Shown piece after piece: positions 1 through 33,351 of a DNA stretch of 33,351 nt. Positions within the stretch are counted from its first letter, which is position 1; each line of letters opens with the position of its first letter. Source of the DNA: Bacteroidales bacterium. GTDB lineage: Bacteria; Bacteroidota; Bacteroidia; Bacteroidales; JAADGE01. The stretch is from NCBI GenBank assembly GCA_029932445.1, contig JAOZQB010000002.1:1-33351 (forward strand), given 5' to 3'. Position numbers and translations under genes: made by a program. Below the pieces are notes generated by a model that was not told where the DNA came from, did not search any database, and saw only the letters and a list, made by a program, of their open reading frames with translations.

Positions 1-1266
1 CTCGATTTTGTCAAATATTATTTTTGAACTGACACCCGCAATCGGTTTTTCTCTTGCCGGATAAATATCTGTTAAAATAACTTTATCACACAAACTTAAA
101 CTCCGGGCAAATGCATCTGCAAAATCACGCGTTCTGCTGTATAAGTGCGGTTGAAAAATACCTGTCAAAGATTTTTTCGGATAAAGTTTTCTTACAGAAC
201 CGATAAATGCTTTCAGTTCTTCCGGATGATGCGCATAATCATCGATATAAACCATATCCGATGAATTTATGATATACTCAAAACGCCTTTTTACACCTTG
301 CCAAGAAGCTAAAGCATCTTTTATTTGTTGGTGTGATATTCCGTTAATATCAGCAACTGCAACAGCAGCAATCGTGTTTTCAATATTAAGATTCCCGGGA
401 ATATTGATTACAATATCTTTAATAACTCCATTGGGTGTAACGATATTAAATTGACTTCGAACAGTATTTGATTTTATAGATTCGGCATAATAATCACTTT
501 TCGAATTAAGTGCATACGTGAAAACATGTTTCGGCAAAACAGCTTGGTTTATGATTAATGAATTTTTTAAAACCAAATTTCCGTTTTTATTAATCTGATT
601 TACAAACTGTTCAAATGCATTCCTTATATCATTAATATCTTTGTAAATATCCAAATGATCCTCATCAATTACCGTAATTACCGCTGTGTGCGGAAATAAT
701 TTCAGAAACGAACGATCGTATTCATCGGCTTCGGTAACGGCAAATTCAGCATTTTTCGGACTGTCGGACAGTATCAAATTTGAATTGTAATTTTTTGAAA
801 TTCCGCCCAAAAAAGCATTTGCATTATTTCCGGAATGTTTGAAAATATGAGCAATAATTGTAGAAACGGATGTTTTTCCGTGTGTTCCCGCAACGGCAAT
901 AACTTTTGATAGCGATGTCAAAATTCCGAGAATATCAGAGCGTTTTAAAACCTTATAATTATTGACTTTAAGAAACTTTAATTCTGAATGAGTTTCAGGA
1001 ATTGCAGGAGTATAAACAATCAAAACATCTTCTTTTTCGACGGATATGATCTCGCTCGGAATTAAATTAACAGCATCTGAAAAATGAATCTTCGCACCGA
1101 TATTTTCCAAGTTTTTTGTTATTTTACTCGGTATTTTATCATAACCTGCCGTAAAAATTCCGGATTTTAAAAAATATGCCGCAAGCGCACTCATCCCGAT
1201 GCCGCCTATTCCTATAAAATAAACAGCTTTAATATTTTTTAATATGTTCTTTTCGGTATAAATCAC
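1..1266 (-). CDS. murC: UDP-N-acetylmuramate--L-alanine ligase MurC (C-terminal end cut by window edge)
   Basis: Not in the ORF track because it runs off the window. Own minus-strand translation: GTG at 1266-1264, then IYTEKNILKNIKAVYFIGIGGIGMSALAAYF ... IAVAGTHGKT (Mur ligase P-loop). In-frame TAA two codons upstream of the GTG. Starts 7 nt after the murG stop, at the canonical dcw position. Confidence 0.85.
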   Translation of the reverse strand, partial: MIYTEKNILKNIKAVYFIGIGGIGMSALAAYFLKSGIFTAGYDKIPSKITKNLENIGAKIHFSDAVNLIPSEIISVEKEDVLIVYTPAIPETHSELKFLKVNNYKVLKRSDILGILTSLSKVIAVAGTHGKTSVSTIIAHIFKHSGNNANAFLGGISKNYNSNLILSDSPKNAEFAVTEADEYDRSFLKLFPHTAVITVIDEDHLDIYKDINDIRNAFEQFVNQINKNGNLVLKNSLIINQAVLPKHVFTYALNSKSDYYAESIKSNTVRSQFNIVTPNGVIKDIVINIPGNLNIENTIAAVAVADINGISHQQIKDALASWQGVKRRFEYIINSSDMVYIDDYAHHPEELKAFIGSVRKLYPKKSLTGIFQPHLYSRTRDFADAFARSLSLCDKVILTDIYPAREKPIAGVSSKIIFDKIE

Positions 1267-1273
1267 AAATTAT

Positions 1274-2380
1274 TTACTTTTCTTTAATCAAATTCAGGAT
1301 TTCTTTTGCTATCAACATTCCGGAATTCGGCATTTTTTCTTTTGATATATTATCCGACAATTTATTTATTTCATCATCATTCTTCACGAGTTCCAAAGCC
1401 GTATTTATCAGTTTATTTTCAGTTTCGTTATCTTTTATTAAAACAGCCGCATTTAAATTGACCAATGCCATAGCGTTTTTTGTTTGATGATCTTCGGCCA
1501 CATTCGGAGAAGGAACTAAAATTGTCGCTTTTCCCAATATCGAAAGTTCGGAAATCGTTCCTGCTCCTGCTCTGGAAATTACTAAATCAGAAGCTTTGTA
1601 AGCCAAATCCATTCTTGCTATAAAATCATAAACTTTAATATTTTTTGCTTGAATTTCTTCTGTCGCTTTAAGTGAATTTTCATAGTAATTTTTACCTGTT
1701 TGCCAGATAAAAAACACATCAGACTCAGCAATCTTATCTAAATTTGCAATAATCCCGTCATTAATACTTTTTGCACCGCCGCTGCCGCCGAGACTTAAAA
1801 TGACTTTTTTCCCGGCTTCCAAATTAAAAAATGTCAATACTTCTTCTTTTGTCGCAACGGTATCCGTAATTTTTTTTCTCACCGGATTACCCGTCAAAAC
1901 AATTTTCTCTTGAGGGAAATATTTTTTTACCGCCTCATAAGCAACACAAATTTTATCGGCTTTTTTTGATAAAATTTTATTCGTAATTCCGGGATACGAA
2001 TTTTGTTCCTGAATTAATGTCGGAATACCTTTTAAAGAAGCAACATATACAACCGGTCCGCTTGCATAACCACCGACTCCGACAACCACATCCGGTTTAA
2101 ATTTTCTGATTATTTTCCTTGCCTTGAATAAACTTTTAATCAATCTTAAAATATTTTTTATGGTTTCAAAGGATAATTTCCTTTGAAAACCTCTGATATC
2201 AATTAATTCTATTTTAAAACCTGCTTCAGGAACTTTTCTTTCTTCAATTTTACCTTTTGCGCCTACAAAAAGAATTTCAAGGGTTTCATCAATTCGTTTT
2301 AATGCTTGTGCAGCAGCTATTGCAGGAAAAATATGTCCTCCCGTCCCGCCTCCGCTTATGATAATTTTTTTCTGTTTCAT
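1274..2380 (-). CDS. murG: UDP-N-acetylglucosamine--N-acetylmuramyl-(pentapeptide) pyrophosphoryl-undecaprenol GlcNAc transferase MurG
   Basis: 368-aa ORF with N-terminal GGGTGGHIFPAIA motif of the MurG glycosyltransferase family. 4-nt overlap with the ftsW stop. dcw context. Confidence 0.9.
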   Translation of the reverse strand: MKQKKIIISGGGTGGHIFPAIAAAQALKRIDETLEILFVGAKGKIEERKVPEAGFKIELIDIRGFQRKLSFETIKNILRLIKSLFKARKIIRKFKPDVVVGVGGYASGPVVYVASLKGIPTLIQEQNSYPGITNKILSKKADKICVAYEAVKKYFPQEKIVLTGNPVRKKITDTVATKEEVLTFFNLEAGKKVILSLGGSGGAKSINDGIIANLDKIAESDVFFIWQTGKNYYENSLKATEEIQAKNIKVYDFIARMDLAYKASDLVISRAGAGTISELSILGKATILVPSPNVAEDHQTKNAMALVNLNAAVLIKDNETENKLINTALELVKNDDEINKLSDNISKEKMPNSGMLIAKEILNLIKEK

Positions 2381-3534
2381 TCGTTTTCTGTTTCCGGATG
2401 AGTTTCAAATTCTTGATTCTGACTTTTACTTACATTTAAAATAACCCCGATGGCAAAACTTGTTACCAATAAGGAAGTTCTGCCCATACTAATTAACGGC
2501 AAAGTTTGTCCGGTAACGGGTAAAGCTCCCACCGAAACACCGATATTGATAAACGCTTGAAAAATAATCATTAAACTAAAACCCAAAATCAAATAAATTG
2601 CAAATAAACTTTTTGTTTTATTTGCTGCTCTGATTCCTCTGTAAAATAAAATAAGATATAATATAATTATAAACCCTGCCATTATTAAACCATATTCTTC
2701 CGTGATAAAAGCAAAAATAAAATCGGAATGTGATTGCGGCAGCAAATACCTTAATGTTCCGTTTCCAGGTCCTTTCCCGAAAAATCCGCCGTTTACAATA
2801 GCCATTTTGGAAACATCTGCCTGATAAGTATCATCAGAGCTGATATTATTTTCATCTCCTAAAAATGTTTCAATTCGATGCTGCCAAGTTGAAAATCGTC
2901 CGGGTAATTCAAAAACTTCTGCTGCTAATACATAGATAACAAGTAAAGCAAAAGCAATTAATAAAATTTTATAAATAATTTTTATTTTTACCGCTGCTGC
3001 AAAATAAATAATACCGATAATTAATCCGATTAATAAAGCTGAAGATAAATCTGCCGGAAAAATTAAACCGATAATAACAACACTTGCCAAAGTTGCTTTT
3101 TTAACATTTTTTTCATAGGTTTCTTCCTCACTTTTTACGGCTAAATTTTTAGCAACAAGCATAATCAGAGCAATTTTTGCAATTTCAGACGTTTGTAACA
3201 TAATTCCGATACCCGGTAATGCAATCCATCGTTTTGCATTATTCATGGAAACACCTGAAAATAAGGTTAATAACAAAAGAAAAACAGCAATCGGAAAAAT
3301 TATTTTAATTAATGACATATATCTTTTGTACGGTATTCTGTAAGATAAATAAATCACTAAAACAGCCGTCAGAACCCCAAGCAATTGTCTTACAAGAAAG
3401 TGCATATCGCCTTGCGATTTAAGAGATATTAAGGCAGAGGCACTGTAAACGGCAGGAATAGAAATAATCAACAGTAAAAAACTGATAATCCAAATTACGG
3501 GGTCTCCTTTAAAATATTTCTTTATAATAATCAT
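2377..3534 (-). CDS. ftsW: FtsW/RodA/SpoVE (SEDS) family cell-division protein
   Basis: 385-aa polytopic membrane protein located between murD and murG in the dcw order. Confidence 0.85.
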   Translation of the reverse strand: MIIIKKYFKGDPVIWIISFLLLIISIPAVYSASALISLKSQGDMHFLVRQLLGVLTAVLVIYLSYRIPYKRYMSLIKIIFPIAVFLLLLTLFSGVSMNNAKRWIALPGIGIMLQTSEIAKIALIMLVAKNLAVKSEEETYEKNVKKATLASVVIIGLIFPADLSSALLIGLIIGIIYFAAAVKIKIIYKILLIAFALLVIYVLAAEVFELPGRFSTWQHRIETFLGDENNISSDDTYQADVSKMAIVNGGFFGKGPGNGTLRYLLPQSHSDFIFAFITEEYGLIMAGFIIILYLILFYRGIRAANKTKSLFAIYLILGFSLMIIFQAFINIGVSVGALPVTGQTLPLISMGRTSLLVTSFAIGVILNVSKSQNQEFETHPETENE

Positions 3535-3668
3535 TAAATATTATTTTTAATCTTATTCTGAATTTCTGTTTTTGTTATACAGGACTTGTTTCAGTATTCT
3601 TAAATTATTAAATATTCAGATTTAACATATTCTGAAACAAGTTCAGAAAGATCTTCTGATTACTTTTT

Positions 3669-5006
3669 TTATAAATTCCTAACCGCTTCTTTAAATAAGC
3701 GTCCTCTTTCTTCATAATTTTTAAATAAATCAAAACTTGCACATGCGGGAGAAAGCAAAACGGTATCACCCTCATCAGCCAAATGATATGCTGTTTTTAC
3801 GGCTGTTTCCATTGAATTGGTATCATATACGGGAACAATGTCCGTAAAGGCGTTTAAAATCGGTTTGTTATCAATTCCCAAAGCAACGATTGCCTTAACT
3901 TTTCGTCGGACTAAATCTTTTAATGTTCCGTATTCATTACCTTTATCCTTTCCGCCCATAATTAAAACAATCTTTTCATCTACGGTTTGTAAGGCATACC
4001 AAACAGAATTTACATTGGTTGCTTTACTGTCATTAATAAAAAGAACATTCCTAATTTTTAAATATTTTTCAAGCCGATGTTCCACACCCGTAAAATTTGA
4101 TAAGCTGGTTTTTAATTGCTTATCGGAAATATTATTCAGCATTGCCGTAATACCTGCAGCCATAGAATTGTATTCATTATGATCGCCTTCAAGTGCTAAT
4201 AATCCGTTTTCCATCGTAAATTGTTTAGTGTTTATGTCAATTATAATTTTATCCTTTTTTCTGTATGCTCCCTGCTTCAATGTTTTTTTTATTGAAAAAG
4301 GAAATTGTTTTGCTTTTATCAATCGTTTTGCAATTTCTGAAGTTATCACATCATCATCGTCGCAGTATATAAAAGCATCCGTTTCCGTTTGATTTTGAAT
4401 AATTTTAAATTTTGATGCAATGTAATTTTCAAATTTATTTTCGTAGCGATCTAAATGGTCGGGCGTAATATTCAGAAGAATTGCAATATCTGCTTTAAAA
4501 TCCTTCATTCCGTCCAGCTGAAAACTGCTTAATTCAACAACGTAAACATCAAAATTTTTCTCTGCCACCTGAAGCGCTAATGAATTTCCGACATTTCCGG
4601 CAAGCCCTACATGCATTCCTGCATTTTTTAAAATATGATAAGTCAGTTCGGTTGTTGTTGTCTTACCGTTACTTCCCGTAATACAAATCATTTTCGCGTC
4701 GGTATATCTTCCGGCAAATTCAATTTCCGAAATCACGGGAATATTTTGCAATTTTGCATTGTTAATGATTTCTGCCGTATCAGGAATTCCGGGACTTTTA
4801 ATAATAACATCGGCATTCAGAATGTGTTCTTCGCTGTGTCCGTTCTCTTCAAAAGAAATTTTATTGTTCGTTAATATTTTCTTATAATTTTCTTTTATCA
4901 TTCCTTTATCGGAAACAAAAACATCAAAATTCTGCTTTAAAGCCAGAATTGCTGCTCCTGTTCCGCTTTCGCCTGCTCCGAGTATGACTGCTTTTTGTTT
5001 ATTCAT
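3669..5006 (-). CDS. murD: UDP-N-acetylmuramoylalanine--D-glutamate ligase MurD
   Basis: 445 aa. N-terminal Rossmann motif ILGAGESGTGAA and Mur ligase P-loop ITGSNGKTTT. dcw position. Confidence 0.9.
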   Translation of the reverse strand: MNKQKAVILGAGESGTGAAILALKQNFDVFVSDKGMIKENYKKILTNNKISFEENGHSEEHILNADVIIKSPGIPDTAEIINNAKLQNIPVISEIEFAGRYTDAKMICITGSNGKTTTTELTYHILKNAGMHVGLAGNVGNSLALQVAEKNFDVYVVELSSFQLDGMKDFKADIAILLNITPDHLDRYENKFENYIASKFKIIQNQTETDAFIYCDDDDVITSEIAKRLIKAKQFPFSIKKTLKQGAYRKKDKIIIDINTKQFTMENGLLALEGDHNEYNSMAAGITAMLNNISDKQLKTSLSNFTGVEHRLEKYLKIRNVLFINDSKATNVNSVWYALQTVDEKIVLIMGGKDKGNEYGTLKDLVRRKVKAIVALGIDNKPILNAFTDIVPVYDTNSMETAVKTAYHLADEGDTVLLSPACASFDLFKNYEERGRLFKEAVRNL

Positions 5007-5237
5007 TTAAAACTTATTCAATAATTGCGTTATTCAAGTTTTAAGTTTTGTCATAATTTTTGCCCTGCGGAGCAAAAATTTCACCAAAACAATTAATTAA
5101 TATTCTTTTTTTCCCTGCACTTCGTACAGGGTTATTTTTGTTTAACTCCTTCGGAGTTGTAATTTTTTGGTATTATTTAGAATTTGTCATTTTGATTCAT
5201 GATATTATTTAGACGTTCGCAAGTCGTTTCTACGGTT

Positions 5238-6464
5238 TTATCTGATTTTTAGTGTAATAATTGTAATAATAGCCAGCAATATTCCGACAATCCAAAAACG
5301 TGAAACAATTTTAGATTCCGGATATCCTTTTTTTTGAAAATGATGGTGCAAAGGAGCCATTAAAAAAATACGTCTGCCTTCTCCGAATTTTTTCCGCGTA
5401 TATTTAAACCACCCGACTTGTAACATCACCGATAAGTTTTCGATTAAAAAGATTCCTGCCAAAATCGGAATCAATAATTCTTTTCTTACAATAATTGCAA
5501 AAACAGCAATAATTCCGCCTATTGTTAAACTCCCCGTATCGCCCATAAATACTTGCGCGGGATAGGAGTTATACCAAAGAAACCCGATGGTTGCTCCCAT
5601 AAAAGCCGCTGCAAAAACAACCAATTCACCGATATTCGGGATGTACATGATATTCAAATAATCGGCAAAAATTAAATTACCCGAGACATAAGCGAAAATC
5701 GCTAATGCCGCACCGATTATTGACGATGTTCCCGTTGCCAATCCGTCAAGTCCGTCGGTCATATTTGCACCGTTAGAAACAGCCGTAATAATGAAAATAA
5801 CTAAAATAACAAAGGCAATCCATGCAACAGTTTCCGAATTTTCTCCGGTAAAACTGACAATTTTTTTGTAGTCTAATTCATTATTTTTTACAAACGGAAT
5901 GGTTGTTTTTAAGGGTTTATCGGTTTGTGAAAAATAATCTTGATTTACTTCAACAACCGAATCACAAAGATCCGGTGCAATCGGATGTTCTCGAATTTGA
6001 ATATCATCACTGAAATAAAACGTTAAACCGACAATTAAACCCAAAGTTACTTGTCCGAAAATTTTATATTTCCCTGATAAACCGGCTTTCTTTTTTTTGA
6101 ATGTTTTGATATAATCGTCAATAAAACCGATAATACCCATCCAAACTGTTGTAATTAACATTAAAATAATATAAATATTTCCGAGATTTGCAAATAATAA
6201 AACCGGAATGAGAATAGCCGCAATGATAATAATACCACCCATTGTGGGAGTGCCTCTTTTTTCATATTGCCCTTCCAAACCTAAATCTCGTACCACTTCA
6301 CCTATTTGTTTTTTTTGTAAATAACGAATGATTTTCTTCCCGAATATCATTGAAACGATTAAAGAAGTAATTGCAGTTAATGCCGCTCTGAAAGATAAAT
6401 ATTGAAACAGACCTGCTCCGGTGAAGTCAATTTTATCAAGATATTCGAATAAGTAGTAAAACAT
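5238..6464 (-). CDS. mraY: phospho-N-acetylmuramoyl-pentapeptide transferase MraY
   Basis: 408-aa polytopic protein with conserved MGDTGSL and APLHHHF motifs. dcw position. Confidence 0.9.
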
Positions 6465-6476
6465 TAATTATAGTTT

Positions 6477-7931
6477 TTAAAGTTTATTTAAAATGTTTTC
6501 AATAATTTCTTTATCGTCAAAATGATATTTCTTTCCTTTAATAATTTGATAATCTTCGTGTCCTTTTCCTGCAATAAGAATAATATCTCCTTTTTGTGCT
6601 AATATTGAGGCCACTTTTATGGCTTCTTTTCTGTCGATAATTTTCACCAAACCGGATTTTTCATTTTCATTAATTCCGGCAAGCATATCTTCCAAAATCA
6701 ATTCGGGATCCTCATCTCTCGGATTATCGGAAGTTAATATAACTTTATCACTTCCTGCAAGTGCAATTCGAGCCATCACGGGACGTTTTGTTTTATCCCG
6801 ATTTCCTCCGGTTCCGACAACCGTTATTAAATTTTGATTAGTGTTTTTTATTTCATTTATCGTTTTCAAAACATTATCCAAGGCATCCGGCGTATGTGCA
6901 TAATCAATAATTGCCGTAATTTCCTTTATTTTAACGGTTTCAAATCTGCCTTTTACGGAATTTAAAGCACTGATTACTTGTAAAATTTTTTCCCGGTTTT
7001 TCTTGAGCAAAACAGCTGTTGCATAAACAGCCGTGATATTATAGGCATTAAAAGTTCCTGTCAACAAAGACCAAAATTCAATATCGTTAATCGACATTAA
7101 AGTTCCGTCAAGATGTAATTCGAGAATTTTTCCTTTAAAATCGGCAAAGTTTTTTAATGCGTAAGTCTGTTTTTCGGCTTTTGTATTTTGAAGCATTATT
7201 CTGCCGTTTTTATCATCAATATTTACAAGTGCAAACGCATTTTCAGGAAGATTATCAAAAAATTGTTTTTTAACTTTTAAATATTCGGCAAAGGTTTTAT
7301 GATAATCCAAATGGTCATGAGTGATATTTGTAAAAACCCCGCCTGCAAATCGCAAACCCGCCGTCCGGTTTTGATGAATGGCATGTGAACTGATTTCGGC
7401 AAAACAATAATCACAACCGGCATTCGTCATTTCTTTTAATAATTTATTGAATGTCAAAGCATCCGGAGTCGTATAATGAGCTTCTGTTTCCGTTTCGTTA
7501 ATATAATTTTTTACCGTTGAAATTAAGCCGACTTTATAGCCTAAGTTGAAAAACAACCGATAAAGTATTGTGGCAGTTGTTGTTTTTCCGTTTGTCCCGA
7601 CAATTCCGATCAGTTTAATATTTTCCGAAGGCCTGTCATAAAATTCGGACGCAACGGATGCAAGCGTTTTTGATGTATCGTTTGATTTCAGGATTGTTCC
7701 CGAAAAATTAACGGCTTCAATATCTTCTGCTAAAACGGCAACAGCTCCTTGATTAACAGCATTTTCAATAAATTGATGTCCGTCAGTTTGAACACCTTTT
7801 ACTGCAACAAACAAATCTCCTTTTTCGGTTTTGCGAGAATCGAAACTAATCCCTTTAATTTCAATATCAAGAGTTCCCGAGACAAGTTTTGCATCCGTAT
7901 TTTTAATGATATGTTTTAAAATTTTCGTCAT
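6477..7931 (-). CDS. murE: UDP-N-acetylmuramoyl-L-alanyl-D-glutamate--2,6-diaminopimelate ligase MurE
   Basis: 484 aa. P-loop IVGTNGKTTT. DNPR motif (TSDNPRDEDP) typical of meso-DAP-adding MurE. Abuts the ftsI stop. Confidence 0.9.
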   Translation of the reverse strand: MTKILKHIIKNTDAKLVSGTLDIEIKGISFDSRKTEKGDLFVAVKGVQTDGHQFIENAVNQGAVAVLAEDIEAVNFSGTILKSNDTSKTLASVASEFYDRPSENIKLIGIVGTNGKTTTATILYRLFFNLGYKVGLISTVKNYINETETEAHYTTPDALTFNKLLKEMTNAGCDYCFAEISSHAIHQNRTAGLRFAGGVFTNITHDHLDYHKTFAEYLKVKKQFFDNLPENAFALVNIDDKNGRIMLQNTKAEKQTYALKNFADFKGKILELHLDGTLMSINDIEFWSLLTGTFNAYNITAVYATAVLLKKNREKILQVISALNSVKGRFETVKIKEITAIIDYAHTPDALDNVLKTINEIKNTNQNLITVVGTGGNRDKTKRPVMARIALAGSDKVILTSDNPRDEDPELILEDMLAGINENEKSGLVKIIDRKEAIKVASILAQKGDIILIAGKGHEDYQIIKGKKYHFDDKEIIENILNKL

Positions 7932-10064
7932 TTAGTTTAATACCAAATTAATTTTCATTCCTTTATTAATTTCCGTTCCCGGTTTTAATGATTGATATAC
8001 AACTTCGCCTCTGCCTCTTGCCGAAACTTTCAATCCGCAATTTTCCAAAATAAAAACAGCATCTTTTGCTCCCATTTTCTTAACATCAGGAACACGTTCA
8101 TCTGAAATCATTTTCGTTTCAAAACTTAATTTTTTATTTTTCGAAAAAGCAGAAATCCACAAATTATTATTGTTTCCGGCTTTGTAATTCATCGCATTCA
8201 AAACAAAATTTAAATCATCTGCATAAGCAATTTTAGATTGCGGTATTTTCAAACTGTCAGGAACAACTTTTTCTTCAGGCGGATTAATCTCTCTGTCACG
8301 AGAAAAAATATTATCCGCAATTTTTTTAAAAACGGGTGCAGCTGCTTGTGCACCGTAATAATCGTGTTTTGGTTTATTAATTTCAACTATGACAGAATAT
8401 TTCGGATTATCGGAAGGGAAATAGCCGACAAAAGAACCTCTGTATTGCTCAATGTGTTTTCTTAGCTGAATATCATAATATTCGGTCGTCCCCGTTTTTC
8501 CGGAAATTTTATATTTATCATTATTAATGCCTCTTGCTGTTCCGGATTCTACAACATCTCTTAATATTTTTTGTGCTTTTTTTAAGGTAGATTTTGAACA
8601 AATTAAAGAATTGGAAATTTCAGGTTCGAATTCCTTAACCGTTATACCGTCTTTTTCCAGAGATTTTACAATTCGCGGTTTTACCCTGATACCGTTATTT
8701 GCCACAGCATTATAAAAGGTTAAAATTTGTAAAGGTGAAATTTTTACTTCATAACCGTGAGCAATCATTCCGGGAGAAGAAGGTGCCCATGTTTTACTGC
8801 CGGGTGATTTAATTTTAGGTTGGTGTTCACCGAAAATATCAACACCGGAAATATTGGTAATACCCATGGCATCTAATTGCTCTAAAAATCTGTTTATTCT
8901 TCTTTTTTTTACATAATTTTGATCAATAATTTTCAGCATTCCGACATTCGATGATTTTGCAAACACTTGCCAAACCGGAATTTTACCGTAACTTTCGAAA
9001 CCGGCATCATCAACGGCGACACCATGATACATAATATGTCCGTTTCCTGTATCAATTACATCATTCAAGGTAACATATCCGTCTTCCAAAGCAGCCATTA
9101 AAACCGGAAGTTTAAAGGTAGATCCGGGTGCTAAATTTTCACCGATTGCATAATTAAAAATTTCCGAAAAGGTATTATCTCCGTATCGTTTTAAATTTAC
9201 AATTGCTTTTATATAACCTGTTTTCACTTCCATTACTACAACGGAACCGTAATCGGCTTCTAAATTTATTAATTGTTCTCTTAAAATATCATCAACATAA
9301 TCTTGTATGTCAATATCAATCGTCGTTTTAACATCTAAGCCGTCTTCCGTTTGAACTACTTCCCCGCCTTTCACTTTACGCCAATTTCCGCCGCCGATTT
9401 TTTGCATATAATATTTCCCGGCTCTTCCTCCGAGTTCTCGATTATAAGAAAATTCAATCCCGGCTTTCCCTTGTATGATTCCCGTTTGTTTATCTTCTCC
9501 GAGAAAGCCGATTGTACGTCGCATCAATTCTCCGAAGGGACGTTTTCTTTTTGTTATTCGTTTACTGATAAATCCGCCCTTATTTGCAGACAATCGAAAA
9601 AGCGGAAAGTTTTTAACTTTTACAAATTCATCATAAGTAAGTTTTTCTGCAATTTTCAAATAACGAACTTTGTGTCTTCTGCCGTTAATGAGTTTCTTTT
9701 TATAGCTGCCTTTTGATTTGTCTTTAAAAAAATCGGATAAACAAATTGCAAGAGAATCAACATTTTTCAAAAATATTTTATCTGTTAAACCGCCGGCATT
9801 TGTATCCATAAAAATATCGTAATAATTCACCGAAGAAGCCAATAATTTTCCGGAAGCATCATAAATACTGCCTCTTTCGGGTTTTGCCTCCCTTAAATCA
9901 ACAGCAATTTGATTGATTCGTTCTTGCCAAATATCACTTTTTACAAACATGACAACAACAAGTTTAAAAATAAGATATAATGCAAATCCGGTAATAATCA
10001 GATAGATAATGCCCATTCTGAATATTATTTGTTTTTTGCCTATATGTGTTTTATTCAAACTCAT
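7932..10064 (-). CDS. ftsI: class B penicillin-binding protein / peptidoglycan D,D-transpeptidase FtsI with C-terminal PASTA-like domain
   Basis: 710 aa with N-terminal TM anchor. Transpeptidase motifs STFK (APGSTFKLP), SSN (KSSNVG) and KTG (SGKTGT). C-terminal ~60 aa resemble a PASTA domain. dcw position. Confidence 0.88.
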   Translation of the reverse strand: MSLNKTHIGKKQIIFRMGIIYLIITGFALYLIFKLVVVMFVKSDIWQERINQIAVDLREAKPERGSIYDASGKLLASSVNYYDIFMDTNAGGLTDKIFLKNVDSLAICLSDFFKDKSKGSYKKKLINGRRHKVRYLKIAEKLTYDEFVKVKNFPLFRLSANKGGFISKRITKRKRPFGELMRRTIGFLGEDKQTGIIQGKAGIEFSYNRELGGRAGKYYMQKIGGGNWRKVKGGEVVQTEDGLDVKTTIDIDIQDYVDDILREQLINLEADYGSVVVMEVKTGYIKAIVNLKRYGDNTFSEIFNYAIGENLAPGSTFKLPVLMAALEDGYVTLNDVIDTGNGHIMYHGVAVDDAGFESYGKIPVWQVFAKSSNVGMLKIIDQNYVKKRRINRFLEQLDAMGITNISGVDIFGEHQPKIKSPGSKTWAPSSPGMIAHGYEVKISPLQILTFYNAVANNGIRVKPRIVKSLEKDGITVKEFEPEISNSLICSKSTLKKAQKILRDVVESGTARGINNDKYKISGKTGTTEYYDIQLRKHIEQYRGSFVGYFPSDNPKYSVIVEINKPKHDYYGAQAAAPVFKKIADNIFSRDREINPPEEKVVPDSLKIPQSKIAYADDLNFVLNAMNYKAGNNNNLWISAFSKNKKLSFETKMISDERVPDVKKMGAKDAVFILENCGLKVSARGRGEVVYQSLKPGTEINKGMKINLVLN

Positions 10065-10393
10065 TGATTTTTTTTAATAATAATTTGCGGCAAGGGATTT
10101 TTCGGTAATTTTAAACCTCTTTGCTTTATCACACTGTCAGCAGCAATTTTTCGTTCCGTCCCCGATGTCAATAATTTTGTATTTGATTTTGTAAACTTTG
10201 AATGCAACACTTCAACATCCTTTTTCAATTTATTTTTTTCTATTATTAATTCCTCTGCTCTGTATCGATTATAAATCACGACTACGGTCAAAAACATAAT
10301 AAAAAGAACAAAATACAGATTGCTTCTCTTAATGCCTTTACCTAACCAGTTTCCCGTAAGAAAATTTTTTAGTATATTTCGTTTTTCCGCCAT
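10061..10393 (-). CDS. ftsL: FtsL-like cell-division protein (single TM plus coiled coil)
   Basis: 110 aa. One TM segment (LYFVLFIMFLTVVVIY) followed by a heptad-like region. Sits between rsmH and ftsI, with a 4-nt overlap with ftsI. The call is positional and architectural, not by sequence identity. Confidence 0.6.
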   Translation of the reverse strand: MAEKRNILKNFLTGNWLGKGIKRSNLYFVLFIMFLTVVVIYNRYRAEELIIEKNKLKKDVEVLHSKFTKSNTKLLTSGTERKIAADSVIKQRGLKLPKNPLPQIIIKKNQ

Positions 10394-10394
10394 A

Positions 10395-11312
10395 TTAAAT
10401 TCTTTCGGCTATTCTTAATTTTGCACTTCTTGATCGATTATTTTTTTCGATTTCTTTTTCATCGGGAACAATTACTTTTTTTGTTATTTCTTTAAAAAAC
10501 TTTTCTGAATTTCCGTAAATATCTTTATTCTCATTTCCTTCAAAGTCATTAAATTTTATATAATTTTTAACAAGTCGATCTTCCAATGAATGGTAACTTA
10601 AAACAACCAATCGACCGCCCGATTTAAGAACATCAGCCGTTTGATCTAACATTTTTTTCAAAACATCAATTTCGCTGTTTGTTTCAATACGCAATGCCTG
10701 ATATATTTTTGCAAAAATTTTATTCTTCTTTTCCGTTTTAATTGTTTCTTCAATTATTTTATTGAATTGTTCCGTGTTTTCAATTTTCCGAATTTCTCTT
10801 TTCATAATAATTGCCGAAGCCAACTTTTTCGCACTTTTTAATTCACCGTAGGTTCTGAAAATATAAATTAATTTATCTTCATCATATTCATTTAATATAT
10901 CGACAGACGATTTTTGTGCTTTTTGGTTCATTCTCATATCGGGAATTCCTTCGAATCGAAAAGAAAAACCTCTTTCTGCATCATTAAACTGATGTGACGA
11001 TACTCCGAGGTCTGCTAAAATTCCGTCAATTTTTTTAAAGCCGGCATACCGTAAGAAATTTGCGAAATATTCAAAATTTGCCTGAAAGAAAAAAAAGTTC
11101 TCAGGATATTTTTCAGATAATCTTTTTACATTTTTCAGAACATCAGCATCCTGATCAAAAGCAAATAATTTTCCGGTTTTCAAATGTTTTAAAATTTCTT
11201 CCGCATGTCCGCCTCCGCCGAATGTTAAATCCGCATATATTCCGTCAGGATTAATATTTAGTCCTTCAACGGATTGATTAAGCAAAACAGGAATATGATA
11301 GTTACCGGCCAT
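10395..11312 (-). CDS. rsmH: 16S rRNA (cytosine1402-N4)-methyltransferase RsmH (MraW)
   Basis: 305 aa. HIPVLL and TFGGGGH SAM-binding motifs. Second gene of the dcw cluster. Confidence 0.9.
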   Translation of the reverse strand: MAGNYHIPVLLNQSVEGLNINPDGIYADLTFGGGGHAEEILKHLKTGKLFAFDQDADVLKNVKRLSEKYPENFFFFQANFEYFANFLRYAGFKKIDGILADLGVSSHQFNDAERGFSFRFEGIPDMRMNQKAQKSSVDILNEYDEDKLIYIFRTYGELKSAKKLASAIIMKREIRKIENTEQFNKIIEETIKTEKKNKIFAKIYQALRIETNSEIDVLKKMLDQTADVLKSGGRLVVLSYHSLEDRLVKNYIKFNDFEGNENKDIYGNSEKFFKEITKKVIVPDEKEIEKNNRSRSAKLRIAERI

Positions 11313-11330
11313 ATTTTATTAAAACGGATA

Positions 11331-11792
11331 TTACAACAGGGGCAAATCGCCTCCCATAATTTCTTTTGCAAGTTCGGCAAATTCTTCAGCGCTTAAAGTA
11401 TGTTCTTCATAAACTTCTTTAGCCCAAATTTCAATTTTTCTGTCTTGACCGAACAGATATACATCTTTATTAATACCGGCATAAGCTGTTAAATTAGCCG
11501 GAATCAAAATTCGATTACCTGTATCAACCTTAACTTCTGCCGTACCTCTGTAAAATCCGCGAATAAAATCGGCGTGTTTAGGATTAAACGAATTTGTTTT
11601 GGCTCTGATAATTTCAATTTGACGGTCCCATTCTTCCGTAGTGTATAAAATCAAACATTTTTTATAAATGTCAGCTTTCAATACCATTTTATCAACGGCT
11701 CCTTCGGGTAATTGACGCAACAATGCAGACGGAATATTTATTCTTCCTTTTGCATCTGTTTTTGCCTTATGTTCACCTATCAAACCTGCCAT
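11331..11792 (-). CDS. mraZ: transcriptional regulator MraZ
   Basis: 153 aa from ATG 11792 (MAGLIGEHKAKTDAKGRINIP...). Two MraZ-type repeats (DAKGRINIP and DTGNRILIP). The ORF-track start at 11852 lies inside the operator and upstream of the -7 box, so I reject it. Confidence 0.85.
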   Translation of the reverse strand: MAGLIGEHKAKTDAKGRINIPSALLRQLPEGAVDKMVLKADIYKKCLILYTTEEWDRQIEIIRAKTNSFNPKHADFIRGFYRGTAEVKVDTGNRILIPANLTAYAGINKDVYLFGQDRKIEIWAKEVYEEHTLSAEEFAELAKEIMGGDLPLL

Positions 11793-11817
11793 CAATTCGT
11801 TTTTACAATACAGTTTA

Positions 11818-11825
11818 CAAATATA
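11818..11825 (-). promoter_or_regulatory. candidate Bacteroidota sigma-A -7 box (TATATTTG) of the dcw operon
   Basis: Exact TAnnTTTG match on the minus strand, 25 nt upstream of mraZ ATG 11792. A GTTG lies 19 nt further upstream as a possible -33 element. Confidence 0.5.
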
Positions 11826-11830
11826 ATGCA

Positions 11831-11870
11831 AATTTTCCACAATGCAACACATTTACCCACTTTCAAACAC
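11831..11870 (-). promoter_or_regulatory. candidate MraZ operator: four head-to-tail 10-bp units GTGTTTGAAA GTGGGTAAAT GTGTTGCATT GTGGAAAATT
   Basis: On the plus strand each 10-nt block ends in CAC: aattttccac aatgcaacac atttacccac tttcaaacac. Exact 10-bp phasing, directly upstream of and overlapping the -33 region of the mraZ promoter. Confidence 0.6.
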
Positions 11871-11973
11871 ATGATAAGTTATTCTACATATTAACAATTA
11901 ATGTATTTTATTGATTATCTGATTATTATTATAATTGACTGAATATCGGGTGTTTATAAAAACAGAAGAAAAA

Positions 11974-11981
11974 TAAATTTG
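11974..11981 (+). promoter_or_regulatory. candidate -7 box (TAAATTTG) for the acyltransferase gene
   Basis: Exact TAnnTTTG, ~58 nt upstream of ATG 12039. The ORF-track TTG start (11979) is the TTG of this box. Confidence 0.45.
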
Positions 11982-12038
11982 ACTACTGTTATTCAAAATA
12001 TTATTTTTGCAAAAACAACACGTTTTACAATTAATTTT

Positions 12039-12896
12039 ATGGAAAACAGTAAAACACCGTTAATTGATATACATAAGGTTATTAAAAATAAAAACCCTAA
12101 ATTATACAAACAATTACCCGGGTTTTTAATTAATTACTTAAAAAAAGTTATTCGCCAAGATGAATTAAATGCATTTATCAAGCAAAATAACCAATATTCA
12201 GGAATTGAATTTCTTAGAAAATCATTTGAATATTTCAATGTTAAAGCAGAAGTAGAAGGGTGGGAAAATTTTCCGAAAAACAGCAAAATTATAATTGCAG
12301 CCAATCATCCTGCCGGAAGTTTTGACGGATTATTTATCATAGATACCTGCTTCAGAAAATACGGAAAAGCAAAAGCATTAGTTAATGATTTACTCTTAAA
12401 TATTAAAAATTTAAATGAATTTTTTATGGGTGTCAATTTATACGGGAAAACACACAGAAATGATTTGCTTGAAATTAACAATATTTTTGAATCGGATATG
12501 CCCGTAATTTTTTTCCCTGCCGGATTGGTTTCAAGGAGGAATAAAAAAGTAATCAAAGATTTAGAATGGAAAAAAGCTTTTGTAAGTCAGGCTATTAAAC
12601 ATAAAAGAGACATTGTTCCCATTCATATTTCAGGAAAATTAAGCAATAAATATTATACCGTGGCAAACCTTCGTAAATCATTGAAAATTAAAGCAAATAT
12701 TGAACTTTTTTTATTAGCTCAAGAAGCAACGAAGCAACGAAATGCCTACTATAAAATCAAAATCGGCAAACTAATTCCATATCAATCATTAACTGCTGAT
12801 TTTAAAGAAATTGAATGGGCACAAAAAATAAAAGAACATGTCTATGAAACTGAAAAAAACATAAATTCTGATTTCACGATTACTAAAAAAAGTTAA
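12039..12896 (+). CDS. lysophospholipid/lyso-aminolipid O-acyltransferase (PlsC/OlsA/GlsA-like)
   Basis: 285 aa from ATG 12039 (MENSKTPL...). Acyltransferase catalytic box AANHPAGSFDG and FFPAGLVSR (FPEG-like motif). Adjacent to an OlsB/GlsB-like N-acyltransferase. Confidence 0.65.
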   Translation: MENSKTPLIDIHKVIKNKNPKLYKQLPGFLINYLKKVIRQDELNAFIKQNNQYSGIEFLRKSFEYFNVKAEVEGWENFPKNSKIIIAANHPAGSFDGLFIIDTCFRKYGKAKALVNDLLLNIKNLNEFFMGVNLYGKTHRNDLLEINNIFESDMPVIFFPAGLVSRRNKKVIKDLEWKKAFVSQAIKHKRDIVPIHISGKLSNKYYTVANLRKSLKIKANIELFLLAQEATKQRNAYYKIKIGKLIPYQSLTADFKEIEWAQKIKEHVYETEKNINSDFTITKKS

Positions 12897-12944
12897 AATA
12901 TAAATTACAAATAATAAAAATATGTAATTAAATATATTTTTATG

Positions 12945-12952
12945 TAACTTTG
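12945..12952 (+). promoter_or_regulatory. candidate -7 box (TAACTTTG) for the N-acyltransferase gene
   Basis: Exact TAnnTTTG, 27 nt upstream of ATG 12980. The ORF-track TTG start (12950) lies inside it. Confidence 0.45.
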
Positions 12953-12979
12953 TATGTTAAAATTCAGTTTCAATTTAAT

Positions 12980-13897
12980 ATGAAAGATATAATTTCGCCG
13001 ATTGACACAGAACTTCTACTGTCAGAATTAACCCAAGATAAATTTATGCGTTATACCAATTACGGGAATAATGCCATTTATGTTTGTACGGCGCATAACT
13101 CACCGAATGTGATGAAAGAAATCGGCAGATTAAGAGAAGTTTCATTCAGAAATGCCGGCGGCGGAACCGGAAAAGAAGCCGATATTGACCAATATGATAC
13201 GGCAGAAATACCTTACAGCCAACTGATTGTGTGGAACAGTGAAGAAAAAGAAATATTGGGCGGATATCGTTTTATAAACCTTAATAATATTCCCGTTCAT
13301 CAACATTCCGGACTCAAATTAGCAACGCAAGGATTATTGGAATTTTCCGATAAATTTATTAATGAATACCTCCCGTATACAATAGAGCTTGGTCGGTCCT
13401 TTGTGAGACCGGAAGTTCAGTCTTCAAATGCCGGAAGAAAAACTTTATTTGCTTTGGATAATTTGTGGGACGGTTTAGGAGCTTTAATTAAACATAATCC
13501 GAATGTTAAATATTTTTTCGGTAAAGTTACCATGTACACTCATTTTGAGAAATTTTCGCGAGATTTAATCCTCTATTTTATGAACCGGCATTTTAAAGAC
13601 GACGAACATCTTGTATATCCGATTGCTCCGCTTAAGTATCATCATCCGGAAAAAGAATTGGCAAAATATTTTGAAGGACATAATTTTGCCGAAAACAAGA
13701 AAATATTATCAAAAGAAGTTCGAGCCAGAGGAGAAAATATTCCGCCCTTAATTAATTCATACATGAGTTTATCCGAATCCATGAAATGTTTCGGCACCTC
13801 AATTAATACTCATTTCGGAGATGTTGAAGAAACCGGAATCTTAATTACGGTTGATGACATTTATGAAAGCAAGAAAAAAAGACATTTACAATTTTAA
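12980..13897 (+). CDS. GNAT-fold N-acyl amino acid synthase (OlsB/GlsB-like, so-called hemolysin-like N-acyltransferase)
   Basis: 305 aa from ATG 12980 (MKDIISPID...). Signature LREVSFRNAGGGTGKEADIDQYD, typical of the aminolipid N-acyltransferase family. Paired with the O-acyltransferase. Confidence 0.65.
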   Translation: MKDIISPIDTELLLSELTQDKFMRYTNYGNNAIYVCTAHNSPNVMKEIGRLREVSFRNAGGGTGKEADIDQYDTAEIPYSQLIVWNSEEKEILGGYRFINLNNIPVHQHSGLKLATQGLLEFSDKFINEYLPYTIELGRSFVRPEVQSSNAGRKTLFALDNLWDGLGALIKHNPNVKYFFGKVTMYTHFEKFSRDLILYFMNRHFKDDEHLVYPIAPLKYHHPEKELAKYFEGHNFAENKKILSKEVRARGENIPPLINSYMSLSESMKCFGTSINTHFGDVEETGILITVDDIYESKKKRHLQF

Positions 13898-13905
13898 TAT
13901 CCTTA

Positions 13906-14448
13906 ATGAAGCAACTTCTGATTATTATTTTTATTTTTTTCCGTATTTATTCATATTCACAGGAATATGACCCTTATACCTATCAGGATATCAAAAAAAA
14001 ACCGGAAGTAAATAATAATATATTTTTCGGCGGCGGTTTCGGTTTGCAATTCGGAACATTCACGACCGTAAAATTTACACCTGAAGTCGGATATAAAATT
14101 ACGGATAATTTGGATATCGGAATCGGACTTTATTATTTATATACCAAAAACAATCTTTATCACTACTCCGATCATATTTACGGCGGAAAAATTTTTTCAA
14201 GATTCTATATTACGCCGAATTTCTTTCTTACCGGAGAATATGAAACTTTAAATATCGCGGATTATGATATTTATACCGGACAATACACGGGAAAACGCAT
14301 TTTTATTGACGGATTTCCTTTGGGAATCGGGTGGCGACAACAATTAGGCAACAGATTTGCTGTCTTAACTACCCTGATGTACAATGTATTACAAAGTGAA
14401 AAAACACCTTATTCAAATCCGATTTTTCGAGTCAGTTTTATTTATTAA
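13906..14448 (+). CDS. small outer-membrane beta-barrel protein (hypothetical)
   Basis: 180 aa. Signal peptide (MKQLLIIIFIFFRIYSYS/QE), alternating aromatic/Gly-rich beta-strand pattern, C-terminal aromatic residue (FRVSFIY). Starts 8 nt after the N-acyltransferase stop. Confidence 0.55.
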   Translation: MKQLLIIIFIFFRIYSYSQEYDPYTYQDIKKKPEVNNNIFFGGGFGLQFGTFTTVKFTPEVGYKITDNLDIGIGLYYLYTKNNLYHYSDHIYGGKIFSRFYITPNFFLTGEYETLNIADYDIYTGQYTGKRIFIDGFPLGIGWRQQLGNRFAVLTTLMYNVLQSEKTPYSNPIFRVSFIY

Positions 14449-14720
14449 AAAAGGTGAAATTTTGCAACAGCAAGCCAATATAAAACCATTACGATTGCAG
14501 CGAAAAAAAATGTCCTTGCATATTTATTAATTCGGATGGCTTTTGCTTCATTAAATTTTGATTTTATTCCAATCAGAAGAAATCCCAAACCCGTAAAAAC
14601 AAAAATTCCGAGACTTACAAAATCATCATTCATTAAATAATTCAATACGGAAATAACAATCATTAAGAGTCCGGCAATCAGTGCAATATAATTTATTTTA
14701 TTTTTTTCAGGCATTATCAA
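14445..14720 (-). CDS. small integral membrane protein (3 predicted TM segments), hypothetical
   Basis: 91 aa, strongly hydrophobic. Its start overlaps the stop of the upstream gene by 14 nt, which suggests co-translation. Confidence 0.5.
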   Translation of the reverse strand: MIMPEKNKINYIALIAGLLMIVISVLNYLMNDDFVSLGIFVFTGLGFLLIGIKSKFNEAKAIRINKYARTFFFAAIVMVLYWLAVAKFHLF

Positions 14721-15549
14721 AAAGATTTAAAATTCGTTTTATTTCTTCTGTTTTTGTTTTATCGTTTTTTTGAATGTAAGAATTCATTAAAAATTTCAGC
14801 AATCGTTTTATTATGTGCTTATTAGAACATGGTTTAAAAAATTGCTCTTTATGTTTTATTTTATGATTTTTTAAAAATCTGCTGATATCGTTTTTTGTTA
14901 CAACAGCCCCTTTATTTAGCGGATTTATATAAAAAAGAGCTTCTCCGGAACGTTCATCTTTAAACATTAATAAAAAATTTCTCGGAAAGTCCACTCCGTA
15001 AACCGGCAATCCGAGCTTTTGAGAAATGTAAATATAAACAACGGCAATCAGAACATCATTGCTTTTTTTATTATCTAATACTTTATTTAAAAACGAAGTT
15101 TCGGGATTGATGATATTTGAAAAATCCGGTGTAAAACGATAGACATCATACAATACATGGTTAATCTTTCTGATTTGTTGCAAACCGGTTAAATAAAAAT
15201 TAATTTCGGATCGTAATGCCGAAACTATTTTATTCAATTTATCCTCAACATCTTCATAAACAATTTCCGGATATTGATATTTTGCTATCAAAAATGCCCC
15301 GTATAACAATCGTTTATCATTTTTCAACCATTCTTTAAAATCTTCGTCAGATTTTTGAAGCCGGTGTTGCCTGATAATATCCTTTGCTCTTTCTGTTAAT
15401 AAACTATTTTCTGAAGTTGAAACAACGATTTCCAAGTCCGAAATTATATCTGATTCAGATTGTAACAACTTCTTGCGAACGGCATTATAAACAAAAGCAT
15501 CTTTATCATCTAAAAGATTTATTAATGCTTGTAATTCTTGTTTTTTCAT
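14707..15549 (-). CDS. transglutaminase-like (SirB1 N-terminal / Transglut_core2-like) family protein
   Basis: 280 aa. The segment PRNFLLMFKDERSGEALFYINPLNKGAVV resembles the HFLLR...IDPFxG core of the SirB1/YchA family. Recalled pattern only. Confidence 0.45.
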   Translation of the reverse strand: MKKQELQALINLLDDKDAFVYNAVRKKLLQSESDIISDLEIVVSTSENSLLTERAKDIIRQHRLQKSDEDFKEWLKNDKRLLYGAFLIAKYQYPEIVYEDVEDKLNKIVSALRSEINFYLTGLQQIRKINHVLYDVYRFTPDFSNIINPETSFLNKVLDNKKSNDVLIAVVYIYISQKLGLPVYGVDFPRNFLLMFKDERSGEALFYINPLNKGAVVTKNDISRFLKNHKIKHKEQFFKPCSNKHIIKRLLKFLMNSYIQKNDKTKTEEIKRILNLFDNA

Positions 15550-15567
15550 CCGCTTAATTATTATTAT

Positions 15568-16440
15568 TTAAGAAAGTAAACGATCCAAAACCGTGACGAC
15601 TAATTTTTCTACGGCAACTTTATAATTTACGCTGTATTCTTTGCGCATTCGATTTGCAATGATACTGCAAACAGTTAAAGCATTGTGTCCCATTAATTTA
15701 GAAAGACCTGCAATAGCCGAACTTTCCATTTCGTAATTTGTGATTTTTTTTCCCTGATAGTCGAAAGCAGAGATTTTGGAATTTAAATCCGGATCAACCG
15801 TATTCAATCTTATAATTCTGCCCTGCGGACCGTAAAAACCGGGAGCAGAAATCGTCATCCCTTTTCGCATGTCATAACCGATTTTTTCTGTAAGTTCTTT
15901 TGAAGCATCCACAAAATAAGGGGTTGCTAATTTTGTATCCCAACCGGTATATTTTAAAAATTTTGTTTGTAAATCTTCATTTCCTAATTGATTTCTTCCT
16001 TCATAAAAATTCAATAAACCGTCAAAACCGATTGACATTTCCGAAACAACAGGCGTATCAACAGGAATATCGGCTTGCAAAGCTCCGGAAGTTCCGATAC
16101 GAACCAAATTTAATGTGCGATGACCTTTTTTGGGAATGCGTTTATCTAAATCAACATTAGCAAGAGCATCCAACTCCGTGACTACAATATCAATATTATC
16201 GGTTCCTATTCCGGTTGACAAAACGGTAATAGGTTTGCCTTTATAAGTTCCGGTATGTGTTACAAATTCACGATTATATGCCTTAAAATCAACGGTTTCA
16301 AAATAATTTGAAACCATTTCAACTCGTCCTTGATCACCGACAAGAATAATATTATCCGCAATATTTTCGGGTTTTAAATGCAAATGAAAAATTGTTCCGT
16401 CACCGTTCAAGATTAATTCTGATTCACCTATTCTTTCCAT
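15568..16440 (-). CDS. nucleoside phosphorylase, PNP/UDP-1 family (uridine phosphorylase-like)
   Basis: 290 aa. VGDQGR, VRIGTSGALQ and YEMESSAIAG motifs of the PNP_UDP_1 family. Confidence 0.7.
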   Translation of the reverse strand: MERIGESELILNGDGTIFHLHLKPENIADNIILVGDQGRVEMVSNYFETVDFKAYNREFVTHTGTYKGKPITVLSTGIGTDNIDIVVTELDALANVDLDKRIPKKGHRTLNLVRIGTSGALQADIPVDTPVVSEMSIGFDGLLNFYEGRNQLGNEDLQTKFLKYTGWDTKLATPYFVDASKELTEKIGYDMRKGMTISAPGFYGPQGRIIRLNTVDPDLNSKISAFDYQGKKITNYEMESSAIAGLSKLMGHNALTVCSIIANRMRKEYSVNYKVAVEKLVVTVLDRLLS

Positions 16441-16471
16441 ATTTTAAATTCTTAAAATTTTGAATAAACAG

Positions 16472-16479
16472 CAAAGATA
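16472..16479 (-). promoter_or_regulatory. candidate -7 box (TATCTTTG) for the nucleoside phosphorylase gene
   Basis: Exact TAnnTTTG on the minus strand, 31 nt upstream of ATG 16440. Confidence 0.45.
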
Positions 16480-16698
16480 CAGTTTTCATTATTTCTATAA
16501 CAATACTTAAAAGATAATTTTAAGAAAAATTGATAATTTTAAATTGAATCGAAAGATTTTGTTTTCATTTTTCCCCGTATAATCTGTCGTAAAAAAATTT
16601 AATAAAAAGTTTACGAAAATTTGAAACATTCATTTAATTTTACCGTATATCTTTTAAGAGAATACCGACAAAAAATTTAACAATTAAGTTATTCTATA

Positions 16699-17133
16699 AT
16701 GGAAACCATATCTTATAAATCACAAAAACTTTTACCGGGCGTCATTTTAGATAAACAATCCGGCACATTTCAAATTTACGGAAAATCGTGTCCCGAGAAC
16801 GCTGCTGAATTTTACAAACCCATATTTAATTGGTTTGATCAATACAAAAAAAATCCTTTAGGAAGTACAACTTTGGATTTTAAAATGACCTATTTTAATA
16901 CTGTATCAGCAAAAGTTTTTTATATGATTATCGCAAAAATGGAAGATTTATCTGATTCGGGTCACGATGTAAAAATAAGATGGTATTATCCGGCAGGTGA
17001 TGAAGACGTAGAAGAAGCAGGCGAAGAATTTGATGATATTTTTAAACTGGAATTTGAGCATATTTCAGTCGTAACCGAAACAAATGAACCGGAAGAATTA
17101 GATATGGATGAGTATTTAAATGACATCATTTAA
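16699..17133 (+). CDS. SiaC-like (DUF1987) regulatory phosphoprotein family member with acidic C-terminal tail
   Basis: 144 aa. Pattern GTFQIYGKSCPENAAEFYKPIFNWF...LDFKMTYFNTVSAKVF...VKIRWYYPAGDEDVEEAGEEF matches the DUF1987/SiaC family signature: G.S.PEN..FY.P...W, YFNT/S.S.K, W.Y...DED..E.GE. Confidence 0.75.
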   Translation: METISYKSQKLLPGVILDKQSGTFQIYGKSCPENAAEFYKPIFNWFDQYKKNPLGSTTLDFKMTYFNTVSAKVFYMIIAKMEDLSDSGHDVKIRWYYPAGDEDVEEAGEEFDDIFKLEFEHISVVTETNEPEELDMDEYLNDII

Positions 17134-17353
17134 CCCACATTATTCACCGATTTATTTTTTAAACCCCAAAAACCTTATAAACATATAGGGTTACAATAAT
17201 TATTACCGAAAACAGGCATACTCAAATTTGGGTTATCTTGAAATTATCTTCACGCATCTGCTTCGTTGCAAAACCTTCGAAATATATGTATATGTCTTCG
17301 GGTTTCGTCGCCTTGCATCTGCATAAAGCTAATTTCATGAATAATACGGGTTA
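17131..17353. repeat. 18-nt inverted terminal motifs (TAACCCACATTATTCACC / CATGAATAATACGGGTTA) bracketing the whole 217-nt convergent intergenic region
   Basis: The arms at 17131-17148 and 17336-17353 both include the stop codons of the flanking genes. The right arm's reverse complement is 17/18 identical to 24871-24888. The interior contains further hairpins (17171-17192 and 17268-17308). Confidence 0.6.
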
Positions 17354-18370
17354 ATCCTCTTTGAATCGTGCCTCAGCCGTTACATCTTGTCCCGAAAAAT
17401 CATTTTTTAAATATTTATAATAAGCCGTTATACCGATCATAGCAGCATTATCGGTCGTAAATTTAAAATCAGGGATATGCACAATCCAGCCGTTTTTATC
17501 GGCTTCCGCTCGTAAGCGATTTCTCAAGCCCGAATTTGCAGAAACACCGCCTGCAACAGCTATTTCTTTTATGCCGGTTCGAGAAACGGCATTCTTCAAT
17601 TTCTCAATTAAAATATCAATAATCGTAAATTGCACCGATGCACAAATATCATTCAAATTTTCTTTTACAAAACTCGGATTCTTCTTAACCTCATCTCTGA
17701 TAAAATACAAAATTGCCGTTTTTAATCCGCTGAAACTGAAATCGGTATCTCCCACTTTCGGTCGAGAAAATGTATACTTGTTCGGATTACCTTCTTCGGC
17801 ATATTTATCGATTAAAGGACCGCCCGGATAAGGCAACCCGAGAATTTTCGCTGTTTTATCAAATGCTTCACCGGCAGCATCATCAATAGTTTCTCCGATA
17901 ATTTTTTTTTCAAAAAAACTTGTAACATTAATAATTTGTGTGTGTCCGCCGGAAACAAGTAATGTCAGAAAGGGAAATTGCGGGTCGATATGAGGAATAT
18001 TTTTTTCTTTCAAAAAAAGTGCTGCAATATGTCCGTGCAAATGATTTACATCAATTAACGGAATATTATTTGCCAAAGCAAAACCTTTTGCAAAAGATAC
18101 ACCAACCAACAAAGAACCGAGTAAACCGGGTCCGCGGGTAAAGGCAATTGCATTAATATCGGAAATCTGTATACCGGCATTTTTTAATGCCGTATCAACA
18201 ACGGGAACAATATTTGCCTGATGTGCTCGCGATGCCAATTCAGGTACCACGCCGCCGTATTTTTTGTGAACGTCTTGGTTTGCCGTTACATTTGACAATA
18301 ACCAGCCGTCTTGTATGACGGCAGCAGAAGTATCATCACATGAAGATTCTATAGCTAAAATTGTAATCAA
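17351..18370 (-). CDS. tsaD: tRNA N6-adenosine threonylcarbamoyltransferase TsaD
   Basis: ILAIESSCDDTSAAV, NHLHGHIAA and AVAGGVSANSGLR motifs. I place the start at TTG 18370 (MITILAIESS...), giving 339 aa. The ORF-track start (TTG 18427) is part of the -7 promoter box. Confidence 0.9.
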   Translation of the reverse strand: MITILAIESSCDDTSAAVIQDGWLLSNVTANQDVHKKYGGVVPELASRAHQANIVPVVDTALKNAGIQISDINAIAFTRGPGLLGSLLVGVSFAKGFALANNIPLIDVNHLHGHIAALFLKEKNIPHIDPQFPFLTLLVSGGHTQIINVTSFFEKKIIGETIDDAAGEAFDKTAKILGLPYPGGPLIDKYAEEGNPNKYTFSRPKVGDTDFSFSGLKTAILYFIRDEVKKNPSFVKENLNDICASVQFTIIDILIEKLKNAVSRTGIKEIAVAGGVSANSGLRNRLRAEADKNGWIVHIPDFKFTTDNAAMIGITAYYKYLKNDFSGQDVTAEARFKED

Positions 18371-18424
18371 AATTATTTTTTTTAAGTAAAAAAACCAAAT
18401 TTGCCTGTTCCGGCATTTAGTTTG

Positions 18425-18432
18425 CAAAAATA
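18425..18432 (-). promoter_or_regulatory. candidate -7 box (TATTTTTG) for tsaD
   Basis: Exact TAnnTTTG on the minus strand, 54 nt upstream of TTG 18370. Confidence 0.4.
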
Positions 18433-18493
18433 AACAAATAAATTATCCGGAAACTTCGTTTATCTCAGATAAATATAATTATTTTGTAAACAT

Positions 18494-21400
18494 ATGCAAA
18501 AGCATGTATTCCAAACAGAAAAATTAAGACGCCTGACACTATACGGTATCATCACATTATTGGTGTTATTGGTGAGCTTAATTATTATGTTGCAAACGGC
18601 ATACATTCAAACAAAAATCACTAATTACATTACTAAAGAATTATCATCAAAACTTAAATCCGATATTCATATTGACAATGTTAACATCAGTCTGTTTAAA
18701 GGATTTAAAATAACCGGGATATTAATAAAAGATATACAAAAAGACACAATGCTGTATATCAAAAATTTGTATATCCTCCCTTCCGGAATTCCGACTAATT
18801 TCAACAATCTGTCTTTCAGGTCTGTTGAACTGAATGAGGTATATTTTGATTTACACGAAATTAAAAAAGATACTTTAAATTTGGATTATATAATTGATGC
18901 GATGATTTCCGAAAATGACACCGGAACAACAAAAGATTTTCATCTGCGTATCGGAAATTTAAAACTGCACAACTCCGATTTTAAATATCAAGAAATTGAC
19001 AGTATAATAAGTCCCGGAATGGATTTTGAAAACATGGATTTCTCTGATATTGAGGTCGATATAGATGATATTGATATTTTTAACAGCACAATTAAAACTA
19101 AAGTTAAAAAAATATCTTTAAAAGAAAAAAGCGGTTTAACAGTTGAAAATATCAGCACGGCAAACAATTTAATAACACCCGATAACATTCGAATAAAAGA
19201 TTTAAACATAGAAACGGATAAAAGTCATTTTGAATTTGACAGTTTAAATTTAAAATATCCCGAAAGATATTATTTTTCAGGCTACAAAACAGATTTGCAA
19301 ACGGATGCATCTTTTAAAACAGGTTCCTTTATTAATTATCAGGACATTTCATTATTTATACAAGACACTGTAAAACAAACCGGGAACATCTATCTTTCAG
19401 GAAATATTAACGGAAAATTTAATAATATCAAATTATCGAATTTTTATTTAAATGCCGAAAATATTCTTTCCGTAAAAACAAATTCTAACATTAAGAATTT
19501 CCCGAATTGGAAGAATTTAGAATTTGACATGGATATTTCCGAATTTAAAGTAAATCTTAAACAAATTTCCGATTTTATACTTCCCGGAAAAAAAGAACCC
19601 TTAATTATATTGCCGGCTGTATTACAAAAAATTAACATCCTGACATACCAAGGAAAAACAATCGGTAATTCTTCTGATTTTACTTCTAAAGGAATAATTT
19701 TCGGTGATTTCGGAAAAATTACTTTAGATGCTTCGGCTCAAAAAGATTCTGCAAGTTATACAAGTATCTCAGGAAAACTTTCCGGTGAAAATATTGATCT
19801 CGGAACAGCAATCGAAAATTTAAATTTCGGAAAACTGTCCTTTGAACAATTATTTAGTTTTTCTTATTTAAAAAACAAACAACTTAAAGCAAGAACAAAC
19901 GGAAATATCAGTTCATTCATTTATAAAAATCACGATTATCATAACATAGATTTATTTGCTTCTTTGGATAACAAACTGATAGACAGTATTAACATCAAAA
20001 TTAATCAACCGGAACTTATTACTGAAATATCCGGAAATGCCGATTTAACGGAAGAAATTCCGAAAATTCATTTTCTTTGTAACATTCCTTATGCCGATTT
20101 ATTTACGATGAAATTACGAACAAAACCGTCTTCATTAAAAACGGAATTTATCGGCAATTTCAAAGGTTTAAACATTGATGATTTTGAAGGAACCGTCAGC
20201 TTGGTAAAACCTTTAATTTACAATGAAAATAATCTTGAAACAAAAATTTCAAATTTAAAACTGACCGGAAAATATCTTACTAAAGATACCGTAAAAACAA
20301 AATTCATCAGTTTAAAATCCGACATTGTTGATGCAGATTTAAAAAGCAACGGAAGTATCTCAAAATCAATTAATTCACTTAACATTTTATTCCAAAATAT
20401 TTTTATCGAAAATCCGAGGACAACTGTATCCGTAAAAAAAATATCCGAAAATGACTTTTTAGACTTTAGCATAAACATTAAAAAACCGAATACATTAACT
20501 AAATTACTTTTCCCTGAAGCTCAAATTACAAAACAAAGTAAAATTTTCGGTTTTTATCAACCGGGAACCGGTAAATTTAATTTATCATTTAATTCTGAAC
20601 ATCTTAAATATAAAAACATAAGTATTACGGATTTTTACATTATTTCTTATACCCGTGAAAATAAATTGTATGCCGGTATCGGCGGTTCATCTGTCAAACC
20701 GAATAAAACCGTGTATCTCGAAAATGTAAATTTCGGCAGTGAAATAAAAAAAGACACACTAAATTTTAATTTAATTTGGAATAATTTTAAAGACAGTGCA
20801 AATTATTCAGCTGATATTTCCGGAATTCTTACCATTCATAAAAAAGAGAATAAAAAATTGTCTTACAACTGTAAATTATCGACCTCAGAAATAATGTTGA
20901 ATGATATTTTATGGAAATTTAATAATGCTGCCGTCAAAATAGATTCTTCACATATTAACATTTCCGATTTAAGAATAAAACACAATGATGAAGAGCTTTA
21001 TATTGACGGTAATATCTCAGAATATCAGGGTGATATGCTATTTGCAGTATTTAAAAACTTGAATTTAAGTAATTTTCAACCTTTGATTTCAGATCACATT
21101 TCAGTTAACGGTAAATTAAGCGGTTTCTCCACATTTGCCGATCTTTATAAAGAACCTTTAGTTTTCACAAAAGATTCAATTATTGATTTAAATATTAATA
21201 ATATGAATTTCGGAAATTTTTATTTAAAAAGTTTCTGGGACAATTCAAAAAACAACATTCATGCAAATGCCTATAATTTAAAAGGGAAACGACGATTAAT
21301 GAATGATACGATATACGGAAATTATAATCCGGAAAGTGAAACTTTGAATTTAACGGCAGATATCAGAAGTTTACTTTTAAAAACATTCAAAGATTATTAC

Positions 21401-22954
21401 AGAGACTTTGTCGAATTTAATCAATCAGCTTTTATTACAGGGAAAATTAATGTTAACGGAAAAATTAACAATCCTGATATTACGGGTAATTTTAAATTGA
21501 AACAAACAACGGCTTATATCAAATACCTCAACACATTTAACAACATCGGCGAATTGGTTTTTAGTTTTGATAAAAAGAATATCTTTATTAACAAAACAAA
21601 GATGTTACCGAGAAACGGAAAGGGAACAGCTTATATTTCCGGTAAAATACATCATAATAATTTTTCAAAATTTGCTTTAGACATTGACATTCAGGCAAAT
21701 AATTACGAACTTTTGAATATCATCCCGACTGACTCATCTTACTATTACGGACAAGCATTTGCAAGCGGAAATATAAATTTTTCCGGACCGTTGAATGATA
21801 TTTTTCTTGATGCAAATTTAAATACTGAACAAAACACAAATATTTTCATACCGATTTCATCGGATAAAACGTATAATGAAGAGAACAGCTTTCTGACATT
21901 TAAAACAGATACTTCAATACAATTTAAAAACAAAAAAGAAACGAATTTTCGGAAACCGGATGTCAGCGGTTTCAGTATGAATATGAAATTAAACGTAACA
22001 CCGGATGCAGAAATTCAAATTTTACCTGACGAAAGTTCCGGAGATATTTATACTCAAGGCAACGGCGGAATAAATTTAACTTTAGATAAAACCGGTGATT
22101 TTAATGTATTCGGAACCTACAATATTTCAAAGGGAAATTATGAATTTAATATAGAAAACATCATTCGAAAAGATTTTACGATAACGGACGGCAGTACAAT
22201 TGAATGGTTCGGAAATCCGAAAGATGCCGTTATCAACGTTAATGCCGCATATATTTTAAACAATGTTTCATTATCTGATTTAACTCAAAACCCGGAAGAA
22301 ATCAGAAGAGCACAGATAAGTTGTATAATCAATATTACCGGGAAATTATTAAATCCGGTTTTTAAATTAAATGTCATTTTTCCTGACAATCTGAATGAAT
22401 ATTCTGCTAAAATAAATAATCTTGCCGAAAATGAATTAAATCAACAATTTTTATCCTTGCTTCTTCTCGGAGTGTTTCAACCTTTACCGGGAATAAAACA
22501 AGAAAATATTGCAGCCACTCAAGTTACGGGAGATATTCTTTCAAAACAGTTAAATTCATTCTTAAAAAAAATAAAATATGTTGATCTGAATGTTGATTAC
22601 AAATCAGGAAATACCGTTTACACCGATCAATATAAAGTCGGTATTTCAAAAACGCTTCTTAACAACAGGATCGAAGTAAAAGGGAACATAGGGGTCGGCG
22701 GACAAGAAACTACGCAAACTGATGCAACAAATTATATCGGTGAATTTGAACTTGAAGGTAAACTTAATAAAAAAGGATCCATAAGAGCAAAAGTTTATAA
22801 CAAAGCAAACGATAAAATTGAAAATGACGGAGATTATACTCAAGGTCTCGGTTTTATATGGCGACGTGATTTTGATTATTTATTTAGGCGTAAAACCAAA
22901 CTAAAAACTGACACTTTGAAACAAGATCCGGAAGTTAATGACAGTATAAAATAA
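18494..22954 (+). CDS. tamB: translocation and assembly module protein TamB-like (DUF490-type giant envelope-spanning protein)
   Basis: 1486 aa. N-terminal TM anchor (LTLYGIITLLVLLVSLIIML), very long beta-rich Asn/Lys/Ile-rich body, conserved-looking C-terminal region. Divergent from tsaD, as commonly seen in Bacteroidota. Confidence 0.7.
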   Translation: MQKHVFQTEKLRRLTLYGIITLLVLLVSLIIMLQTAYIQTKITNYITKELSSKLKSDIHIDNVNISLFKGFKITGILIKDIQKDTMLYIKNLYILPSGIPTNFNNLSFRSVELNEVYFDLHEIKKDTLNLDYIIDAMISENDTGTTKDFHLRIGNLKLHNSDFKYQEIDSIISPGMDFENMDFSDIEVDIDDIDIFNSTIKTKVKKISLKEKSGLTVENISTANNLITPDNIRIKDLNIETDKSHFEFDSLNLKYPERYYFSGYKTDLQTDASFKTGSFINYQDISLFIQDTVKQTGNIYLSGNINGKFNNIKLSNFYLNAENILSVKTNSNIKNFPNWKNLEFDMDISEFKVNLKQISDFILPGKKEPLIILPAVLQKINILTYQGKTIGNSSDFTSKGIIFGDFGKITLDASAQKDSASYTSISGKLSGENIDLGTAIENLNFGKLSFEQLFSFSYLKNKQLKARTNGNISSFIYKNHDYHNIDLFASLDNKLIDSINIKINQPELITEISGNADLTEEIPKIHFLCNIPYADLFTMKLRTKPSSLKTEFIGNFKGLNIDDFEGTVSLVKPLIYNENNLETKISNLKLTGKYLTKDTVKTKFISLKSDIVDADLKSNGSISKSINSLNILFQNIFIENPRTTVSVKKISENDFLDFSINIKKPNTLTKLLFPEAQITKQSKIFGFYQPGTGKFNLSFNSEHLKYKNISITDFYIISYTRENKLYAGIGGSSVKPNKTVYLENVNFGSEIKKDTLNFNLIWNNFKDSANYSADISGILTIHKKENKKLSYNCKLSTSEIMLNDILWKFNNAAVKIDSSHINISDLRIKHNDEELYIDGNISEYQGDMLFAVFKNLNLSNFQPLISDHISVNGKLSGFSTFADLYKEPLVFTKDSIIDLNINNMNFGNFYLKSFWDNSKNNIHANAYNLKGKRRLMNDTIYGNYNPESETLNLTADIRSLLLKTFKDYYRDFVEFNQSAFITGKINVNGKINNPDITGNFKLKQTTAYIKYLNTFNNIGELVFSFDKKNIFINKTKMLPRNGKGTAYISGKIHHNNFSKFALDIDIQANNYELLNIIPTDSSYYYGQAFASGNINFSGPLNDIFLDANLNTEQNTNIFIPISSDKTYNEENSFLTFKTDTSIQFKNKKETNFRKPDVSGFSMNMKLNVTPDAEIQILPDESSGDIYTQGNGGINLTLDKTGDFNVFGTYNISKGNYEFNIENIIRKDFTITDGSTIEWFGNPKDAVINVNAAYILNNVSLSDLTQNPEEIRRAQISCIINITGKLLNPVFKLNVIFPDNLNEYSAKINNLAENELNQQFLSLLLLGVFQPLPGIKQENIAATQVTGDILSKQLNSFLKKIKYVDLNVDYKSGNTVYTDQYKVGISKTLLNNRIEVKGNIGVGGQETTQTDATNYIGEFELEGKLNKKGSIRAKVYNKANDKIENDGDYTQGLGFIWRRDFDYLFRRKTKLKTDTLKQDPEVNDSIK

Positions 22955-22978
22955 AAGTCCTGCAAAATTGCAGGACTT
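22955..22978. terminator. candidate bidirectional intrinsic terminator between tamB and the thiolase gene
   Basis: Perfect 10-bp inverted repeat AAGTCCTGCA / TGCAGGACTT with a 4-nt loop, starting 1 nt after the tamB stop. T-rich on the plus side (TCTTATTTC) and A-rich upstream (ATAAAA). Confidence 0.6.
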
Positions 22979-22998
22979 TCTTATTTCAAATTGTTAAA

Positions 22999-24174
22999 TT
23001 ATAACATTTCAATCACAACTGCAGAAGCACCGCCGCCGCCGTTACATAAGGAAGCTACACCGTATTTCCCGCCGTTTTGTTTTAACACATTTATCAATGT
23101 TACAATAATTCTGGCTCCGGAAGCACCGAGCGGATGTCCTAAAGAAACACCTCCGCCGTTAACATTCACTTTTGCCTCATCCAAATTAAGCGTTTTAATA
23201 GCTGCTAATGCCACAACCGAAAATGCTTCATTAATTTCGTAATAATCAATGTCAGAAGCTTTTAATCCGGCTTTTTTTATGGCTTTAGGAATGGCTTTCA
23301 CCGGTGCCGTCGTAAACCATTCAGGTTCATGTGCGGCATCGCCGTATCCGATTAATTTTGCAATCGGTTTTACACCGAGTTCATCAACTTTTTCTTTACT
23401 CATTAAAATCATTGCAGCTGCTCCGTCATTAATTGTTGAAGCATTTGCTGCCGTAACCGTTCCGTCTTTTTCAAATACCGGTCGTAAGGTCGGAATTCGA
23501 TCAAATTTAACATTCGTAAATTCTTCATCGGTATCAACAACAATATCACCTTTGCGTGTTTTAATTTCTACCGGTACGATTTCATCTTTAAATCTGCCGG
23601 CTTCAACAGCTGCAGCAGAACGCTTGTAGGATTGTACGGCATATCTGTCTTGTTCTTCTCTGCTGATTTTTAATTCTCGCGAACATAATTCAGCAGCACT
23701 TCCCATATGGTAATTATTATAAACATCCCACAAACCGTCATTGATTAATCCGTCAACTAACTTGCCGTTACCAAGTTTAGTTCCTTTCCGCATACCGGGA
23801 ACATAATGCGGAACATTTGACATGCTTTCCATTCCGCCGGCAACAACAACATCATTATCCCCAAGCATAATGGTTTGAGCACCAATCATTACGGCTTTCA
23901 TTGCCGATGCGCAAACTTTATTTATCGTTGTACAAGGAACCGTATTCGGAATACCGGCAAAAATAGATGCTTGTCTTGCAGGAGCTTGACCTAAATTAGC
24001 CGATAATACATTTCCCAAGAAAACTTCATTAACGGCTTCGGGTTTTATTCCGGCTTTTTCAACAGCAGCTTTTACGATAATTGCACCTAATTTTGTTGCC
24101 GATAAACCGGACAACGAACCGCCAAAACTTCCTAAAGAAGATCTTACTGCGGAAACAATATATACCTCTTTCAT
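22999..24174 (-). CDS. acetyl-CoA C-acetyltransferase (thiolase II)
   Basis: 391 aa. Catalytic Cys motif NKVCASAMKA, GHPLGASGARI, and C-terminal LCNGGGGASAVVIE. Confidence 0.9.
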   Translation of the reverse strand: MKEVYIVSAVRSSLGSFGGSLSGLSATKLGAIIVKAAVEKAGIKPEAVNEVFLGNVLSANLGQAPARQASIFAGIPNTVPCTTINKVCASAMKAVMIGAQTIMLGDNDVVVAGGMESMSNVPHYVPGMRKGTKLGNGKLVDGLINDGLWDVYNNYHMGSAAELCSRELKISREEQDRYAVQSYKRSAAAVEAGRFKDEIVPVEIKTRKGDIVVDTDEEFTNVKFDRIPTLRPVFEKDGTVTAANASTINDGAAAMILMSKEKVDELGVKPIAKLIGYGDAAHEPEWFTTAPVKAIPKAIKKAGLKASDIDYYEINEAFSVVALAAIKTLNLDEAKVNVNGGGVSLGHPLGASGARIIVTLINVLKQNGGKYGVASLCNGGGGASAVVIEML

Positions 24175-24310
24175 TTTATAATATTTTATATGTGTGAATT
24201 ATAATTTTTTATTGAAAGCGAAAATAACATTTTTTTGCTGATTTTAAAAATATTAATCAACAGATATTCGTTTCTGATTCTGTCAAAATAATTTTTTCCG
24301 GAAAATATAT

Positions 24311-24318
24311 TACTTTTG
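24311..24318 (+). promoter_or_regulatory. candidate -7 box (TACTTTTG)
   Basis: Exact TAnnTTTG, 22 nt upstream of ATG 24341. Confidence 0.45.
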
Positions 24319-24340
24319 CAAATATTCTAAAACTATACCG

Positions 24341-24868
24341 ATGAACGAATTATTTGAAATTTCTAAATATATACTGCCTCTTATTGTGTTGTTAATTGCA
24401 TTAATGATTATTTTAAATCATTTTGCAAAAAGAGAAAAAACAAAATTAAAATTTGATCTGATAAAAGCGAACAACAAACTAATAACACCTGTGAAGTTGC
24501 AAGCTTATGAAAGGATTGTCCTTTTTTTGGAAAGAATCAGACCTGATGCGTTAGCACTTAGATTGACAAAGCCCAAAATGACTTCCAAGCAAATACAAAT
24601 ACAAATGTTGTCAACCGTCCGTAATGAATTCAATCACAATCTTTCACAACAATTATATTTATCCGATGAAACATGGACTGCCGTAGTTTATGCAAAAGAA
24701 CAAATTACTCGCTTGATTAATTATGCCGGAACAAAAGTTGATCCTAAAACCGTTTCTCAAGCATTCACTGCCGTTTTAATTGAAATGTATAACGATACCG
24801 ACACAAAACCTGTTGAAACATCTGTTGAACTCGTAAAAAAAGAGGCATCATTATTTTTCGGTATTTAA
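24341..24868 (+). CDS. hypothetical N-terminally membrane-anchored protein
   Basis: 175-aa ORF with one N-terminal TM segment (ILPLIVLLIALMIIL). Has its own promoter box. No family recognised. Confidence 0.55.
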   Translation: MNELFEISKYILPLIVLLIALMIILNHFAKREKTKLKFDLIKANNKLITPVKLQAYERIVLFLERIRPDALALRLTKPKMTSKQIQIQMLSTVRNEFNHNLSQQLYLSDETWTAVVYAKEQITRLINYAGTKVDPKTVSQAFTAVLIEMYNDTDTKPVETSVELVKKEASLFFGI

Positions 24869-24870
24869 TC

Positions 24871-24920
24871 TAACCCGAATTATTCATGCGTTTTTGATTT
24901 TTCATGAATAATTAGGGCTA
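24871..24920. terminator. hairpin between convergent genes, built from the same 18-nt motif as 17131-17353 (TAACCCGAATTATTCATG ... CATGAATAATTAGGGCTA)
   Basis: 15-nt arms at 24874-24888 and 24903-24917 pair at 14 of 15 positions, with a 14-nt T-rich loop. The right arm abuts the manA stop (24918-24920). Confidence 0.5.
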
Positions 24921-25886
24921 AATAAAAACCTCCAAAAGTTCACTTTCCTTATCCGGAATAAGTTTTATTTTTTTTATTACTGCCGGCAATAATACCGTTT
25001 CACCGAATGATACCTTAATTTCATTTTTCGAATACATCAATCGAAAACTTCCTTTGGTACATATAAAAATGATAAAACTGTCAGTTTCGGAATAATTTTT
25101 AACTATTTCCGTATTAAATTTCAGCAAATTAACCGAAAAATATTGATTTGATACACATTGAACAAACGTGTTAATTTTTTCAGAGTATTTTGTTAAATAT
25201 GATTTTTTAGTTTTTAATTCGGCAACTTTGCAGGCTTCATCAATGTGCAACTTTCTGTATTTCCCGTCTAAACCTTTACGATTCCAATCATATATTCGAT
25301 AGGTCATATCAGAAGCTTGTTGAATTTCTGCAAGCAATACACCCTTTTTTATTGCATGAATCCTTCCGGCAGGAATAAAATAAACATCGCCTTTCTTAAT
25401 TTTAACGGTATTTAAATTTTCTGTTAATGTATTCCTATTAATCGAATTTCTGAATTCCTCCGTATTAAGGGTTTTATTTAATCCGAGAATTAATTCAGAA
25501 TTTCGGTCGCTGTCCATAATATACCACAGTTCATTTTTCCCGTTTTGTCCGTATAATTTTTGAGCTGTTTCATCATTCGGGTGTACTTGAACGGATAAAT
25601 CATCGGCTGCATCAATAAATTTTATCAATAAGGGAAAATTTTCTCCGTATTTTTCAAAAACACGTTTGCCGACAAGAACATCTTTATATTTTGAAATCAG
25701 ATGATTTAATGTTTGCCCCTTAAACTCCCCCTCGGAGACCACTGAAATATTTCCGGGTAAGCCGGATAACTCCCAACTTTCACCGATTTTATCAGAATCG
25801 GAAGATTTATTCAACACGGTTTTAAGTTTTTTTCCGCCCCAAACTTTTTCTTTTAAAATCGGATAAAATTTTAAAGCTTGCATCAT
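24918..25886 (-). CDS. manA: class I mannose-6-phosphate isomerase
   Basis: FYPILKEKVWGGKKL N-terminus and zinc-ligand motif LSVQVHPND. Start placed at ATG 25886 (MMQALKF...) rather than the track's TTG at 25922. Confidence 0.8.
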   Translation of the reverse strand: MMQALKFYPILKEKVWGGKKLKTVLNKSSDSDKIGESWELSGLPGNISVVSEGEFKGQTLNHLISKYKDVLVGKRVFEKYGENFPLLIKFIDAADDLSVQVHPNDETAQKLYGQNGKNELWYIMDSDRNSELILGLNKTLNTEEFRNSINRNTLTENLNTVKIKKGDVYFIPAGRIHAIKKGVLLAEIQQASDMTYRIYDWNRKGLDGKYRKLHIDEACKVAELKTKKSYLTKYSEKINTFVQCVSNQYFSVNLLKFNTEIVKNYSETDSFIIFICTKGSFRLMYSKNEIKVSFGETVLLPAVIKKIKLIPDKESELLEVFI

Positions 25887-25966
25887 TTTTTTTGTGCTAA
25901 AATAGCAATTTTCATGCTTCAATGATTAAGAATATAAAAAGTTTTATATTATTTTACATTTTTTCT

Positions 25967-25974
25967 TATCTTTG
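25967..25974 (+). promoter_or_regulatory. candidate -7 box (TATCTTTG) for the sensor gene
   Basis: Exact TAnnTTTG, 47 nt upstream of ATG 26022. Confidence 0.45.
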
Positions 25975-26021
25975 TTAGCATAACGGTTTAATAAAAAGAA
26001 TTAATTCTAAATAGTGTTTCA

Positions 26022-29000
26022 ATGAATTTCTTTCAAAATATCAGCATCAAATCTCGGTTTAATTTCATTTTAATAAGTGTTTTAATTTTAATTCTTATCA
26101 TTATTACATTTTTTATTTTTTCGGTAAATAAAATCAATCAGTATAATGAATACTACCATAAAGCCGACAAATTAAAAATTCAATATCTGAATTTAAGACG
26201 ATATGAACTCCAATTTTTACTGCGATATAATGATGATATTGACTTTTTTATTTCAGAAAGAAATAAATATATTGATAAATTTGAAAGAACATCAGATGCC
26301 TTTTCAAATATTAATCAAATTTTAATAAATGATTTTATCTCAAAAAAATCGAACCTTAATACACGTTTAATAAGGATTGAAAATATTCATGATAATTATG
26401 AAGAAACATTCTCAGATTTAACCCACAAAATATTTATAAGAGGGAATATCACATCAGGAATTATCGGAGATCTAAAAACAAGTGAACAGGAAATTATTAA
26501 TTCAAATATGTCTCCTCAAACAAAATCATTAATCTCAGAAATGGTGTTACTTACGGATAATTATCTGTTGTCTGAAGATGCAACAAATTACACGGAGTTC
26601 ATTAAACGATATAATAAAATTTCAAAATCCGAAAACGTAAATATAAATGATACAAGCATTAACAATCCGACAGTTAATCTTTCGGGATTTGATAAAACAC
26701 TTCAAAATTATAAGACAAATTTTACGGCATTAATTAAAATTGACAAACTTATCGGATTAAAATACGATGAGGGTTTTCTTGGGAAATTAAGAACATACAG
26801 CCAAAATTTAGATCCCGAAATTGAACAATTATTAAACGAAATAACAGAATTTAAACAAACGGCACAAAAACAAGCAATCTATACAATTATTATTTTCTTT
26901 ATTTTAATCGGTGTTATTTTTCTTATTTTATTCAAACGTTTTTCAAGTTCCGTTGCCAACCCTTTAAATGAATTAAAAGATTATATAAAACCTGTAAGTC
27001 TCGGTATTTTTCCTTCGGAAAAACTTAATATTGAGGGGAATAATGAACTTGCCGAGATTTGTAATTATACAAATAAATTAATTACCGGATTAGAAAAAAC
27101 TTCTGATTTTGCAAATAATATCGGTAAAGGAAATTACAATATCGATTATACTCCTTTAAGCAAACAAGATGCTTTAGGAAATGCTTTGTTGGAAATGAAA
27201 GATAATATTGTAATCAGTTCTCAGGAAGAAGAAAAAAGAAAACATGAAGATGAAATCAGAACATGGACAAATGAAGGTTTAACAAAATTTAACGATATTC
27301 TCAGATTGACACAAGGGAATATCAGTGAAATGTCTGCTAAAGTAATTTCTGAATTGGTAAAATTCATAAATGCTAATCAAGGCGGTATGTTTGTTTTTAA
27401 CGATGATGAAGATGAAAAATTTCTTGAATTAACTGCGGCTTATGCATACGGTCACGAAAAGAAAAAGGAAAAAATCATATATCCGGGAGAAGGTATGGTC
27501 GGAATGGTTGCTGCTGAGAAGAAAACCGTTTATATGACAGAAATCCCGGAAACGTACATTACCATTACTTCCGGTTTGGGTGATGCTGTTCCCGGAAGCT
27601 TATTAATTGTTCCGATGATAACGGAAGATGAAATCATCGGAGTTATTGAATTAGCATCTTTTAATGAATTGGAAAAACATGAAATACGTTTTGTAGAAAT
27701 ACTTTCGGAAACAATTGCTTCATCTCTTTCGATAACAAAAATAAATCAAAAAACGTCTGTATTACTTAAACAATCTCAAAAACAAGCTGAATTAATGAAA
27801 ATTCAGGAAGAAGAGATGCGTCAAAATTTTGAAGAACTTCAACAAGCACAAGAAAATTCGGCTCAAAAAACCGCTCAAATGTCAGGAATTCTGGCAGCAA
27901 TTGATACCAGTTCATTAGTTCTTGAAATTGATTTAGACGGGACTATTATTTCTGCAAACAGGAATTTATTAGACTTAATTGAAATTGAAGAACAAAGTAT
28001 TTTAAACATTAATATTAAAGATTTTATCCATTCCGAAACAGAACAAGATTTTAATGAATTTTGGCAAAAATTAATCAACGGACAAAATATTCAAAGAACA
28101 GAGTATATTAAACATGAAAATCGTGAATTTTGGCTTTCTACGGTTTATGCACCAATTCTGGATGAAAACGCTAAAATTTCATACATCCTCTCAATTGCAA
28201 GTGATCTCAGCGAATCTAAAAAACTTGAATTTGAACTTACGGAAAGAGAAAAACAACTTCGCCTGAATCTTGAAGAAATTAACAAATCACACAAAGAAGC
28301 TGAAAGGAAACAGCATATTTTGGAAAATACCAATGAAATGCTGAAAGCTAATGAAAAAACCTTACAATCGGCTGTTGAAAGTGCAATGAAACAAAGAAAA
28401 GAATTAGCTAAAAAAATGGATGAAATTGCAGAGCGAGAAGCTGAAACGAATAGTTGGTTTGAGGGTATAAATCAAACAAATATTACTGCTGAATTTGATT
28501 TGAACGGAAATATTTTGTCTGTCAATCATATTTTTGAAAAAGTTTTCGATTATAAAGAAAAAGAGCTAAAAACAAAGAATCATAATATCCTGGTTGCTGA
28601 GCAAGAATTAAATTCCGAAGAATATAAAAAACGATGGAAAAAACTACATATGGGTATCCATGTAAGCGGAACATTTCAATATATAAATAAAAAGAAAGAA
28701 CGTATTTATATTCAAGGGACATACACAGCAATTAAAGACCACAAAGGGAAAACATTAAAAATATATTTAATTGGCTCAAATACCTCGGATCTCATTAAAC
28801 GATCCGAAGAATTAAAAGCCCGTGAAACAGAACTTTACTTTCAAATTGAAGATATGAAAATGCTTCAAAAACAAAAAGAGAAACAAGAAGAAGAGCTCTC
28901 AAAACGTTCTGTTGAAATAATTGAACAAGAATCCCTTACTAAAAGCAGAACGGAAGGGATTAACAGAACCATTCTTGTTGCGGAATTTGACATGGACGGC

Positions 29001-29384
29001 AGGATTCTTTTTGCAAATAATATATTTACAAAAACGTTTGATTATTCTGAAAAAGAACTTATATCTAAACATCACGAAATTCTGATAACAAAAGATTTTG
29101 CACAATCAAAAGAATATAAGAATGCTTGGGAACAATTAAATAAAGGTGAATATCTGACAGAAACATTTACATTTATTAGCAAAAATAAATCGAAAATATT
29201 TATTCAAGGCACCTACACGCCTATTAAAAATTCCAAAGGAGAAATAATAAAAATACTCTTAACCGGATTTGACACAACGGATTTAATCAAAAGAACCGAA
29301 GAGCTGAAAGCTCGAGAAACAGAACTTTCGTTTCAGTTAGAAGAACTGAAATTATTAGAAAAGAAATCAAAAAATGGCAAATAA
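26022..29384 (+). CDS. membrane sensor protein: TM - ~250-aa helical extracytoplasmic domain - TM - HAMP-like - GAF - three PAS domains separated by coiled coils; no recognisable output domain
   Basis: 1120 aa. TM1 ~26061-26123. TM2 26877-26933. HAMP-like segments follow (NPLNELKDYI...ELAEICNYTNKLITGL; GNYNIDYTPLSKQDALGNALLEMKDNI). GAF ~27261-27735 (GGMFVF...GEGMVGMVAAEKKTVY...LLIVPMITEDEIIGVIELAS). PAS1 ~27880-28220, PAS2 ~28440-28800, PAS3 ~28940-29290, of the MCP-associated type (ITAEFDLNGNILSVNHIF...YIQGTYTAIKDHKG). No H-box/HATPase, GGDEF, EAL, HD-GYP or MCP signalling motif seen. Confidence 0.75.
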   Translation: MNFFQNISIKSRFNFILISVLILILIIITFFIFSVNKINQYNEYYHKADKLKIQYLNLRRYELQFLLRYNDDIDFFISERNKYIDKFERTSDAFSNINQILINDFISKKSNLNTRLIRIENIHDNYEETFSDLTHKIFIRGNITSGIIGDLKTSEQEIINSNMSPQTKSLISEMVLLTDNYLLSEDATNYTEFIKRYNKISKSENVNINDTSINNPTVNLSGFDKTLQNYKTNFTALIKIDKLIGLKYDEGFLGKLRTYSQNLDPEIEQLLNEITEFKQTAQKQAIYTIIIFFILIGVIFLILFKRFSSSVANPLNELKDYIKPVSLGIFPSEKLNIEGNNELAEICNYTNKLITGLEKTSDFANNIGKGNYNIDYTPLSKQDALGNALLEMKDNIVISSQEEEKRKHEDEIRTWTNEGLTKFNDILRLTQGNISEMSAKVISELVKFINANQGGMFVFNDDEDEKFLELTAAYAYGHEKKKEKIIYPGEGMVGMVAAEKKTVYMTEIPETYITITSGLGDAVPGSLLIVPMITEDEIIGVIELASFNELEKHEIRFVEILSETIASSLSITKINQKTSVLLKQSQKQAELMKIQEEEMRQNFEELQQAQENSAQKTAQMSGILAAIDTSSLVLEIDLDGTIISANRNLLDLIEIEEQSILNINIKDFIHSETEQDFNEFWQKLINGQNIQRTEYIKHENREFWLSTVYAPILDENAKISYILSIASDLSESKKLEFELTEREKQLRLNLEEINKSHKEAERKQHILENTNEMLKANEKTLQSAVESAMKQRKELAKKMDEIAEREAETNSWFEGINQTNITAEFDLNGNILSVNHIFEKVFDYKEKELKTKNHNILVAEQELNSEEYKKRWKKLHMGIHVSGTFQYINKKKERIYIQGTYTAIKDHKGKTLKIYLIGSNTSDLIKRSEELKARETELYFQIEDMKMLQKQKEKQEEELSKRSVEIIEQESLTKSRTEGINRTILVAEFDMDGRILFANNIFTKTFDYSEKELISKHHEILITKDFAQSKEYKNAWEQLNKGEYLTETFTFISKNKSKIFIQGTYTPIKNSKGEIIKILLTGFDTTDLIKRTEELKARETELSFQLEELKLLEKKSKNGK

Positions 29385-30093
29385 TAATTCTTATTCAATT
29401 TTAAATAAAATAACTGTCGGCATATTATTATTGTGCTTTTCCGTGTTCGGTTTCGGTCAAACCAAAAAAGCTGTTTTAAATAAAATCAAACCGCCATATA
29501 ATATTAAAGATTATTATTTGTTATTACCTGACAGTTTGCTTGACGGACCCGACTTCAATCAACGAATGATTTCTTTGAGATACAAAAATATTGATGACTT
29601 ATGGAAGCATAAAGGATATTGGCAAATTGATACCCTCGATTACAAAAACGGTTATTTAAAACTTTCATCAACAGGTGACGGATCGGGAACCGAATTTGAA
29701 ATAACATATTTTATTAAAAAAGACAAATCACGTGAAATTGCCGTTAATACAATCTATTGGGATTTGGCAATGATTTCTTCTTCTCTGAAATTTTATTCTT
29801 TTGAAAATAATACATGGAAAAATATTACAAAAAAAGTGTTGCCTGAAATTAAGCTTTCCTTTTTTACAAATGAAGCTTTTGCGAAAATTATTACATCTCA
29901 TACAACAACTTCACCTGTTTTATACAAACTTCCGCAAAAAGGAAAAAATATTACGGCAAAAATCGACATCGGTACAATTGATAATTTATTAGATGAAAAC
30001 GCAGTCGATGAAGACGAATATTTACAGATTAAAAAATCACTTAAACAAATTTTACTTATTTGGAACAACGGTATTTTTAAACTTCAAAAATAG
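29374..30093 (+). CDS. secreted hypothetical protein
   Basis: 239 aa with signal peptide (ITVGILLLCFSVFGFG/Q). The ATG overlaps the sensor gene's 3' end by 11 nt (ATGGCAAATAA). No family recognised. Confidence 0.55.
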   Translation: MANNNSYSILNKITVGILLLCFSVFGFGQTKKAVLNKIKPPYNIKDYYLLLPDSLLDGPDFNQRMISLRYKNIDDLWKHKGYWQIDTLDYKNGYLKLSSTGDGSGTEFEITYFIKKDKSREIAVNTIYWDLAMISSSLKFYSFENNTWKNITKKVLPEIKLSFFTNEAFAKIITSHTTTSPVLYKLPQKGKNITAKIDIGTIDNLLDENAVDEDEYLQIKKSLKQILLIWNNGIFKLQK

Positions 30094-30211
30094 AATATTT
30101 TGATTATCTGACAGTTAACAGGTGTCCGAACAAAAACCTTCAAAGCTTTTTCATTTCTTAATAAAATTCTTGTAAATTTACATAGGGTAAAACCTGTTTC
30201 AAGTATCTTAG

Positions 30212-30403
30212 TAATAACCTGAGTTCGATATAAGAAATGAATAACAGAATGCAAATACGGAGTGAGATTTTGAGGAAAAATTGTGAAGTAATAACGGGTT
30301 ATTTTAAAGAATTTTTCCTTAAAAGATTACTTTGTATTTGCATTCCCTTTGGGCTTTTTGAAATTATGCTGTTAACATTTCTTATATCGAACTCAGGTTA
30401 ATA
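30212..30403 (+). repeat. ~190-nt near-perfect hairpin / long imperfect palindrome (candidate structured RNA or MITE-like element)
   Basis: Hand-paired. 25 contiguous Watson-Crick bp (30215-30239 with 30376-30400). Then 6 bp (30242-30247 / 30369-30374) and 11 bp (30248-30258 / 30334-30344). A 24-nt one-sided bulge (30345-30368). Then 24 positions (30259-30282 / 30310-30333) with 18 WC pairs, 4 G-U pairs and 2 mismatches. Apical AATAA/TTATT stem (30290-30294 / 30299-30303). Confidence 0.8.
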
Positions 30404-30436
30404 AACAAGTTTTTTATTCATCTAAAAAAATGTATC

Positions 30437-31732
30437 ATGAAAAATCTAAGATTTATAAAACCGACATTATTGTTGTTTGTTTTCATTTTTTTCGGATTTA
30501 CCGGAAATTCAGAAAATAATCTGAAAAATTCAAACACAATTTCATATCAAGAAACGAATGTTATTATCAGCGGAAAAATTGTTGATGCTAAAACAAATCA
30601 ACCGATTGCATTTGTATCCGTAACCGCAACCGGAACAAATATCGGAACTGTTTCAAACACCGACGGTGAATTTACACTGAAATTTGAAAAAAGTTTAAAT
30701 GTAAAATCATTGACTTTTAAATATATCGGGTATCAAAATAAAGTTGTAGAAATAAGTTCTGTTCCTGAAAAAAAATTCAAAATTAAGCTGAATCCATTCG
30801 TAATTTCGATTGAAGAAGTCGTAATTCGACCTAATGATCCTAAAGAGTTAATACAAGAAATTTTAAACAGAATTCCTCAAAATTACAGTGAGAAAGCCAA
30901 TAAGGAGATGGCTTTTTACAGAGAATATATTAAAAATAAGAGAAAATATGTTTCAATTTCAGAAGCTGTTGTTGAAATTTACAAAGCACCTTATAATAAA
31001 GAATATAGTTATGATTTGGTAAAATTATATAAAGGTCATAAAAGCGCTAAAGTAAAAGCTCAAGACACCATAATAATGAAATTGAAAGGCGGTCCTAAAA
31101 CAGCTCTGCTGCTTGATATCGCAAAAAATCCGTACATCCTGTTTTCCGATGAGAAATTGGAAGATTACGACTTCACATTAAAGGATATAACAAATATTGA
31201 TAATCAACAAAATTACATCTTGATTTTTCAACAAAAACCAAATCCGGAACAGGCTCTTTTTAACGGGAAAATTTACGTAAACATTAAAACATTAGCCATA
31301 ACGGCGGCAGAATTTAGTCTTAACTTAGAGAATATTTCCGAAGCGAGTAAAGTATTTATAAGAAAAAAACCTTTGTTCCTGAAAATCAGACCGACAAATA
31401 CAAAATATCTTGTTAATTATACGGAAAATAACGGGAAATATTATTTTTCACACGCACGAGGAGAAGTAGAATTTGAAGTTAAATGGAAAAGAAAACTGTT
31501 TAAATCACATTACTCCGTTATGACAGAAATTGCAATAACCGACAGAAGCGATAAAAACGTACAAAAAATACCGAAAAATCAACAACTGAAAGCCGGAATC
31601 GTTTTTGACGAAAAAGTATATCCGTTTTCAGACACTGATTTTTGGGGAAAATATAATACGATTAAACCTGAAGAATCAATCCAAAGAACAATAAAAAAAT
31701 ATGGTTTTAAATTAAAAATTCAAGATAATTAA
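30437..31732 (+). CDS. CarboxypepD_reg-like domain protein (secreted), C-terminal part unassigned
   Basis: 431 aa with signal peptide. ISGKIVDAKTNQPIAFVSVTATGTNIGTVSNTDGEFTL is a typical carboxypeptidase-regulatory-like fold signature. No TonB-dependent barrel follows. Confidence 0.7.
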   Translation: MKNLRFIKPTLLLFVFIFFGFTGNSENNLKNSNTISYQETNVIISGKIVDAKTNQPIAFVSVTATGTNIGTVSNTDGEFTLKFEKSLNVKSLTFKYIGYQNKVVEISSVPEKKFKIKLNPFVISIEEVVIRPNDPKELIQEILNRIPQNYSEKANKEMAFYREYIKNKRKYVSISEAVVEIYKAPYNKEYSYDLVKLYKGHKSAKVKAQDTIIMKLKGGPKTALLLDIAKNPYILFSDEKLEDYDFTLKDITNIDNQQNYILIFQQKPNPEQALFNGKIYVNIKTLAITAAEFSLNLENISEASKVFIRKKPLFLKIRPTNTKYLVNYTENNGKYYFSHARGEVEFEVKWKRKLFKSHYSVMTEIAITDRSDKNVQKIPKNQQLKAGIVFDEKVYPFSDTDFWGKYNTIKPEESIQRTIKKYGFKLKIQDN

Positions 31733-31751
31733 ATACTCATAATCAACTTTT

Positions 31752-31793
31752 AACGGAAAGAAATTCTGATTATATTTTGAATTTCTTTCCGTT
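31752..31793 (+). terminator. stem-loop after the CarboxypepD_reg gene (possible terminator or attenuator ahead of the sigma gene)
   Basis: 14-bp perfect stem AACGGAAAGAAATT / AATTTCTTTCCGTT with a 14-nt loop. Only a short T run follows. Ends 21 nt before the sigma factor TTG start. Confidence 0.4.
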
Positions 31794-31814
31794 TCAGATA
31801 AAAAACATTAAACC

Positions 31815-32339
31815 TTGAAATTAATAAAACAAAACGAAATTAATTTAAATAATTTTGAACGTTTATTTAAGAAACATTATGTTCATCTGTGTTTATATGC
31901 ACTTAAATACATTAATAATGAGGTTCTTGCAGAAGAAATTGTCCAAGATGTTTTTTGTAAAATTTGGGAAAAACGAAAGTATATCAGTATTGCTGTTTCT
32001 TTTAAATCTTATTTATATATTACCGTAAGAAACAAATGTTTGCAAGAAATTAAGCATCAAAAAGTAATTAATAATTATAATAAACATATTGAAAATTTCG
32101 AAAAAAGTAATCTTGAAGGGCCGCATGAAAACTTGATTTATAAAGAAACTGCGGAAATCCTCAATGACATTTTAGAGACATTACCCGGGCGGTGTTCCGA
32201 AATTTTTAAATTAAGTCGTTTTGAAGGCTTAAAATATTCTGAAATAGCAAAACAATTATCAATTTCGATTAAAACAGTTGAAGCCAATATAAGTAAAGCT
32301 CTTAAAACATTCAAACTTTATTTTCCTGAATATAAATAA
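31815..32339 (+). CDS. RNA polymerase ECF-type sigma-70 factor (Bacteroides-expansion type)
   Basis: 174 aa. Region 2 EEIVQDVFCKIWEKR. Region 4 HTH LKYSEIAKQLSISIKTVEANISKAL. TTG start is forced: in-frame TAA two codons upstream and no Met codon anywhere in the ORF. Confidence 0.85.
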   Translation: MKLIKQNEINLNNFERLFKKHYVHLCLYALKYINNEVLAEEIVQDVFCKIWEKRKYISIAVSFKSYLYITVRNKCLQEIKHQKVINNYNKHIENFEKSNLEGPHENLIYKETAEILNDILETLPGRCSEIFKLSRFEGLKYSEIAKQLSISIKTVEANISKALKTFKLYFPEYK

Positions 32340-32345
32340 AAGAAA

Positions 32346-33293
32346 ATGGCACATAAAGAAAATTATATCATAAAAGAATTTATTAACGGGACACTTGATA
32401 AAAATTTTCGTTTAAAAATATCACAAGAAATTAAAGACATCAAACAACCGGACGAAAGAAAAATAATGAAAAACAATTCACATAAATTTGATGCCGATGC
32501 TGCATGGAACAAGCTTCAAAACAGAATAAAAGATCAGAATTCGGCAGATACTGATAATAAAAAACGGGGAAAATCTTTTTACAAACTCAGCAAAATTGCA
32601 GCATCCGTAATTTTAATTATCTCAATATCTGTTTCGGCATATTTTATTTTAACATCAAAATCTGCGATTAATATCCAATCGGATAATATCTTAAAAACAG
32701 TAACATTACCGGATGGTTCCCTGGTAACATTAAACATTCATTCTCACTTGTCATATCCCGAGAAATTTGCTCACAATAACAGGATTATTGAATTTGACGG
32801 TGAAGCTTTTTTTAACATCAGTAAAAATCCTAAAAAACCGTTTATAATTAAAACCGATAAAGCCCGAATAAAAGTTTTGGGAACTTCATTTAATGTCAAC
32901 ACGGATAAGAAAAAAACAGAAGTTGTTGTTAAAACCGGGAAAGTCGAATTTAAAAACAGTTCATTAATTCAAAATAAAGTTGTTTTAACTCCCGGTGAAA
33001 AAGGGATATTAAGTTCCGGAAAGATCTTTAAAATAAAAAATAAAAACCCGAACTATTTGTCTTGGAAAACACATTTTTTTACTTATGACAATGAGAAACT
33101 AAAAACCATTGTATCTGACATTAATGAAGCATACCAAGTGAATATCATGTTTAAAGACGGTAACATAGGTGAAATAGTTACGGGAAAAACAAGTTTTAAT
33201 AATTATAATATCGAAACAATTATTAAAATTATTTGTGAAACCCATCATTTAAAATCAACCGAAGAAGGAAAAAATATTATCTTGTCCTACTAA
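32346..33293 (+). CDS. FecR-family anti-sigma factor
   Basis: 315 aa. Central TM (IAASVILIISISVSAYFILT). FecR motifs LPDGSLVTLNIHSHLSY, EFDGEAFFNISKNPKKPFIIKT and IKVLGTSFNV. Starts 6 nt after the sigma gene. Confidence 0.85.
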   Translation: MAHKENYIIKEFINGTLDKNFRLKISQEIKDIKQPDERKIMKNNSHKFDADAAWNKLQNRIKDQNSADTDNKKRGKSFYKLSKIAASVILIISISVSAYFILTSKSAINIQSDNILKTVTLPDGSLVTLNIHSHLSYPEKFAHNNRIIEFDGEAFFNISKNPKKPFIIKTDKARIKVLGTSFNVNTDKKKTEVVVKTGKVEFKNSSLIQNKVVLTPGEKGILSSGKIFKIKNKNPNYLSWKTHFFTYDNEKLKTIVSDINEAYQVNIMFKDGNIGEIVTGKTSFNNYNIETIIKIICETHHLKSTEEGKNIILSY

Positions 33294-33351
33294 ATAGAGC
33301 TTGTCTGTAAAGTATGGCTTTTATAAATTTAGAGATATTTTTATGTAATTT

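Follow-up and report, generated by a model that had tools for sequence, protein, structure and literature searches.

The window, by which we mean the whole stretch of DNA that was analysed (33,351 nucleotides from a Bacteroidales bacterium), contains a 343-nt intergenic spacer upstream of a gene encoding a 431-aa CarboxypepD_reg-like protein. Relatives of this locus were found through the downstream protein, and four of them are syntenic (L131, L132, L133 and L135). The shared gene order comprises a PAS/GAF sensor, an ORF of ~230-240 aa and a 417-431-aa homologue of the downstream gene, with ECF sigma and FecR genes next in the syntenic loci where the contig reaches so far. The spacer of the window holds a long fold-back, for which an earlier sequence-only reading had left three identities side by side: a structured sRNA, a cis-regulatory leader or a MITE-like palindromic element.

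The basal stem of the fold-back is formed by 30215-30239 (TAACCTGAGTTCGATATAAGAAATG), which is the exact reverse complement of 30376-30400. Beyond an internal loop of about 1-2 nt, TAACAG and CTGTTA add 6 extra pairs to this 25-bp stem, a one-sided bulge of 24 nt occupies 30345-30368, and the inner arms contain four G-T positions (30259/30333, 30260/30332, 30264/30328 and 30272/30320) together with two mismatches. A T run follows at 30410-30415, 10 nt from the stem. This geometry had been described correctly from the letters, as each of these parts is present in the sequence, and a 24-mer from the arm has two occurrences in the whole window, both at the fold-back. The stability of the structure is far beyond chance: the minimum free energy of the plus-strand RNA of 30205-30410 is -88.3 kcal/mol compared with -34.2 +/- 3.7 for shuffled sequences (z -14.6; 0 of 200 shuffles equal). 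The minus strand of the same interval reaches -69.2 kcal/mol (z -12.3), and the preference for the plus strand that had been read from the wobble pairs is thus borne out by RNA folding, with a difference of ~19 kcal/mol.

The fold-back had also been judged not to be an intrinsic terminator, and this view holds: a consensus scan of 29900-30700 detected no terminator, and promoter-like sites in that interval were at chance level. A search of the whole window against Rfam returned no family at the gathering threshold. Under relaxed conditions (E<=1, 30050-30500), matches were confined to generic plant miRNA-precursor hairpin models, with 18-31 bits against cutoffs of 60-211. The parts of the locus, named according to the MITE interpretation that we favour as very probable, are as follows.

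30171-30191, plus strand: conserved block TGTAAATTTACATAGGGTAAA with the 12-bp palindrome TGTAAATTTACA, outside the MITE; the 21-mer is single in the window.
30212-30216, no strand: left target-site duplication (TSD) TAATA, from the sequence; a single (T)AATA is present in the empty sites of L131, L132, L133 and L135.
30217-30398, plus strand: MITE of 182 bp, ACC...GGT, an 81-bp-deleted form of a 261-263-bp family by comparison with long copies; absent in four relatives.
30217-30247, plus strand: left terminal inverted repeat (TIR), with core ACCTGAGTTCGATATAAGAAATG (30217-30239) and, 2 nt further on, a TAACAG extension; identical to the left end of a full-length IS982-family element (L011, 4867-5914).
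30237-30401, plus strand: putative 54-codon ORF with its ATG inside the left TIR at 30237; open in 6 of 7 distinct copies.
30247-30345, plus strand: inner hairpin of ~100 nt with 42 consensus pairs and an apical loop near 30293-30297; in every family copy.
30346-30359, plus strand: conserved small CC(C)-loop-GG(G) hairpin with CTTTTT after it, a weak resemblance to a terminator; all copies have the same TTCCCT..GGGCTTT.
30363-30371, no strand: junction left by the 81-bp deletion; in the long form the lost segment lies between two short direct repeats, ATTATGCT and ATTAAGCT, as seen on comparing the window with L123.
30369-30398, minus strand: right TIR CTGTTAACATTTCTTATATCGAACTCAGGT, from the sequence.
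30399-30403, no strand: right TSD TAATA, from the sequence and the empty-site comparison.

Comparison with the syntenic relatives demonstrated that the fold-back is an addition to the spacer, which measures 149-156 nt in the four relatives and 343 nt in the window. All four relatives read ...CTTAGTAATAAACAAG..., an exact empty site corresponding to the window minus 187 nt (182 + 5) and otherwise collinear with it. In L131, whose downstream gene product has 90% amino-acid identity to that of the window, the site is CAAGTATCTTAGTAATAAACAAGTTTTTTATTCATC, exactly the window without the element and one TAATA. The insertion took place after the closest sequenced relatives had diverged, as these carry the empty site. 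L131 comes from the MAG GCA_024762915.1, and a diverged long copy of the element (L031) is present on another contig of this MAG. An exact search of JGI metagenome contigs with the empty-site 24-mer gave 0 matches; L131 does contain the exact 24-mer. Insertion into an intergenic spacer is an ordinary kind of event.

The flanks of the insertion retain a conserved block, within which GTAAATTTACATAGGGTAAA (30172-30191) does not vary among the five loci aligned. The block at 30171-30191 probably serves the downstream gene as a promoter or regulatory region. The insertion point is 21 nt 3' of the invariant block and 33 nt 5' of the ATG, and the block is now displaced by 187 bp through the insertion. 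If the block holds a promoter or operator, the MITE would be transcribed in the 5' leader, and its position between the block and the ATG suggests that transcription within the leader of the downstream gene may well occur.

Further copies of the element were recovered at other loci, and are listed here with their nucleotide identity to the long copy of L123, which serves as the reference.

L123, 3844-4106: reference long copy, 99% identical to the window copy over 182 nt; left flank as in the window, right flank different.
L138, 152-414: 99%; TSD TAATA.
L137, from 2232: 99%; starts 7 nt after a GAF gene.
L128, 3393-3655: 91%; TSD TATTA.
L031, 3124-3385: 83%; in the MAG of the empty site L131.
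L017, 2137-2397: 81%; in MAG S014.
L028, 4-264: 78%; in MAG S014.
L063, 1527-1788, minus strand: 73%; TSD TAATA.

Copies with 98-99% identity thus occupy at least three other sites (L137, L138 and the right flank of L123) on metagenome contigs of the same population as the window, and copies with 73-92% identity are found in other contigs, three of which are from Bacteroidales MAGs. At least three copies are carried by MAG S014 alone (L017, L028 and L061). Perfect 5-bp TSDs surround the copies in L138, L128 and L063, with one mismatch each in L031 and L017. Long copies are non-palindromic over about 110 nt; the window copy is this long form minus the 81 bp between the two repeats, and its 24-nt bulge is the remnant of the family's non-palindromic half. 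The right flank of L123 adjoins a Golvesin_C-domain gene, and L123 is a recombinant, or else a chimera that assembly created through the repeat; in either case it shows another copy in the population. Metagenome contigs of the window locus end inside the element (L120, L122 and L124-L126), as is expected of a repeat, and the insertion is a recent strain-level polymorphism that accounts for these breaks. A search of metagenome contigs with the pattern TATTTGCWTTCCCTN{2,3}GGGCTTT produced 4 loci, of which L128 is a genuine new copy and L130 is the window's own locus (contig of L121). The other two, L127 and L129, were discarded as chance matches to the pattern.

The origin of the element is indicated by its ends. 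When each species was represented by a single genome, the 20-mer CCTGAGTTCGATATAAGAAA had exact matches in at least 118 contigs. Among the matches listed, the hosts are Bacteroidota, Cyanobacteria (Crocosphaera, Nostoc and Geminocystis), Calditrichota, Methylococcaceae (Gammaproteobacteria), Thioploca/Marithrix, Balneolaceae, Acidobacteria and others, with several copies in many of these genomes and matches often close to contig ends. When loci were aligned on the 20-mer, the sequence 5' of ACC was unrelated in every case and the 3' side split into many families. The unrelated upstream sequence identifies the 20-mer as the terminus of a transposable element. An IS982-type transposase adjoins the TIR at no fewer than 21 of the at least 118 loci, and in 19 of these it is the 'left' end that is adjoined. 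One of these elements is complete (L011, 1,048 bp, 4867-5914), with ACCTGAGTTCGATATAAG at one end, CTTATATCGAACTCAGGT at the other and TATTA on both sides. For its 305-aa transposase, the score is 271 bits with the NCBIfam model NF033520 'IS982 family transposase', whose cutoff is 130, and 242 bits with PF13612. Among the matches listed, 32 loci have another inverted end no more than 2.5 kb away. These 32 elements form two size clusters, one MITE-like (49-320 bp) and one of full-length IS (995-1,261 bp), and a perfect 5-bp duplication was observed for 8 of them; perfect 5-bp TSDs also border the full-length elements L011, L014 and L103. The 25-bp basal stem is, on this sequence comparison, a pair of IS982-family terminal inverted repeats. 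The left end of this family is conserved at 20 of 20 nt over several phyla and is the source of many unrelated MITE families (49-320 bp recovered), and the 20-mer is a convenient probe for IS982-type elements. A literature search with the TIR sequence string found no paper.

We conclude with high confidence that the hairpin is a recently inserted, internally deleted MITE derived from the IS982 family. The MITE-like identity, one of the three left side by side by the sequence-only reading, is thus the one that prevailed, on the strength of orthologous loci that precisely lack the element, near-identical TSD-flanked copies elsewhere and a basal stem that matches an IS982-family TIR. The element does not encode a transposase, being 182 bp long (263 bp in the long form) with a sole ORF of 54-64 aa that is unlike the IS982 transposase, and neither an IS982 transposase nor a further TIR is present within the 33-kb window. 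A BLAST search of 130 loci with the inner sequence and the long form detected no full-length IS sharing the subterminal sequence of the MITE. Likewise, a covariance model of the hairpin applied to 100 sources, including the window, matched MITE copies and no full-length IS.

The interior of the element has a structure of its own. The inner hairpin (30247-30345) is present in every copy, the most diverged included, and the plus-strand fold is stabler than the minus-strand fold in all seven copies (for example, -47.6 versus -29.4 in the window, -46.1 versus -24.3 in L031 and -29.6 versus -23.3 in L063). Analysis of six distinct copies with RNAalifold gave 42 pairs, 11 of which have changes on both sides that preserve pairing. 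Shuffled alignments yielded 4.4 +/- 1.4 such compensated pairs, with 0 of 500 reaching 11, and the proportion of cells paired was 94% as compared with 86.4 +/- 1.1 in shuffles. Controls in which the 3' partners were slid by 1-3 columns had 0-6 compensated pairs and 44-57% pairing. Non-Watson-Crick transitions are strongly asymmetric, with 36 G·T cells (14 columns) versus 4 A·C cells (3 columns), a difference with a binomial p of about 0.013 by column in a set of six sequences where several G·U columns are inherited and not independent. Read on the minus strand, pairing falls to 81%. The wobble argument for a plus-strand RNA, which is weak in one copy, therefore holds across the family. A search of Rfam and a covariation test on homologues had been proposed as checks: the former gave no family at the gathering threshold, and covariation is present, across mobile copies and not across orthologues. 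These patterns suggest that the inner hairpin has been kept by selection on the strand reading inward from the left end, although a single-stranded DNA form could also underlie the signal.

An extension of the MITE interpretation is that the plus-strand hairpin and the CCC-GGG-U-run have been exapted as an RNA module that functions at any site of insertion. It could terminate or attenuate read-through, be processed by RNase III or stabilize mRNA 3' ends, and at this locus it would modulate the downstream cluster. We regard this extension as possible and hold it tentatively. The compensatory changes and strand-specific G·U pairs, seen among copies from different genomes, are consistent with it, as are the greater stability of the plus fold in 7 of 7 copies and the invariance of TTCCCT..GGGCTTT. 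The orientation of the copies is also suggestive, as 6 of 7 are co-oriented with an adjacent gene, an anecdotal pattern that is consistent with plus-strand read-through transcription; two copies (L137 and L128) lie 7-10 nt after a stop codon. There is precedent in the RNase III-cut TIRs of Correia elements and in other MITEs that act as terminators (PMC10969869). However, the terminator scan was empty and the internal CC(C)/GG(G) stem has 2-3 GC pairs before its U-run, the number of independent copies is small with many G·U columns common by descent, and the structure could serve the biology of the element itself instead.

Among full-length IS982 elements, Bacteroidota members with this TIR have a leader hairpin of 60-80 nt. 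In L011 and L106 its 3' arm reaches over the transposase ATG, and in L014 the arm stops a few nt short of that codon. Leader hairpins of this kind are a classical means by which IS elements block translation from read-through transcripts (IS10 and IS50). The MITE hairpin occupies an equivalent position, but has no detectable sequence similarity to the IS982 leader hairpins, and so the idea of a relic of those hairpins, or of an analogue to them, stays a conjecture.

A different reading is that the family is a tiny protein-coding mobile element, in which the TIR-started ORF (54 aa in the window; 59-64 aa in long copies) specifies a basic-then-hydrophobic peptide under selection. From its start at 30237, the frame is open for 54 codons in the window and for 59-64 codons in L123/L138, L128, L031, L017 and L028 despite 8-22% nucleotide divergence, and in both L017 and L028 the frame lost through a 1-nt deletion is regained by a 1-nt insertion 24 nt further on. 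In three comparisons the pN/pS of the ORF frame (0.30, 0.39 and 0.56) is the lowest among the six, the others giving 0.43-3.6, and its third codon positions are the most variable, but these ratios are calculated from 18-31 substitutions per pair. Against selection on a peptide, L063 has three in-frame stops in an element whose hairpin is intact, and the window ORF is without the conserved C-terminal LNYPDS segment. No similarity to Pfam or to the IS982 transposase was found, and homologues amount to 2 clusters among the 5.8 billion of a protein database. Moreover, a purine-rich 5' arm and a pyrimidine-rich 3' arm would yield a 'charged then hydrophobic' translation anyway. We therefore consider a selected peptide to be unlikely. 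The broader proposition, that the family is more than a passive remnant of deletion and carries a selected, strand-specific payload consisting of a ~100-nt RNA hairpin, possibly overlapping a conserved ORF of ~60 codons, and spreads it by transposition, is a speculative one that we do not dismiss.

It is in our judgement very improbable that the fold-back is a structured sRNA in its own right, or that the CarboxypepD_reg/ECF-sigma cluster has in it a cis-regulatory 5' leader of its own resembling a riboswitch or attenuator. The very stable fold, favouring the strand that is co-oriented with both flanking genes, the location between a conserved block and the ATG, and the covariation in the inner hairpin would each suit such an RNA. 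However, the element is missing from the orthologous spacer in 4 of 4 syntenic relatives whose flanks are otherwise conserved, and the same sequence is found at unrelated loci beside unrelated genes. Its basal stem is an IS982 terminus, and the matches to RNA models are confined to the sub-threshold plant miRNA precursors. A syntenically conserved RNA, as entertained by the earlier reading, is thus unsupported, and the exact empty sites refute it in practice as the primary identity of the fold-back. For annotation, the appropriate label is an IS982-derived MITE insertion flanked by a 5-bp TSD, in place of a candidate sRNA or riboswitch. A local origin without transposition (e.g. by inverted duplication), as a solo fold-back or drifting DNA palindrome, would account for the near-perfect symmetry of the 25-bp basal stem, but we give it almost no credence and reject it in view of the empty sites with a 5-bp TSD and the dispersed copies elsewhere, to which are added the identical termini of transposase-bearing IS982 elements and the non-palindromic interior of the long copies.

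The history of the locus can be outlined from the MITE interpretation. An IS982-family DDE transposase, provided in trans, is predicted to bind and cleave at the 23-31-bp TIRs. Comparison with the empty sites places the insertion at an AT-rich TAATA upstream of the CarboxypepD_reg-like start codon, with duplication of 5 bp, and comparison with long copies shows a later loss of the 81 internal bp between two 8-nt near-repeats. This deletion brought the inner hairpin beside the right TIR and so generated a near-continuous fold-back of 190 nt. The covariation and G·U asymmetry suggest that the inner hairpin belongs to the MITE family as a built-in module, most likely acting in RNA on read-through transcription. 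At this locus the insertion is predicted to place a very stable structure within the 5' leader of the CarboxypepD_reg-like/ECF sigma/FecR cluster, or immediately 5' of it. If the hairpin or the ORF is indeed a selected payload, transposition would spread a ready-made attenuator, RNase III site, terminator or small peptide gene among Bacteroidales loci, and the leader of an ECF-sigma/anti-sigma cluster would have been rewired at this locus. On a small scale, the family is a natural test of whether RNA-level selection acts on MITEs, and of the effect of a 190-nt hairpin between a conserved block and the start codon of an ECF-sigma cluster.

The comparison group for the ends of the MITE is the IS982 family, which includes IS1187 of Bacteroides fragilis, ISAba825/ISAba9 of Acinetobacter, ISCca4 and the members recognized by NF033520. 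The terminus ACCTGAGTTCGATATAAG of the MITE is identical to that of the full-length elements L011, L014, L103 and L106, and a 5-bp AT-rich TSD (TATTA or TAATA) is common to the MITE and those elements. In contrast, the MITE has 182 bp and no transposase whereas a full-length IS982 has about 1,040 bp, and the subterminal sequence differs from that of every full-length element recovered. Known IS982 members can bear outward promoters (PMC9330008); reading of the MITE sequence found no Bacteroidetes TAnnTTTG promoter box in it.

The closest likeness by description is to MITECca01 and MITECca02, ~240-bp derivatives of ISCca4 (IS982) in the Cardinium endosymbiont of Oedothorax gibbosus, a member of the Bacteroidota (PMC9769881). 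Both these and the present MITE are elements of ~240-260 bp with IS982 inverted repeats and no transposase, and are thought to be mobilized in trans by a parental IS; both occur in several copies, which for the present family were counted over metagenome contigs and MAGs. As IS982-derived MITEs have been published (PMC9769881), the kind is known, and the present elements constitute a new family or member. MITECca01 and MITECca02 were reported as confined to one Cardinium strain, whereas the present family is distributed over metagenome contigs and at least three distinct Bacteroidales MAGs; the parental IS of the former is ISCca4, while none was found for the latter among the fetched loci. The terms 'hairpin' and 'secondary structure' do not occur in the searched text of PMC9769881, and so an internal hairpin and ORF are apparently undescribed there.

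Wider parallels exist with palindromic elements of unrelated origin. In the Correia elements (CREE) of Neisseria, the TIR helix is an RNase III substrate (PMC10969869), and this is the mechanism that the earlier reading had proposed for the 25-bp helix of the window, a candidate substrate. Correia elements and the present MITE are both ~100-160 bp or more in length, have TIRs that pair as a long perfect helix when transcribed, and occupy AT-rich intergenic targets, often in 5' leaders. Their sequences and parental families are unrelated, however. The conserved, covarying structure of the present MITE is an internal hairpin, and not the TIR helix alone. Finally, Rickettsia palindromic elements (RPEs), enterobacterial ERIC and other ORF-bearing MITEs are, according to work referenced in PMC10969869, palindromic mobile elements that keep an ORF through the hairpin. 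RPEs insert in-frame into host genes, whereas the putative ORF of the present MITE is self-contained and starts in the TIR.

Five metagenome contigs of the window locus (L120, L122, L124, L125 and L126) end within the MITE, and the end of L124 coincides exactly with the point at which the long form departs from the short one, which indicates repeat-induced assembly breaks and the presence of variants side by side. A further metagenome contig, L123 (3997-4330), carries the window's left flank and the left half of the MITE, then follows the long form into another right flank (TAATACCTATATCC...) that adjoins a gene with a Golvesin_C domain. This contig is either an assembly chimera formed through the repeat or a recombinant of two MITE copies.

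Copies also differ in their terminal inverted repeats (TIRs). The long-form copy L128 (3393-3655) has a matching variant in both TIRs, GAGCTCGAT / ATCGAGCTC replacing GAGTTCGAT / ATCGAACTC, and this is a symmetric (compensated) change affecting the two ends of a single copy. The long-form copies L138 and L123, by comparison, show the G>A variant at a single end each.

The element contains a candidate ORF of 54-64 codons that starts inside the left TIR:
Window, 30237-30401, forward strand: candidate ORF of the short form
L123, 3864-4058: candidate ORF of a long form
L128, 3413-3607: candidate ORF of a long form
The frame is open in six of seven distinct copies (it is disrupted in L063) and has the lowest pN/pS of the six frames. 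No known homologues were found for this ORF, which was predicted by gene callers in two clusters only. At 30246-30345, in the inner hairpin, the matches of a relaxed Rfam search are plant miRNA-precursor models only, including MIR9486, which scored 30.9 bits where the cutoff is 100; these are generic long-hairpin matches and not meaningful.

Upstream of the insertion lies a conserved block:
Window, 30171-30191: TGTAAATTTACATAGGGTAAA, containing the perfect 12-bp palindrome TGTAAATTTACA
Over the final 20 nt of this block (30172-30191) the four syntenic relatives are all identical to the window, in a surrounding spacer that has diverged. The 21-mer is found at just one place in the window. The block probably serves as an operator or promoter for the CarboxypepD_reg / ECF-sigma / FecR cluster.

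Among the matches listed (L001-L118), the IS982 left end is retained at 20/20 nt in at least six phyla and begins many unrelated MITE families:
L019: MITE, 49 bp
L069: MITE, 67 bp
L024: MITE, 86 bp
Crocosphaera: 'CCGAACTC'-repeat elements, about 100 bp
One such family occupies, among these matches, at least 12 contigs of a single Caldithrix MAG. In S014, the MAG holding L017, L028 and L061, the same TIR precedes a different internal sequence (L030, 7201-7220), which has neither a transposase nor another end within 2.5 kb; this could represent a solo end or a further non-autonomous family in that MAG.

Full-length Bacteroidota IS982 copies have a leader hairpin of 60-80 nt (L011, 4890-4990; left ends of L014 and L106). 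In L011 and L106 its 3' arm lies over the start codon of the transposase, and in L014 the arm stops a few nucleotides upstream of that codon (e.g. ...AATCCTTATG), a placement which suggests that translation is inhibited by fold-back.
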